Source: a virus. From it: DNA of 64,000 bases. The DNA lies in the IMG/VR virus record IMGVR_UViG_3300019886_000004, positions 1 to 64,000 of that record. One strand, 5' to 3'. Numbering within the stretch: position 1 is the stretch's first letter; each line of letters opens with the position of its first letter. The notes beneath the pieces are model-generated. The model had not been told where the DNA came from. It searched no databases and was given only the letters and a program-made list of their open reading frames with translations. This document shows positions 1 to 64,000 of this stretch, piece after piece. A program made the position numbers and the translations under genes.

Positions 1-120
1 CCATAGCCATTGCCATAGCCATAGCCATCGCCATTGCCATTGCCATAGCCATCGCCATTGCCATTACCATAGCCATTGCCATAGCCATAGCCATCGCCAT
101 TGCCATTACCATAGCCATAG
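1..120. repeat. hexamer tandem repeat CCAT(A/T/C)(G/A) x20
   Basis: 20 consecutive 6-mers (ccatag/ccattg/ccatcg/ccatta). Confidence 0.97.
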
Positions 121-173
121 GTGCTTTGACTTTCCTCAAAATTAATTGCTATTCTTAGACTATTTGTTTCCAT
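1..173 (-). CDS. Gly-(Tyr/Asn/Asp) dipeptide-repeat protein, 3' truncated by window start
   Basis: Not in ORF track. ATG at 173 overlaps the end of the 155..493 ORF; reads METNSLRIAINFEESQSTYGYGNGNGDGYGYGNG... Confidence 0.75.
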   Translation of the reverse strand, partial: METNSLRIAINFEESQSTYGYGNGNGDGYGYGNGYGNGNGDGYGNGNGDGYGYGNGY

Positions 174-493
174 TTTTCTTCATTTACGGTAATAGTATGT
201 ACTACAGTTAACCAATCAAATTCAACAACTCCTTCAGTCTTATCTAAGATAGTGCTAGAAGTGACTCCGTTTACTAACTCAGCTAATCCTTTTGTTGTTC
301 CCCACTTTCTTATGCAATAAGCACTTGTAAGCTTACAATCATTTCCTATCCTTTCGAATCTTCCTATGTAAACCCATCCGCGTTGGAGAATTACAATTTT
401 TATATTGCTTTCTTTTTTCTTTTCTTTAGCTACGTATTCTACACCATCAATATAGGTGCCACCCTCAACTATTTCTACTACTTTCTTTTTCAT
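155..493 (-). CDS. phage beta-barrel protein (DUF6948-like, possible Sm-like fold)
   Basis: IVILQRGWVYIG...IRKWGTTKGLAEL pattern; followed by GYG repeat gene. Confidence 0.55.
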   Translation of the reverse strand: MKKKVVEIVEGGTYIDGVEYVAKEKKKESNIKIVILQRGWVYIGRFERIGNDCKLTSAYCIRKWGTTKGLAELVNGVTSSTILDKTEGVVEFDWLTVVHTITVNEEKWKQIV

Positions 494-694
494 GTTTTTT
501 TATTTGATTTTGTTAGTTAAAGAACGATTACTTTTATAGTCTAAATTGCTTGCTTTAGTATATTCAACAAGAATATCTAACAAGCTTTACTCTATCAAGG
601 CCACGAACACTTTGAGATTTACATGCATCCGCAAACACAATACCCTATAGAAATTACATCGATTTATTACCCCTAGTAAATTAGACTATGGTTT

Positions 695-728
695 AAAAGA
701 GCTGAAGTAATTTCTTACTCCAGCTCTT
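695..728 (-). terminator. intrinsic terminator
   Basis: minus strand AAGAGCTGGAGTAA-GAAA-TTACTTCAGCTCTTTT. Confidence 0.65.
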
Positions 729-906
729 GGTCGTGAGTCCTACGCTTGAATGGATGGAAAGATGCCTGCTAAGCGAGTTTAAAGTTTGTTTTGGATCATT
801 AGTTTATAGGCTGTTCTACACAACCATATAAGTCCAATTAAAGCTAATAGACCGCCAATAGAGAAGTAATCTCCATTAGGATCGATGTATAATAATGTTA
901 ACATAG

Positions 907-1092
907 TTAGTTTAAATGAATAAGTGTAAGAAGACGAGACATTTTAACAAGTTTAGCAGTATGATTATCATCTAGTAATCCATCATACATAACTGCTTTT
1001 ATTCTAAGGCTAACAGTTCTTTGGTGCCAATTATAAAGAGTACTACCTAATGGTACCTCTTCAGCTGTATTATCCAGTGCATATTTCTTCAT
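907..1092 (-). CDS. hypothetical protein
   Basis: ORF with A-rich leader, co-oriented with neighbours. Confidence 0.6.
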   Translation of the reverse strand: MKKYALDNTAEEVPLGSTLYNWHQRTVSLRIKAVMYDGLLDDNHTAKLVKMSRLLTLIHLN

Positions 1093-1173
1093 AACATAAA
1101 GTTTGATTGGTGAATATTAAATAAGGTGTGGGTATGAATATCATACAGTCATGTTCAGGGTGATTAATCATGA

Positions 1174-1443
1174 TTATTTTTTTGTTAGACAAACGAATAT
1201 TATCAAACTTACTACATATATAAATGCGAGAAGTGGTAGCCATTCGAGTTTCTTAAAGTAGATAATGATTGCATCCAATGGATCAAAAAGTTGATTAAAA
1301 TCCGGCAGCTTAAATAACCAGATGAGCACAATGAGTGTAGTTATTACAAAATAAGTAAAAAGAAGTATTGCTGCAATAAGCCACCAAGTCATTAATCCAA
1401 TCCATTTAAGGACTTTTAATAAAAACTCTAGCACGTATTTCAT
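1174..1443 (-). CDS. small membrane protein
   Basis: two long hydrophobic stretches. Confidence 0.7.
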   Translation of the reverse strand: MKYVLEFLLKVLKWIGLMTWWLIAAILLFTYFVITTLIVLIWLFKLPDFNQLFDPLDAIIIYFKKLEWLPLLAFIYVVSLIIFVCLTKK

Positions 1444-1664
1444 ATTTTATAAATTGTTTTAGATTTTTTATTCTGTTCTTTTTGTGAAACTATCTTCCAG
1501 TGTCCTGGGCGTAAAAATATCTCATTACGTGGATGTATTTCTCCTTTTTTATAAGATTTTAGAATAAATCCCATGCTGTTTGTTATTGTGTAACTTCTCC
1601 TGCATTTCAACTTAACTCTGGAAGACGTATCATTTGTGATTTCTAGTAATGTTACCTTACTCAT
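1440..1664 (-). CDS. hypothetical protein
   Basis: ORF, ATGA-coupled to next gene. Confidence 0.6.
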   Translation of the reverse strand: MSKVTLLEITNDTSSRVKLKCRRSYTITNSMGFILKSYKKGEIHPRNEIFLRPGHWKIVSQKEQNKKSKTIYKI

Positions 1665-1666
1665 AA

Positions 1667-2035
1667 TTAATAGTTTTTGTCAAACCATTCATAAAATTCC
1701 CACGCAACTTTATCGTAATCTGATTTATCAGGATCTGGATTGGGATAATACTTATGTATCATATAGTCCGTATGTATTTTTACAATGTCTTCTCTACTAT
1801 ACATTTTATCCATAGGAAGAATGATTACTTCATTAGCAGGAAATGGAACTAATTTTAGTCTCTTTTTAGAATATTCCTCATCTATTCTAGCATCATATAC
1901 AGTAACTATCTCAGTTTGAAGCCTCACCTTATCAATCTTTCCTTGTTTCTCAACCCATCTCTCAATAAATGAAGAAGGTATAAGTGGAAGAGATAAGGAT
2001 TTGTTGGTACATGCGACGATAACTTGTTTTTTCAT
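1667..2035 (-). CDS. hypothetical phage protein, probable C-terminal half of a gene split by the HNH
   Basis: KQVIVACTNKSL-LPLIPSSFIERWV...YSREDI; ATGA overlap with HNH stop. Confidence 0.65.
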   Translation of the reverse strand: MKKQVIVACTNKSLSLPLIPSSFIERWVEKQGKIDKVRLQTEIVTVYDARIDEEYSKKRLKLVPFPANEVIILPMDKMYSREDIVKIHTDYMIHKYYPNPDPDKSDYDKVAWEFYEWFDKNY

Positions 2036-2718
2036 ATTAAATATTTGAATCTATTTTCGGTGCCTCTACTAAGAGTATGATACAATGATGAATCAGTTCT
2101 ACCAACAGATTTAGCAGCTTCCATTATTGTATTAAATACTTCTCCAGAGGTACCATCAATTATTTTTCTACTGTTTGATAAATGAGTTCTGTCAGGATAT
2201 GTAATCTTTGGAAAACTATAATGACTCGTAATATGTTTCCAAGTCCTTCCAGATCGAATGAAACTAAAAGTAGTTTTTGTCAACTCTGGAATTGTTTGCC
2301 TTATTTTTGGAAAATGTTCATTTTTCACAATGGCTTCACATATCTTTATCACTTCCACTTCCGTAAGGACTGAATTGGCATTTTCTTGACCTATTCCACC
2401 TCTACTCCTAGATACAGCTAAACCTGTTCTATAAGCATGTTGCATATTATGAGCTGCTGTACACCACTCTAAATTATCAAGAGAATTGTTGCATTTATTA
2501 CCGTCCATATGATTTACTTGAGGTAGGTTATCTGGATTGGGAATAAAAGCTATAGCTAATAATCTGTGAACACTTTTCATTACAGGTTTACCGTCTCTAC
2601 GAAGATAGACACTAGGATAACCTCTCGCGTTTATGTGATGTTTTATTGGCTTGGATCCTCTTAGATGAGTGATGTCTCCAGATTCTTTGATATTATAGTT
2701 GAAATCTTGTATTTTCAT
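2032..2718 (-). CDS. HNH homing endonuclease with C-terminal NUMOD-like DNA-binding domain
   Basis: VHRLLAIAFIPNPDNLPQVNHMDGNKCNNSLDNLEW; C-terminal GEVFNTIMEAAK; ATG 2718 follows its own promoter. Confidence 0.9.
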   Translation of the reverse strand: MKIQDFNYNIKESGDITHLRGSKPIKHHINARGYPSVYLRRDGKPVMKSVHRLLAIAFIPNPDNLPQVNHMDGNKCNNSLDNLEWCTAAHNMQHAYRTGLAVSRSRGGIGQENANSVLTEVEVIKICEAIVKNEHFPKIRQTIPELTKTTFSFIRSGRTWKHITSHYSFPKITYPDRTHLSNSRKIIDGTSGEVFNTIMEAAKSVGRTDSSLYHTLSRGTENRFKYLI

Positions 2719-2722
2719 AATA

Positions 2723-2754
2723 CAAAGATACGACAAATATCTTGAATTTCCAAA
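2723..2754 (-). promoter_or_regulatory. Bacteroidota housekeeping promoter for HNH gene
   Basis: minus strand TTTG-N20-TATCTTTG, 4 nt before ATG. Confidence 0.8.
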
Positions 2755-2755
2755 T

Positions 2756-3013
2756 CTATTTCCATTGTTTTAGTTGCCCGTCTTCGATGTACCAATCACC
2801 TTCTTTAATCTCTTGCTCAGAGACTAGATATAGATGTTTAGGATTGGGTACTATCATTCCATCCATGTACCTTTCATATGATATAATTTTTCCAATTGCT
2901 TCGGACTTAGAAGTATATAAAGATAGATGGTACACATAATGAGGAACTTCTGGTGCTCTAACTTCTCTACCTACAGGAAGCATTATAACACTACATGTTA
3001 ATTCATTTTTCAT
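2756..3013 (-). CDS. hypothetical phage protein, probable N-terminal half of split gene
   Basis: VIMLP...HLYLVSEQEIKEGDWYI pattern. Confidence 0.65.
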   Translation of the reverse strand: MKNELTCSVIMLPVGREVRAPEVPHYVYHLSLYTSKSEAIGKIISYERYMDGMIVPNPKHLYLVSEQEIKEGDWYIEDGQLKQWK

Positions 3014-3260
3014 GAGATCTTTTTAAGTGTTTATTTAATTTCCTCCAATATCTACCAGTGCGATGGTAATACCATTGTGTTTTAATAGGCCATGGGAACC
3101 ACCAATGAGACCAGTAAGTACCTACTGGAAATGCAGCAAAACATGCACGCCCTTCTAATGGTAAGCTAGGTGTGTCAATTTTAATAAAAGAACACATGCT
3201 AATTTGAGCATTAGCATGTGTTAATGAGATTGTTATAATAAGTGTTAATAAGTATTTCAT
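3003..3260 (-). CDS. secreted hypothetical protein
   Basis: signal-peptide-like MKYLLTLIITISLTHANAQ. Confidence 0.55.
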   Translation of the reverse strand: MKYLLTLIITISLTHANAQISMCSFIKIDTPSLPLEGRACFAAFPVGTYWSHWWFPWPIKTQWYYHRTGRYWRKLNKHLKRSHEK

Positions 3261-3261
3261 C

Positions 3262-3975
3262 TTAATAAAGTTTAGCTTCTTGGAGTAGCTCAGGTAGTTG
3301 CGCTATTTTGTTTATTCTTTTCTTTAGTGACTGTATTGCCTCCCATTTAGCGTTATTTACAATCTTAGGACTTCTATTTAGTTCTACTGCTATCTGCTTT
3401 GGCTCCCAACCTTTAGCGGTTAAATGTAATATTTGTCTTCGCAGTGGATGAAACTTGTCAATCTCTTGATTGAGTATTGCAGTTATTTCAAGTTGAGCCA
3501 TTATCTTATCCTTTTTATCGCGTAGGTTCCAGTCTTCGTCCATTATAGTTTCTTCCTCCTTTTCGAGTAGTTGGGTGAACGGAGTCTTACCGTTGTACAT
3601 TTCTAGAGACATATTTTTCACACTGACATATAAGGTTCTGCGCAAAATTTGCTCACTTTCGTATTCGTGTATGTTCTTCAAGAAACGATACATAGTTTCT
3701 TGTACAGCATCTTTAGCAGCATCTATATTTTGTAATATTTGATGAGCGGTCAATACTAATCCCCTCCAGTGCTTTGTATACACAGAAACCAGCCAATTTT
3801 CATATTGTTCAGTTCGCACACCTGATCGTTTCGTTGTTCTGTTGTTTCTCGCAGAGCAACTGCGTGAACAATAGTTTCCTTTCAGGCCGCATCTTTTCAT
3901 GTGTACTATTACACTCGGCTGGCGGTCGAATTTGATACCACATCCATCGCAGGTCAATTCTATTAAAGTTCGCAT
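3262..3975 (-). CDS. ECF-type sigma-70 factor with N-terminal Cys4 zinc finger
   Basis: CDGC...YCSRSC; region 2 (AKDAVQETMYRF...LYVSVKN); region 4 (RQILHL...KQIAVELNRSPKIVNNAK). Confidence 0.8.
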   Translation of the reverse strand: MRTLIELTCDGCGIKFDRQPSVIVHMKRCGLKGNYCSRSCSARNNRTTKRSGVRTEQYENWLVSVYTKHWRGLVLTAHQILQNIDAAKDAVQETMYRFLKNIHEYESEQILRRTLYVSVKNMSLEMYNGKTPFTQLLEKEEETIMDEDWNLRDKKDKIMAQLEITAILNQEIDKFHPLRRQILHLTAKGWEPKQIAVELNRSPKIVNNAKWEAIQSLKKRINKIAQLPELLQEAKLY

Positions 3976-4004
3976 AAAATAAAGTTTAATAGGTTTAAAA
4001 ATTG

Positions 4005-4033
4005 AAAAGGGAGACTACCTAGAGCCTCCCTTT
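4005..4033 (-). terminator. intrinsic terminator
   Basis: AAAGGGAG...CTCCCTTT stem with T-rich tail on minus strand. Confidence 0.55.
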
Positions 4034-4103
4034 GTTCTTACTAACTCACATAAAATGCTACTAATGCACAAATTCTTTTTGTTAGTAAGATAGCACAAAA
4101 ATC

Positions 4104-4358
4104 TTAATAAGTTTTGTTAATCCACAATATGTGGGTAAATTCACGTTTGAATTGGGATAGGTATACTTTATAAGTAAATTTGGCAACCGTAGCATCCTCA
4201 AACGGAGCCACTTTATTTGAGGCATACCTATTCTCTTGTGCCCAATAAGGAGTTCCGTTTACGAAATTCTCTTTGTTACTTAATAAAGCTACAAACATCT
4301 TAATTTCGTAAAGATCACCTGTTGTTGGAGTGATAGGTAGCCATTGAATATCATCCAT
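4104..4358 (-). CDS. hypothetical protein
   Basis: ORF. Confidence 0.6.
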   Translation of the reverse strand: MDDIQWLPITPTTGDLYEIKMFVALLSNKENFVNGTPYWAQENRYASNKVAPFEDATVAKFTYKVYLSQFKREFTHILWINKTY

Positions 4359-4548
4359 TACATATCAATTTTTGTTTTATCGTATACATATAGAAAAATA
4401 AAAGTACACCAAATTCTATCCACCACGGAGCCTCATGTTTAGGATATGCCGCCGTTAATAAGCAGGCTGCTACACATCCACATCCAAAACCTTGCAAAAA
4501 AAAAGTATTAAAATCTTTAATATTGTCATATTAGGTAAATTTAGAAAA

Positions 4549-4620
4549 CTAACTAATAATACTCCCACTCCCACTCCTACTCCCACTCCTATATATCTTT
4601 TTTAAATGTGACTGTATCAT
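4549..4620 (-). CDS. 23-aa RS/GS-repeat peptide
   Basis: MIQSHLKKIYRSGSRSGSGSIIS*; paralogue of 8097..8246. Confidence 0.6.
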   Translation of the reverse strand: MIQSHLKKIYRSGSRSGSGSIIS

Positions 4621-4645
4621 AATTTTATTATATTAGGTAAATTTA

Positions 4646-4680
4646 AAAAGTACCAGGTTACATTATCACCTGGTACTTTT
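4646..4680. terminator. bidirectional intrinsic terminator
   Basis: 13-bp perfect stem AAAAGTACCAGGT/ACCTGGTACTTTT. Confidence 0.75.
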
Positions 4681-4970
4681 GTTTACAGCGCTTAAAGCAC
4701 GCTGGGTGAGTTTGTTTCGTTACAGTTATTGCTTAAACAGCAGCATGGATAACGTACAGCTTTTGAGATTAAAGAGGTGGTTTGCCCACGTATATCCCGG
4801 TTATTATTAGACAATACTCATATGCACCGCAATGTGACTGTATCAATTTCACATTGTTTTATCTCGATATTCTATATATGCTAGTGGATATCATCCTCTA
4901 ATCATTCTATACCACGCCAACCAGGGTCTAGCCAACCTGGCTGTTGAGGCTTACCTTTATGCGTAAGAAG
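4681..4970 (-). ncRNA. candidate structured ncRNA (~290-320 nt)
   Basis: no ORF of 60 aa or more, GC-enriched, several hairpins (CAGCCAGG/CCTGGTTG, CAATGTGA/TCACATTG, GTGG/CCAC, CAGCG/CGCTG), ends at terminator. Confidence 0.45.
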
Positions 4971-5174
4971 TTAAAAGTCGTTTTCAAAATCAAGAAACTC
5001 AAGACCACTTTCTATTTGAATTTCATGCTGTAATTTTTCATTCTCTTTTGTTTGCTCAGGAGTTAGTTTACGATAATATTGTTTTAAAAGCTCTGCAAGA
5101 TCATGATACTCAATATCTGTGAGAGTTTGTTTTGCATTACCACTAATACTTACTGTCTCTTTGATAATATACAT
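4971..5174 (-). CDS. hypothetical protein
   Basis: ORF. Confidence 0.6.
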   Translation of the reverse strand: MYIIKETVSISGNAKQTLTDIEYHDLAELLKQYYRKLTPEQTKENEKLQHEIQIESGLEFLDFENDF

Positions 5175-5178
5175 GCTG

Positions 5179-5628
5179 TTAAAATTGTAGCTTGAATAAT
5201 TCAGTTTTAGGAGGTAAGCACATTTCTTCAGTACATGGTTGATATGTTATACTAATATTCATGACTGCCACAGTTAATTTATACCTATTAATGAAACGTT
5301 GAGTAAAGTCCACACTTTCGTACCATATAGCAGCAATATCGGATACTGTATCTCTCCATGTTACTTTTGTACCTACTTCGTGAGTAGGACCAGCTTTCTT
5401 AAAGTAGTCATTGGATTCATATTTAAAACTAGTAGGTGTAGATACAGAATTCTTAGGCTGCACTTGGCTATAAATATGCCATTCAGTGTTTATAGTGGGT
5501 TTCATATGTACTATAAACACACTATCATTTATGTTTTGTGTGCTGATTTTCCAATGCACAGGATATTCGTCTTGTGCATGTGATACACTAAGGAGTAATA
5601 TGTGAATAGGTAAAAAAAGATATTTCAT
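5179..5628 (-). CDS. DsbD N-terminal (thiol:disulfide interchange) domain protein, exported
   Basis: signal peptide; PVHW, WHIYS, YQPCTEEMCLPP (CxxxxC-LPP). Confidence 0.8.
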   Translation of the reverse strand: MKYLFLPIHILLLSVSHAQDEYPVHWKISTQNINDSVFIVHMKPTINTEWHIYSQVQPKNSVSTPTSFKYESNDYFKKAGPTHEVGTKVTWRDTVSDIAAIWYESVDFTQRFINRYKLTVAVMNISITYQPCTEEMCLPPKTELFKLQF

Positions 5629-5767
5629 TTTTTGAATGGTTTAGATAGTAAATATATAAGAAACCCTAAAATTATAAAACAACTAGTAATCAATAAAGTC
5701 CTCATTATTTCATTTAAATTTAGATCATCCATAAACTTAATAGGTTTATTAATTTAATAAGTTAAAT

Positions 5768-5803
5768 AAAATAGCCCTCACCAAATGGATATTGGGCTAT
5801 TTT
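5768..5803. terminator. intrinsic terminator-like hairpin
   Basis: AAAATAGCCC/GGGCTATTTT. Confidence 0.6.
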
Positions 5804-5837
5804 TCTCATGAAACGACTGTCCAAATTGTGACTCCCT

Positions 5838-6080
5838 CTAAATAGCTTCAATGGTAAGTGCACCTTTAAATGCATGCATTACGTGTTCTTCTTCATAGTT
5901 ATCACCTACAAGACTATCAAGTGTCTCTGTAGATATAGAAACCACCGGTCTCCTGTACTCTTTACTTTCTTTTTGTTTTTTAAAGGTACCTTGCCATACA
6001 AATGTAACTCTGTCATCTATATTTTCAATAGTAAGTTTTTCAGCAACGCTTTTGATGAGCTTTAGTGATTCGTCTTTCAT
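5838..6080 (-). CDS. hypothetical protein
   Basis: ORF with Bacteroidota-type leader. Confidence 0.65.
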   Translation of the reverse strand: MKDESLKLIKSVAEKLTIENIDDRVTFVWQGTFKKQKESKEYRRPVVSISTETLDSLVGDNYEEEHVMHAFKGALTIEAI

Positions 6081-6096
6081 TTTATTTGTTTGATTG

Positions 6097-6318
6097 TTAA
6101 CTTATTACGTATGGATGTTCTTGTACTATTATTTTTATTACTTGATAATTATTGGAATGGTTAAAAATGAAAATTCGGTTTGTAACTCTGTAAATTTTCT
6201 GATTAATCTCTACAAGATCTTCTTTGTCTGGTATTATTGGTTTATCAACATATTCATAGGTGTTTAGTCTTTTAAGACCATCAAATCCACCCAATTCTAT
6301 AGTTATTTTTATATCCAT
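6097..6318 (-). CDS. hypothetical protein
   Basis: ORF overlapping upstream stop. Confidence 0.6.
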   Translation of the reverse strand: MDIKITIELGGFDGLKRLNTYEYVDKPIIPDKEDLVEINQKIYRVTNRIFIFNHSNNYQVIKIIVQEHPYVIS

Positions 6319-6794
6319 GATTTTGGATTTATATATTTAATGTTTTTATTTTTACTTATCGCATATTCAATACAATTAGCTGTACCACCAGGAGTCCCAT
6401 CCGATGCTGCCAGTAGAAAATCATCTTTAATTAATTGGTCAACCATCCATACATTACGATCTTGCATACAATGGTTATTATAAGGTTCTTTTGATACCCA
6501 ATGTTTTATAATAGCATGTTCATATAGATACTGATAAAGACTTTTGGAAAGCGGTGGCCATTTCTTATCTTGATTAACACACGGAATAGCTATAGTAAGT
6601 GGGATACCTAATCTAATGGCTAATAGCGCCACTATTTGATCATAACCAAGTGCTAGTCCGGTGATTATACGATCGGGCTTATATTCGTTTACAATAGCTT
6701 CTGTTTCTGTTTCTAAATGACGAGTATAGGGACCAATAAGACCGTATTCAAATCCCAGTTTATTGGGTCTATGACCCGTTACTACTATTGTCAT
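6309..6794 (-). CDS. YspA/DUF1273-like SLOG family protein
   Basis: VTGHRP, ITGLALGYDQ, RNVWMVD, GGTANCIEYA motifs. Confidence 0.85.
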   Translation of the reverse strand: MTIVVTGHRPNKLGFEYGLIGPYTRHLETETEAIVNEYKPDRIITGLALGYDQIVALLAIRLGIPLTIAIPCVNQDKKWPPLSKSLYQYLYEHAIIKHWVSKEPYNNHCMQDRNVWMVDQLIKDDFLLAASDGTPGGTANCIEYAISKNKNIKYINPKSWI

Positions 6795-6911
6795 AGAAAG
6801 TTATTTAACATTTGATTAAACAAAGAATAAATGCACAAAAGACAATGAGGGCTAATATCTCTGTGACCGTAACTGTATTGTCATCTGTTTCATGCTTCAT
6901 TGTGAATAATT

Positions 6912-7124
6912 TTAAATGTGTGAAGGATATTCGTCTTTGTTAGTAGATTTTGCAATATTTTTTGTCATTACTTGTGTGTAGAGATGGGCGCTAAAGTTAC
7001 TACCATAACAAAAGTTCACTTTGAGTTCATCTTTAAGGGTCCATCCTTCATCAAGGAGTTCATTCACCTCTCTTTCTACATCAATCATATAGTGTTCAGA
7101 AACTATTTTGATTATTTGGGGCAT
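6912..7124 (-). CDS. DUF1737-like small protein
   Basis: VNELLDEGW...YTQVM pattern. Confidence 0.55.
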   Translation of the reverse strand: MPQIIKIVSEHYMIDVEREVNELLDEGWTLKDELKVNFCYGSNFSAHLYTQVMTKNIAKSTNKDEYPSHI

Positions 7125-7144
7125 TTTAATTAGTTTTAATTATT

Positions 7145-7354
7145 TCAGTTTTGCATTATACATCCTGATCTACAAATGGTATTTTCAGTTGTACAGCACC
7201 TCCAGTATCCTCCCATTTTAAAACATGATACTTTGTTCATAGCTCCGTGTTTTTTACAGTGAGGAGTTGGATTTACTCCTTTTACAGTAGTTTTGTATAC
7301 TACATTTTCGAAGTTCGAGTTATTGTCAGGTATAGGTAGTAAAATTACTGACAC
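7145..7354 (-). CDS. small Cys/His-rich (putative Zn-binding) protein
   Basis: CKKHGAM...WRCC...CRSGC; GTG start. Confidence 0.55.
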   Translation of the reverse strand: MSVILLPIPDNNSNFENVVYKTTVKGVNPTPHCKKHGAMNKVSCFKMGGYWRCCTTENTICRSGCIMQN

Positions 7355-7355
7355 A

Positions 7356-7874
7356 TTAATAAGTTTTATCAGTTATAAGAATACCATTATTGTGGTCAAT
7401 TTCGTGTTGAATAGTAGCACCTCCTTCTTTAATGTTAAACCATTTCGTATGACTCTTACCATTTTCATCATACCATAACACTTTAATATTTGAGGCTCTT
7501 GATACAAGTATAGGTTCTTTTAATCTAATAGATCCGCAGTTGCTATTCATTGCGAAATTATTATCATCCCTCCATTCTATAATATCAGGATTAATCATAA
7601 TTTCGCAATAGGTATTATGTTTACCTCGACTTCTGACAATACCAATAATATTAAACGGTATAGCTACATTGGCACCTGACATTCCATGTGGTAATTCGTA
7701 GTCATCAAATTTTATCAATGCTAAGGACTTTATATATCTGCATATTTCACGTATTAGATATTTGTATTGATGAGATGACTTAAATAATCTCATGTTAACA
7801 GGTAATAGCTTACTTTTGAGATGAATAACATCTCCAGGTGTATTAATATAAGTTAGGTAATCATTTATTTTCAT
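7356..7874 (-). CDS. def: peptide deformylase (divergent)
   Basis: GMSGANV, MINPDI, NCGSI, QHEIDHNNGILI. Confidence 0.8.
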   Translation of the reverse strand: MKINDYLTYINTPGDVIHLKSKLLPVNMRLFKSSHQYKYLIREICRYIKSLALIKFDDYELPHGMSGANVAIPFNIIGIVRSRGKHNTYCEIMINPDIIEWRDDNNFAMNSNCGSIRLKEPILVSRASNIKVLWYDENGKSHTKWFNIKEGGATIQHEIDHNNGILITDKTY

Positions 7875-8096
7875 AATTATTTTTTATTAGTTATAGGGTG
7901 GACATCATGGATATAATACTATGCAACGTGTTATCGTTTTTTATCCCCTTCAGGCTGTTAAGCTGCAGCTCACCTAATTCAGGATGCACAAGGCATACTC
8001 TGGCCATTTGGTAACGCGCTATATCTATTAATCCACCCCTTTCCTAATGATTTGAATGTGTGTCGTTTTTTTTCTTATTGAATTCCTATTAAAGTA

Positions 8097-8246
8097 CTAA
8101 CTAATAACACTCCCACTCCTACTCCTACTCCCACTCCCACTCCCACTCCTACTCCTACTCCCACTCCCACTCCCACTCCTACTCCCACTCCCACTCCTAC
8201 TCCAACTCCTAATCCTATATATTTTTCTTAAATGTGAAGTAATCAT
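8097..8246 (-). CDS. 49-aa RS/GS dipeptide-repeat peptide
   Basis: MITSHLRKIYRIRSWSRSGSGSRSGSGSGSRSRSGSGSGSRSRSGSVIS*; ATGA overlap with upstream gene. Confidence 0.7.
   Translation of the reverse strand: MITSHLRKIYRIRSWSRSGSGSRSGSGSGSRSRSGSGSGSRSRSGSVIS
8109..8216. repeat. hexamer tandem repeat ACTCC(C/T/A) x17 plus one degenerate unit
   Basis: direct reading. Confidence 0.95.
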
Positions 8247-8521
8247 ATAGTTGTTTTGAAAGATTTTCCAAATGATTCAATAGCTGACTTTTGTACATAC
8301 CATTCAGTTGCAAATTTTTGAGCATCCTTAAACTTACTATCACTAAATATGCCTGTTTCAAATATTTGGTATACATCTTCTAACTTAATACAGGTTTCAT
8401 TCACTCCTATTAATCTTCCATAATAGAAATAATTGAAACAGAAAATAAGAACATATTCTCCTAATAAAGAACTGAATCCTTCATTTTCAACTTCTACAAC
8501 TTTTACTGGTAGCATTTTCAT
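8243..8521 (-). CDS. putative Sm/LSm-like beta-barrel protein
   Basis: LLGEYVLIFCFNYFYYGRLIGVNETCIKLED...WYVQKSAIESFG resembles Sm1/Sm2 spacing. Confidence 0.5.
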   Translation of the reverse strand: MKMLPVKVVEVENEGFSSLLGEYVLIFCFNYFYYGRLIGVNETCIKLEDVYQIFETGIFSDSKFKDAQKFATEWYVQKSAIESFGKSFKTTI

Positions 8522-9011
8522 AATTTTTAATTTTGATTATTTAAAATTTATTATTAAAATATAAATTCATCGAGATAAAGACTCATTTCTTTAACTCTTT
8601 TAATTGCTGGTTAATCTCACGCCTGATCTGATTAAAGATAAATTTTGGAAGAACCATATACTACTTTCTCTAGAAATAGAATGAGTATTTGTGGTTTACA
8701 CTCAACCTTCCCTGTCCTTTACTCTAACTTTTGAAAGGTGCTATTAGGATTGAGCGACTTTATCAGCGACTTATTAATATTGGTCTACCTAAAACGTCCT
8801 TTCTGTATGCCATAATTAATTGATTTAAAGAGCTAATAATATGCATGTGAAACATATAAAGAATATGAGAACAAATATTATTTGTGGTAAGATATTTGGG
8901 TTAGGGTTACATTCACTATAATCTTTCATTTGAACAATTTAAAGAGTTAACTAGATGAGATAAAGCAAAGAACTCATCATCTATCTGGATTTGTTTTCTC
9001 TAGTTAATAAG

Positions 9012-9257
9012 TTATATAATGAGTTTCTCTATATTAAGGATAGATTGCTTATTTACTGACCATATTTCTTCTCCCCTTGATAGTATACGTTCATATATTC
9101 TTTCAGACTTTACTTCGGCTTTTCCACTAGCTAATACAAGAGCTTGATGAATAGCTTCTATCATACATTGCCTTGCTTTGGAACGATGTAAATATGATAT
9201 CCCATCTTGAAAATGTTCATGTTTATCTAGGATGTCTCCTAAATCTATCTTATCCAT
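9012..9257 (-). CDS. hypothetical protein
   Basis: ORF. Confidence 0.65.
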   Translation of the reverse strand: MDKIDLGDILDKHEHFQDGISYLHRSKARQCMIEAIHQALVLASGKAEVKSERIYERILSRGEEIWSVNKQSILNIEKLII

Positions 9258-9265
9258 AATAGATG

Positions 9266-9505
9266 TTATTTAATCGTGATAAAACTAGGATAAGTTATCC
9301 CTTCTTTATTCGTCGTGAGATTGATTTTTATTTTGTTAAAGACTCCTTCTGGTTTATCCTTAGTATAACAAAGATAATAGTCATGCGCGTTATAATGCAT
9401 AAAGTGCATAGCTGATTCCACATAACCCTGTATATCCGTATTAAAATCAAAGCCCCAGTTAGTCTTATGGATTTTCTTGTTTAGAACGGCGGTTATCTCA
9501 TCCAT
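9266..9505 (-). CDS. hypothetical protein
   Basis: ORF with leader TTAACTCTTTAAAT. Confidence 0.65.
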   Translation of the reverse strand: MDEITAVLNKKIHKTNWGFDFNTDIQGYVESAMHFMHYNAHDYYLCYTKDKPEGVFNKIKINLTTNKEGITYPSFITIK

Positions 9506-9652
9506 AGAAGTAATTTAAAGAGTTAAAAATAACCGGATACAAGAGTCTACCTATTTCCTATACAGGAGTTGTTCCACTTATTAATCCGTCCTTCTATTGA
9601 TGAGTGAGGGCTTAATCTATCAATAAGGTGTATAGGAGCTTAATAGGTTGAG

Positions 9653-9841
9653 TTAAAATATCTTCATCTCAATAATGTGAATGAACTTATCAGATTGCTC
9701 TACCTGTTCTTTCATCCAGTTAGGAGATTCTTCTAGCTTCTCTTCTCGGTATGCAATGGCCTGCTCCTCAGTTCCGTACATATAGTATTCTATGTAACTA
9801 CTTTCCGAATAAGTATAGAACCATCCAACCTTATAGTACAT
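9653..9841 (-). CDS. hypothetical protein
   Basis: ORF with leader. Confidence 0.6.
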   Translation of the reverse strand: MYYKVGWFYTYSESSYIEYYMYGTEEQAIAYREEKLEESPNWMKEQVEQSDKFIHIIEMKIF

Positions 9842-10509
9842 GTTATAATAATTTAAAAGTTAATGATACCCAAGTTATACAAGGTTCTTATCCTTGATTT
9901 ATATCGTGAGATACGAATACCCTAAACGTTAAACGATTAATTGGATATAACCTGAGTATCAAAGAATTAATAACCAGAAAAATACTTCTTATTGTGTATT
10001 TGTTTACAAGTATGCCAGTTTTGCGAAGTGCATGAACTGAGTAAGACACAAGCAATAACAACAAAAAATACTGCAATGGTAGCACTAAGAAGTGTGTTTA
10101 ATAGTTTCATAAAGCGAGTTTTTAAGTTAATTGTTTAATTATTTCAAGTAAGACGATATGATTAATGTTTATACTTCTGTAGGTGTTTGGTTTTGTTACT
10201 AAGTCTATGAATCCTCTACCAAGACTAGAACCTTTTAATCCAACACCTATATATTCTCTGTAGCCTTGGGACCATGGACTTTCAATAGTTATTTTATACA
10301 TAAGTTTAAATTTTAAATCCAAACGTGGTATAATAATAATGTAATTACTGCAGTGGCTATCAATATTGTACTGTAAGTATGATTTCTCCAGTCATGGTTA
10401 TCTTTATTTAGTATCATATTTAAGAGCATGCCAATAAGTCCAGTAATTGCTATAGTGACAAGTATTTTATCTATTAATGCCATAAGTTTTTTTATTTTAT
10501 ATAATGAGA

Positions 10510-11016
10510 TTATTTATAGACGTTTAGTAAATAGTATTTACCTAATAGTTTTCGTATTTGTATGGAGAGTCTTGATTTAGCATTACGTACAGATTGATAG
10601 TTAAGGTGCATTATTACACCTATTTCTTCATTACTTTTACCATCCACATATAATAAGTTAAATAATCGATGGGATTTAGTGGATAATATAGTAGCTAATT
10701 TAGATATTACTATTATCATTTCTGATTTAAGTTTGAGAAGCTCCAAATCAGTAAAATCATCTGTTGTAAGATCAATGTCATCAGAATCTACAGTTCTTTT
10801 GTAAGAATCTATAAAATCAAGACATTTCATCTTTGTTTTCCAGTATAGATACTTATCAATGTGATCCTCCACCTTTGCCAGTCTTTCAGGTTTTAATAAC
10901 AACATAGAAAACACATCAGATACTATATCTTCAGCATTTAGTTTGTTTTTTAGTATTTTAAATGCACAGAGATACATAATATACCAGTGGGTTTCATATA
11001 GTTGTTTTATGTTCAT
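10510..11016 (-). CDS. ECF-type sigma-70 factor
   Basis: AEDIVSDVF...YLYWKTKMKCLD (region 2); LFNLLYVDGKSNEEIGVIMHLNYQSVRNAKSR (region 4). Confidence 0.85.
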   Translation of the reverse strand: MNIKQLYETHWYIMYLCAFKILKNKLNAEDIVSDVFSMLLLKPERLAKVEDHIDKYLYWKTKMKCLDFIDSYKRTVDSDDIDLTTDDFTDLELLKLKSEMIIVISKLATILSTKSHRLFNLLYVDGKSNEEIGVIMHLNYQSVRNAKSRLSIQIRKLLGKYYLLNVYK

Positions 11017-11350
11017 TGGAGAAGGTTTAATAAGGTTAATTTAAACAAACTTTCATTAATAAGCTTACTTCAAGTGCTCGTTGATATTGACCCATCATTT
11101 TTAGAACTTCTTTTCTCCATCCAAGATAAGAACTCTCAGGTATTAACCAATAAGGTATAGATTTTGTGGATTTATGATATAAGTATTGCATATAATAAGA
11201 TTTATAGATAAATATTTGGAAATGTGAATAATTTTTCGTAGCTTTGTGGAACAAACACAATTATTAAAGCTACTCACCTCCTCGTAGTACAAACACTTAA
11301 TAAATAGGAAATCAGTTACTTAGGGTAAAAAATACATGAAATGCAAATCT

Positions 11351-11608
11351 CTAGATATATATAATAGATATATTACAAATAGTAATACTATAAACACTCC
11401 ATGTGTCTATTTTAAAAAAGGTTAAATCGGCGTGGATTGAGTTAAATTTTAAGAATAATCTCTTACCCAGAAAGTATTTTGTACATTTATTGCCCTTTGA
11501 AGCAAAGTTCTTTTTTATATTACTCGCTTTAAATGGTGAATAAAGACATACTAGTTGAGCAATTGTAAATAGTAGTATAATACTACCAATAATGTAAATA
11601 AGTGTCAT
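11351..11608 (-). CDS. membrane-anchored hypothetical protein
   Basis: N-terminal hydrophobic helix. Confidence 0.55.
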   Translation of the reverse strand: MTLIYIIGSIILLFTIAQLVCLYSPFKASNIKKNFASKGNKCTKYFLGKRLFLKFNSIHADLTFFKIDTWSVYSITICNISIIYI

Positions 11609-11935
11609 TATGAGAGTTTAAATGAGTTTATAAGGTACTATGATACTGTTGTTAATGATAACAAACACTTTATCAGTTATTAAGAGACTTAATGTATGGA
11701 TATCTCTGTAGCTCCTTGTTTCTAAGAAATGTTTAACTTCGTGAAAATTGTATGTTTTACCCTCATATATTATATCTCTTGTGAACATAGAATTAATTTA
11801 ATAAGTTAAAAGCTGTGGATTTAACCTTCATCTACTGTTATTTCATGTCCCAATTACATATAGCAACTATCTCATAATTACCATATTTTAGCTTAAATTG
11901 GTCATTAAAGCATATAGGACATACATGTTGTATGT

Positions 11936-12127
11936 TTAAAGATCAATACCTGTAGGTAATCTTTCAGGTAATATGAGTTTATGAGTGTTTACATAAAACT
12001 GACCCTTGTCAGTATCAATAAATCCTTTGACAGAATTGATTGAGTTTCTGATGTTATAAACTTTACAGATTCCAATTCTTTTATCTTCGTGTATATAGAA
12101 AGCTTTGGTTTTAGGTGTATTTTCCAT
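11936..12127 (-). CDS. hypothetical protein
   Basis: ORF with leader. Confidence 0.6.
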   Translation of the reverse strand: MENTPKTKAFYIHEDKRIGICKVYNIRNSINSVKGFIDTDKGQFYVNTHKLILPERLPTGIDL

Positions 12128-12297
12128 GATTTTTTATTTAATGAGTTAATAGATAATAAAACTCCAGCATAGAAATGCCAGAGTTATGACGATTGCTCGG
12201 CCAAATGTTATGAAAAAAGCAAATAAACAACAATTAAATAAGTTTACAAGAGAGTAAAATAATTAGTTTTGTATAGTTTGATCAAAATAGTATTATA

Positions 12298-12501
12298 TTA
12301 GCTTAATCCACTAATTCTATCTATTAGACCATTAATTTTATTACTGTGTCCAACAGCTATTTCATAGTTAGTGAGAGTCATGAGAGTTGATTGTATCTCG
12401 CCGTGGATTTTGTAAGACACACATACACAGTTATCATCAGTCATATTTACTTGTTGTATATTAGGTAATACAACAGAGAGAAAGAAAGCAAACTTTTTCA
12501 T
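12298..12501 (-). CDS. hypothetical protein
   Basis: ORF with leader. Confidence 0.6.
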   Translation of the reverse strand: MKKFAFFLSVVLPNIQQVNMTDDNCVCVSYKIHGEIQSTLMTLTNYEIAVGHSNKINGLIDRISGLS

Positions 12502-12611
12502 AACTAGTGAGTATTAGAGAGTTAAATAAAAAATAGATGAGCCACACCATCCATAGCTATTAACTTGCTTCGCTATCTCAGATGTGAACTCACCTTTACA
12601 CTAAATCTATC

Positions 12612-12950
12612 TTAAAGCATTTCGCTGTTAATTTTAGTCATGGGTTCAGGATACGTATGAGTGGGATTAAGTTTTGATTCTACTTCCATTATGCCATATT
12701 CTTCTTGGTTCATATCCGTTTCCATGAGATTGTTAAAACGTACAGTCTCCGGATCGTCATCAATTACTTCTTCGCTGAGCTTAAAGGTAGAACAAAGAGC
12801 ATTAAACTCATCTGTAGTGATAGTAACATAACAATCACCTGTCTTATTAGTAAGTGTAGTGAGACCTTGTTGCTCGTTGTGGTCAATAATGATTTCATCC
12901 TGAGTAAGCATACAGAGTAATGCCATTGCTAAATTTGCTTTCTTAAACAT
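12612..12950 (-). CDS. acidic hypothetical protein
   Basis: ORF with leader. Confidence 0.7.
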   Translation of the reverse strand: MFKKANLAMALLCMLTQDEIIIDHNEQQGLTTLTNKTGDCYVTITTDEFNALCSTFKLSEEVIDDDPETVRFNNLMETDMNQEEYGIMEVESKLNPTHTYPEPMTKINSEML

Positions 12951-13537
12951 AATTGTATTTTTGAGAGTGATTAAAAGTGTTTTTTGCCGTGGATTTAATA
13001 AAATAACCTCCAGTAGATAGATACTACCATTCGAGCCTAACTCATCTATCTTATATATACTTCGCTATTTCATATGCATCTTTAAATAGTATATAATATA
13101 TAGCCTTATTATTAGATTGTTAAAGAGGTTATTAATGTGGAATAGTAATGTATTCTTGTTTTTAGCCAAAAGGTACGAGAAAATACGTAGGTTATAATAG
13201 TTTGGTTGTTGTTTTAGCCCTATTTCACCCAATTTGAACCCAATTTACATCCAATTATATCAAATATACTAACGTACTTGTCTCGAAAAACACGGGTGTG
13301 AGACAAATGAGTATATCAAATAACTATATGATAATCAAATAGTTAAGCTTAATATCTTCGTCTATACATGATTTGCGTGTTATGTTCCCGTGGATTATTT
13401 ATCCCATCCCCATTAGATAAAGGCAGAAACAAGTCTGCCTTTAATAACTATTAACTAGCTCTAATGAGGTTAAGACTTGATATTATATTGGTAATCAAGT
13501 CGTTATGAGAGTAATACGTCCGATTTGAGAAACGATT

Positions 13538-13564
13538 TAAAGAGCAAGCCCGAAGGCTCACTCT
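13538..13564 (-). terminator. UUCG-tetraloop terminator/stabiliser hairpin
   Basis: minus strand AGAGTGAGCC-TTCG-GGCTTGCTCTTT just after the 13571 stop. Confidence 0.7.
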
Positions 13565-13570
13565 CTATGA

Positions 13571-14089
13571 TTAACCTAATGTTTCGGTGCCTGCTGCTTC
13601 AGTTTCAACCACTTCAGCTTCTTCACCAAGGTTATCTACAATGGTATCTGCAATATCATCACTCTTGGTTGTTGGTGTGACTGTAGGTGGTGTACGAACT
13701 GCTGTTGGTTGTGCACTAATAGTTCTTACACCAAGTCTGATCTCAGCCATGATCTGTGCTTCTGCATCTTCTTGTTTTGCCATAAGACGCAAGTTTCTAG
13801 TATTCTCCTGTTTGGTGGTATCAGTGTAGATATTCAGCCCATCATGGCTCTTTATCAGGTCATACTGTGGTTGTGGTACATCACCATTACGCAGTAGGTT
13901 GTTTAGCTGTATAAAGTATAATGGTGCTCCTGCTGGTGTACGTTGCCATTGGTCAATAGTCTTGTTGGCTCTTGCTGCCATAATTGCTACATACTCGTCC
14001 AGTTCTGCGATTGTACCGCTGACTGCATACACGAGAACCCAACCGCTTGGTCTACGGTATTTACTTACTGCTGTTGCTTTTAAAGACAT
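13571..14089 (-). CDS. hypothetical early protein with acidic Pro/Thr tail
   Basis: 172-aa ORF, GC-enriched codons, own terminator. Confidence 0.8.
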   Translation of the reverse strand: MSLKATAVSKYRRPSGWVLVYAVSGTIAELDEYVAIMAARANKTIDQWQRTPAGAPLYFIQLNNLLRNGDVPQPQYDLIKSHDGLNIYTDTTKQENTRNLRLMAKQEDAEAQIMAEIRLGVRTISAQPTAVRTPPTVTPTTKSDDIADTIVDNLGEEAEVVETEAAGTETLG

Positions 14090-14138
14090 AACGTTTGTTT
14101 TAAATGTTAACGAATTGATTGTTGTTTATTGTTGTGTG

Positions 14139-14342
14139 TTATTTTACTGTGTCTATTATAATTAAGCAGTCATAACCACTGCTTTGTATTGTATCACCAA
14201 CCTTTAATCCGTAATCTAAGCGTTTTATTGAGGTGATTGGATCTCTGGTGTAGCTTACATTACGTACACGATAGAGTCTGCTTGACTTAGATGCACAAGC
14301 TACCATTGAGGTTACGATGATGATTGCAATAAAACGTTTCAT
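14139..14342 (-). CDS. putative lipoprotein
   Basis: MKRFIAIIIVTSMVA-C lipobox-like signal. Confidence 0.6.
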   Translation of the reverse strand: MKRFIAIIIVTSMVACASKSSRLYRVRNVSYTRDPITSIKRLDYGLKVGDTIQSSGYDCLIIIDTVK

Positions 14343-14511
14343 AACTTTGATTTAGATGGTTTTGGAATTGTTTGAGTCAGTTTGACCGGGGCTACCCGAA
14401 GTCCCCTTATTAACGGTGGGTCATTGTTGAGGGGGGTACAACAACTACTACATACATATAAAAACCAGGTACCTAAAATAGAGGGGGGGGTAAAATATAA
14501 GTACTTAAATA

Positions 14512-14543
14512 TTTGGTTATATCACAAAAAGATACTATCTTTG
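14512..14543 (+). promoter_or_regulatory. Bacteroidota housekeeping promoter
   Basis: TTTG-N20-TATCTTTG. Confidence 0.8.
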
Positions 14544-14698
14544 TATATATGATTACAATACAAGATAGAATAACTAAAGAATATTTTGATATACCAGTAG
14601 CTATTAGTTTAGAATACACTTTCTTTAGATTATCTATGCAATCAAAGTATCGTATTATAGATATTAAATTTAGTGCTTACTTATAAATCCACGGCAAA

Positions 14699-14896
14699 AT
14701 GGAAATATTTAAAATAGATAGTAAAGAATTCTTAGATAAATTAACTTCTTTAAGGGATAAAAATTATAAAATATATGATCTCACTTATGCGTTAGGAAAT
14801 AATCTTTATCCATCTACTATAAATAGAATACTTTCAAATGGAGTTATATTATCAGAATATCCTAATGATAAATCAGTTTATATTAGACCGGTATAA
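14699..14896 (+). CDS. hypothetical protein
   Basis: ORF. Confidence 0.55.
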   Translation: MEIFKIDSKEFLDKLTSLRDKNYKIYDLTYALGNNLYPSTINRILSNGVILSEYPNDKSVYIRPV

Positions 14897-14902
14897 AATA
14901 AA

Positions 14903-14934
14903 TTTGGTAAATTAAAATAATAGTTGTATATTTG
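14903..14934 (+). promoter_or_regulatory. Bacteroidota housekeeping promoter
   Basis: TTTG-N20-TATATTTG. Confidence 0.8.
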
Positions 14935-14941
14935 TATTAGA

Positions 14942-15022
14942 CTGCAAGTACAACTAAAAATATTAGGGTGGTTTCTACCACTATTAGACCCCATGTACTT
15001 GCAGGCGCATCGGGGTCTTTTT
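14942..15022 (+). ncRNA. attenuator / C4-CI-like small leader RNA
   Basis: 5' CTGCAAGTACA complementary to TGTACTTGCAG in the loop of terminator AGACCCC/GGGGTCT-TTTT. Confidence 0.55.
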
Positions 15023-15032
15023 ATTTTATACC

Positions 15033-15383
15033 GGTCTTAAGATGTTTCAACCTCTGCAAAACACTTTACGCAGTTAATGAAAGGTAAGTTTTTAAAAGAC
15101 TAGGGAGATGACGTTGAAGTCAGAACTTGGCATCTCTAGATAGTCAGAGTATAGAAACAGTGGAAGCAATGTCTATAACCTTGACATCTTCCGACCTGCA
15201 AGCTTTAAATAGCTCTATATATCTCCTAGGTTCGTTTGAATAAACGTATGGCTTTAAGCTGGGTCCTGGGTGTCTTTGAAAACAGTGGTATGTAAGTGTA
15301 GTACTCTTCTAGTAGTACTTTAAGTATACCACCAGTAGAATCAGCAGGAGTAGTTGTATTTTTATTTATACAATAACTCTTGC
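15033..15383 (+). ncRNA. candidate large multi-domain structured RNA
   Basis: no ORF of 60 aa or more; many nested stems, with G-U pairs on the + strand. Confidence 0.5.
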
Positions 15384-15443
15384 AGGGTTTTAAAAGGTGA
15401 AGTGTGCTTAATAGAAAATAGTTTAAAAATAAGTATCAATTAA

Positions 15444-15475
15444 TTTGGTAAAGTAATTTATTTTACTTACCTTTG
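15444..15475 (+). promoter_or_regulatory. Bacteroidota housekeeping promoter
   Basis: TTTG-N20-TACCTTTG upstream of thyX operon. Confidence 0.8.
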
Positions 15476-15726
15476 TATTATAAAAGAAATAACTATGGAA
15501 ATAGCAATTACATTATTAGTAGGTATAGTTTTATTTATAGGTTTTACATTTCATTTAATGTGTGATAGTAGAAAACAATATAGGAGGTACTAAATGACAT
15601 CAGAAGAATGGAATGATATATATCCAATGTTACCAGAGGACGTAAGAAATGAAATAATAGAGAAGTTAAAAAAGATGTGGAAAGAGATAGGAGGAGACGA
15701 AGAACAACTATTAAATTTAATAAAGA

Positions 15727-16611
15727 ATGACATCTGCGACAATAATAAAGGATAGTACGAATTGGTTAGATTCTAGAATCACAACTTTGATCTTAGAATA
15801 TCCTCGCTTTATTCATGGAGAATTTATGACTCATCGTGTTTTAAGTAAAAATGCTGCAGGATCTAGAGCTATACCAATTGAGAAAATGATTGAGAATGTC
15901 AAGAGTAATACTGTATATCCTACTTGGACTAAAACTCAAAAAGGTATGCAAGGAGAAGTTGTAACTAATCTAAGTATTATACAAGAGCTTGATAATGATG
16001 TATTTTTTATGAGAGATTGGATTATAAATGAGGTTCAAAATCTGGCTGTTAAAGGAGTACATAAACAAAACGCCAACAGATATTTGGAACCTTTTCAATA
16101 TATTAAATTGATTTGTACAGGTACAGAATGGAGTAATTTTTTTTCACTGAGATGTCATAAAGATGCTCAACCTGAGATTCAACAACTAGCTTATGCTATA
16201 AGACAAGCCATGAAAGATAGTTCACCAAAATTTTTAAATCCTGGTGAGTGGCATATACCTTTTGAAGATTTTTTACCTGAAGATACAAATTCTGAACAAA
16301 AAATAAAAGTATCTGTAGCAAGATGTGCAAGAATAAGTTATAATAATTTTGAGACTAATAGTATAGATGTAGAAAAGGATATAGAGTTATATGAAAAATT
16401 AATGGTACAAGAACCTTTGCATGCTAGTCCAGCAGAACATCAAGCTAGAGTTCCAATAGAACAAGAATTAGAACACTTTCATTCAAGATATTTAACACAT
16501 ACAGTAGGTAAACCAATTTATCATAAAGGTAAATATATATCAAATTTAAATGGTTGGATTCAATTAAGAAAAGTAATAGAAAATGGAGAACACTTTAATA
16601 ACATTCGATAG
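15727..16611 (+). CDS. thyX: FAD-dependent thymidylate synthase
   Basis: YPRFIHGEFMTHRVLSKNAAGSRAIP, HKQNANRYLEPF, NFFSLRC..AQPEI, HASPAEH. Confidence 0.88.
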   Translation: MTSATIIKDSTNWLDSRITTLILEYPRFIHGEFMTHRVLSKNAAGSRAIPIEKMIENVKSNTVYPTWTKTQKGMQGEVVTNLSIIQELDNDVFFMRDWIINEVQNLAVKGVHKQNANRYLEPFQYIKLICTGTEWSNFFSLRCHKDAQPEIQQLAYAIRQAMKDSSPKFLNPGEWHIPFEDFLPEDTNSEQKIKVSVARCARISYNNFETNSIDVEKDIELYEKLMVQEPLHASPAEHQARVPIEQELEHFHSRYLTHTVGKPIYHKGKYISNLNGWIQLRKVIENGEHFNNIR

Positions 16612-17119
16612 ACTTAATAACTTAGTTAAACTTTGTGAAAGTACATGGCATGAAACTATAGCTGAGGTAGGAGTTTATAAAGGAGGATCACTAAAAACTT
16701 TAGCGCAAGCTTTTCCAACTTCAGTAATATTTGGATTCGATACGTTTGAAGGGTTACCTGAAGAACAATGGACAGATAAAGAGATTCATAAACCCGGTGA
16801 GTTTAATGACACAGATATTAAAAGTGTTTATGAGTTCATAAATAATCCTAATGTTGTTTTAATAAAAGGTTTATTTCCAGAATCAGCCAAACATTATAAA
16901 GATCAAAAGTTTGATTTTGTTCACTTAGATACTGATTTTTTTATCTCAACAGTTAAGAGTTTACTTTGGTTCTGGCCTAGAATGAATTATGGTGGTATAA
17001 TAGTATTTGATGATTATGGTTGGCCTAATTGCCCAGGAGTAAAACAAGCACTAACAGAATTTGGACACCCGGTACATGAAACAGAAAACGTTAAATATCA
17101 AGCATGGATACAGAAATAA
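16583..17119 (+). CDS. TylF/MycF/NovP-family O-methyltransferase
   Basis: EVGVYKGGS, GFDTFEGLP, KGLF, FVHLDTD, GGIIVFDDY, PGVKQA. Confidence 0.88.
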   Translation: MENTLITFDRLNNLVKLCESTWHETIAEVGVYKGGSLKTLAQAFPTSVIFGFDTFEGLPEEQWTDKEIHKPGEFNDTDIKSVYEFINNPNVVLIKGLFPESAKHYKDQKFDFVHLDTDFFISTVKSLLWFWPRMNYGGIIVFDDYGWPNCPGVKQALTEFGHPVHETENVKYQAWIQK

Positions 17120-17895
17120 AATTTGGTTATCATAATATAAAAATAGGAGACACCTATACTATACCAGGACAGAAGCTTTTAGAAGACGATAGCCGAGTAA
17201 AACTAATAAAGGAAATTTTATATAATTATAAAAAATCCAACCCAACTTTAGTTGATTTAGGATCTCTAGAAGGAGGTTATAGTTTGATGGCAAATAAGCT
17301 AGGATTTAAAGTATCATCGGTTGAAGGTAGATATAAGAACTGTGAGAAAATACAATGGTTAAAGAAACTTACAGGAGCAAATTTCGATATAATCTGGGAG
17401 GATGTAAAAGACATAGATAAGTTTTCAAAAAAAGGATATGATGTAACTCTCTGTCTTGGTTTATTATATCATCTCGATAACCCTGTAGATTTTTTAACCA
17501 AAGTTGCTAGCAAAACAAATGATCTATTAGTGTTAAGCACACATTATTCTCAAAGAGTAGATAAGATGTATGACAAACTTCCTAGTCTAAGAAAAATTAA
17601 AAAAGCAATATATAAAAGGTTACCTTTCATTTTCTATAAAGCAAATTATGGTCTAGGTAAGTTAGAGGAGAATGAAGGTTTGCAAGGTAGATGGTATTGG
17701 GAGTATAATAAGAATACAAGTGATAGAAAGATAGATAAGTTACCCGCTTCATCTTTATCAAATAGTAACTCATTTTGGTTAACCAAAGAATCACTAATAG
17801 GTCTTTTAAAAGATCTAAATTTCAGCGTTGAAATAAAAGATGAATCAACTAAACATGACTCTGCTTTGTTTATATGTAAAAAAGTTAAAGCATGA
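17104..17895 (+). CDS. class I SAM-dependent methyltransferase
   Basis: LVDLGSLEGG; YDVTLCLGLLYHL. Confidence 0.85.
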   Translation: MDTEIKFGYHNIKIGDTYTIPGQKLLEDDSRVKLIKEILYNYKKSNPTLVDLGSLEGGYSLMANKLGFKVSSVEGRYKNCEKIQWLKKLTGANFDIIWEDVKDIDKFSKKGYDVTLCLGLLYHLDNPVDFLTKVASKTNDLLVLSTHYSQRVDKMYDKLPSLRKIKKAIYKRLPFIFYKANYGLGKLEENEGLQGRWYWEYNKNTSDRKIDKLPASSLSNSNSFWLTKESLIGLLKDLNFSVEIKDESTKHDSALFICKKVKA

Positions 17896-18635
17896 TTCTA
17901 ATAGATAATAAAGAAGGTTTAGTTGGAGATTTCTTAGGTACTATACCAGCCATGCAAGCACTACATAAGGATGATTCAGATGTAGTAGTTAAAGTTCATC
18001 CAGAAGCAGAAGGTTTATTTGACTTAATAAAAGGTAACGGACTTATTAAGTTTAATGATAGTATGAAAAATATTGAAAGTAAATTTGACAAAGAAATAAC
18101 ATTCAATTCATCAGAAGCTTTTGGAATAGCTAATACGTACAACTGGTACATGACCCAAGCATTTATGAAACAAGCAGGTTTGGAAGTACCGGAGATTGCA
18201 CCAAAAGCAAAACTAAATTATGGTAGTTCAAGTATACCTGTCCCTACTGTTGATTATCTTATTTCTCCGTTTGCTAGGTCTTTACCTTTGGACCAAAAAT
18301 GGCAAAGAGAAAAGTGGCAAGAGTTGGTGACTAAAATGAAAGATAAAACATTCGGAGTTCTAGGTAATTATAAGTACGATGATCCTATGTATTTAAACGG
18401 TAAGAATGTTCGCTTATTTTATTCGCTATCTTTTGATTTTCTATGTAGACTATTTATAAATTCAAAAGCTTTGATATCAGTTGTAACCGGAACTTCTCAT
18501 TTAGCATTTCATTTAGGATTAAAGAATATTCTTTTAACTAATCAGTTTATGACATGGGGTAATAATCCAGAAGCAATTAAACTAACTAGAAATATACATG
18601 ATATACAAATAAACGAAGTAATAGAAAAACTATGA
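17892..18635 (+). CDS. GT9-like (heptosyltransferase-like) glycosyltransferase
   Basis: GLVGDFL..IP; KW..EKWQEL; ISVVTGTSHLA. Confidence 0.75.
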   Translation: MILIDNKEGLVGDFLGTIPAMQALHKDDSDVVVKVHPEAEGLFDLIKGNGLIKFNDSMKNIESKFDKEITFNSSEAFGIANTYNWYMTQAFMKQAGLEVPEIAPKAKLNYGSSSIPVPTVDYLISPFARSLPLDQKWQREKWQELVTKMKDKTFGVLGNYKYDDPMYLNGKNVRLFYSLSFDFLCRLFINSKALISVVTGTSHLAFHLGLKNILLTNQFMTWGNNPEAIKLTRNIHDIQINEVIEKL

Positions 18636-18823
18636 TATCTGGAAGTGCAATATATGCAGAGAACATATATTTAAAATATAAAATGGCTTTTCAAACTAAT
18701 TGGTTTTTATTCAGTCTTAAATTTATAAATAAAGAAGAGTTAGATGAAAGAGATAATGAAACAATAAAAGTATATGAAGATGAATTAAATGGAATAAAAT
18801 TAAAACAAAATGACAGATTTTAA
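18632..18823 (+). CDS. hypothetical protein
   Basis: coupled ORF. Confidence 0.5.
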   Translation: MISGSAIYAENIYLKYKMAFQTNWFLFSLKFINKEELDERDNETIKVYEDELNGIKLKQNDRF

Positions 18824-19106
18824 AATTATATCTGACACAGAAGATGAAATTGAAATAGAATTGATACAACCAAATGATTTATTAGGTGACACTAGTTTTT
18901 GGAATGATGATGACTGGATAGAATGGAGAGAAAAAATGGCAAAACTAGAAGTTAAAAATATTAGAGGACAAATAGAAATTATTAGAATCAAACTCAAAAA
19001 AAATCCTTTTATAGATGGAAACAAGTTTTACGCAACCGATGGGATTGAAGGATCCAACAAAGATACTAAAATTGAATCTACAGACATTAACACAGGAGAA
19101 GCATAA
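18810..19106 (+). CDS. hypothetical protein
   Basis: coupled ORF. Confidence 0.55.
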   Translation: MTDFKIISDTEDEIEIELIQPNDLLGDTSFWNDDDWIEWREKMAKLEVKNIRGQIEIIRIKLKKNPFIDGNKFYATDGIEGSNKDTKIESTDINTGEA

Positions 19107-19902
19107 AGGTTTAAGGTATAACCATAATAAATTGAGGTATGATTTGTTTGAACCCAATGCCATTAAAGAATTAGCTAAGGTTTTTAGTAAAGGAGCTGAA
19201 AAGTATGAACCAAATAACTGGATGAAAGGTATGAGTTGGCAAAGTATTTTAGCATCCCTTGAGAGGCACAAAGAGGCATTTAAATTAGGAGAAGATATAG
19301 ATCCTGAAACTCAGTGTTTACATATGGCCCATGTGGCTTGGAACGCTTTAGCATTAGTTTCTTATTATTCAATTTATCCTCAAGGTGACGATCGTCCTCA
19401 TGAATATCTTAGAAGACCTAAAATTGGACTAGATATAGACGAAGTACTTTGTGACTGGGTAGGTGAATGGTGTGAGAAGTTTAATCATCCTTTAGCTGAA
19501 TCATGGAGTTTTAGTTACGATTTGAAAGATGAGTTTTCTACTTTTTCACCAGAACAGTTGAATGAGTTTTATTTAAATATACCTAGAAAAATAGAAGCAA
19601 AAGATATTCCATTTGAACCACATTGTTACATAACTTCAAGATCAGTCCCGGTAGAATTAACAAAGAAATGGATAGAGAAGAATGGTTTTCCATGTGCTCC
19701 AGTTTATAGTGTAGGTTTTGGAGTATCAAAAGTAGAAGTAGCTAAACAGAGCGGTATAGATATATTTGTAGATGATAGATTTGAAAATTTTGTAGAATTA
19801 AACAATGCTGGAATTTGTACCTATCTTTTAGATGCACCACATAACCAAAGATATAATGTAGGACATAAAAGAATAAAAGAATTAAAAGAACTTATAAAAT
19901 GA
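19015..19902 (+). CDS. DUF5664 dATP/dGTP diphosphohydrolase-like domain fused to HAD 5'-nucleotidase-like domain
   Basis: KLRYDL...GAEKY..NNW.KG...SLERH...D.DPET...H.AH.AWN; then GLDIDEVL, ITSR, IFVDD. Confidence 0.85.
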   Translation: METSFTQPMGLKDPTKILKLNLQTLTQEKHKGLRYNHNKLRYDLFEPNAIKELAKVFSKGAEKYEPNNWMKGMSWQSILASLERHKEAFKLGEDIDPETQCLHMAHVAWNALALVSYYSIYPQGDDRPHEYLRRPKIGLDIDEVLCDWVGEWCEKFNHPLAESWSFSYDLKDEFSTFSPEQLNEFYLNIPRKIEAKDIPFEPHCYITSRSVPVELTKKWIEKNGFPCAPVYSVGFGVSKVEVAKQSGIDIFVDDRFENFVELNNAGICTYLLDAPHNQRYNVGHKRIKELKELIK

Positions 19903-20642
19903 AAGTATACTACTGGAAAGGTAAAAAGAATTTTGGAGATCTTTTAAGTTCATTGTTAATAAGTAAATTTACACACTTAGATTCAAAATGGTCAGAACCA
20001 GGTGAATCAGAGTTAGTAATGGTAGGTTCAATACTTGAACATTTACCATATAATTATGAAGGAATAATTGCAGGATGCGGTGTTCTACATGAAAAAAGTG
20101 AACTAGCTTTTCCATACGCAAAAATCTTAGCTGTTAGAGGACCTTTAACAGCTAAGAAAATAAAGTATAGGAAATCAATAAGAGTATTTGGAGATCCGGG
20201 ATTATTGGCTGATGAATTAGTAGGAGATCAAGATAAGATATATGATCTCGGACTTGTACCACATTGGACAGATAAAACTTTAGAACAAAATCCAATATTT
20301 AAAAAGTTCAATCCAAGGATTATAAGAGTAGAAGATGACCCACTAGAAGTTATAAAACAAATAGGACAATGTAAAAAAATAGTAAGTTCATCTCTACATG
20401 GTATAATTTTAGCAGATGCTTTTGGAATACCAAGAAGAATTGAGATACCACCTAGAAGTTTAAGTCATCCACATCAAGAAGGTGGTTTATTTAAATGGTT
20501 GGATTACAGTGCAAGTATAGATATGAAACTTGAAATTGGAGTAACACAAGAACCTGATCGAAACATAATCATAGAAAAACAAAATGAATTATTCAATGTG
20601 TTTGAGGAAATTAAGAGCATTTTTTCTAAAGATATTTTTTAG
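19899..20642 (+). CDS. polysaccharide pyruvyl transferase (ExoV-like)
   Basis: NFGDLL, AVRGPLT, GDPGLL, SSSLHGIILADAFGIP. Confidence 0.85.
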   Translation: MKVYYWKGKKNFGDLLSSLLISKFTHLDSKWSEPGESELVMVGSILEHLPYNYEGIIAGCGVLHEKSELAFPYAKILAVRGPLTAKKIKYRKSIRVFGDPGLLADELVGDQDKIYDLGLVPHWTDKTLEQNPIFKKFNPRIIRVEDDPLEVIKQIGQCKKIVSSSLHGIILADAFGIPRRIEIPPRSLSHPHQEGGLFKWLDYSASIDMKLEIGVTQEPDRNIIIEKQNELFNVFEEIKSIFSKDIF

Positions 20643-21420
20643 CAAGTGCTACCGCGAGCAGCCAAAGATAAGCTTACTGATACCTTTTTCTTCTAAAGAT
20701 CCAGTTAGAATAAAATCTCTAAAATGGCTTCTAGAGTATTGGAGTTATGAACTTCCAGAAGCAGAGATAATAATTGGAAAATCAAGAGGTAAAGTTTTCT
20801 GTAAGGGAGAAGCACTCAATGATGCTGTTAAAAAGTCTTCCGGTAGAATACTGGTCATATTAGATGCAGATGCTTATATATCAGGTAAAGTCATTAATCA
20901 TTGTGCAGATAGAATACTTGAAGAAATATATAATCATTTATGGTATGTGCCTTATCATAATCTATACAGATTAAAAAAAGAAATAACAAAAGAAATTATA
21001 GAATCTGATCCATGGAATCCATTAAGGTTACCATCTCCTCCTCCATCTTGTTATGTGGAAGATAATGGTCATAGAAGTAAATATGGTCACAGATACGGAG
21101 CAATGATTATGATGTTTCCAAGAGAAGCTTATGAAACTCTAGGTTGTTTTGATGAAAGATTTAAGGGATGGGGTGGTGAGGATATAGCTTTACTTAGAGC
21201 ACTTGATACTTTATATGGTAAACATAAGACCACTAGAAATGATATTTTACATCTTTGGCATCCATTCATAGGTGGAGATTATAGAACAAGAATGTGGAAA
21301 GGTCAAACTTCTGGTAATATAAACAGCGAATTAGCAAATAAATATAATAGAGCAACCAGACATCCTAATAAAATGAGAAAATTGGTAAATGAAGGTTGTG
21401 AATATAAACAAAAAACATAA
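20584..21420 (+). CDS. GT-A glycosyltransferase (GT2/GT7-like)
   Basis: SLLIPF, LDAD (DxD), FDERFKGWGGED, HLWH. Confidence 0.88.
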   Translation: MNYSMCLRKLRAFFLKIFFSKCYREQPKISLLIPFSSKDPVRIKSLKWLLEYWSYELPEAEIIIGKSRGKVFCKGEALNDAVKKSSGRILVILDADAYISGKVINHCADRILEEIYNHLWYVPYHNLYRLKKEITKEIIESDPWNPLRLPSPPPSCYVEDNGHRSKYGHRYGAMIMMFPREAYETLGCFDERFKGWGGEDIALLRALDTLYGKHKTTRNDILHLWHPFIGGDYRTRMWKGQTSGNINSELANKYNRATRHPNKMRKLVNEGCEYKQKT

Positions 21421-21422
21421 AC

Positions 21423-21713
21423 ATGTCTATTAATATTTTGAAGAATGATCATTTCTATTCAATAGGTATTTATAAAGATAGTCCAACATTGGAAGAATTA
21501 AAAAAGGATAGATTAAATATTCTATTATCCATGGAGCCTATTTTAACTAGAGCTGTAAGTTATTATAATCATTTGGTAGAATTTGATCCAAAATCAGATC
21601 CTCCAAAACTTAGATGGAAAATTGATATTCTAGAACAATCATCTATAGATTATCTCAGAAGTATTTGTACCATATTAGAAAAAATATTAGAAGAACAAAC
21701 CAAGAAATACTAA
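21423..21713 (+). CDS. hypothetical protein
   Basis: ORF. Confidence 0.6.
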   Translation: MSINILKNDHFYSIGIYKDSPTLEELKKDRLNILLSMEPILTRAVSYYNHLVEFDPKSDPPKLRWKIDILEQSSIDYLRSICTILEKILEEQTKKY

Positions 21714-21731
21714 ATTAATTTATAAGATTAA

Positions 21732-21763
21732 TTTGGTAATCTCATATAAATATTGTATATTAA
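21732..21763 (+). promoter_or_regulatory. variant (phage-type) promoter
   Basis: TTTG-N20-TATATTAA; 19 nt identical to 56024-56042. Confidence 0.6.
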
Positions 21764-21782
21764 TTATATAAACCAATCAATA

Positions 21783-22055
21783 ATGGAAGATTTTAATTAT
21801 GATGAGTTCTTATTTCGAGTTAGAGATATTGAATGTGAAGTGAAAGCAATAGATGCTCAAACCGATAAGTTAAAATTAGAACGAGATAAACTTATCTATG
21901 AGTTAAACGAAATGGATAAAGTATATGAACAGCATATAAAAGAAGTAGAACCCACAAAAGAACTCAAAGAAGAAAAACCAAAAAAGTTGAAAAAGACCAA
22001 TGATAAATCTAGTGAAAACCATATTGAAGTTCAGTTCCAAGAAGGACGCTCTTAA
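21783..22055 (+). CDS. coiled-coil hypothetical protein
   Basis: likely start MEDFNY after AAACCAATCAATA leader. Confidence 0.6.
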   Translation: MEDFNYDEFLFRVRDIECEVKAIDAQTDKLKLERDKLIYELNEMDKVYEQHIKEVEPTKELKEEKPKKLKKTNDKSSENHIEVQFQEGRS

Positions 22056-22353
22056 GTTTCATTTACTAGCTATTTCGACAGAAGAGGGTTTAAAACTCTC
22101 TTCTGCTGATATAGATGTAGTAATAGAAGTATATATAAATGGATATACAAAAAATCTATTTATTACTTGTGTTAATAAAGGTTTTTTTAGAAGTGAACAA
22201 AGTGTTAGAAATTCTATAGCCAAACTTACAAAAATTGGAGTTCTTGATAAATCTAAATTCGATAGAAAAGTAAATTCTAAGTTTTTACCAGATACAAAAG
22301 AAAGTGATTTTATATTTAATTATCAAGTAAATTATGATCTACAAAAATCATAA
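22000..22353 (+). CDS. putative winged-helix DNA-binding protein
   Basis: SEQSVRNSIAKLTKIGVL; position before terminase. Confidence 0.5.
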   Translation: MINLVKTILKFSSKKDALKFHLLAISTEEGLKLSSADIDVVIEVYINGYTKNLFITCVNKGFFRSEQSVRNSIAKLTKIGVLDKSKFDRKVNSKFLPDTKESDFIFNYQVNYDLQKS

Positions 22354-22762
22354 GGATGTTTATTTAACAGTAAGTGCTAGGTATGATCTAGACTTTGATC
22401 TTGTAAGATTAATAGGAGATTTTTATTGGGCAGATATATCTAACAATATAGAAAAGTTTAAACATAGAGAACTCTATGTAAATAAACTTGGATCTTTTAG
22501 ATTTAGAAAAAAGGAATCTTTAGATTATTTATCTAAAGCAGATAGAATAGAACTAATGATGAGAAGTAATAATAGATCTGAAGAAGCTATTGAAGAAACT
22601 CTAACTAACTTAATGTATATGAAAGAAAGGATGGAAATATTATCACAAGAATGGGAAGATATAAGGTTAGAATATCATAAATACAAGGAGAAAAAATATG
22701 CTTACAGAGATTTTCAAAAACAGAAAGCAGATATGGGAAGGATTGAAGAATCGAATATTTAA
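22334..22762 (+). CDS. HU/IHF-like protein
   Basis: ELYVNKLGSFRFRK. Confidence 0.5.
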   Translation: MIYKNHKDVYLTVSARYDLDFDLVRLIGDFYWADISNNIEKFKHRELYVNKLGSFRFRKKESLDYLSKADRIELMMRSNNRSEEAIEETLTNLMYMKERMEILSQEWEDIRLEYHKYKEKKYAYRDFQKQKADMGRIEESNI

Positions 22763-23042
22763 AGACGAACACATAGAAGCAATATATGAAGAAAGATTTG
22801 AAATATGCAGAGTTTGTGAAAATCTGGATACAACCGGAGAAGGATGCCATGTTCAGGGTACAACCCCCTGCTGTAATAAGAATACCGGAGGATGTGGGTG
22901 CTCGTTGGCTCTCAAGCTTAGAAGCTTATCTTCTTCTTGCCCCATACAAAAATGGAAAGAAGTTGTAAACGAACAAGAAGAAGATATGATTAAATCACAA
23001 ATACTAAACAGTAGATTAAATGATACCCAAAACACAAGGTAA
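22698..23042 (+). CDS. Cys-rich Zn-binding protein (DUF6171-like)
   Basis: RFEICRVC...CGCSLALK....SCPIQKW. Confidence 0.65.
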   Translation: MLTEIFKNRKQIWEGLKNRIFKDEHIEAIYEERFEICRVCENLDTTGEGCHVQGTTPCCNKNTGGCGCSLALKLRSLSSSCPIQKWKEVVNEQEEDMIKSQILNSRLNDTQNTR

Positions 23043-23364
23043 AGATGTTGAATTATTTATAATTCAAGCTGTTTATAAAAAAGAAAAAATAAGAGGTAGA
23101 AATGAATTTGGTATGATTGTCAACCAAGAAAAAGAAAAATTCATAAAGGAAGTATATGCAAAGGTATGGATGGACAAAAATGAAATAGGTCCATATGGTC
23201 AGTATATAGGTTCTAAAGGAGAATTATTAAAAAATAGGACACTTCTTTTTAATAGAGTAACAGATACTTATTATAAAGTTGCTCATAGCTTAGATGAAAT
23301 TAGACAAGTGATACAATATGGTAATGCGCATATAGGATATAAAAAAGCACCAAATGAAGTTTAA
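23020..23364 (+). CDS. hypothetical protein
   Basis: coupled ORF. Confidence 0.65.
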   Translation: MIPKTQGKDVELFIIQAVYKKEKIRGRNEFGMIVNQEKEKFIKEVYAKVWMDKNEIGPYGQYIGSKGELLKNRTLLFNRVTDTYYKVAHSLDEIRQVIQYGNAHIGYKKAPNEV

Positions 23365-24109
23365 TGAAGAGAGTCATACATATTTCAATGATGATGGAGA
23401 AGTATATTTAGGTAGTACATCTTTAATTAAAAGATTTTGTAAGCCTTTTGAAAGAATGAAAATAGCCACAAAATTTGCCAAGAAACATAAAAGAACAGTA
23501 CAAGATGTATTAGATGAATGGGACAAAGCCGGTAAAGACTCTATCATAAAAGGATTAGCTTATCATAAATTAATGGAAGATGAACTTAGTGATAAACCAT
23601 ATTTAACCATAGATGAAGAAGATCATCCAATAATTAAATCACATTGGCATGAAGGATTAAAAATAAATAATAATCTAAAGTTAGAACCAGGTATTTATCC
23701 AGAACTTATAGTATGGTCAGATAAGTATAAGATAGCTGGTCAAGCGGATGAAGTTACTATCAGTAAAAAAGGATACATACATATAAAGGATTACAAGACT
23801 TCGAAAGAGATTAAGATGCGTAGTTATGAAAAGTGGGATGGTACTAGAGAAACTATGAACTTTCCTATGCATTATTTAGAAGATTGTAATTATATTCAGT
23901 ATTGTTTACAAATAAATTTATATGCTTTTTTAATTAAGCAACATAATAGAAATCTGAAAATAGGTAAAATGTCTATAGAACATATCAAAGGAGATTTTGA
24001 CGAAAGTACTGGAAAGTTTACTAATGTGGAAGTAATTTCTATAAAAGTTCCAAATATGCAGGATGATATTAAGATTTTATTAGAATATCAAAAAAACCAA
24101 ATAAATTAA
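23354..24109 (+). CDS. PD-(D/E)xK exonuclease
   Basis: FNEESHTY, G...H, PE, IAGQAD, IKDYKT, Y.LQINLY. Confidence 0.85.
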   Translation: MKFNEESHTYFNDDGEVYLGSTSLIKRFCKPFERMKIATKFAKKHKRTVQDVLDEWDKAGKDSIIKGLAYHKLMEDELSDKPYLTIDEEDHPIIKSHWHEGLKINNNLKLEPGIYPELIVWSDKYKIAGQADEVTISKKGYIHIKDYKTSKEIKMRSYEKWDGTRETMNFPMHYLEDCNYIQYCLQINLYAFLIKQHNRNLKIGKMSIEHIKGDFDESTGKFTNVEVISIKVPNMQDDIKILLEYQKNQIN

Positions 24110-24627
24110 TGGCAGGAATAGTTTTATTCGATATCCAGAATAATAAGATAACACCAACTAAACATTGTTATACAATAGGTACATTGAAGCAAATAATGGA
24201 TGAATATCCAGATGAATATTTATCTATCTACTCTTATCTTTTTTATATGAGTTGTTTAAATGATGAAGAAAATCCATTCGCAAATGTGCCAGAAAAAGAT
24301 AAAGAAGAATTAATATTAAAGGAGGTTGGAGGTGATTTTTCTACTGATAATAAATTAATATTTACTGCACTTGAACTTTGCAAAGAAATGTATTCTACAC
24401 CCAGTTATAAGTTATATTTATCTTCTAAAATTGGCATAGAAAAGATTTCAGATTATATAAGAACTACTACTATTACAGATGGTAAAGATGGTAATAATAC
24501 ATCTTATTTAAAATATATAGAGAGATTTGATGAAGTATGTAAATCTTTTGAATCTAGATGGAAAGCATTCAAAGATGAGCAAGGCGGTAGATCACGTGGT
24601 GGACATGATATAGCTTATGACCAATAA
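24109..24627 (+). CDS. conserved pre-terminase protein (candidate terminase small subunit)
   Basis: position; helical; RGG...AYDQ C-terminus. Confidence 0.45.
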   Translation: MAGIVLFDIQNNKITPTKHCYTIGTLKQIMDEYPDEYLSIYSYLFYMSCLNDEENPFANVPEKDKEELILKEVGGDFSTDNKLIFTALELCKEMYSTPSYKLYLSSKIGIEKISDYIRTTTITDGKDGNNTSYLKYIERFDEVCKSFESRWKAFKDEQGGRSRGGHDIAYDQ

Positions 24628-24633
24628 TTTATT

Positions 24634-24945
24634 ATGACTATAGATTATCTTAAAAGACTTTTTGATAAAATATATGGAGATTGTATTTTCTTAAAGAAAC
24701 CAGTAGAAGTATTAGTAACTTTAACTCCAGAACAATTTAATGATCTTAATACTGACTTATTAAAATCAACAAGTCCTCTACTTTTTTTAATTGAAGAATC
24801 AGAATATATGAAATATGATCCAGGAACAATTCTTTTTAGTAAAATAAGTATACCAAATTTTTGTGAGTTTATAATAGAAATCGGAGATCAATTTGAGTTT
24901 GGTTTATTAGATAAAGATCTAGAACATGGAGAAGAAACATTATAA
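24634..24945 (+). CDS. hypothetical protein
   Basis: ORF before TerL. Confidence 0.55.
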   Translation: MTIDYLKRLFDKIYGDCIFLKKPVEVLVTLTPEQFNDLNTDLLKSTSPLLFLIEESEYMKYDPGTILFSKISIPNFCEFIIEIGDQFEFGLLDKDLEHGEETL

Positions 24946-27128
24946 TGTATAATTCAATTCCAACATATAATTCTAAAGAAGATACATGGTCTTATACTAA
25001 TTTTGAAACAAGAGATGAATTTAAAGTTTTTGTATGGAGTAAATTTAAACCTCCTGGTGAACTAAAACTTTATAATACACAGGCATGGAGGCAGAAGGCT
25101 TCTTATTTTGAACAAAAAGGATATTACACCGATGCACCTTATAAATCCAGAGATTACATAAATTATTGGAATATAGAAAAAGAGAAATGTACAAAAGGTG
25201 TTATTATAGATGATTTTTATCTCACTCGATATTACTATTTCTGGATAAACTTTCTTAGAATAAATGATAAGAAAGTAAATAAGCTCAATTTTCCAGAAAT
25301 TCTAGATAGTCAATATTATTTCTTTTTATATGTTGATCTTTGTATACTTGAATATAAGTATGAAACTGTTGTTAAGAAACGACAATGGGGTGGAACATTT
25401 CAACATTTAGCTATTTTAATTAATGATGTTTGGTTTGAAGAAGGATATATAAATAAGATAGCGGGATCAGATGATGAATTTATTAAGGCTGATTGGGCTA
25501 TGTTAGAAGAATATAGAACTTTTTTAAATACACATACAGCATGGTATAGAGCATTCAATCCAGATAAAACATTAAATTGGCAACAGAGATGGGAGAAGAA
25601 AGTTGCTAATCGTAAAACTTTTGTTGGTAATAGTTCAATCATTAAAGGGCTTAATATGAAAATGAGTCCTTCAAAAGGTGTAGGTGGTAAGAATAATAAA
25701 TTCTACTATGAAGAAGCAGGTATAAGTAAAACAATGAATAAGACATTTACTTATATAGATCCGGCATTAAAAATAGGAGCTTTAACTACAGGTTTATTTA
25801 TGGCTTCTGGTTCTGTAGGAGAACTAGATCAGTGTGAAGATTTAAAGAAAATGGCATTTGATCCAAATGGTTATAATATTTTACCAATCCGAAATATATT
25901 CGAAGAGAATCCAGAATATTTAAATATTTGTTTTTTTGTACCAGAATATTGGAGCATGCCTCCCTATATAGATAAGGATGGCAATTCACTAATAGAAGAA
26001 TCAAAAGAGTGGTGTATAAAAGAAAGAGAAAGATTAAAAGGAGTATCAGCACCAGAAGATTATAGAATGTATGTATCTCAACATCCATTTGATTTAAATG
26101 AAGCCTTTGCTTGGAGAAAAGAATCAATATTTCCACAGGCTAAAATATTAAAGCAGCAAGAGAGAATTAATATTGAAAAAATGTTTGGTGATTCTGTAGT
26201 TTTAGATTATGCTGCTAACTCAGATAAAGTTTCTCACAAACTATCCGATCTCATACCAGTTAGAAAATTTCCATTAGGTGAAAAAGATGATAAACAAGGA
26301 TGTGTAGAAGTATGGGAATATCCGGAAGAAAATCCTAAATGGTTAACTTACTTTGCAGGAGTTGATCCTATTGCAACTGATAAAACAACAACTTCTCCTT
26401 CTTTATTTTCCATATATATATTTAAGAATTTAGTTGAAAGAACTTATCAAGATAAAGATCAAATTAAAACTAAACTAGAAGGTTATCGTCCTGTTGCTGC
26501 TTATACAGGTAGATATGATGATTTAAAAAGAGTAAATGATATAGCAGAAGCATTGATAGTTTGGTACAATGCTTTAACAGCTGTGGAAAATAATGTACCC
26601 ACTTTTATAAATCATATGCAACAGAGAGGATTACAAAAGTATCTAGCAACTAAAGATCAACTCTCTTTTATTAGTGAACTTAAAACAAATACAAATGTTT
26701 ATTCACCTTATGGTTTTAGAACAAATGAGACAATAAAAACTTACTTTATTGATATAGTATATGATTATTTAAGTGAAGAGTTAGATATTTCTATGATACC
26801 AGGTACAGATAAGATATTGAAGAAAACATATGGAGTAGAAAGAATTAGAGATATTGCATTACTAGAAGAATTAAGACAATATCATGATAAACTAAACACT
26901 GACCGATTCATAGCTTTTGCTGCCGGTTTAGCTTTAATGAAAGCATTTAGAAAATACAACTTAGGTGTGGTAAAAATAGATGATGTAAAGAAAAAAGAAG
27001 AGTTAGTAGTAAAAGAAGAACATATGGGAAGATCTTTTTTTAGTCATAAAGGTGCTTATATATATACCCAAGAAGATACAGGTATAACAACTAAGATTCA
27101 AAAATCCTATTTTAAAAATTATAAATAA
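24945..27128 (+). CDS. terL: terminase large subunit
   Basis: YYFWINF, KKRQWG (Walker A-like), YYEEAG (Walker B), YFAGVDP, VENN, NTDR. Confidence 0.92.
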   Translation: MYNSIPTYNSKEDTWSYTNFETRDEFKVFVWSKFKPPGELKLYNTQAWRQKASYFEQKGYYTDAPYKSRDYINYWNIEKEKCTKGVIIDDFYLTRYYYFWINFLRINDKKVNKLNFPEILDSQYYFFLYVDLCILEYKYETVVKKRQWGGTFQHLAILINDVWFEEGYINKIAGSDDEFIKADWAMLEEYRTFLNTHTAWYRAFNPDKTLNWQQRWEKKVANRKTFVGNSSIIKGLNMKMSPSKGVGGKNNKFYYEEAGISKTMNKTFTYIDPALKIGALTTGLFMASGSVGELDQCEDLKKMAFDPNGYNILPIRNIFEENPEYLNICFFVPEYWSMPPYIDKDGNSLIEESKEWCIKERERLKGVSAPEDYRMYVSQHPFDLNEAFAWRKESIFPQAKILKQQERINIEKMFGDSVVLDYAANSDKVSHKLSDLIPVRKFPLGEKDDKQGCVEVWEYPEENPKWLTYFAGVDPIATDKTTTSPSLFSIYIFKNLVERTYQDKDQIKTKLEGYRPVAAYTGRYDDLKRVNDIAEALIVWYNALTAVENNVPTFINHMQQRGLQKYLATKDQLSFISELKTNTNVYSPYGFRTNETIKTYFIDIVYDYLSEELDISMIPGTDKILKKTYGVERIRDIALLEELRQYHDKLNTDRFIAFAAGLALMKAFRKYNLGVVKIDDVKKKEELVVKEEHMGRSFFSHKGAYIYTQEDTGITTKIQKSYFKNYK

Positions 27129-27131
27129 AAA

Positions 27132-29867
27132 ATGTCAAAGAAAAAAACAACAAACAGTGTTGTTCTAACAGCTAAACAACTTCTTCAAGGATACACTACA
27201 GATGTAGACCGTAGATTTCTTTGGAATACGATGCCTTATCAGATGCTGAGTCTTGAAGAAAAAGATGAGGATTGGAGAAAGTGGAATATGGATTGGCTTG
27301 AGTATATTGGATTACGACAAGTTTTAAATGAGAATAAAAAACTAGTTAAGAACTATCATTTAGCCAATGGAGTAATAGATCCACATGATTATGTAGTAAG
27401 AGAAGGTAATGAAAATAATGATTTAATAAATATAATTACAGAAGAAACAGGTAGTCCATTTAGTTTAAAATTCTTTCCAATAATACCAAATGTAATCAAT
27501 GTTTTAATTGGAGAGTTTGCTAAAAGAGATAATAGAATTGTAGTGAAAGCTGTAGATGAGTTTTCTAGAAATGAAATGTTAGATTCAAAGATGGATCAAA
27601 TAACTCAAATTCTAACTCAAGATGCTCAGCAAAAGATGCAACTACAGCAAATGCAAGGTGGAGTTGATACTAATAGTGAACAAGCTCAACAGCAATTACA
27701 GGCATCTCAACAACTTGTTAATACTGAAATGAAATTTAAAACCTATCGTAGTATTCCTGAAATTTGGGGTCAGAACATGATGGAGTATGATGATAATAGA
27801 TTTCAAATGTATGAGAAAGAATCATGGGGTTTTAGAGATAGTCTTGTTTGTGATAGAGAATTTTGGCATATAGATATTTTAGAGGATAACTATAAAGTTG
27901 AATTATGGAATCCGATATATACTTTTTATCATAAGTCACCTGATGTATATTATATAGCAGATGGTAACTTTGTAGGTAATATGCAACTTATGTCTATACC
28001 AGATTGTATAGATATGTTTGGCTCTAAAATGAGCGAAGATCAATTAGAAAATTTGAAACAAGCTCAATCTATAGCAATTAGACACGGAAATGTTCAAGAT
28101 GATACTCAGAGATGGGATACAACTAAATATTGGGATGCATCCAAACCATATGATCAGCAACAGCCAAATAGTGTTCATTTCGAACAATATGTTGGTATGA
28201 AGAATATGAAAGAGGATATTGAAGGTCTAGATTGGAATAGATTAAATAATTTAAATACAGGTATAGTAGCTAACCAATCTTTAGTTAGAGTAACAAGAGC
28301 TTACTGGAAATCTCAAAGAAAGGTAGGACATCTAATTAGAATAAGAGAAGACGGTACAATAACACAAGAGATTGTGGATGAAAATTATCAGGTGACTTTT
28401 AAGCCAGTTTATGATAGATCAATAGTGAGTAAGAAATCAAAAGAGAATCTAGCTTATGGAGAACATATTGATTGGTGTTGGATCAATGAAGTTTGGAAGG
28501 GAGTAAAAATAGGACCAAATAATACTACTTATTATCAAGCACGTGGTTTTGGATTTGAGCCAATATATGTTGAGATTAAAGCATTACCTTTTCAATTTAA
28601 AGGACAGGATTCTTTGTATGGTTGTAAACTACCAGTTGAAGGTAGAATATTCTCAGAAAGAAATAGTATAAGTTCAGGTATAGTAGATAAAATGAAATCT
28701 AGTCAAATAGGTTTCAATATAGTTAATAACCAGGTAATGGATTTCTTGGCTGATGAGGTAGGTAAAGTTGTACTTATTGATCAGAATATGATACCTAGAA
28801 ACTCAATGGGTGGTTCTTGGGGTGCTAACAATTTTCCAAGATTCTATCAAGTAATGAAAGATTATCAAGTTGCTGCAGTAGATACATCAATACAGAATAC
28901 TCAAAACCCCGGTACATCATTCTCTCATTTTACACAAGTCGATTTATCCAAGACAGATCAAATCCTCGCACGATTGAAATTAGCTGAATATTTCAAGACA
29001 GAAGCATTTGCTGTAGTAGGTATTACTCCACAGAGATTAGGTGAAGTACAAGCCTCAGAATCAGCTACAGGTACACAACAGGCAGTAAACAATTCATATT
29101 CTCAAACCGAGGTATACTTTGATCAACATATGAATCATCTAATGCCTAGAGTTAGACAGATGATGCTCAATGCTGCCCAGTTTATAAATGCTACAAAACC
29201 CGAATCACAACTTTCTTATTTAAATAAAGCAGAAGAAACAGTATGGTTTAAGAATGAAGGATATAAACTTTTATTAGCTGATTATCAAATATATGCTATG
29301 TCTAGAGCTGACATAAAAGCTACTATAGAAAAATTAAGGCAGATTGCTATGCAAAATAATACTGCTGGTGGATCTCTATATGATATAGCTCAGGTTATGA
29401 CTACAAATAGTCCAGCTAAAATTATAGAACAACTTAAGAAAGCAGATGATGCTAGAAATGAACAGGCACAATCTCAGCAGCAAAATGAACAACAGATGCA
29501 ACAACAGCAGCAACAGTTCTTGGCAGACCAGCAAGAGAAAAAACAACAACATGATGATTATTGGAGACAAAAAGAAATACAACGCGATATATATGTTGCT
29601 GAAATTAAAGCTATGGGTTACGCCAAAGATACCGATGTTAATCAGGATAGTGTACCTGATGCTTTAGAAGTTGATAAATTCTTACATGAAGTAGGACAAG
29701 ATGGTCAAGATATAAATTTAAAAGAAAGACAAATGCAACTTCAAGAGAGACAACACGCTGATAATATAAATATACAAAAAAAGAAAATAGATGCAGAAAA
29801 ATATAAAGTTGATAAGCAAAAAGAGATAGAAGCTATGAAAGTTAGAAATAAACCAAAATCTAAATAG
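27132..29867 (+). CDS. portal protein
   Basis: 911 aa after TerL; FPIIPNVINVLIGE, WINEVWKG, GITPQRLG; Q-rich coiled C-terminus. Confidence 0.9.
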   Translation: MSKKKTTNSVVLTAKQLLQGYTTDVDRRFLWNTMPYQMLSLEEKDEDWRKWNMDWLEYIGLRQVLNENKKLVKNYHLANGVIDPHDYVVREGNENNDLINIITEETGSPFSLKFFPIIPNVINVLIGEFAKRDNRIVVKAVDEFSRNEMLDSKMDQITQILTQDAQQKMQLQQMQGGVDTNSEQAQQQLQASQQLVNTEMKFKTYRSIPEIWGQNMMEYDDNRFQMYEKESWGFRDSLVCDREFWHIDILEDNYKVELWNPIYTFYHKSPDVYYIADGNFVGNMQLMSIPDCIDMFGSKMSEDQLENLKQAQSIAIRHGNVQDDTQRWDTTKYWDASKPYDQQQPNSVHFEQYVGMKNMKEDIEGLDWNRLNNLNTGIVANQSLVRVTRAYWKSQRKVGHLIRIREDGTITQEIVDENYQVTFKPVYDRSIVSKKSKENLAYGEHIDWCWINEVWKGVKIGPNNTTYYQARGFGFEPIYVEIKALPFQFKGQDSLYGCKLPVEGRIFSERNSISSGIVDKMKSSQIGFNIVNNQVMDFLADEVGKVVLIDQNMIPRNSMGGSWGANNFPRFYQVMKDYQVAAVDTSIQNTQNPGTSFSHFTQVDLSKTDQILARLKLAEYFKTEAFAVVGITPQRLGEVQASESATGTQQAVNNSYSQTEVYFDQHMNHLMPRVRQMMLNAAQFINATKPESQLSYLNKAEETVWFKNEGYKLLLADYQIYAMSRADIKATIEKLRQIAMQNNTAGGSLYDIAQVMTTNSPAKIIEQLKKADDARNEQAQSQQQNEQQMQQQQQQFLADQQEKKQQHDDYWRQKEIQRDIYVAEIKAMGYAKDTDVNQDSVPDALEVDKFLHEVGQDGQDINLKERQMQLQERQHADNINIQKKKIDAEKYKVDKQKEIEAMKVRNKPKSK

Positions 29868-29907
29868 TGTTATATTACAAAAAAACTTATTAATTTTTAA
29901 AATTAAA

Positions 29908-29940
29908 TTTGGAAAATTCATTAAAATTAGTTAATATTTA
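29908..29940 (+). promoter_or_regulatory. variant promoter upstream of scaffold/capsid genes
   Basis: TTTG-N20-TAATATTT. Confidence 0.5.
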
Positions 29941-29958
29941 TTAAACCAAATCATCAAA

Positions 29959-31131
29959 ATGTCACAAACGCAAGTTACACCCATTACTCAGGATGATCTT
30001 TCTCAAATACTTGCTGGAAAAGTTGAAAGTATTTTAACTCCTACAGATGAGACAAAGAAAGAAGAAAAAAATGATCCATTTAAACAGCCATTAATAGATA
30101 CGACTTTTAAATGGAATGAACTACAAACGCTAGTAAAGGATGAAGAAAAAGATGAGGAAGAAATTATTCCAGCTAGTAATGATAATGGAACAACTCAAGA
30201 AGAAAAGAAAACTGTAGGTAGAAGAGTTACTGATTTGGTCTCAATTGTAAATGAACTTGTAGAATCTGGAGAATTAAAACCTTTTGAAGAAGGTGGACCA
30301 AAAACAAACGAAGAAGCAAAAGAATTAATAAAACTTAATCTTGCTGAAACAAAAAAGTCTACAATTGAAGATATTTGGAAAGAAAAGATTGAAAGTTATA
30401 GTCCACAAATACAAGCTATTTTAGCTTATGCAGAACAGGGTGGAAGCGATGTTAGTCCTTTAATTTCTGCAATATCTGAAGTAGAGAGAAATAATAATCT
30501 TGATTTAGAAACAGAAGAAGGACAAGAAGGAGTTATTACAGAGTTTCTAAAAGTTAGTGGTTGGTCTCCTGAAGATATAAAAGAAGAAATTGAAACTGCT
30601 AAAGATTTAGGAAAACTTAAAGTAAAAGCTGAAAAATTCTTACCAAAGCTTAACCAGATGAATGAACAAAGAATTCAGGCAATTATGGAAGAGCAGTCTC
30701 AGAGAGAAAGACAGGCAGATGATGCAAGAAATAAGTACTTAAGTACTATAAAAAATACTCTTGATAAAGATAAACTAGGTGAAGTTAGATTAAGTAGACA
30801 AGACAAAGCTATGATTTGGGAAGGTCTTACAGACGTTCGTCATAGGTCTTGGTCTGGTCAACCAACCAATTTATTCTTTAAAAAATTAGAAGAGATGCAA
30901 GCAGGTGATAAAGCAGATTATGATCATTTTTTAGAAATAGTTTATCACACTTTAAATAGAACATCTTTTAAAGATAAATTAAAAGAAGAAATTAAAACTG
31001 CTGAAACAGTAGATACAGTTAGAAAACTGAAATCTCAAGAAAGAAAAGCTACCTCTAACGAAACAATGTTCGAAGAACAGCCTAATAAGAATACTGTAAA
31101 AAGACAGGCGTTCAAGAATCCGTGGGGATAA
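29959..31131 (+). CDS. acidic helical scaffold-like protein
   Basis: between portal and MCP; E/K-rich. Confidence 0.65.
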   Translation: MSQTQVTPITQDDLSQILAGKVESILTPTDETKKEEKNDPFKQPLIDTTFKWNELQTLVKDEEKDEEEIIPASNDNGTTQEEKKTVGRRVTDLVSIVNELVESGELKPFEEGGPKTNEEAKELIKLNLAETKKSTIEDIWKEKIESYSPQIQAILAYAEQGGSDVSPLISAISEVERNNNLDLETEEGQEGVITEFLKVSGWSPEDIKEEIETAKDLGKLKVKAEKFLPKLNQMNEQRIQAIMEEQSQRERQADDARNKYLSTIKNTLDKDKLGEVRLSRQDKAMIWEGLTDVRHRSWSGQPTNLFFKKLEEMQAGDKADYDHFLEIVYHTLNRTSFKDKLKEEIKTAETVDTVRKLKSQERKATSNETMFEEQPNKNTVKRQAFKNPWG

Positions 31132-31158
31132 AAATATTTAAAACACCTTATATAAATT

Positions 31159-32775
31159 ATGGCAATTCCATCAAGTATTAACGGTATATTTTTCCGTGAT
31201 ACCGCATACGATGTTTCACAACATCTAGACAAAAGCCACTTGTTGGCTATACAGCCTGAAACACCACAAGACTTAGGTATTGTGGACATGTGGGCTTTTA
31301 TTCAGAAACGCGAGATGCCTCTATACAAGATGGCTAATTTCGGTGGTAAAGGTACAATCATGACTGATACTCAACAGTACATGTTCAAAGTACCAGTAGC
31401 TATCGATGATATGGCTGAAATTGTAAAAGATATTTCGATAGATGAGAAACCTGGTACTGATGGTAAAGCCTTCAAGATTCTGGTTAATCAAGAAAGATTT
31501 GGACATGGTTCTATTCTGAAGTTTGATAAATACGGAAGAACTGAACTTGTTGTTACACATGATCCTATTCGTAGAGTTGGTGATGCTTTCGAATACACAG
31601 TTAAGTTGGTTAATAACAACAACGCTGGTTATCTTGATAGGCGTTATCTTGCTCCTGGTATTCGTATACAGAAAATAGGTTCTGTTCGTTCTCCTGAATT
31701 TGGTCAGGCTTGGGATCATACCAAATATACTGGTGCAGCTATGCGTGAGTATATGAACTATGTAGGTATGGCCGAAGCTAATGATCACTATTATGTTTCT
31801 AAAGAAGCTTCCATTATGGGAGTTGATAAGAAAATTGTAGAATTCATTCAGATTGATGGTCTTAAAGAAGATGTTGGTATTCCAAGTCTTGAACGTTACA
31901 TGGAATCTGCTGGTGTAAGCAAGTATGATCTTGCTACCAAGATGAAAAATGGTGATGTTCGTGTTAGCTGGGCAACTGTAATGGATGTCAAGTGTATACA
32001 GAAAATCGCTACTGATATTGAAAATTACCTCATGTGGGGTTCTGGTGGACGAGTATTTTTAGATGGTCAGGATGAAGTTATCTTGCCTGTAGGTCTATGG
32101 TCTCAGATTGATGGTGGTGGATACAAACATATTTATACCCGTGACAGCTTTAATTTAGATATGTTCAGAACTGTAATTCAGAACTTTTATCATGGTAAAG
32201 TTGACTATAAAGGACCTGATCCTAATCGTGTACTTTATGTTCAAACAGGTCTTGCTGGTATGTATCTTGCTAACGAAATGATTCGTAAAGAAGCAAATGC
32301 ACATAGCTTGATTTATAATGGTACTGATGTTGGTGCTCTGAAAGGCGATAGACTTAATTTGTCTTTTGGTCTTTTCTATACCGAAATTATCATACCATTT
32401 ATTGCTACTCTCCGTTTCATATATAATCCTGCTCTTGATAATACTGTTGTTAATAGTGTTGAAAATCCACAGATCGATGGTTTTAATCTCTCCTCGTATT
32501 CTTTTATTGTATTTGACGTAGATGAACTTGGTGGAGCAGATAATATCAAATTGTTGAAGTGGTCTAGAGACAATGAACTTCACTGGAAGGTTGAAAATGG
32601 TACCTGGTATCATCCTTCAACTCCTCTCTTAAATAGAGGTGGATTTGCTTCCAATGGTGATTTCTCTGGATATAAAGCTAAATTCTGGCAGAGATATCCA
32701 GCACTTTGGGTTAAAGATCCTACTCGTATATTGAAACTGGTAATGAAGAATCCTATAACGGGAAATACATTATAA
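31159..32775 (+). CDS. major capsid protein
   Basis: 538 aa, highly biased codons (CGT/TTC), ENYLMWG, GLWSQI, YNPALD, WVKDPTR; position. Confidence 0.88.
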   Translation: MAIPSSINGIFFRDTAYDVSQHLDKSHLLAIQPETPQDLGIVDMWAFIQKREMPLYKMANFGGKGTIMTDTQQYMFKVPVAIDDMAEIVKDISIDEKPGTDGKAFKILVNQERFGHGSILKFDKYGRTELVVTHDPIRRVGDAFEYTVKLVNNNNAGYLDRRYLAPGIRIQKIGSVRSPEFGQAWDHTKYTGAAMREYMNYVGMAEANDHYYVSKEASIMGVDKKIVEFIQIDGLKEDVGIPSLERYMESAGVSKYDLATKMKNGDVRVSWATVMDVKCIQKIATDIENYLMWGSGGRVFLDGQDEVILPVGLWSQIDGGGYKHIYTRDSFNLDMFRTVIQNFYHGKVDYKGPDPNRVLYVQTGLAGMYLANEMIRKEANAHSLIYNGTDVGALKGDRLNLSFGLFYTEIIIPFIATLRFIYNPALDNTVVNSVENPQIDGFNLSSYSFIVFDVDELGGADNIKLLKWSRDNELHWKVENGTWYHPSTPLLNRGGFASNGDFSGYKAKFWQRYPALWVKDPTRILKLVMKNPITGNTL

Positions 32776-32889
32776 ACTGGGCACGCGCTCAACTATTAGA
32801 CCATGAGGTGCAACTAGGATTTCAGTCAGAAGCTTCTAATTGCGGTGTCTCGATGATACCACTGATAGCAAATAAACCAAAAATAAACA

Positions 32890-33840
32890 ATGTCTACATT
32901 AACTAAAACAAAAGCTATAAGCATAGAATATATGCCTGTAGAAGATGAAATGGATCTTTCCAAACCCTTGGTGGTTGGTAAAGGTCTTACTGATAGATTT
33001 ATTAGAACAGAAGATCTTGGATATAGAATGTTCTTCGGAACTAAAAGATATATGTGTGGATTGGATAAAGAAATTATCACATATGATACTTCTCTTACTG
33101 AAGAAGAAAAGAAAGCTAAGATTGAAGAAATAGATGAGATTGTTAATCGTCTTGAACAGTTCTTTGGTAAAGGTACTCTTGATCCAACAAATGGAACACA
33201 TTGGTCCAAAATTAATTTAGTTATAGATAGAAAGACAACAAACTTAGATCTTTCTAATCCTAAAAATGAACTTATATATCATTGTATTAGGGCAGGTGGT
33301 TTTAGTTTTGTATCTCCTACAATGGAAGGTGCAAGAGATGGTAAATCTCCTTTTTATATAGTAGAACCAATGGAATATGCTGAAAGTAGAATTGCCAATA
33401 AAGAAATCATAAATAAAGCGATTTCTACGCTTCAGAAACTTTACGAAGGTAAATCTTATGATGATCTGTTTTTCCTGGGTAAATATATTTTACCTGTTGA
33501 AAAAATGTATACTAGACGTAGTCCTAAAGCAATGCTTTATGAAGATCTAGATAAATATATAAATGGTGAACTAGTAAGAGGTTCTAAAATAGGTTCTGCT
33601 AAGAAATTCTTAGAAGCAACCAAGAAAAGTAAAACTGATATGGTAGTTACTTGTATGGTTAAGGATGCTGAATATATGGGTTTTATTTATTCTAATCAAG
33701 CTGGTGAACTTAAAAATAATGAAACAGGTGGAATATATGGTACTACAATTGAAAAAGTAGTTACACATCTTTTGAATCCAGCGTACGAGCATGAACTAGA
33801 AAATGTTAAAGTAAGAGTAGAAAAAAAGTGGTCTGAATAA
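32890..33840 (+). CDS. conserved post-MCP protein
   Basis: LDLSNP motif; crAss-type synteny. Confidence 0.65.
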   Translation: MSTLTKTKAISIEYMPVEDEMDLSKPLVVGKGLTDRFIRTEDLGYRMFFGTKRYMCGLDKEIITYDTSLTEEEKKAKIEEIDEIVNRLEQFFGKGTLDPTNGTHWSKINLVIDRKTTNLDLSNPKNELIYHCIRAGGFSFVSPTMEGARDGKSPFYIVEPMEYAESRIANKEIINKAISTLQKLYEGKSYDDLFFLGKYILPVEKMYTRRSPKAMLYEDLDKYINGELVRGSKIGSAKKFLEATKKSKTDMVVTCMVKDAEYMGFIYSNQAGELKNNETGGIYGTTIEKVVTHLLNPAYEHELENVKVRVEKKWSE

Positions 33841-34536
33841 ATGATAGCTTCTTTGGTATTCATAAAGATAAAAGAACGTCTAAATAAACTAGATAGTGCA
33901 GACTACGATAATATAGAATGTTGGCAGGCAAGAGAGGCTTTTAATAAAGCTCAGTTAGAATGGGTAAGAAGACAAGTGCATGGTAAAAATGATACACAGG
34001 AGGGAGATGAAGAAACTAGACAAAGAGTTGATGATCTTCAAATTTTATTAACTCCAATAACTTTAGAAGTTAGACAAAATGAACTTTTCTTTGAAGCAAA
34101 ACATTTACCACTCAATTATCTTTATATAAAAAGAGCTACTCCATATATTAATCATGGAAAGTGTAAAAATAAAGTTATAACCTCTAAACTAAGAGAAGAA
34201 GCAAATGTGGATGATTATTTAGGAGATTGGTCAATGCAACCATCTTTTGAATTTGAAGAAACATTTCACACCATGATTAACAATACAATAAGAGTTTATG
34301 CAAATAATGAATTTGATGTTGAAGAACTGAGAATCATTTATTACAGAAAACCTAGAGAAATAAACTTCGGAACTTGTGTTCAAATGGATGGTTCATCAGG
34401 AGAAGAAATAGATCCAGAATTTAAAGATGATATAGTAGAACTATTGATTGATGATGCAGTTTCAATACTAGCTGGAGATATAGAAAGTCCAAATGCAATG
34501 CAAATAACAAAACAAAGAAGCGAAATTAATAATTAA
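33841..34536 (+). CDS. tail ring/adaptor protein
   Basis: NKLDS...FNKAQ...DDLQ.L...YYRKP...ELLID.AV. Confidence 0.7.
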   Translation: MIASLVFIKIKERLNKLDSADYDNIECWQAREAFNKAQLEWVRRQVHGKNDTQEGDEETRQRVDDLQILLTPITLEVRQNELFFEAKHLPLNYLYIKRATPYINHGKCKNKVITSKLREEANVDDYLGDWSMQPSFEFEETFHTMINNTIRVYANNEFDVEELRIIYYRKPREINFGTCVQMDGSSGEEIDPEFKDDIVELLIDDAVSILAGDIESPNAMQITKQRSEINN

Positions 34537-34558
34537 TAACAATTAAACTCTCAAAAAC

Positions 34559-36502
34559 ATGAGTTTTTATCAAGAACTCCCATATCCCGTAATAATCGGT
34601 ACTGGGTCTCTTTTAACGAGTGGTGGCACTGAAAATCTAAAAGCTGGTCAAGTTGCACTAGTAGATGCTGACACTTATCAAGCTCTAAATGTAGGAGCTA
34701 CAGTAGTTGAACATCCTAGAGTACTTGTTGCTACCGGTTCTTGGCATACTGTCGATAGTCTTAGTAAATTTATAGGTGGACTTAAACAGTCTATTAAAAC
34801 TGAGTCTTTTCTCGCCAAAGATGTCCTGGAATTTCATCGTTCCAAACCCATTCCACTTACCCAAGATATTATACAGATTGGTTGGGATGGTGTAAATGCA
34901 TGCGATAGTCTCTCATTTAATTGTGGTACTTCCTACTTTTTCAAAGTAGATGTTAGTGGTGAAGACGTATTTCGTACGTATTCTCGTCCTCTGTACAGAT
35001 TTATAGAACTTAGGACTGACTGTTGTGCTGATTCTGGAGATTGTGCAACTGGTTGTAGCAATGCAACTGATCCTGGTTACTATGCTATAAAGCTTGCTAA
35101 CTTGATCAATGATGATGTAGAATTGAAATATTTTGTAAAAGCAGAAGCTGTAATTTCTAATTATTTAGCTACTACTGCCAATTATCGTAACTATAATATA
35201 CCGGTTTGTGATAATGGTGATGTTGTTGCTCTTACTACTATTCAATCTACCTATCCAACTAAAGCAATTACTAGAGTTTCTCGTTTGAATTCTACCTCAA
35301 CTTATCAGTTGCAGGATCTTATTACGAATGGTGCGCCTGCTAGTTATACTCCTACTGGCTCTATTTTATTGGCTGTTTGTGGAACCTGTCCTTCTGGATA
35401 TACTACTGTAGCTTCTAAAGATTACTACATTGTTCGCAGACCAATAGCTGGTTCTGAAAACTTTGCGGGTGGTACTTCTACTTTTGTAGGTACTGTCAAT
35501 ACAGATTATTCTGTGACTGGAAGTACTTTCTTGGGTCAAGATGGTGCTGTTGCACTTGTTCAGATTAGTGTAGCTGCTGGAACTACTGTCACTGCTCTTA
35601 AAGATGATGTAGTTATATTCAGTCATACTTTGGAAGCAAGATGTACTCCTCCTGCTAATTCCGCTATTGCTTGGGTTGCTGTTCAAGATCTTTATAAAGG
35701 TACTCGTACACAGACTTTGACATTACAGAAACCTTGTGGTACTGGTAATAGACTTACTGATGTTCAGGCATTCTATGCTAGTGATACAAGCATTGTAGCT
35801 AGTTCAATAACTGTTCTTCTAAGTGGCACATGTGCTGATACTTATCAGTTATCTCAATACAGCGATTTTGCTGTTGTTGATGATTGCTTGAGTCCTGCTC
35901 CTGTAATTTATAGTACTGTTCAATCATTTGAAGGTTTTACGTGGAGAGATGCTGCATGTGGTGCTAGTAATTTGGCTCCCGCTGCTCCGGTAAGTCCTGT
36001 ATATGCTGGTGTTAGAATACTTGGTGCATATGCTGATGTTAGATTTGGAAATTGTTCTTTCGAACCAACAGATTACTTCAGTACTCGTCCTTTGAGAATT
36101 AGAGTCTCTCAAGTTGATTCCACTGGTAATCCTTGTGATCTTGGAACAAAAGTTACCCAAATTCAATATGGTACTGTTGCTACTCAGACTGGTGAATATA
36201 TGATCCGTCAGTATCTAAAAGCAGCTTCTCTTGAAGCCTATAACGCTTGGAGTTCTGATCCTCGTATCAGGGATGTGCTCGATCAAAACATTCTTAGTTT
36301 TATCGATCGTACTAAATTGTACAATATGTATTACTTAGTATATACGATGGATAGATTTAGAGCTAACTTTGCAATTAGTCAACCTAATGATAAGTTTGAA
36401 ACTATCATAGCTTTTCCAACGGATGTGGATACCACAAACTTTGAAACACTATTTAGTGGTTTCTTCTCTCAGGTCGGTGTATATCTGAAAGATAGGAAAT
36501 AA
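34559..36502 (+). CDS. abundant structural protein (auxiliary capsid-like), Cys/Thr-rich
   Basis: biased codons, own terminator, synteny. Confidence 0.6.
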   Translation: MSFYQELPYPVIIGTGSLLTSGGTENLKAGQVALVDADTYQALNVGATVVEHPRVLVATGSWHTVDSLSKFIGGLKQSIKTESFLAKDVLEFHRSKPIPLTQDIIQIGWDGVNACDSLSFNCGTSYFFKVDVSGEDVFRTYSRPLYRFIELRTDCCADSGDCATGCSNATDPGYYAIKLANLINDDVELKYFVKAEAVISNYLATTANYRNYNIPVCDNGDVVALTTIQSTYPTKAITRVSRLNSTSTYQLQDLITNGAPASYTPTGSILLAVCGTCPSGYTTVASKDYYIVRRPIAGSENFAGGTSTFVGTVNTDYSVTGSTFLGQDGAVALVQISVAAGTTVTALKDDVVIFSHTLEARCTPPANSAIAWVAVQDLYKGTRTQTLTLQKPCGTGNRLTDVQAFYASDTSIVASSITVLLSGTCADTYQLSQYSDFAVVDDCLSPAPVIYSTVQSFEGFTWRDAACGASNLAPAAPVSPVYAGVRILGAYADVRFGNCSFEPTDYFSTRPLRIRVSQVDSTGNPCDLGTKVTQIQYGTVATQTGEYMIRQYLKAASLEAYNAWSSDPRIRDVLDQNILSFIDRTKLYNMYYLVYTMDRFRANFAISQPNDKFETIIAFPTDVDTTNFETLFSGFFSQVGVYLKDRK

Positions 36503-36522
36503 TAATCCTCCTTTTTATAAGT

Positions 36523-36561
36523 AAGGGATTCAGCTGGCAGATGTCTGCTGGGTCCCTTTTT
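36523..36561 (+). terminator. intrinsic terminator
   Basis: AAGGGATTCAGC/GCTGGGTCCCTT-TTT. Confidence 0.8.
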
Positions 36562-36575
36562 AATTAAACTAAAAA

Positions 36576-37121
36576 GTGGTAAGTAAATTAAATGTAGATT
36601 ATATTGATAGTAATAACCCGAAAACATTCAGGTTAATTGATGATAGTGAATATAATCCAAAAGTTACTATTAACTCACCTACATTACAAATAACTCCTCC
36701 TGGATTTAATTATCCTACTGTCTTCACTGTAGAACCATATTTTAATATGGTTTTTAATGCTTCTATATTAAATATATTAAAAGTAAAAAGCTATAAACTT
36801 TTGGCTGATTTACCAGATGGTATATATGGTATAAAATATTCTATAACTCCTAGTACAGAATTATTTGTAGAATATGATTATTTTAGAACAGTAAAACTTA
36901 GAGAAAAGTTCTCTAGAATTACTTGTGGATTATTAGATAAAAAAAGAGATTATACAGTAAATCAATTTGAAGAAATAAAACAGGAAGTACTTTGGATAGA
37001 TCAATTAATTGATGCTTCCAAGTATAAAACTGAGATATGTGGAGAACCTGAAAAAGGAATATTGCTATACAATGAAGCTAGTTTTTTACTAGATAAATAT
37101 ATAAGTTGTTTAACATGTTAA
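36576..37121 (+). CDS. tail hub-like structural protein
   Basis: LQITPPG, LPDGIY.IKYS; synteny. Confidence 0.55.
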   Translation: MVSKLNVDYIDSNNPKTFRLIDDSEYNPKVTINSPTLQITPPGFNYPTVFTVEPYFNMVFNASILNILKVKSYKLLADLPDGIYGIKYSITPSTELFVEYDYFRTVKLREKFSRITCGLLDKKRDYTVNQFEEIKQEVLWIDQLIDASKYKTEICGEPEKGILLYNEASFLLDKYISCLTC

Positions 37122-37363
37122 GATTTAAAAGTTATGATTTGGGTTGTCAAATAGCAAGTCTTATTTATGATAAGTTCTTAATACAATCTTATGGTGTTAA
37201 AAATTGTGATATAAATTATAAAGAGGGAGATTTAATAGAGAAAATATTAGTTAAGAAAATAACGGATAACGGAGATTTTTGTGAGAATTTTCCTAGGTGT
37301 AAAAGAGAAGAGTTCTTTTCAAAACCTCTTCGTTTACCTGATACTATTTTAAGAATCCGATAA
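37106..37363 (+). CDS. small structural protein (tail hub-like)
   Basis: synteny; YG...C. Confidence 0.45.
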   Translation: MFNMLRFKSYDLGCQIASLIYDKFLIQSYGVKNCDINYKEGDLIEKILVKKITDNGDFCENFPRCKREEFFSKPLRLPDTILRIR

Positions 37364-37373
37364 AACCAAATTT

Positions 37374-37538
37374 ATGAATGAGTGCCCAAAATGCCAAAAC
37401 AAGATAGGATGTTCTTGTAGTGGTGGATCTCAGTTAGTGAAAGCATCCGATGGTACACAAGTTTGTAGTAAATGTATAGCTCAATACGAAGAGTATAGAG
37501 CATTACTAAATGCATCTAAATCTGTTAAAACGAATTAA
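37374..37538 (+). CDS. 54-aa zinc-finger protein
   Basis: not in track: MNECPKCQNKIGCSC...VCSKC... Confidence 0.7.
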   Translation: MNECPKCQNKIGCSCSGGSQLVKASDGTQVCSKCIAQYEEYRALLNASKSVKTN

Positions 37539-37543
37539 TAACT

Positions 37544-39256
37544 TTGAAAGCTAAAAATCAAAATAGAACTTGTCCAGATGTATTGTCAAATGAATGTATT
37601 GTTTGGCAGAGCGGAGATGTTCCTTTTTTACACATATATAATGGTGATCCTCTAGATATATCAGAAAAACAATTAGCAGATAGTTTAGTTTCAGTTTATG
37701 AGAAAATAGATATGTCTATTATAGACATGCATTGTATTTCTGATAACTGTGCTCAAAAAGCTAAAGATACTTCTTTACAAGCCGTTATACAGGTTTTATT
37801 TGATAATCAATGTTGTTTAACAGATTTAATTAAGTCTAGTGGTAGTAATACAGTATTAGCTACCATAAGTGTAAATATGAGGTGTTTGACAAAGTTTGAT
37901 GACTTTGGAAATACTCTTCCTCAAGATTTAAATCAATCCATACAATCACTTGTAAATCAAGTATGTCAAACTGTAGTAGATGTAACAAGTCTTAGAGGTG
38001 AAGTACAAGACATACAAAAACAGGTAGATGCTATAAATACTACACCTGTCATACCTCCTGAACCAAATATTACAACTTGCCTTACTTCTTTAAGACCCAT
38101 TAGTCAAACTGTTCCTATAGTAGCAAAAGCTGTTTGTGATATGCAAACTCTATTTGGAGCGGCCGCAGATGCTACACAAGCAATGTCTCAACAGTGTGAT
38201 AATTTAAATACTAAGTTTGCTACTGTACAAGGATGGAATACTTCTATAAGTAATTTAGCTCAATCGTTTGGAAATCTTTGGATTTTAGCTTGTGATTTAA
38301 ATACAAGGTTGACGCTTATTGAAAATAATTGCTGTAAAGTAAATTGTGATAGTATCAAATTAGGATTTGATGTTCAAGTTGATGCTAATGGAACTGGAGT
38401 ATTTCTTAAGTTTACATCAAGTGCTGGAACCTCTATACCTCCTTCTTTTGTAGATGCTGGTTCAACAGTTACATTTACAGATAAGAATAACAATTATGTT
38501 ACTTATCCATTAGTTATATCTAACAATGCTACTCAGGGTGATTTTGACCTTAGTGGTCTTGATGTAACTGATCCTATAACTATATCTGTTACAGCTATAT
38601 TAGCAGCAGATGGTTTAACTTGTGAAAAATGTATATCAAGAATGTACACTCTCGCTAACACAAGTTGTCCTGTTTGTCTAGTAACTGCTGCTGGTACTAC
38701 AGGTAATGTAACAATATCTTACACTTTGCCAGGAAATCAAAATATACAACAGTTAACATTACAAAATGGACAAACTGGATACATACAAAAAAATGCTATT
38801 ATAATAGCAATAAGTACTACAGGAGACGTAACCGCAGATTCAACTTGTATAGATCTTACTCCTCCTCCGACAGTTTGTTATCTATTCAGATGGGAACATT
38901 CAACACCATTAAATGACACCTTTGCAGATGCTCATTTCACTAATGTAATAATTGGAAATTTAAATTATACAATAGATGCACCTTATAGAAATGGTAGTCT
39001 TGCTGGTCAGGAATTATTAGCAGCCATTGGTGCAGTAGTACCTAATGGTTTAATGACACCATTGTGTAGAATTGAAGATAGTACTACCAATAGCACTATA
39101 TCTGTACAGGTACCGAAATCAATAGCAATTCCAATGATAAAAATAACTAATCCTACTAGTGATAATGATAATAAATTCTTATATCTAATTGCTGAAGTTA
39201 GTACTAATGCTGGTAGTGATTGTGGATGTAATCAATCATCAGGTGGCAATTTATAA
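37544..39256 (+). CDS. Cys-rich fibre/spike protein
   Basis: C..W.G N-terminus, coiled coil, beta-rich C-terminus. Confidence 0.65.
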   Translation: MKAKNQNRTCPDVLSNECIVWQSGDVPFLHIYNGDPLDISEKQLADSLVSVYEKIDMSIIDMHCISDNCAQKAKDTSLQAVIQVLFDNQCCLTDLIKSSGSNTVLATISVNMRCLTKFDDFGNTLPQDLNQSIQSLVNQVCQTVVDVTSLRGEVQDIQKQVDAINTTPVIPPEPNITTCLTSLRPISQTVPIVAKAVCDMQTLFGAAADATQAMSQQCDNLNTKFATVQGWNTSISNLAQSFGNLWILACDLNTRLTLIENNCCKVNCDSIKLGFDVQVDANGTGVFLKFTSSAGTSIPPSFVDAGSTVTFTDKNNNYVTYPLVISNNATQGDFDLSGLDVTDPITISVTAILAADGLTCEKCISRMYTLANTSCPVCLVTAAGTTGNVTISYTLPGNQNIQQLTLQNGQTGYIQKNAIIIAISTTGDVTADSTCIDLTPPPTVCYLFRWEHSTPLNDTFADAHFTNVIIGNLNYTIDAPYRNGSLAGQELLAAIGAVVPNGLMTPLCRIEDSTTNSTISVQVPKSIAIPMIKITNPTSDNDNKFLYLIAEVSTNAGSDCGCNQSSGGNL

Positions 39257-39277
39257 TAAATAATAAAATAATCAATA

Positions 39278-40675
39278 ATGGCATCTAATTGCAATAATAC
39301 AACATCTTCAAATAATAGTAATCAAACATTAGGTTGCCTTGATACATATAATACAAGTTGTATTCAGTATGATGGAGGTAATTTAATTTGCACTGATATA
39401 ACAACTGGTACATTTTTAAATGATGTTCTTTGTTCCATTAATAATCAATTGTGTACTTTAGAGGGAAATTCAGGTCTCATAAAAGTAGATGAAACAGATA
39501 CACATCCTGATACATTAATTGAAAAATTGGTAGCTGGTGCTAACATAGTTCTTACAGGTGTAGGTAGTGGCGATACTAAAAAAATAAGAATAGATGCAAT
39601 ACTAGGGGGTCAAATTGTTGATCAGTTAGTAAAAGTATCTGCTATAGATCAAACAAGTGGTTATTTAGATGATAAACTAATTGTAGGACCCTGTATGTAC
39701 ATACAGAAAGTAAATCCAGGTCTTAGTGAAAAACTACAAGTATTCATTGATTGGCAATGTGTTTTAAATCAATTAAATTTATTACCAGGATTTTGTACAT
39801 TGGTAAATAACTGTATACCAAATGCACCTACTGTGACTTGTCCATATATTTTACTTAATAATCCTAATATAAGTGGTTCTATTATAACAGCTACTTGGCT
39901 ATCTTCTGGAACTAGTTATAATGTATATGTAGATGGTAATTTGGCACCCAATATGCCAACAAATTCCCTTACATTTACTTCTGGTAATTTAGCTAATGGT
40001 TCTCATACTATTGAGGTAGTAGCATTATGTAATTCTGGAACTCCTCAAAGAGATAGCCAAACTTTCTTAGTGAATACTTCTTGTCCTGTACCAAGTCAAT
40101 TGGTTGCAATGATAAATAATGGAAGTGCTGGACTTAATTGGATACTTGATGCTAATTCTAATAATCAATCTCAAACAGTTCAGTATAAACTAAATACATC
40201 TGCTAACTACACAATAGCAGCATCTGTTAATTCAGTAACTACAACTTATACTATAAGTGGGCTTAATAAAAATTCAATTTATAACTTTCAAATTATAAAT
40301 AATTGTTCTGCTAGTGGTCCTTCACCATCTACTCCAGTTAGTGCAATTGAATTTACCTGTCCTACAGTGAATTTAACATCAACAAGTTCTACAGTTATTT
40401 ATTCCTTTGTAGGTCTTGGAGGTGATATAGATACTTATATTGTTACATTGCTAGATTCTACAGGTACAAATATAATTCAAACTAAAACAGAAACTTTACC
40501 GTTTCCTTCTACTATAACCAATACTTTTAGTGGTTTGGATTCTGTCACTGGTTATCAAATTCAAGTTACAGTAAAAGCGGCTCAATTTAATAAAGTTTGT
40601 ACTAGTCAAACAGTAACTACATCAGCAATACCAGCTTGTCCAAGTATTTCTAACTTTACGGCAACAATAAACTAA
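39278..40675 (+). CDS. fibre protein with fibronectin type III-like domains
   Basis: CIQYDG.NL; two VD..D...L..KL repeats; YTISGLNKNSIYNFQI. Confidence 0.7.
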   Translation: MASNCNNTTSSNNSNQTLGCLDTYNTSCIQYDGGNLICTDITTGTFLNDVLCSINNQLCTLEGNSGLIKVDETDTHPDTLIEKLVAGANIVLTGVGSGDTKKIRIDAILGGQIVDQLVKVSAIDQTSGYLDDKLIVGPCMYIQKVNPGLSEKLQVFIDWQCVLNQLNLLPGFCTLVNNCIPNAPTVTCPYILLNNPNISGSIITATWLSSGTSYNVYVDGNLAPNMPTNSLTFTSGNLANGSHTIEVVALCNSGTPQRDSQTFLVNTSCPVPSQLVAMINNGSAGLNWILDANSNNQSQTVQYKLNTSANYTIAASVNSVTTTYTISGLNKNSIYNFQIINNCSASGPSPSTPVSAIEFTCPTVNLTSTSSTVIYSFVGLGGDIDTYIVTLLDSTGTNIIQTKTETLPFPSTITNTFSGLDSVTGYQIQVTVKAAQFNKVCTSQTVTTSAIPACPSISNFTATIN

Positions 40676-40682
40676 ATAAATA

Positions 40683-41975
40683 ATGGCAACAATTAATACA
40701 TCATGGGGTCCTTGTGGATCATCTTCTGACGGTCAGTTTCTATATTATGGTAAAACAAATATAGTTACCGGAACTCCAGTAAGTGGAACAGGATGGACTC
40801 TTTTCTCCGGAGCAGCTCTTCCAAATTCAGTTAGTTCTGAATTAATAACAGGGTTAGATGATAATGTAGAATATACTCTTTATAACTATTGTCATTGTAC
40901 TACTTCTGGTAATGGACCTTTGAATACAATCGGACCTTATATAAAATATGTATGTCCAACTATACAAATAGCTCCCGCTACTTTCAATAGTGTAAGTTAT
41001 ACTTTAAATGTTCCCGCTTCAGCTAATAATACAGGAACTTGGATTCAAACAATTGCAGTTCAAGTAGTAGATAGTGGTGGAATAAATGTTTTGTATACTA
41101 ATGTTCACAATTCACCTTTTCAACCTACTATAAGTTCTAATTTTACAGGACTTAATCCCTCTACAAATTATAGTTTAAAAATAACTTATACAAATAGTAA
41201 TAATACTAGAGGAAGTGTTTGTTCTAGTTCTCCGTTTACTACAGCTGATGCATGTACCGCTCCTGTGGCAAGTGTTTCTAATATAACAGCAAATTCATTT
41301 GATGTATCATGGACTCCTTCTATTGGTGGTAGTTTTGATGTACTTTTAAATAACACACCAGTTGCAACAGGACTTACTTCTACTAATGGTGTATATACTG
41401 TAACAGGTCTTAATCCTGCTACTATTTATCAAGTTGCAATAAGAAAGAATTGTACTACAGGTGGAACAGCAGTAAGTAATACTGTAAATGTAACAACTGC
41501 TAATAGTTTAGTTACAGGAATAATGTCTATGAATGCGGTGTCTTCTTCTGGACAAAGTTCGGTATATTTACTATTTAATTTTCCTATAGCAACTCCAGCT
41601 CCGATAACTCTTTATTTTGGATTTACTCTTAACGATAATAACGTATGTAATTTCTCCAATGGTTATGATATATTCTCTTTACCTAGTGGATCACAAAATT
41701 GTCCACAAGCACCAACAGGAGATGGTAGCTATGGAGGACAGCCTAATTATCCTTTTGTAGTTAATATACCTCAAGGTATAACAACTTATAATAGTGGTAC
41801 TAATATTCATACAACTAATCCTTCACCAACTCTTCCAAATAATCCTTGGCAGAATTTACCAAACACACATTTCACAGACTTGTATGTTAAGGTAAATAGT
41901 CCTTCTGGATATGCTGCTAATTTCTCTATAACAAATGGTGCTAATATAACTGGTGTAACTATTCACAATGTATAA
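40683..41975 (+). CDS. FN3-repeat surface/fibre protein
   Basis: TGLDDNVEY, TGLNPSTNY, SFDVSW...TGLNPATIY. Confidence 0.75.
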   Translation: MATINTSWGPCGSSSDGQFLYYGKTNIVTGTPVSGTGWTLFSGAALPNSVSSELITGLDDNVEYTLYNYCHCTTSGNGPLNTIGPYIKYVCPTIQIAPATFNSVSYTLNVPASANNTGTWIQTIAVQVVDSGGINVLYTNVHNSPFQPTISSNFTGLNPSTNYSLKITYTNSNNTRGSVCSSSPFTTADACTAPVASVSNITANSFDVSWTPSIGGSFDVLLNNTPVATGLTSTNGVYTVTGLNPATIYQVAIRKNCTTGGTAVSNTVNVTTANSLVTGIMSMNAVSSSGQSSVYLLFNFPIATPAPITLYFGFTLNDNNVCNFSNGYDIFSLPSGSQNCPQAPTGDGSYGGQPNYPFVVNIPQGITTYNSGTNIHTTNPSPTLPNNPWQNLPNTHFTDLYVKVNSPSGYAANFSITNGANITGVTIHNV

Positions 41976-42011
41976 ATGAGCTAAGGTTTTTTTGGTTTAC
42001 CGAAGCTTACT

Positions 42012-42041
42012 AACCCGGACTTAAATGAGCCGGGTTTTTTT
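42012..42041 (+). terminator. intrinsic terminator
   Basis: AACCCGG/CCGGGTT-TTTTT. Confidence 0.8.
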
Positions 42042-42056
42042 ATTGCCGAAAATAAA

Positions 42057-42088
42057 TTTGGTAAATTGCCGAAAATTACTTATCTTTG
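42057..42088 (+). promoter_or_regulatory. Bacteroidota housekeeping promoter
   Basis: TTTG-N20-TATCTTTG. Confidence 0.8.
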
Positions 42089-42107
42089 TATTAGTAAAAC
42101 ACAAACT

Positions 42108-43058
42108 ATGACAAAAACACAACTAAAAAAAGAAATCTTATCAAAGAAGTCCCTTTTAAAAAAGGGATCAGGATGGTTATCAGAAAAATACCAATGTGAT
42201 GTTTCTATAGTAAAAGAGGTTCTTTCAGATCTAAAAGAAGAAGCTAAAACTTATAGAAATCAGATACCTACTAGAATAGTTGGAAGGAGAGTTGTTCAAA
42301 CTTTCTATGATAAAATAAAAGAAAAAAACCCAGATTTAGAAGTTAAATATGAAGCACCAAAACAAGAAGTTTTAAATATAAAACCTTTTAAAGATGGAAA
42401 TAAAGATAATGTCCTATTTATAGGAGATCTACATGCTCCTTTTATTTTAGATGGATATTTAGAGTTTAATATGGAACTTCAAAAAAAATATAACTGTGGT
42501 ACAGTTATATTTGCAGGTGATATTATAGATTCACATTCGTGGTCATTTCATGAGCATAATGTGGATGGTATGAGTGTAAGAGATGAAATCACCGCAGCCA
42601 CCAATCAGTTAAAACAGTGGTATAAAGCATTTCCAATAGCCACCGTATTATTTGGAAATCATGATCTTTTAATATCTAGAAAAGCAAGTGCATATGGTTT
42701 ATCTCAGATATTTCTTAAATATTTTGGAGATATTATAGAAGCACCTAAGACTTGGAATTTTGTGCATGAACTTTATAGAGATAATGTTCTTTACATACAT
42801 GGTTCACAAGGTAACGCAATAGATAGAGCATCCACCATACGTCATTCTATTTGTCAGGGTCATCTTCATTCTCAAGCCTTTGTACAATGGTCAGTATCTG
42901 AAATAGATTCGATTTTTGGACTTCAGGTAGGTTGCGGATTAGATCGTAAAGCATATGCGTTTGAATATGCTAAAGATATGCCAAAGAAACCTATAATTAG
43001 TTCTGGAGTCATACTTGATAAGGGAAAATTACCCATAATTCATTTAATGAGTTTGTAA
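42108..43058 (+). CDS. calcineurin-like metallophosphoesterase
   Basis: GDLH, GDIID, GNHD, IHG, GHLH; ATG 42108 is downstream of promoter. Confidence 0.88.
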   Translation: MTKTQLKKEILSKKSLLKKGSGWLSEKYQCDVSIVKEVLSDLKEEAKTYRNQIPTRIVGRRVVQTFYDKIKEKNPDLEVKYEAPKQEVLNIKPFKDGNKDNVLFIGDLHAPFILDGYLEFNMELQKKYNCGTVIFAGDIIDSHSWSFHEHNVDGMSVRDEITAATNQLKQWYKAFPIATVLFGNHDLLISRKASAYGLSQIFLKYFGDIIEAPKTWNFVHELYRDNVLYIHGSQGNAIDRASTIRHSICQGHLHSQAFVQWSVSEIDSIFGLQVGCGLDRKAYAFEYAKDMPKKPIISSGVILDKGKLPIIHLMSL

Positions 43059-43079
43059 TTGTCATGGTGTGTGTTAATT

Positions 43080-43107
43080 AATCCTCAGAGAAATCTGGGG
43101 ATTTTTT
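43080..43107 (+). terminator. intrinsic terminator
   Basis: AATCCTCAG/CTGGGGATT-TTTT. Confidence 0.75.
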
Positions 43108-43129
43108 ATTTAATTAACTTATAAAATTA

Positions 43130-43162
43130 TTTGTTAATATAGAGAAAATGTGTTATATTATA
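43130..43162 (+). promoter_or_regulatory. variant promoter
   Basis: TTTG-N20-TATATTATA. Confidence 0.6.
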
Positions 43163-43196
43163 GTACCGAATATCATTTGAAAACTAAACTTACCAA

Positions 43197-43781
43197 GTGA
43201 AGACATATAGAATATGTGATAGAAAAGAACCCAGATTTAGAGTATCTAAATTTAGATATTCAAATTTAAATAGAGAATTATTTGATAGATTTAAAGAAGC
43301 TAATCCAAGTATAAAAATAGATTATCTATTTTTTAAAGATATCATTTTTTCAATAAATGAAGAGATTATAAATCATGTCATAGAAAATAAAGAAGGTGTA
43401 TTTTTACCTTCTGGTATGGGTAGGATTTACCTAGGATTATTTCCGCCAAAAGAGAGATACAAAAAAGCTGAAACAATAAGAAACCAGGGTATACATGCTA
43501 CTCATTTTAACTTTGATTCAGATGGTTTAGTTGGTAAAATAATATGGGTATCTAATGATTCAAAATATAAAACTAAAAACTTAAGATTCTATGGTTTTGT
43601 AGGTCATAGAAATTTTAAAACAAAAGCTTCGCAAGGTTTTAAAAACACACCTGAAAAGTATCTAAAAGATATGATGTGGACAAGAAATATTGAGTATACA
43701 AAGAGAAAAATAAATGAAAGAAACGAAATTAACAGTCAGAGCGGCAATCAGCCAAATCAAGATACCGAACAAAGCAGTTAA
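43197..43781 (+). CDS. IHF/HU-like protein
   Basis: IINHVIE..EGVFLPSGMGRI; synteny before ring genes. Confidence 0.6.
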   Translation: MKTYRICDRKEPRFRVSKFRYSNLNRELFDRFKEANPSIKIDYLFFKDIIFSINEEIINHVIENKEGVFLPSGMGRIYLGLFPPKERYKKAETIRNQGIHATHFNFDSDGLVGKIIWVSNDSKYKTKNLRFYGFVGHRNFKTKASQGFKNTPEKYLKDMMWTRNIEYTKRKINERNEINSQSGNQPNQDTEQSS

Positions 43782-44406
43782 TGCTGACTCAAGACTAACT
43801 AATAAATATATCTATTCTTTACTTAGAAAACATAGAGATTTTCTACTTAAACAAGTAGATAGTAAGTTTCAGTTAATGAAACTTGGTTATTTGTTTCAAA
43901 CATGGAAATGTGTAGATTTAGAACCTGTTTCAACTATCGAAGAATGCTGTGGATTAAAAACAAATTGTACAATATATAAAACTAGAAAAAAACTTCCATA
44001 TATAATTTCAGGATCATGGGGACCCATTTTTAGAAAAGTTTCTAGTTTAGATGGATTTACAGAATTTACTTATATACCCATATCAGAATGGAATAGAAGA
44101 CAAGAAGATACTAATAACAAATATAACAAAACTCTTTATTATTTTTGGAGTGATGGACATCTTTTCTTTCCAAATGTAGAATGGAAGAAAGTTAAAATAG
44201 AAGCTTTATTTGAGGAAGATATTGAGAAGTATAATGAATGTTGTGAAGAAGTAGATCCATGTAAAACATTCTTGGATAATACATTTAGAATACCAAAAGA
44301 ATTAATGAGAGCTTGTATTGATCTAGTTAACATGGAAGTTCTTAAAGAATATCAAATAGTAAAAGAAGATGAACAAATAGATAAAAATGCAACAAGGCGT
44401 GATTGA
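43714..44406 (+). CDS. tail ring/tubular protein
   Basis: synteny; IEALFEED, F.IP..L. Confidence 0.65.
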   Translation: MKETKLTVRAAISQIKIPNKAVNADSRLTNKYIYSLLRKHRDFLLKQVDSKFQLMKLGYLFQTWKCVDLEPVSTIEECCGLKTNCTIYKTRKKLPYIISGSWGPIFRKVSSLDGFTEFTYIPISEWNRRQEDTNNKYNKTLYYFWSDGHLFFPNVEWKKVKIEALFEEDIEKYNECCEEVDPCKTFLDNTFRIPKELMRACIDLVNMEVLKEYQIVKEDEQIDKNATRRD

Positions 44407-45019
44407 TATTAAAGATTATGATAAAAAGGATTCTTGTATATATTCAATAAAAAATATTGATAATAATAAAATTTATATAGGATCAACGAAGAATTTTCAT
44501 AAGAGAGCTAAAGATCATAAAAATGACCTTAAAGGAAGTAGACATGGTAATATACATCTTCAAAGATCTTTTAATTTAGGAAATATCCTAGAAATGAAAA
44601 TAGTAGAAAAATGTTTAGAAGAAAGTTTAGTTGAAAGAGAAAAATATTATATGAAAATTTATGATTCAAAAAACAGAGATTTTGGATATAATATATGTGA
44701 TCCTCTAAGAGGACCTTGTAAAAAATTAACAAAGCAACAGATTGAAAATTTAGCAGAAGCAAGAAGAAGAGCTTTTAAAATTAAAGGTATGAAAAAACAA
44801 GAACCAGAACATATATTTAAAGCTGCGAAAGGTAAATGGAAGAAAGTGGATGTTTTTGATTCAAATAAGAATTTGTTATTTACATCTGATAGTATGATAG
44901 ATGCAGAAAACAAAACAGGAGTAAAAAGACAGAATATAAGTCTTGGATGTAGACTTAGAAAATATATTTTAGGTGGATACATATTTAGATATCATAGCGA
45001 AAATATAAAAATAAATTAA
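44387..45019 (+). CDS. GIY-YIG homing endonuclease
   Basis: CIYSIKN...IYIGST...R...H; ERE; GYN; C-terminal NUMOD1-like domain. Confidence 0.88.
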   Translation: MQQGVIDIKDYDKKDSCIYSIKNIDNNKIYIGSTKNFHKRAKDHKNDLKGSRHGNIHLQRSFNLGNILEMKIVEKCLEESLVEREKYYMKIYDSKNRDFGYNICDPLRGPCKKLTKQQIENLAEARRRAFKIKGMKKQEPEHIFKAAKGKWKKVDVFDSNKNLLFTSDSMIDAENKTGVKRQNISLGCRLRKYILGGYIFRYHSENIKIN

Positions 45020-45021
45020 CT

Positions 45022-45978
45022 ATGCCAACTACAATAAACAATAATCGTTTTAAGACGTTTGATCAATTAATGGCATCTGTTGAATCAGATATTGATAAAT
45101 TCACTGATGAAGGATATGTTAATAGAGGTTTATTTATAAAAGAAGTACGTAAGGTAAATGCAGATCTTGGTTTGAAAATTAACATTGAGCGCGAAACTGT
45201 ATTAGAAGTACAAGATTATGTAGCATTATTACCACCAGATTTCCTATTTTTACAGTTAGCATTAGCTTGTCATGTTTCTTATGTTAGAATACCTGTAATA
45301 AGAGGTATACAAACAGAGATGCATAGTGAACAAATTGAAACAAATGGTATAAGTGAAATACCAACTAGTTGTTTTTTAGAAAGTTGTGATTTTGGTAATT
45401 GTGGCGGACCATGTGAAAAATGTATGTGGGTAACTCAAAAAGTAGGTGTTAAAATTCATACTTTTACTGATCTAAAAGAACTTCAATTAACTAAATCATC
45501 TCACGGTAGATGTTCTGATAATTGTCTTAATTTAAGATTTAAGTCTCCACATCAAATAAAAATAGAGGATGATCACGCTACTTTCTCTTTTAGAGAAGGA
45601 AAGGTCTATATTAATTATTTGGCTGATATGGTAGATGAAGAAAATAATGTAATAATTCTAGACCATCCTACTGTAAATGACTATTACGAATATGCAGTAA
45701 AGAAGAAGTTCTTTGAAAATATGTTTTTAAATAAAGAAGGAGATTTTCTACAAGCTTATCAAGCTATGCAAGCTGAATTACTTAAAGCTAGAACGTTAGC
45801 AATAACTTTTGTAAATACTCCAGAATACGGAGACTTACAGAAAATGTTTATAGATAATAGAAATAGATTTTATAAAAAATATGTAAGGTATTTTGATAAT
45901 AACGATCAAGGATATTACAATGGAGAAAGTCATGGTAATGGACATTTCGGGAGCAATAGACCAGGACGCATTTGGTAA
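45022..45978 (+). CDS. tail ring protein
   Basis: LPPDF, FREGKVYINY...DEEN; synteny before muzzle. Confidence 0.65.
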   Translation: MPTTINNNRFKTFDQLMASVESDIDKFTDEGYVNRGLFIKEVRKVNADLGLKINIERETVLEVQDYVALLPPDFLFLQLALACHVSYVRIPVIRGIQTEMHSEQIETNGISEIPTSCFLESCDFGNCGGPCEKCMWVTQKVGVKIHTFTDLKELQLTKSSHGRCSDNCLNLRFKSPHQIKIEDDHATFSFREGKVYINYLADMVDEENNVIILDHPTVNDYYEYAVKKKFFENMFLNKEGDFLQAYQAMQAELLKARTLAITFVNTPEYGDLQKMFIDNRNRFYKKYVRYFDNNDQGYYNGESHGNGHFGSNRPGRIW

Positions 45979-46426
45979 GATTATAAAAGCTTACAATGAT
46001 TTAAGTCCTGATGGAGAATTGCAAATATATATAAATAGTTCGGGTGGCGATCCAGAAATAGGAGATGCTATAGTAGATCTGATAAACAATAATTCAGAAA
46101 TAACAACTTTAATAGGATATGGAAAACTTTGTAGTGCTTGCTTCGATTTATACTTCAAGACTAGATGTACTAAACGATTACTTAATGGAACAATTGGAAT
46201 GGCCCATCTAAGTAGAGTTGAAATGGAAACTTTTACTATCACAGACAATAAAGAGAGAATGGAAGCTGATGTTTATAAAAAATGGTGGAATGAAGATAAA
46301 AATAAGAGATTAAAGTTTTATGAAGAAATTGGGCTTGAAAAAAAGGAAATACTTAAAATAAAAAAGAGAGGAGACGTTTACTTTCAACATAATAGACTAT
46401 TAGAATTACTTAATGGAAAATCTTAA
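45920..46426 (+). CDS. ClpP-like serine protease
   Basis: IYINSSGGD, GKLCSAC (catalytic Ser), GMAH. Confidence 0.75.
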   Translation: MEKVMVMDISGAIDQDAFGKIIKAYNDLSPDGELQIYINSSGGDPEIGDAIVDLINNNSEITTLIGYGKLCSACFDLYFKTRCTKRLLNGTIGMAHLSRVEMETFTITDNKERMEADVYKKWWNEDKNKRLKFYEEIGLEKKEILKIKKRGDVYFQHNRLLELLNGKS

Positions 46427-49400
46427 TTCCAACTATATAAATACTCCTGGTAAAGGTTTAATAACAGATTTAGATGCTTATTTGGTATCAAAGGAGTTGT
46501 ATACCTATGCTAGGAATTCTAATTTAAACACACATCAAGGAAATTTAAGTTTTCTGACAAACGAAGTCAGTAATCAGCATTGTGTGGATTTACCTTACAT
46601 TTGTATAGGATTTGTTAAATTAATAGGATTTAGATGGGCATTATTTTTAACAGATAATACCAGTAGTGAAATTGGTATATTTAACAGTAGTGATTGTTCA
46701 TATACAAAAATAGTAAATGATAAATGTCTTAATTTCAACACTTCTCATTTAGTAAAAGCATCTTCTAAAGAGAACTTTGATTGTTCTGAAAGTCTTTATT
46801 GGACAGATGGTAATAATCCAAGAAGAACTCTCAATTTATCAAAAATACCTTATCTTTTTATATTAGCTGATGATGTATGTCAAACAAAACAATTTACTAA
46901 AAATTTAGATTGTAATAAAATATTGATGACACCTCAACTAACTATTCCAGTTATAGATGTTACTTTAGGAGGTGGTGGAGAATTATCCAATGGTGCTTAT
47001 CAATTTGCAGTGGCTTATTCTATAAATAAGCAAAGAGTATCAGATTATTATTCAATAACTACACCACAGGATATTTGGTCTCATTTTAATTTAGGTCAGG
47101 CCTTAAATATAAATATAACTAATTTAGATAGAGATTTTGATGAATATGAATTGGTTGTTATATACACGCAGAAGCAAACTACAACTGCTAAATCAGTTGG
47201 ATTTTTTTCTACATCAACTAGTTTTCATCAAATAGATAATATAAATCGTCCAGAATATTTAACTCTTCCTTTCGAAGATATTTTAACTTTAAGACCAAAA
47301 TATTTCTTAGCTGATGATGTAGTAAATAATGATCAATTTCTTTTATGGTCGGGAGTAACTACTCGCCCAGAATTAAATTATCAATTACAGGCTATGAATA
47401 TAGTTCCTAAATGGGTTCTATATCAAGTATCACCGGATTACTATGTCAATGGTGGAAATAATGTAGGATATTGTAGAAGAGAGAGATATGGATTTGGTAT
47501 TCAATGGTTATTTAATACGGGACAATGGTCTAGTGCTTTTCATATACCTGGCAGAAAATCCGAAACAAAGGATTTAACTCAAGCTGTAGGATCAGATGTA
47601 TATGAAGTAATAACACCTAATAATCCTAATCTTCCAAAGTACTTTCAAGTATATGACACGTCTAAAAAAGGCATTGTAGTAGGATCTAAATCAACTATAC
47701 CAGGACCAATATTAGAAGGTGAAATGGGATACTGGGAAAGTACAGAAACATATCCGGATAATGTAATTCAATTTGGAACAGATGCCTGTACACCAATTAG
47801 ACATCCACAATTTCCAGGTGAATGTAATGCACCAAGATATCAAAAAGGAGGAGGATTTATAAATCTCTTAGGAGTAAAGTTCGAAAATATAGAACATCCT
47901 AAAGATGATAAAGGAAATTATATAAAAGATATAGTTGGATATAGAGTGGTAAGAAGTAGTAGAGATGGTAATAGATCAGTTATTGCAAAAGGTATGTTCT
48001 CTAACGTTAGAGGATATAAAGAACCGGTGGATCAAGGTGGAGATAATCAAGAAGTATTATATCCAAATTATCCTTATAATGATTTAACAAATGATACTTT
48101 TATATCATCTAAACAAACTAATTATTCGGGTGGAGAAAGAAACTTTACTCCTCTTACTGAAGTAAAAACAGATCAGTTTAATTTTCATTCTCCTCATACT
48201 CTATTTAATAATGTAGCTTTAGGGGAAGAAGTAATATTTGAGACAGAAGAAATAGGTAATGTAAGTGGATCGTTTCAAACTGTTTATAATCATCCTAGAG
48301 ATAAGGTATTAAGTAATTCAGTATTTTGGTTAGCAACAGCAGTTGGTGCTATAGATGGAGTTTTATCTGTGTTTGGTAAAAGATGTGTAACCGGTATAAA
48401 AGACGGTATAGTAAATATATTATCTGTAACACCTACACCAGCTGATATTACAATAACTGCTATTGGTATGCAGTTTTTACAGCAATGTGAAGGACTTGTA
48501 AATGGACTTAGTTTTACTCAAATACTTCAATTACCAGCTATAGAAGCCATCGCAAAAGCAGCATTAAAGATTTTACAAACAGCAGCTGCAGCAGGGATGG
48601 GAGTTTATTTTGCATTTAATACTGCTAATCAAATAATAAGAGATTTACAATCTTTTATGACTTATCAGAAATATGCTATTCAATATAATAGTCATGGTAT
48701 ATTTAATAATTATGCTTGTGCTCCAATAGATAATACAAGAAGAAAATTAAATTATTATCAATATTTATATGATGGAATCAATACAGTTAATAATGTTAAG
48801 TTTAATAACTTCAAAAGAGAGTCTTCTGTATACTTACAACTTAGTGATGTAATAGCTCCTCCCACGCATAATGATAATACAAGAAAGAATATAATGGATG
48901 CTGGTAAATGTAATGCTCCATTTAGCTCTTTTAATACTATAGCTAGTCTTTATTACGGAATGATAAAAAATAAGATTAGTGATCAGTATGGTCAAATAGA
49001 TTCTATCGTTTATCAAGATACTGGTTATACTAATTTAAATCTTGTTAGCTCCGAAGCAATAGGTAGCACTGATCTTTTTTATATGACCGATACTGTTTTT
49101 GGAGGTGATACGTATATAAATAGATTTGCATTTAATAAACATCATCAGTTTTTCAGACAAAATATAGCAAACAGTAATTTTCCAGATGGTACTGAGTTTG
49201 ATTATAGCCAATATAGAAATGTAGGTTTTCCTAGGTTTTGGTTAAATAGTGAGAGATATGATATGTCCGAAGTTATTGTAGTAGGTAAAAGTCCTAGTAA
49301 ATTACCTAATAATAAATATAACTTAGATTGTACTGTTTCTCCAGGTGGATTACAAATACTTAATCTTAAAAATGTAGGGGGTTATTTTCATCTTTATAAT

Positions 49401-51029
49401 AGTGGTATAGTAGATTTCTTTGTAGAATCTGATTATAATTTAGACTACAGAGATTATACAGGACAATTTCAAAACTTCTATTCTAGGACTCAGACTAGTT
49501 TAAGTGATATATTTAGAAGTGATAGAATAGATACACCTGAACAATTCATATATGATAAATCTTTATCTAAACAATTGATTGAAAATTCTATATTACAACA
49601 AAGGATAGATTATGATCCATTAATAGATGAGACTTGTTTTTCTAAATATAAAAATAGAGTAGCTTATTCATTACCAGCATCACTAGATTTAAAGAGTGAT
49701 AACTGGTTAGTTTACTTAACAAATAATTATTATGATTTTCCTTTGTCCGACTTTGGTGCTATCACAGGTATGCATGCTGTTGACAACCAACAAATATTAT
49801 TTACATTCGATAAATCCGCTCCCTACATAACAATAGGTAGAGATGAATTACAAACGACTTCTGGTCTAAAAGTAGTTATAGGAGATGCTGGATTATTTGC
49901 AAGAGAACCTCGTCCTCTTTTATATACTGATTACTGGTATGGTAATTCACAATCTAGGTGGGCTTTTGTGAATACTCAATTTGGATCATTATATACCTCT
50001 CAGAGACAAGGTAGAATATTCAATTGGAAAGGACAAATAGAAGAGATAAGTAGAAAAGGTATGCATTGGTGGTTTAAGAATTATTTACCAAGTAACCTTT
50101 TAAGACAATTTCCAGACTTTAAAGATTCAGATAATCCTGTAGTTGGAGTAGGTTTAACTAGTGGTTGGGATAATACAGATGAAAAATATTATTTATCTAA
50201 AAGGGATTACATACTCAAAGACACATATGTTGGTACCCTTTTATATGATTCTGTAAAGAATGAATTAACTTATGGAGGTAATAAAGTAAAACTAGGAGAT
50301 CCTATCTATTTTGATGATGCTTCTTGGACAATATCATATAGTCCAAAAGATGAAATGTTTGTAAGCTGGCATGATTGGCAACCTGATTGGATCATACAAG
50401 GAGAAAAACATTTTTTTACTATTAAGTTCAACCAGATTTGGACACATAATAATAGATGCGATTCTTATTGTAATTTCTATAATCAGGACTATCCATGGGA
50501 GATTGAGTACTTAGTTAATAATGGCGGACAAGTTGAAGTATTAAGAAACATAGAATACATACTTGAATCTGGTATTTATTATGATAACTGCAGGTATTTT
50601 CATCAGATTCTAGATGATAACTTTGATACCTTAGTAGTTCATAACCTAGAGCAATCTAGTGGCTATTTAGGTCTTAAATTACGTAAGAGAAACAATATAA
50701 GTGATATATTAAACTATCCTAACTTAACACCAGAAGGTTGGTTAGTATCTTATTCTAAAACCGAACAAAAAACTAGAATAGATCAGTTCTTTGATTTAAC
50801 TAAAGATAGAGGAGAATATACTAAGAATAATTATCCACTTTGGACTGTAGCTCCTAATGGATATATTAGGACCGTCACAGATGCTGCAATTAATCAAGGT
50901 AAAAATATCTTTGAACGTAAACGCTTTAGAAACACTTGGCACAAAATATTATTGTCTAAATCTATTTCATCCAATAAAAAGTACATCCTTAAATTAGCTA
51001 ATTCTAATCAAACAATAAGTCCACGATAA
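46413..51029 (+). CDS. tail stabilisation/muzzle protein
   Basis: 1538 aa; LYWTDGNNPRRTLN, GAYQFAVAY, GGDTYINRF, SWTISYS, W.SWHDW.P. Confidence 0.8.
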   Translation: MENLNSNYINTPGKGLITDLDAYLVSKELYTYARNSNLNTHQGNLSFLTNEVSNQHCVDLPYICIGFVKLIGFRWALFLTDNTSSEIGIFNSSDCSYTKIVNDKCLNFNTSHLVKASSKENFDCSESLYWTDGNNPRRTLNLSKIPYLFILADDVCQTKQFTKNLDCNKILMTPQLTIPVIDVTLGGGGELSNGAYQFAVAYSINKQRVSDYYSITTPQDIWSHFNLGQALNINITNLDRDFDEYELVVIYTQKQTTTAKSVGFFSTSTSFHQIDNINRPEYLTLPFEDILTLRPKYFLADDVVNNDQFLLWSGVTTRPELNYQLQAMNIVPKWVLYQVSPDYYVNGGNNVGYCRRERYGFGIQWLFNTGQWSSAFHIPGRKSETKDLTQAVGSDVYEVITPNNPNLPKYFQVYDTSKKGIVVGSKSTIPGPILEGEMGYWESTETYPDNVIQFGTDACTPIRHPQFPGECNAPRYQKGGGFINLLGVKFENIEHPKDDKGNYIKDIVGYRVVRSSRDGNRSVIAKGMFSNVRGYKEPVDQGGDNQEVLYPNYPYNDLTNDTFISSKQTNYSGGERNFTPLTEVKTDQFNFHSPHTLFNNVALGEEVIFETEEIGNVSGSFQTVYNHPRDKVLSNSVFWLATAVGAIDGVLSVFGKRCVTGIKDGIVNILSVTPTPADITITAIGMQFLQQCEGLVNGLSFTQILQLPAIEAIAKAALKILQTAAAAGMGVYFAFNTANQIIRDLQSFMTYQKYAIQYNSHGIFNNYACAPIDNTRRKLNYYQYLYDGINTVNNVKFNNFKRESSVYLQLSDVIAPPTHNDNTRKNIMDAGKCNAPFSSFNTIASLYYGMIKNKISDQYGQIDSIVYQDTGYTNLNLVSSEAIGSTDLFYMTDTVFGGDTYINRFAFNKHHQFFRQNIANSNFPDGTEFDYSQYRNVGFPRFWLNSERYDMSEVIVVGKSPSKLPNNKYNLDCTVSPGGLQILNLKNVGGYFHLYNSGIVDFFVESDYNLDYRDYTGQFQNFYSRTQTSLSDIFRSDRIDTPEQFIYDKSLSKQLIENSILQQRIDYDPLIDETCFSKYKNRVAYSLPASLDLKSDNWLVYLTNNYYDFPLSDFGAITGMHAVDNQQILFTFDKSAPYITIGRDELQTTSGLKVVIGDAGLFAREPRPLLYTDYWYGNSQSRWAFVNTQFGSLYTSQRQGRIFNWKGQIEEISRKGMHWWFKNYLPSNLLRQFPDFKDSDNPVVGVGLTSGWDNTDEKYYLSKRDYILKDTYVGTLLYDSVKNELTYGGNKVKLGDPIYFDDASWTISYSPKDEMFVSWHDWQPDWIIQGEKHFFTIKFNQIWTHNNRCDSYCNFYNQDYPWEIEYLVNNGGQVEVLRNIEYILESGIYYDNCRYFHQILDDNFDTLVVHNLEQSSGYLGLKLRKRNNISDILNYPNLTPEGWLVSYSKTEQKTRIDQFFDLTKDRGEYTKNNYPLWTVAPNGYIRTVTDAAINQGKNIFERKRFRNTWHKILLSKSISSNKKYILKLANSNQTISPR

Positions 51030-53101
51030 TGGCAGATAATATATTTTCGATCCCTGGTTATAACCCTTTGAGATTTAATCCTCAGATGCCACTTGCTCAA
51101 ACAAAGGATAATCCTAATGTACAAGGACCTCAATTTATTAATCCTTACGAGAAACAGAATCAAGGAGTATCTCCTTATACTATGCATCCTAGTTGGCAGT
51201 TTGGTTTAAATTATAATCAAATAGCGTTCTCTAGTGCTGTACAAGGTATTGGAGCTTTTTTACGTAGTAATAACCAAAGAAAAGACTTTAATAGTTATAA
51301 CAGAGTACAACAAAGTCCTTTATCTCAGATACCAGAGAATCCTAATAATACTGATCAAGCTATGTATGGTATGAAACAATTCGCAGAAGGTGGACAATTT
51401 GATAACTTTGATGATTTTGATGAAGATGATTTTGAAGATCTAAAAGGAGAATTAGATAGATATTTTAACGATAAAGGTCAACCACAGCCCGAAGGCGCTA
51501 AAGAAGAGGATAAAGAAGAACCTAATGAACAAAAACAACCCGAACCCGAAGAACAAGATGATCAATCCTCTAACGAAGCCTTGAATTTTTTAAATCAACC
51601 ACAACAAGATAACCAAGACGATAGTCAAGTTAATCAATCAGATGAAGACATAATAGCACAGTTATCTGGACGTCAACCTATACCGCATCAAGAAGCTCCT
51701 CATCCTTCTGTATATTCAACTAAACCTACAGATGATGTAACAGCATTTAAGAAAGGTATAGCAGCTGTAGAGAACGCTAATTATAGTGAAGGTAACAAGA
51801 ATTCGAGTGCGTTTGGTAAATATCAGTTTACAGCACCCACCAGAGAATCAGTGAGAGAACAATTCTTCAAAGATATAAAGAAAGAAGACTTTGAAAGCGC
51901 ATATAAATCAGATCCTCAATTCCAAGAAAGAGTAATGGATGTTTATGGTAATCATCTTTTACAGAAGTATACTGATCCACATAAAGCTGCCACCGCTTTC
52001 TTTTTAGGTGAAGGTAAAGTGGGTATGTACAATCAACCTGATTACAATCCAGGTAATGGTAATGTATCAGTAGGTAAATACTTAAGTACATTTGATAAAG
52101 GATACAGTAAAAGACAGGGTGGTCATATAATGAATTCACCCGGATCAGTAACTACAGGTTTTGATAGACCATACAACTTTAAGATGGAAGATGGTGGCGA
52201 TCCTCAAGATCCTAAAAAACCAGTACAAACTAATAGACCTACAACTGCTGATAGTGTAGCTTTATATAACAATGCATTACAAGTTGCAAACTATTATAAA
52301 AATTCTGGATATACACAGGGTATATCAAAGTCACCAAGTTTAACTGACTGGAATGATCAAAATACTGAAGCTTATAATAAGTTTGTTGGTAGTAATTTTA
52401 AAGCCTTAACTGAAATTGGTTATAGAAACCTTAATCCTGAAGAATATAGAAAAAATATTGATAATAATGTTTACTATCAAAGGGAAATGGCAAATAAAGT
52501 ATTAGATATGAGGGTTCCTAGTTCTAGATTTGATAGGAGAATTGCACCACAATTTAGTTCTTCCTTAACCAAGCATACTGGTAGTGAGTTTGAGCGATCT
52601 AATGTGGTAGATACATATTCTTATGATCCTATAGCAGTCAAACCTTGGAACATGTTGACTCCTGATGAAAGACAACAAAGAGTAACCAAGTACGGTTATC
52701 CTATTACAAATCATGAAGAAATAACTAAAACAACTCAACCACAATATCAACCTCCAATAGCTAAAGGATCACAAATACAAGGACCACAAAAATTAGCTAC
52801 AGATAAGGTAAACATAGAAGCACCTACAGGAGGTACGGGACCATTAGCTGGTGGACCTACTAACTTCTCTTTTACAGGTAGAAATGATCAAGGTCAACAG
52901 GATACTAGATATTTCTCAGATTTAGATACATGGAAAGCAGCTACTGATCAAATGGGATATAGATGGAGAAATGAAACTAATAATGGTAAACAAGCTAATG
53001 CTTCCGGTTATCAGTTTAAACAAGGAGGAGAATATCATTTAACCAATCTACAAATTGCGCAATTGAAAAAACAAGGTTACGAAATAGAAATAATAAAATA
53101 A
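51029..53101 (+). CDS. internal cargo protein with lysozyme-like/lytic transglycosylase domain
   Basis: IAAVENANY...SSAFGKYQF...Q..VM; xxGG motifs. Confidence 0.7.
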   Translation: MADNIFSIPGYNPLRFNPQMPLAQTKDNPNVQGPQFINPYEKQNQGVSPYTMHPSWQFGLNYNQIAFSSAVQGIGAFLRSNNQRKDFNSYNRVQQSPLSQIPENPNNTDQAMYGMKQFAEGGQFDNFDDFDEDDFEDLKGELDRYFNDKGQPQPEGAKEEDKEEPNEQKQPEPEEQDDQSSNEALNFLNQPQQDNQDDSQVNQSDEDIIAQLSGRQPIPHQEAPHPSVYSTKPTDDVTAFKKGIAAVENANYSEGNKNSSAFGKYQFTAPTRESVREQFFKDIKKEDFESAYKSDPQFQERVMDVYGNHLLQKYTDPHKAATAFFLGEGKVGMYNQPDYNPGNGNVSVGKYLSTFDKGYSKRQGGHIMNSPGSVTTGFDRPYNFKMEDGGDPQDPKKPVQTNRPTTADSVALYNNALQVANYYKNSGYTQGISKSPSLTDWNDQNTEAYNKFVGSNFKALTEIGYRNLNPEEYRKNIDNNVYYQREMANKVLDMRVPSSRFDRRIAPQFSSSLTKHTGSEFERSNVVDTYSYDPIAVKPWNMLTPDERQQRVTKYGYPITNHEEITKTTQPQYQPPIAKGSQIQGPQKLATDKVNIEAPTGGTGPLAGGPTNFSFTGRNDQGQQDTRYFSDLDTWKAATDQMGYRWRNETNNGKQANASGYQFKQGGEYHLTNLQIAQLKKQGYEIEIIK

Positions 53102-55995
53102 TGCCAAAGGTAAGAATCAAACAAACTCCGAGACCTGGACAATTTATTCCACAAATGGATTCACTTGGTGAGGAAATTCGTGGCACAAGTAAAAAGTTTA
53201 AGAAAGGTGGTAAAACACGTACTAACTCTAATAGTGATCAAAGTTATCCTTTTCAGAGGGATCAAGGTTATATGTATGAAGATCAGGCTCGTGACATGGG
53301 TGGAGTGATTGAAAAAATGCACGTTCCAAACATGAATACTAATATGTATTTCAATGGTGGTCCAATAAATGGAGTATTAAGATACGATCAAAATAGTTAT
53401 AATGATGGTGGATTATATGATCAAAACTTAATTGGAAATATAACCAATCCAGAACATTATACTAATAGTGATTATAATCAATATAAGAAAGGTGGATGGT
53501 TAAAAGGTGCAGTAAATCCAGCGCATAAAGGTTATTGCACACCTATGAGTAAATCTACTTGTACAGGACATCGTAGAGCATTTGCATTAACCATGAAGAA
53601 ACATCATGGTTTTCATAAGAAAGAAGATGGTGGTAATATAGATGATGGTCCTGGTAAACAACCTAAACAACCATCTGTACCAACACCTAGATCAGCTAGT
53701 AATCCTTATGGACCGCGATATCTATTTACTGGAATAACTTCTCCACATAGCCAAGATGATAGTCTTTATTACTCAAAAGTTTATTCCACAACTTTAAAGA
53801 GAGATCCTAACTATAAAAATTTTATTACAGATCAATTAAATGTATTAAATAATGATAAAAGTAGTAATTTAGATAGACAAGATGCTTTACGTTTATCTAA
53901 AATTGCAAATAATGCTATGATAGATGGACTTAGTACTCTAAGTAGTCATAAAGGAGGAGGAATAATACATTCTTTTAAACAAGGTGGTAAATATATAGGT
54001 GCTGGTCCCAACACAGATCTGAACCCAACTACAAATCATTCTATAGCTGATTACAACCCCTATGTTTACTTTAAAAACAAAAACTGGTACATAACATCCA
54101 ATCCAGAAGATGATAAGATTACAGAGTCTGTAAAGCCAATAGATAGAGAAGATGCAAATATAGAAGCAGAGAAAGGTGAGTATATGGTAAAACCTGGACT
54201 TACTGGTCTTTACAAAGTTACAGGTAAAACACATGCAGAAGGCGGAACTCCTTTATATGCAGAAGGCGGATCTTTTATATTTAGTAATGATCCTAAACTA
54301 TCTATAAATAAGAATGAAAGAGAAAGTTTTGGATTTAAAGGTGGTAGTTCTTCTTCTAAATCTAAGAATACTCCAGCTATGGTATTAGGTAGAGAGGTCA
54401 ATCCTAAAGAATATAATGGTTATTTAGCAACTTTAGAAAATCCAGATACAGATAGAATAGCTAAAACAACTGCTGGATTAATGTTAGAGAAGTTTCAACA
54501 GAAGCTTGGACAGATAGCCTATTTACAAGAGAATAAAAAAGGTACTAAGCCTCCAGATTTTTCTCAAGGTACAGCTCCGGTAACTCAACCTCAATTTCAA
54601 GATATTGATGAAAAAATGTCTGAATATAAACTTGGAGGTTATGCAGGCGGTGGAGATATTGATCCAAACACAGGTTTACCAATAGACTCAAGAGATCAAT
54701 ATCCTGGTGGCAGAACCACACTTGGTAGAATCACTCCTAAAGGATTATCCAATAACTTTAACTATCCAGGTGGTGTTCCAAGTCTTATTAAAGATTGGCA
54801 AGGAGCCGGTATTGATTTAACCAATATGGACTCTCGTGAAGCTCAAAATGCCATGTATGGGTGGGCACAAAAGAATAATCCACAGTTAATTAGGAATATG
54901 TGGAATCAGTATGGTAACACAGCGCGGGGTAAACAATACGGATTAAATTATGATTATGATAATTTAAATGATAAACAACTCGGAAGAGCAGGAGATGCTT
55001 ATGCTGATGGAATGCTTGGAGCTAGAACATTTGCTCCTATTCAAGGTCATACTCCTCCTGGACCTTATACTCCAGGATTAGCTAGACCAGATCAACCTAA
55101 TGTACAAGCACCACCTCCTGGTCAACCTGCACAACCAATTAATAATCAACCTTCTAATCCTACTTTACCCTATCAAATAAAAGGTAAGTTAACAGATAGT
55201 CAAATAGCTAATTTAGGTTATTTAGGACTCCAGTCTCTTAACATAAATAGATACATGCCTACTAGACAACAAGTATCTTTACCTCAAGTTAAATTAGATC
55301 AAATAAATGCGCAACCTTATGTTAATCAAGTAAATAATCAAGCACATGAAGCCTATCAGTTGGCAGCTCTTAATCCCAAAACTTCTTCTCTTATGGGTAG
55401 TAATATCCGTGGTACTGTAATTGATCAAGCTAATCAAGCCATTGGTAATGTTGCTAATCAAAATTCTCAAATTGGTAACCAACAAAATCTTACGAATCTT
55501 CAACAGATGACTCAACAAGTAATGGCTAATTCTCAATTTAATAATCAATATTATAACGAAGTTCAAGCAACTAATCAAAATTTTGATAATGAGCGTAGAT
55601 TTGCAAGCAATCAGTTTGTTTCAAATCTTAATAATTATCAGTCACAAGCTGATAAATTAGCTTGGCAAATGGCTTCAGTAAATAGATATGGAACTAGAAC
55701 CGTAACTGATCCTAAAACTGGTAAACAATATAATCTACCAACTCCTCTTTATGAAACTAATAAAAATGGTATTCAGTATAATGGTGACGTTGCTAATATT
55801 AATATGGCTTCAGGTGCTAATAGAATTAATACCCCGCAAGAAATAGCAAATATATATAAGCAATTCAAAGATTCCGGAATGCCAGATGTAGAAGCACAAA
55901 GAATTGTAAGTGCTATAATAAGATCAAGAACAACTAAAGGTACTGAAAATCAAGGTCCTTTCTTTATGCAAAATCCGTATGGAATGGGACAATAA
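53101..55995 (+). CDS. internal cargo protein, modular, many xxGG motifs
   Basis: NIEAEKGE...GKTHAEGG...FIFS; Q/N-rich C-terminus. Confidence 0.7.
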   Translation: MPKVRIKQTPRPGQFIPQMDSLGEEIRGTSKKFKKGGKTRTNSNSDQSYPFQRDQGYMYEDQARDMGGVIEKMHVPNMNTNMYFNGGPINGVLRYDQNSYNDGGLYDQNLIGNITNPEHYTNSDYNQYKKGGWLKGAVNPAHKGYCTPMSKSTCTGHRRAFALTMKKHHGFHKKEDGGNIDDGPGKQPKQPSVPTPRSASNPYGPRYLFTGITSPHSQDDSLYYSKVYSTTLKRDPNYKNFITDQLNVLNNDKSSNLDRQDALRLSKIANNAMIDGLSTLSSHKGGGIIHSFKQGGKYIGAGPNTDLNPTTNHSIADYNPYVYFKNKNWYITSNPEDDKITESVKPIDREDANIEAEKGEYMVKPGLTGLYKVTGKTHAEGGTPLYAEGGSFIFSNDPKLSINKNERESFGFKGGSSSSKSKNTPAMVLGREVNPKEYNGYLATLENPDTDRIAKTTAGLMLEKFQQKLGQIAYLQENKKGTKPPDFSQGTAPVTQPQFQDIDEKMSEYKLGGYAGGGDIDPNTGLPIDSRDQYPGGRTTLGRITPKGLSNNFNYPGGVPSLIKDWQGAGIDLTNMDSREAQNAMYGWAQKNNPQLIRNMWNQYGNTARGKQYGLNYDYDNLNDKQLGRAGDAYADGMLGARTFAPIQGHTPPGPYTPGLARPDQPNVQAPPPGQPAQPINNQPSNPTLPYQIKGKLTDSQIANLGYLGLQSLNINRYMPTRQQVSLPQVKLDQINAQPYVNQVNNQAHEAYQLAALNPKTSSLMGSNIRGTVIDQANQAIGNVANQNSQIGNQQNLTNLQQMTQQVMANSQFNNQYYNEVQATNQNFDNERRFASNQFVSNLNNYQSQADKLAWQMASVNRYGTRTVTDPKTGKQYNLPTPLYETNKNGIQYNGDVANINMASGANRINTPQEIANIYKQFKDSGMPDVEAQRIVSAIIRSRTTKGTENQGPFFMQNPYGMGQ

Positions 55996-56011
55996 TTAAT
56001 GTAAAAAATTA

Positions 56012-56044
56012 TTTGTTTAATTGATATAAATATTGTATATTATA
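56012..56044 (+). promoter_or_regulatory. variant promoter
   Basis: TTTG-N20-TATATTATA. Confidence 0.6.
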
Positions 56045-56074
56045 ATATAGGTTTAATATAAACTTAATAGATTA

Positions 56075-56578
56075 ATGGAAAATAATAAAGTTATAGATCT
56101 TTTAAAGCAACTTCAAAAAAAGCAAATGACTTCTGAAGAAAAGGAGAAATGGCCTAAAGAAGCTGCTCTATATGTCTATAGACCTGAGACACAATATAAA
56201 TGTGAAGAATGCGTATTCGCTAAAGTTAAATCAACTAAGTGCGCACTCTATGGACCCCTAGAAGATATTAAACCTGAAGGTAGTTGTGGTCTTTGGATTC
56301 ATATGGATCCAGAATCTGAACTTTCAGATAAGATACCTTATTTGAGTCTTGTCACAAAATTAGAAACAGGTTATACCGAATCAAAAAATGGCTTTAGTTG
56401 TAAAAGATGTGAGTATTTTTTACCAGGTAAACAGGATTGCAAAAAGGTAAGGAAAGATTCACCTGGTGACACATTTGGTATAATTTCAGGAGATGCTTGT
56501 TGCAATCGTTGGGAGAAAGATAAAGTTAGAGGAGATATGACAGATAAGCAATTACAAAAATTTTTAGAAAATAAATAA
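56075..56578 (+). CDS. tandem HiPIP-like Cys4 metalloprotein
   Basis: two Y...CxxC.(F/Y)...C...CxxW repeats. Confidence 0.6.
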   Translation: MENNKVIDLLKQLQKKQMTSEEKEKWPKEAALYVYRPETQYKCEECVFAKVKSTKCALYGPLEDIKPEGSCGLWIHMDPESELSDKIPYLSLVTKLETGYTESKNGFSCKRCEYFLPGKQDCKKVRKDSPGDTFGIISGDACCNRWEKDKVRGDMTDKQLQKFLENK

Positions 56579-59118
56579 TGGCTACATACCAAGGTAATTA
56601 TGATGCTCAGTCATATCAAGTAAATCCCTATCAAGCTCCCGCACAGGAGATGGTTCAAGCTATACAAACTCGTCAAAATTATTGGGATAGTGCAGCAACT
56701 AGTGTAAAGAACGCATATCAAAATTATCTTAATCTTGACCTCACTCGTCAAGATAATCACGAACGCTTAAATCAGTTAATGACCGGTGTAAATCAGCAGT
56801 TAAAGCAAGTTACCCAGACTGATTTATCGTTAGGTGAAAATTATGGTAAAGCATTAAGTATATTTGATCCTATTATAAAAGATGATAATATAATGGGAGA
56901 TAATGCTATTACTCGTCATTATAAAGATCAGTTTCAAATAGCACAAGGATATAGAATAAAAGATAATGGTAAAGGTTATAGTGATACTAATGTAAGAGAT
57001 TTGGGTAACCACCTACAAGATTTTGCTGCAGATTCTAATGCGTCTAATTGGAGACAACATTATGGCTCACGTTCTTTTTATTCTCCATATGTAGATGTAG
57101 CAGCTGAAACTAGACTAATAGGAAAAGACTTTAAACCTGATGTTACTACACTCAGTGGTCCAATGAGTTTAGATAAGGATGGAAATCCTAACCCATACAT
57201 GATGACTAAGACGGATAAATCCATTATAGCTTCTCAATATAGAGCTTTTTTAGACGCTCATTTATCAGATAAAGCAAAAGATCAATTAGCAATAGATGGT
57301 CGTGTAAAATATCATGGTAATATAGGCGCATTAGCTCAGGATTACACCACTCATAATCAAGAGAAAATAAACTACTACACAAATGAAATTAAGTCTTTAA
57401 ATGGTCAGATAGCAGGTGCTACTGATGATAAGAAACAAGCTTATAGATCTCAGATAAATAACTATGATGCATTAGTAAAAGAACTTAATCTAGAAAATAC
57501 TAAAATGCATGCTGGTGATTTTTCTGGGATAACTCCTAATAAAGATCAGATAGCATCTAGTATATACACTAATAATTATACAGACTATGTAGCAAAATCT
57601 TCTGCACAGAAAAACATAGACATTAAATATACTCCTGATCAAGTATGGAAGACTATGTACTTGCAGGATAATGAAAATAAAAGATTCAATATAGCTAAGG
57701 ATACTCAATGGGAAATAGCTAAGTTAAACAATGAAACTAAATTAACTATAGCAGGATATAAATTTGGACCCAATGGTCAACTATTAACTGGTATAGCTGG
57801 ATATGGTACTTCTGATAAAAGTAGTGATGAAAACTTTGGTATTGATAAATTCAATGAATTAAAAGCAACCAGTGCCACAGATTTCTCTAAAGCTGTGGAT
57901 CAAATGAATAAAAAAGTTGCTTCTGATAAAGGTATAGATCCAATGGATGAAAAAGTACCAAAAGCAACAAGAGATTCGGCTGTTGCAGAGTGGATGGCTG
58001 ATCCCAGAAATAAAGCTGACGTGGCTCAGTATAATGCAGCAGCGGCAAAAAAAGGAGCAGAAGATCAAGCATATACTGCTATAAATGATTATATAAATGG
58101 TAGAATAAAAAAAGAAAGTCCAAATTTATATAACGGTAGAGAAGATGTTATAAATGGATTAACTCAAGGTGGAACTTTTAATTTAGTTCAAAAAACTTCT
58201 AATTACAGATCAATCACAGATAGATCAGGACCACAAACACCATTTTCTTTAACTGGTCAAGATATGCAGAAAATAATCAGAGGTACTCATCCTAGTATAA
58301 CATTATCTTCTGAAGAAGAAACTACAGGAGTTTCAGGTATTGGTGGTACACCTGTTACATCAAAAGTACCTGTTCTTAAATATAATGGGAAAAGTTATTA
58401 TTTGCCAGAACCTTTAAGTAAAACCATATATGCTGCTGGAATTGCAGATAAAAATTTTGAATCTAAAAGAAATGAATTACTTAATCAAAATATAAACAGA
58501 GTAATAGGTAAAGAAGCTTTATATCAAGATGACAAAAATCCTTATTATAAAGCGGCGCATAATATAACTGCCAGAATAGTAATGGGAAGTGATGAAAAGT
58601 TTAAACCTGATGATGTTGTCTTAACTGATAAGGATAAGTTTGGAAATGTTTATTTCAAAGTACAAACAGAGAAGAGTATTAAAGAGAATGAACTAAAAAC
58701 TAGAGTCGAAGCTGAAGGAGGTAGATATATAAAAGGAGAAGATAAATTTATGTTACCTGGAAATAGATATGGTAATCTAACTAATTCTCAAAGTTTTAGT
58801 GATCCTAAACTTGCCCCATTAAAGACATTGATAGATTTTAAATCTAGTGCTACTCCTAATGATAGATTCAATACAGCACCTCAGACATGGGGTAATAGAA
58901 ATTTTCAGTTTAAAGTAGATATGGAAAACGGACATCCTTCTTATAGAATAATCGATCCTTACACAGGAGCACAATTTGGACAAACAGATTTAGGTGAAGG
59001 TTTCTCAACACTTGAAGCAGCAGCAGCTAAAGCAACTTGGCTAGGATATTTAAATCCAGTTGACTATACAAATAAAGTAAAAACTATAGGTGGAGTTCCA
59101 GGATACCAACCAAAATAA
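56578..59118 (+). CDS. internal cargo/ejection protein
   Basis: 846 aa helical; precedes giant protein. Confidence 0.65.
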   Translation: MATYQGNYDAQSYQVNPYQAPAQEMVQAIQTRQNYWDSAATSVKNAYQNYLNLDLTRQDNHERLNQLMTGVNQQLKQVTQTDLSLGENYGKALSIFDPIIKDDNIMGDNAITRHYKDQFQIAQGYRIKDNGKGYSDTNVRDLGNHLQDFAADSNASNWRQHYGSRSFYSPYVDVAAETRLIGKDFKPDVTTLSGPMSLDKDGNPNPYMMTKTDKSIIASQYRAFLDAHLSDKAKDQLAIDGRVKYHGNIGALAQDYTTHNQEKINYYTNEIKSLNGQIAGATDDKKQAYRSQINNYDALVKELNLENTKMHAGDFSGITPNKDQIASSIYTNNYTDYVAKSSAQKNIDIKYTPDQVWKTMYLQDNENKRFNIAKDTQWEIAKLNNETKLTIAGYKFGPNGQLLTGIAGYGTSDKSSDENFGIDKFNELKATSATDFSKAVDQMNKKVASDKGIDPMDEKVPKATRDSAVAEWMADPRNKADVAQYNAAAAKKGAEDQAYTAINDYINGRIKKESPNLYNGREDVINGLTQGGTFNLVQKTSNYRSITDRSGPQTPFSLTGQDMQKIIRGTHPSITLSSEEETTGVSGIGGTPVTSKVPVLKYNGKSYYLPEPLSKTIYAAGIADKNFESKRNELLNQNINRVIGKEALYQDDKNPYYKAAHNITARIVMGSDEKFKPDDVVLTDKDKFGNVYFKVQTEKSIKENELKTRVEAEGGRYIKGEDKFMLPGNRYGNLTNSQSFSDPKLAPLKTLIDFKSSATPNDRFNTAPQTWGNRNFQFKVDMENGHPSYRIIDPYTGAQFGQTDLGEGFSTLEAAAAKATWLGYLNPVDYTNKVKTIGGVPGYQPK

Positions 59119-59124
59119 TTAACA

Positions 59125-62100
59125 ATGCCTACATCAGATAATTTTACCGGTATTAATGATACAAACATTCTCGCTGCCCAACAAGACAGCGATTCTCGTT
59201 TTAGTGATTTAATGCAAAATAATCCTAAGTCTTTTGTTGATCCAAATAATATTACTCAACCAGAAGCTCCTAAAGGACTTTATGGCACTGTTAATCCAGG
59301 AGAGAATATTAATATAGATAAAACATCTTATGCTTATAATGCTGCGGATTATAATAATAACACAACAAATCTAGCTAAAAAATATCCAGGATCAAACGGA
59401 CTTCCGGATATTTTACTTCCTCAATCTGAAACCAATAGATATACAGGTAATGACTTCGGTTTTAAGATAGATAGAAACAATGAATCTTTTTACGAGAAAC
59501 AACAAGGTTTTTGGAAAACATTAGGTAATGTAGGAGCTAATCTTATAGGTAAGACTGTTGCTTATGCTGCACAGAATGCTGGATTTATATTAGGTGCACC
59601 AGTTGCAGCAGGAACTATGGATATTAGTAATATGACTGACAACTTTTTAGTTCGCGCTGGAGATTGGTTAAAAGATAAAACAGCTGAAGATTTTCCAATA
59701 TATAAGAGCGATAAATATACTCAAGGTAATATCTGGGAAAAGTTAGGTACTATTGGGTGGTGGGCAGATGATGCTGCAGATCGTGTTGCACTTACAGCAG
59801 CTATGTTTTTACCTGGATTTGCAGAAGCTAAAGGTCTTGGATTATTTGGTACTACTTTAGATACAGCGGGTAATTTAAGAGCTACAGGAATAGCTACAAA
59901 AGCCATTCAAAATTTAGCCGCAGATCCTGAAAATTATGGACAATTAGGTAAACTATTTTTATCTAAATTATATAAAGCTGCAGCAGAAGGCGTAGCAGAT
60001 ACAGGTACTCAACCTGCGTTAAGAGCATATGCACAGAACTTAAGTCGTGCAGAATTATTCGGTTGGAATATAATAGGTCAGAGTGGTTTAAATGCTAAGG
60101 AGACTCAAGAAGCTATAATGAAAGCTACTGGAGATAAAGATAAAGCAGCTAATGGAGCAATGAAAAGTTTCTGGGAAACGGTTCCTTTAGCTCTTGCAGG
60201 ATCTCTTGTGGAAATACCACAAATGTTTAGTACTAGAAATACTGCTAAATCCATTTTAAATAAAGTATTTAATAAAGAAACCGGAGAGACATTAGAAGAA
60301 GGACTTGCTTTAAAAGGACCATCTATAGGTAAAACTTTACTTAAAGCAATAGGAACTGGTTTTGAACATGGTCAGAATGAAAGTATGCAGGTAGCTGTTT
60401 CTAGATATAACGAAGAAAGTGCAGAAGGTAAAGACAAAAGAGGAACTCTACAAGGAATATTTGGAGACTTTATGGATAATATTCATGATCCCAATGGTCA
60501 GAATAATATTGCTCTTGGTACCATACAAGGTATTTTAATGACACTTGGTGGAAGAGGTTTTGATAAATTTGTTACTCATCAAACAGAGAATGAAGGTAAA
60601 CAAGCTTTAGCTGTATTTAATAGTATTAATGAAGCTAGACTCGCTAGAAGAATATATGGAGCGGATTTTAATCAAAGAGACGAGAACGGTAATATAGTTG
60701 TAGACGCTCAAGGTAAGCCTGTAAAAGATCAACAGAAAATAGCTGATGCTGGACTCTCTTTAGCTGGATCACAAAATGCAGTAGAACTAAAACAAAAAGC
60801 TTTAGAACAAGGTAACTATACAGGAGCAGCATTTGTTGATCATAAAATGTTATCTTCTTTTGCTTATAATTTCTTTGCAGACGCAAATGGTATGGAACAT
60901 CTAAGTAACATACTTAAATTAGAAGCAAAAACTAATGATAAGAATCCAGATAGAATTAATGATGTAGATGAAAATGGAAATGAAATAACTCCACAGGTTC
61001 AATTACAAAGAAACCTAAATACTATAAACGAACTCAGAAAAGTTTATAATGCTATAGATCAGCGTCATGCTGGTTTTATGAATCTTGATATTGATAAGAA
61101 AAACAAAGATGAAGTAAAGCAAGCCACAGCTTTCATAGATAAACTTAAATTTGATCAATATAATGAGGCATCCAAACAAATCTTTTTTAAAAATCAAATA
61201 GAAAAGAACAATCGTGAGATAGCTTCTTTAGGAGTAGATACTCTTGATGATAGTAACCATTTCAAAGATCCTTCCAATCCAATGGAGGAGAAGTTTAACG
61301 AGTTACATGTAATGAATGGTGCACTAAATGAAATCTTAGATGAATCAAAAGAAAAGTATAAAAACTTAGTAAATAAGAAATTACAAAAAGAAGCTTTTAA
61401 AATAGATAAAGCTTTTAATGAACAAGTAGAAGAAAAAGCAAACTCTCAACCTAAACAAGAAAACGTTGAAACTACCCCAGAGCAGCAGCCAACAGTGGTC
61501 AATAATCCAACATCGCAGAACCAAACTCAAACACCAGAGACCGCGCAACAGACAACTCCACTACAAACAGAAGGCACATCCACGCCAGAAGTAGCTAAAT
61601 CTATTCCAGCAGGACAAGCTTTATTAAATAAAAGAAATGAAGATTTAGCGAAAGCTACAACTCAAGAAGAGAAAGATGCTATACAACAGCAGTATGTGAA
61701 AGATTCATTAGATATTGCTGATAAAAAGAAACAACAAGAAAAGAAACCAGGTAAAAGTGTAGTTGATATAAAAGAAATGATACCTGATACTAAGACAATT
61801 CATAAAGATGAATTGGCTAAGTTAAATAGTATTATTAATGAAGAAGCAAGAAATGGTAATATAACTCCAGAACAAGAGCAACAATTGCTCGATACTTTAG
61901 ATAAGAAAAAAGTAGTAGGTACTATATTTGATACAGAAGATTTAGAAGATGAAACTCCTGAAACACAGGAAGAATCTGAACCTACTCAAGTAGAACCTAC
62001 TGACCAATCTATAGATAGTGGTTCTTCTACAGAAGATTCTGAGCAAGTTATACCTGAACAAGAATATGATCCTGAGACAGCTGATATTGATACTAGAGGA

Positions 62101-64000
62101 TTAGAAGATTCTGTATATTCTAGCCTTGCATTTGAAACTTCTAATAAAACTGTAACACAAGAAGAAGGTGTAGATAGCAGAGGTAGATTTAATAATACTT
62201 TAGATGAAGAACCTTACAAACAATTCATACAGGGGTACTTACGTTATTTAAATCAAAACGGTTTACCAGTTGATGGTTTACATGGAAAGATAATAAAAGA
62301 TAATGAAGCTTTACCTCATACTGAAGAAACTCAAGCAGCTATATTAACCAAAGGTTATGGTTCTGTATTAGTTATAACTGATATAGATCGTAATATTTTA
62401 CATTTCGATAAAAATTATACATCATCTCCGGATGAAAGAGAAGGAGCACAACCTATTGTATTTTCTTTTACTTCTCAGTATTTTGATGATTTAAAAAATG
62501 CTCGAGCTGCAGTAGGTCAGGAAAGAACTGGAATATCAGCTGATGATTTCTTAAAAAAATATCAAACAGAAAAAGAGCAACAAGATTTAGCTAGACAACT
62601 AAATTATAAAGGTAAAGAAATAAATGTAGAAGTAATTGGTATATCAAAAGGAGTAACAAGAAAATCTCAAGAACCTATCAGAGCTTCTGATGTTATTACT
62701 GAATCAATGAAACCATTACTTCATATACCTTCTAGTAGTGAAAGATTTGATCCAGCAAATCCTGAAGCTAGTAAATACGTATTGCACGGTAATCAAACAC
62801 TTATTAGTGGAGCTCTTTATGCTGAAACTGTTGATTCCAATACTAATATAGTATCTTATACTAGACTTATACCTAACTTAATTTCAGATATACCCGAACT
62901 ATTTGAAAATATAAAGTCTTTACTAAATAATAAATATACAAATAAAAATCAAGCTATAATTGCCAGGGATTATTTAAAAGAGTTATTATTTTTAGGTAGA
63001 CCAAAAAGACCTAATTTAACTATAACTGAGAATGAAGATGGATCAGAATATAATATTAGATTACTTCAAGATGACCAATTAATAGATCCAGAGGCAACTA
63101 TGACATTTATTACTCAACAGAGATTGAATATATCAAAGTCTAATATTGAAAATGATGAACATAATGAAGTAACATTAAAAGGTAATAATATAAAGATTGA
63201 AACGAAACCTAATTATAAAAATTACATACTACAAAATTCTACTACTGTAGATATACCAGTTCAAACTTCCGAGGGTTCTAAATTCATACCACTTAATACA
63301 TATGCAGCTTTCAACTTCTTAGATAGTGTTGATAGTATGAAAGCTAAATTAGCTGAACCTGAAAAAGAGTTTGCTGAAGAAAGTGGTACTAATTTTGATG
63401 AAAACAGTGTTGCTATATTTAGACACGGACAGAATAACGAAGATATAACTGGAAAGAATTCTGGAAAGAATGACATACCTCTAAATAAAAAGGGTAGGGA
63501 AGATGCAAGAGCTATTGGTGCTATAATGAAATCATTAAGTATTATTAAAATTATAACATCTAAAATTTTAAGAGCAATTGAAACAGCACAATTAGCTGGT
63601 AAAGTTATTGGTGCAAAATCTATTGAAACTAATGAACTATTAAATACGTGGGATATTGGAGACTTTACCAGTCTACCAGATGATCAATTTGATGAACGTT
63701 GGTTTGTACTTCATCCTGATGAATTAATTAAAGATGGTAAAAAACTAGGTGAGTCTTTCAATACTTTTTTATCTAGAGCACAAAAGGGATATAAGTTTAT
63801 AGAAGGACTAGATAAAGAAACAGCTATTGTATCTCACTCGCGCAATATACGAGCATGGACAGCAATCAAAGAAAATAATGGTTTCTGGAATGAAAATGCA
63901 CTTGAAACTTTTTTAAATAAGAAAACTTCATTAGATTCTACTTCTATACAAAGACAGGAAACAGTTAGAGATAACTCCACTTTAACCAAGCAACCTTTAA
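59125..64000 (+). CDS. giant virion/ejection protein (candidate virion RNA polymerase-associated polyprotein), truncated
   Basis: Absent from ORF track, consistent with no stop before the window end; ATG 59125, >1600 aa; hydrophobic Gly/Ala helices near N-terminus; in-frame histidine phosphatase domain at 63409-63860. Confidence 0.75.
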   Translation, partial: MPTSDNFTGINDTNILAAQQDSDSRFSDLMQNNPKSFVDPNNITQPEAPKGLYGTVNPGENINIDKTSYAYNAADYNNNTTNLAKKYPGSNGLPDILLPQSETNRYTGNDFGFKIDRNNESFYEKQQGFWKTLGNVGANLIGKTVAYAAQNAGFILGAPVAAGTMDISNMTDNFLVRAGDWLKDKTAEDFPIYKSDKYTQGNIWEKLGTIGWWADDAADRVALTAAMFLPGFAEAKGLGLFGTTLDTAGNLRATGIATKAIQNLAADPENYGQLGKLFLSKLYKAAAEGVADTGTQPALRAYAQNLSRAELFGWNIIGQSGLNAKETQEAIMKATGDKDKAANGAMKSFWETVPLALAGSLVEIPQMFSTRNTAKSILNKVFNKETGETLEEGLALKGPSIGKTLLKAIGTGFEHGQNESMQVAVSRYNEESAEGKDKRGTLQGIFGDFMDNIHDPNGQNNIALGTIQGILMTLGGRGFDKFVTHQTENEGKQALAVFNSINEARLARRIYGADFNQRDENGNIVVDAQGKPVKDQQKIADAGLSLAGSQNAVELKQKALEQGNYTGAAFVDHKMLSSFAYNFFADANGMEHLSNILKLEAKTNDKNPDRINDVDENGNEITPQVQLQRNLNTINELRKVYNAIDQRHAGFMNLDIDKKNKDEVKQATAFIDKLKFDQYNEASKQIFFKNQIEKNNREIASLGVDTLDDSNHFKDPSNPMEEKFNELHVMNGALNEILDESKEKYKNLVNKKLQKEAFKIDKAFNEQVEEKANSQPKQENVETTPEQQPTVVNNPTSQNQTQTPETAQQTTPLQTEGTSTPEVAKSIPAGQALLNKRNEDLAKATTQEEKDAIQQQYVKDSLDIADKKKQQEKKPGKSVVDIKEMIPDTKTIHKDELAKLNSIINEEARNGNITPEQEQQLLDTLDKKKVVGTIFDTEDLEDETPETQEESEPTQVEPTDQSIDSGSSTEDSEQVIPEQEYDPETADIDTRGLEDSVYSSLAFETSNKTVTQEEGVDSRGRFNNTLDEEPYKQFIQGYLRYLNQNGLPVDGLHGKIIKDNEALPHTEETQAAILTKGYGSVLVITDIDRNILHFDKNYTSSPDEREGAQPIVFSFTSQYFDDLKNARAAVGQERTGISADDFLKKYQTEKEQQDLARQLNYKGKEINVEVIGISKGVTRKSQEPIRASDVITESMKPLLHIPSSSERFDPANPEASKYVLHGNQTLISGALYAETVDSNTNIVSYTRLIPNLISDIPELFENIKSLLNNKYTNKNQAIIARDYLKELLFLGRPKRPNLTITENEDGSEYNIRLLQDDQLIDPEATMTFITQQRLNISKSNIENDEHNEVTLKGNNIKIETKPNYKNYILQNSTTVDIPVQTSEGSKFIPLNTYAAFNFLDSVDSMKAKLAEPEKEFAEESGTNFDENSVAIFRHGQNNEDITGKNSGKNDIPLNKKGREDARAIGAIMKSLSIIKIITSKILRAIETAQLAGKVIGAKSIETNELLNTWDIGDFTSLPDDQFDERWFVLHPDELIKDGKKLGESFNTFLSRAQKGYKFIEGLDKETAIVSHSRNIRAWTAIKENNGFWNENALETFLNKKTSLDSTSIQRQETVRDNSTLTKQPL

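Follow-up and report, generated by a model that had tools for sequence, protein, structure and literature searches.

The window analysed here spans positions 1 to 64,000 of the 147,916-bp viral genome in IMG/VR record IMGVR_UViG_3300019886_000004, and its first 8,521 nucleotides carry two cassettes on the minus strand. In each, a gene for a protein with a predicted Sm/LSm fold is coupled translationally to a gene for a small protein consisting of a family-specific leader and a disordered dipeptide-repeat body. The features of the region, including a third, orphan repeat peptide, are as follows.

1..173 (ORF 3..173), minus strand: (Y/N/D)-Gly repeat protein, N-terminal part; leader MxxxxLRIAINFEESQST, then TAT/AAT/GAT-GGC hexamers
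155..493, minus strand: Sm-like protein A, 112 aa, of a divergent DUF6948-like family; mildly basic (net +3, pI 8.9)
697..728, minus strand: terminator-like hairpin, a 14-bp stem followed by UUUU, which ends the upstream transcription unit in the gap before gene A
4549..4620, minus strand: orphan paralogue of the RS peptide, 23 aa with five repeat units; no adjoining Sm-like gene
4646..4680, no strand assigned: terminator-like hairpin, a 13-bp stem between an A-run and a T-run, upstream of the orphan peptide
8097..8246, minus strand: (R/G/W)-Ser repeat peptide, 49 aa (net +10, pI 12); leader MITSHLRKIYR, core of AGG/GGG/TGG-AGT hexamers, tail VIS
8243..8521, minus strand: Sm-like protein B, 92 aa, outside every Pfam family; acidic (net -2, pI 5.1)

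The repeat bodies derive from three hexamer arrays, at 1-120 (CCATNG, TRF score 149-177), 8108-8217 (score 155-192) and 4561-4589, which are the only ones of their kind in the genome. Read on the minus strand these encode (Y/N/D)-G, (R/G/W)-S and a short RS peptide, respectively, each with an ATG. The YG array resumes at the opposite end of the contig (147,757-147,916), where it finishes in GNGY and a stop codon; the contig break thus falls within the array, and ORF 3..173 is only the N-terminal part of a protein that is acidic (pI 4) and Tyr-rich. Its ATG, at 173-171, lies 19 nt inside gene A and spans the K107 and W108 codons (AA-ATG-G), and overlaps in relatives of A range from 13 to 25 nt. 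The (R/G/W)-Ser ORF and gene B overlap through ATGA. The original prediction of two genes for proteins of about 100 aa, each overlapping a dipeptide-repeat ORF, is thus borne out, as is that of a third, orphan RS peptide, which has its own ATG and shares the leader MI(T/Q)SHL(R/K)KIYR and the tail (V/I)IS with the peptide at 8097..8246. A 29-nt direct repeat, with copies at 4519-4547 and 4621-4649 that are 86% identical, flanks the orphan, which is missing from the syntenic relative G011. Neither a signal peptide nor a hydrophobic segment was found in the repeat peptides. Charges are opposed within both pairs, acidic B being encoded with the basic peptide and basic A with the acidic one.

Structured RNA had also been proposed as part of the module, with folded non-coding segments beside all three loci, and on this point the analysis disagrees. 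Measured against dinucleotide shuffles, two of the four segments (4681-4970, z +0.5/-0.8; 8581-8756, z -1.3/-0.2) show no more folding than expected by chance, and the other two are moderately structured, with z of -4.0 on the plus and -2.1 on the minus strand for 536-689 and about -2.5 on both strands for 7896-8038. The z of -3.5 obtained for 4621-4970 arises because that interval includes the hairpin at 4646-4680; this hairpin and that at 697..728 are both outside the conserved module. Searches by blastn with 494-778, 4621-4970, 7875-8096 and 8522-9011 found no similarity in about 150 related loci, in G011 or in the rest of the genome, a distant blastn search with 4621-4970 likewise returned nothing, and the upstream gaps in relatives are short (medians of 36 nt and 50 nt). 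Across the whole window, Rfam yielded nothing at gathering thresholds and, at E <= 1, only repeat-driven miRNA artefacts and sub-threshold noise. A tRNA search found none, a simple scan for sigma-70 promoters and terminators found sites no more numerous than in shuffles, and megablast of 1-9000 against GenBank phages gave no match.

Fold and families of proteins A and B

The models indicate that A and B both adopt the small, strongly bent, five-stranded barrel of the Sm/LSm/Hfq superfamily, which commonly carries a short helix at its N-terminus, and an earlier assignment made by eye holds, with AF2, Foldseek and VIA in agreement for the two proteins. For B, the AF2 model (pLDDT 92) has as its top Foldseek match the Lsm chain 4m75_K (E 4.8e-4, TM by target 0.77), and VIA aligns it to Lsm with Z 10.8 (rmsd 2.3, 67 aligned), the top 30 matches being all of Sm/LSm/SmAP type. 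For protein A (pLDDT 75.7, residues 30-112 well modelled) nearly all Foldseek matches are Sm/LSm structures, led by 3by7 (E 1.5e-3); VIA gives Z 9.1 against 3by7_A (rmsd 2.5, 72 of 80 residues, 19% identity) and Z 8.4 against Lsm. The RNA-binding pocket of Sm proteins comprises an aromatic residue and an Asn in loop 3 and an Arg in loop 5; an invariant Asn, at most a candidate for the pocket residue, is placed after strand 2 in both phage proteins (Asn51 in A, Asn41 in B). An acidic protein such as B is unusual among RNA-binding Sm proteins, an observation against an RNA role.

Sequence searches do not recover this relationship. A Pfam scan assigned neither window protein to a family at E <= 0.1, the PF01423 LSM and Hfq models matched none of 33 B and none of 30 A homologues, and profile searches of the PDB with the two families recovered no Sm protein, the family A profile finding no PDB sequence. 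Profile-profile comparison of A with B gives a probability of only 3.7%, though the same strands are aligned; the modelled fold is thus the only sign that the two families share an ancestor.

Family A is extremely conserved, with 38 invariant columns in its alignment, Cys53, His99 and W108 among the invariant residues; at 90% identity its homologues fall into 1357 clusters, and no Pfam name is attached to any of them. Family B comprises 507 representatives at 50% identity, the longer of which are tandem Sm-Sm proteins or miscalls. PF22253 (DUF6948), whose curated cut-off is 27 bits, matches 8 of 30 A homologues weakly (best E 4.9e-4) and does not match protein A itself, nor did a six-frame search of the whole genome find it at E <= 10. 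DUF6948 is, however, carried by 28 of the 30 ESM Atlas clusters nearest A, which are viral, on 16-49% of their members, and A is likely a distant relative of DUF6948 that falls below recognised membership. Its best structural match, 3BY7, is a marine-metagenome protein whose PDB description likens the structure to Sm/LSm-like RNA-binding proteins. Unlike the phage cassette, neither 3BY7 nor DUF6948 has a described repeat-peptide partner; neither has an assigned function, and a search found no papers mentioning DUF6948.

Conservation of the pairing and turnover of the arrays

The linkage of Sm-like gene to repeat ORF is kept across IMG/VR phages: an X-Gly array lies downstream in 44 of 45 relatives of A and an X-Ser array in 76 of 79 relatives of B, compared with 1 of 41 and 1 of 76 upstream flanks of equal size. 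The partners had been thought interchangeable. Instead, each Sm-like family retains its own repeat class and its own conserved leader, the A relatives keeping the same leader as well as the array, and no cross-pairing (A with X-Ser or B with X-Gly) was seen among the 45 A and 79 B relatives. The cassettes are also independent of one another, B being absent from five of five large A contigs and A from five of five B contigs in searches whose positive controls were detected. This phage holds two independent copies of one widespread cassette type. A joint coacervate of the acidic and basic peptides is ruled out as a general mechanism by the same independent occurrence.

The layout of a conserved, family-specific leader before a repetitive core recalls a RiPP precursor, which would be modified or cleaved after the Sm-like protein had recognised its leader, and the invariant Cys53 and His99 of A would suit such a scheme. 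We nevertheless judge it very improbable, given that the loci read share no modifying enzyme as a regular neighbour and their flanking genes vary from phage to phage, that a Sm barrel of about 100 aa is not known as a RiPP recognition fold, and that the cores run to 30-50 repeats of variable length.

The repeats themselves change in their codons. The dominant Gly codon over 44 distinct A arrays is GGC, GGA, GGT or GGG, and the Ser codons over 64 distinct B arrays are TCT, TCG, TCA, AGT, AGC or TCC; a distant GC-rich homologue encodes the repeat as CGG-TCG. In one distant homologue the partner is non-repetitive (77 aa, rich in S/G/W/R) and its leader has the same LRKIY motif. Codons turn over while the dipeptide persists, which argues that the peptide is under selection; the repeat bodies are kept at the amino-acid level while whole hexamers come and go quickly.

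This bears on a different explanation, in which the arrays work as DNA or RNA, whether as G-rich (GGNNNN)n repeats, as a hot spot for recombination or slippage, or as an array on the cassette's own mRNA bound by the Sm-like protein, and the peptide is a by-product. Both array types have GG every six bases, variation within an array is limited to one base (NGG or NAY), synonymous sites are homogeneous within an array (481 GGG against 9 GGA and 7 GGT), and assemblies break in arrays. This is nonetheless the least probable of the explanations weighed here, because the dipeptide is retained whichever of the four Gly codons is used and whether Ser is drawn from the TCN or the unlinked AGY box, because conservation extends to the start codon, the leader, the reading frame and the position of the stop, and because the non-repetitive partner has the same composition. 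The alternative frames of the arrays (MA/IA and GV/TP) were rejected as products: they look synonymous within one array, yet other phages do not conserve them.

The Sm-like gene ends at its own stop codon and the repeat gene opens with a separate ATG in a different frame, both in the window and in relatives. No fused Sm-repeat polypeptide was found among the homologues, and a search for longer forms gave only N-terminal extensions, so that fusions offer no evidence for physical association of the two products.

A cultured relative and possible functions

Among cultured viruses, the Rheinheimera Barba phages carry the pair as gp018 (Sm-like) and gp017 (peptide), separated by a 3-nt gap with no overlap. 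The peptide gene differs by whole hexamers between isolates (210, 216, 240 or 252 nt), and the Sm-like gene is constant at 315 nt. Programmed frameshifting that would join A to its peptide was rejected on the basis of this gap, of the conserved ATG and of the lack of a conserved slippery heptamer by eye. In Barba18A both genes of the pair, gp018 and gp017, belong to the first temporal cluster, and their transcripts are highest at the first time point, together with those of replication genes (PMC9305737 Table S2).

The rapid change of the peptide beside a nearly invariant Sm-like protein is as would be expected of a host-facing molecule, and it is conceivable, if doubtful, that the peptide is an effector against a non-RNA target and the Sm-like protein its dedicated chaperone, neutraliser or scaffold. 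The Arg/Trp-rich peptide might act on the envelope or a membrane, peptides rich in these residues often being membrane-active; for the acidic, Tyr-rich protein the target might be a host protein or a defence system. The opposed charges in each pair, the tight coupling of genes that are always separate, and the extra orphan peptide without an extra Sm-like gene all point the same way. However, the peptides lack a signal peptide or hydrophobic segment, transcription in Barba is early rather than late with lysis genes, and the 38 invariant columns of A suggest more than a passive chaperone.

The reading that we favour, tentatively and at somewhat less than an even chance, is that a Sm-like ring displays low-complexity tails supplied in trans. 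Specifically, the Sm-like protein would assemble as a ring (rings in the Sm/LSm/Hfq superfamily are homo- or hetero-oligomers of 5-8 subunits) that grips its cognate repeat protein by the conserved leader and so presents several tails. In early infection the resulting multivalent particle would act on nucleic acid, with RNA the most likely target; the intergenic structured segments are not components. The particle would operate in the manner of eukaryotic Sm/LSm proteins with RG tails, or of Hfq with a repeat C-terminal domain, and an RNP or condensate function for the cassette is purely an inference. It is rather unlikely that it constitutes a minimal phage sticker-and-spacer system, in which the ring would recruit several copies of a Tyr- or Arg/Trp-rich repeat protein via the leader into an early RNA condensate or chaperone particle, with hexamer slippage within stop-safe codons (NGG, NAY) rapidly adjusting the number of repeats and their mix of residues.

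Low-complexity tails are familiar from eukaryotic Sm/LSm proteins: SmD1 has GR repeats, SmD3 and SmB have RG tails, and LSm4 has an RGG or Q/N-rich tail. The phage cassette resembles these in joining a Sm-fold core (VIA Z 8-11 to Lsm/Sm chains) with a dipeptide-type, Arg/Gly-rich disordered segment. It differs in that the repeat has a gene of its own, coupled translationally to the Sm-like one, the Sm-like proteins have no Pfam LSM match, the repeats are X-Ser or X-Gly with Trp, Tyr, Asn or Asp, and one Sm-like partner is acidic. Similarity to Hfq chains is lower (VIA Z 5-7.5). According to PMC11617691, the Hfq of Acinetobacter likewise has a Sm core with a Gly/aromatic repeat, a C-terminal domain of GGFGGQ repeats with an acidic tip, in which the repeat is redundant and its copy number matters for function; there a genuine Hfq core and the repeat form one polypeptide, whereas the phage repeats are separately encoded dipeptides of acidic and basic classes.

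The cassette is common, and families A and B, which are nearly all viral or metagenomic, have neither a name nor an assigned function; we found no literature describing it. The repeat genes are easily overlooked or mis-framed, and assemblies break there, this contig and several relatives ending in an array. Rheinheimera sp. BAL341 and phage Barba18A, with existing RNA-seq, provide a directly testable cultured pair. If the favoured reading is true, the cassette would offer a simple model, with parts that can be separated genetically, for the way disordered repeats serve Sm cores, and possibly a case of phage-driven RNA control or condensation.

Repeat ORFs and their genome setting

Two Sm-like protein genes, A (155..493, minus strand, 112 aa) and B (8243..8521, minus strand, 92 aa), are each translationally coupled, by gene overlap, to a downstream ORF of dipeptide repeats, and a third such ORF stands without an adjoining Sm-like gene. 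Tandem Repeats Finder places the period-6 arrays at 1-120, 4561-4589 and 8108-8217; a periodicity scan and six-frame search of the whole genome found no further such arrays beyond the continuation of the first at the far end of the record (147,757-147,916). The ORFs that carry the arrays are as follows.

173..1, minus strand: (Y/N/D)-Gly ORF, partner of A; ATG start, leader M-ETNSLRIAINFEESQST, then TAT/AAT/GAT-GGC units
8246..8097, minus strand: RS ORF, partner of B; ATG start, leader MITSHLRKIYR, AGG/GGG/TGG-AGT units, tail VIS
4620..4549, minus strand: orphan RS ORF; ATG start, leader MIQSHLKKIYR, five units, tail IIS

An ATGA overlap joins ORF 8097..8246 to gene B, and the (Y/N/D)-Gly ORF starts at 173, which is 19 nt inside gene A, its ATG taking the A from the end of the Lys107 codon and the TG from the start of the Trp108 codon (AA-ATG-G; dual-coding, positions 170-175). 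Trp108 is invariant across 30 aligned family A members, and this invariance may reflect both constraints, that on the Sm-like protein and that on the overlapping start codon. The orphan RS peptide was not found in the 125-kb syntenic relative G011. Its gene is flanked on both sides by a 29-nt direct repeat (4519-4547 and 4621-4649, 86% identical, core ATATTAGGTAAATTTA), which suggests that the orphan arose recently by local duplication. The 29-nt repeat may stem from copying of a promoter region, or else be a scar left by the duplication that gave rise to the orphan.

The window, at ~31% GC, covers bases 1-64,000 of a virus record of 147,916 bp, which is 100% complete according to CheckV and of class 'linear' in IMG/VR. 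As the (Y/N/D)-Gly array is present at both record ends, the contig is cut within the array, so that ORF 3..173 (minus strand) represents only the N-terminal part of the (Y/N/D)-Gly protein; the C-terminal part, ending ...GNGY-stop, lies at the opposite end. The two ends are out of frame when abutted directly, and array sequence is therefore missing. G011 is labelled 'direct terminal repeats', its terminal repeat being the same kind of array (ends L158/L159), and several related contigs likewise end inside an array. Repeat arrays of this kind break assemblies and can mislead genome-end calls. Immediately past the (Y/N/D)-Gly stop codon, outside the window, lies a gene (147,560-147,756, minus strand) that starts MKHLKVLLSVFIIACITLTSC, a lipoprotein-type signal; the gene in this position differs among relatives, and a signal-peptide-like or lipoprotein-like start is also present in two of the loci read (L011, L014). 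Long ORFs in the first 10 kb are nearly all on the minus strand, and the early-region genes that neighbour the cassettes there include the following.

2032-2736, minus strand: HNH endonuclease
3262-3975, minus strand: sigma-70-like protein with an N-terminal zinc-finger-like segment (weak matches)
5179-5628, minus strand: DsbD_N-like protein with a signal-peptide-like start
6309-6794, minus strand: SLOG/YpsA-like protein
7356-7874, minus strand: peptide deformylase

Fold and families of the Sm-like proteins

Neither A nor B belongs to a Pfam or PHROG family. Their AlphaFold2 models (pLDDT 92 for B and 75.7 for A, the N-terminal 30 residues of A being poorly defined) matched almost only Sm/LSm chains when searched against the PDB with Foldseek, the best being a marine-metagenome Sm-like protein for A (3by7, E 1.5e-3) and Lsm for B (4m75_K, E 4.8e-4). 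An exhaustive VIA comparison aligned B to Lsm with Z 10.8 (rmsd 2.3, 67 residues; the top 30 rows all Sm/LSm/SmAP-type), and A to 3by7 and Lsm with Z 9.1 and 8.4. As a matter of fold, these model-based matches support the Sm assignment originally made by eye; placement in the LSm or Hfq sequence families finds no support. Profile-profile comparison of A with B aligned the same strands, without significance.

Family A is large and strongly conserved: it comprises 1357 clusters, with 38 invariant columns that include QRGW, N51, C53, IRxWGTTxGL, LDK, VEFD, HTI and W108. A weak DUF6948 match is found in 8 of 30 A homologues, the window's copy having none, and DUF6948 is carried by 28 of the 30 ESM Atlas clusters nearest to A, which are viral. 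The close relatives of B number 75 and the family's representatives at 50% identity 507, a few of the latter being tandem Sm-Sm proteins. Two Sm-like domains are fused in one chain in the B-family members P0200, P0201 and P0242; P0201, on a GC-rich contig (L030), adjoins a TnpB/OrfB_IS605 gene, and no repeat peptide is evident downstream of it. Among the homologues searched, none combines an Sm-like domain and a repeat in one protein.

Class-specific pairing and selection on the peptide

Relatives of both Sm-like genes were taken from IMG/VR, and an array was scored where at least five units lay within 450 nt downstream. X-Gly arrays follow 44 of 45 scorable A relatives and X-Ser arrays 76 of 79 B relatives, some loci being near-duplicates (44 and 64 distinct arrays, respectively), against 1 of 41 A and 1 of 76 B loci with arrays in equal-sized upstream flanks. 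The predicted recurrence of the pairing is thus borne out. The partners, originally thought interchangeable, are cognate, as their pairing among relatives is class-specific: no A-type gene with an X-Ser array occurs among the loci scored, and a single B-type locus has an X-Gly array only. The A and B cassettes are also independent of each other, since B is in none of five large A-bearing contigs and A in none of five B-bearing contigs (positive controls, the window's genome and G011, score for both).

Within one array the sole variable base is the first of the X codon, which makes the arrays look 'synonymous' in other frames; the Met-Ala, Gly-Val and Thr-Pro frames were rejected, the frame being settled by comparison between phages. 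The dominant codon differs from array to array, both for Gly (GGC 32, GGA 5, GGT 5, GGG 2) and for Ser (TCT 29, TCG 15, TCA 12, AGT 4, AGC 3, TCC 1). CGG-TCG repeats come after one distant, GC-rich B homologue; after another comes a non-repetitive 77-aa S/G/W/R-rich protein with the LRKIY motif of the window peptides in its leader. That nucleotides change while the dipeptide stays across phages argues that selection acts on the translated peptide and not on the DNA word, and a purely nucleic-acid-level reading of the arrays is less likely. Synonymous positions show little variation inside an array (GGG 481 vs 16 for GGA plus GGT), and the variable residues are exactly the first-base changes of NGG (Gly, Trp, Arg) or NAY (Tyr, Asn, Asp, rarely His), codons in which a first-base mutation cannot yield a stop. 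Homogeneous arrays fit fast concerted evolution by slippage together with selection for the residue mix. GG every six bases is kept in both array types, and a nucleotide-level constraint on this spacing could also be at work.

Leaders are conserved by class: A partners share M..RIAxNFE(D/E)SQN(T/S)(Y/H), with GY at the end, and B partners a basic leader, e.g. MxxSxKxKYRS. A RiPP-like reading of these peptides is again less likely.

Homologues of A (44% identity, tblastn) occur in 115 Rheinheimera phage Barba isolates and two Rhodobacter capsulatus phages. The Barba annotation lists the pair as gp018 (105 aa) and gp017 (a short leader, then GNGYG... repeats). Across isolates the peptide gene measures 210, 216, 240 or 252 nt in steps of whole Tyr-Gly-type units, a rapid in-frame length change; the Sm-like gene is 315 nt long in every one, and the gene that comes next downstream 210 nt. 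RNA-seq of Barba18A, which reports on transcription and not translation, places gp018 and gp017 in the first temporal cluster (PMC9305737, section 7, Table S2), with their transcript maximum at the first time point, together with replication and nucleotide-metabolism genes (PMC9305737).

Intergenic gaps and a proposed mechanism

The original prediction included an adjacent structured RNA in the module and described four non-coding segments as folded. Against dinucleotide shuffles that description holds for 536-689 and 7896-8038 (z -2 to -4), and not for 4681-4970 and 8581-8756, which fold no better than chance. Whole-gap folds gave z of -2.1, -3.5, -2.1 and -0.2, and the value of -3.5 comes from a hairpin of terminator type at 4646-4680; a second such hairpin (697-728) lies in the gap before gene A. 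The ORF-poor segments 4681-4970 and 7896-8038 have 41% and 44% GC, vs ~32-35% around them, and 7896-8038 shows moderate folding on either strand (z ~ -2.5). Rfam gave no family at threshold, and blastn of the four gaps found no similarity to ~150 related loci, the G011 syntenic region or the rest of the genome. Relatives leave little space upstream of the Sm-like gene: the gap has a median of 36 nt in 25 A loci and of 50 nt in 42 B loci, and is 200 nt or more in only 4 of 67. The RNA therefore drops out of the conserved module, and the long gaps, with their somewhat higher GC, are a trait of this phage.

Charges within each pair are opposite: a neutral to basic A, averaging +1.4 net (window copy +3, pI 8.9), goes with an acidic partner (pI 4), and an acidic B, averaging -2.3 (pI 5.1), with a strongly basic one (+10, pI 12). 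We tentatively propose that the Sm-like protein would oligomerise, bind the conserved leader of the repeat protein and display the repeat tails, and would in this form act on RNA; taken whole, we judge this possible, at somewhat less than an even chance. The main rival, which casts the peptide as an effector directed at something other than RNA and the Sm-like protein as its keeper, seems to us rather unlikely.

A description of the pair was not found in the full-text literature on phage Sm-like and Hfq-like proteins, DUF6948 and hexanucleotide-repeat small proteins, nor are gp017 and gp018 mentioned in the main text of the Barba papers. New here are a single phage with both cassette classes and an orphan copy, a linkage quantified against a flank control, two classes shown to be independent, an RNA component tested and rejected, and, in Barba, a cultured model with expression data.
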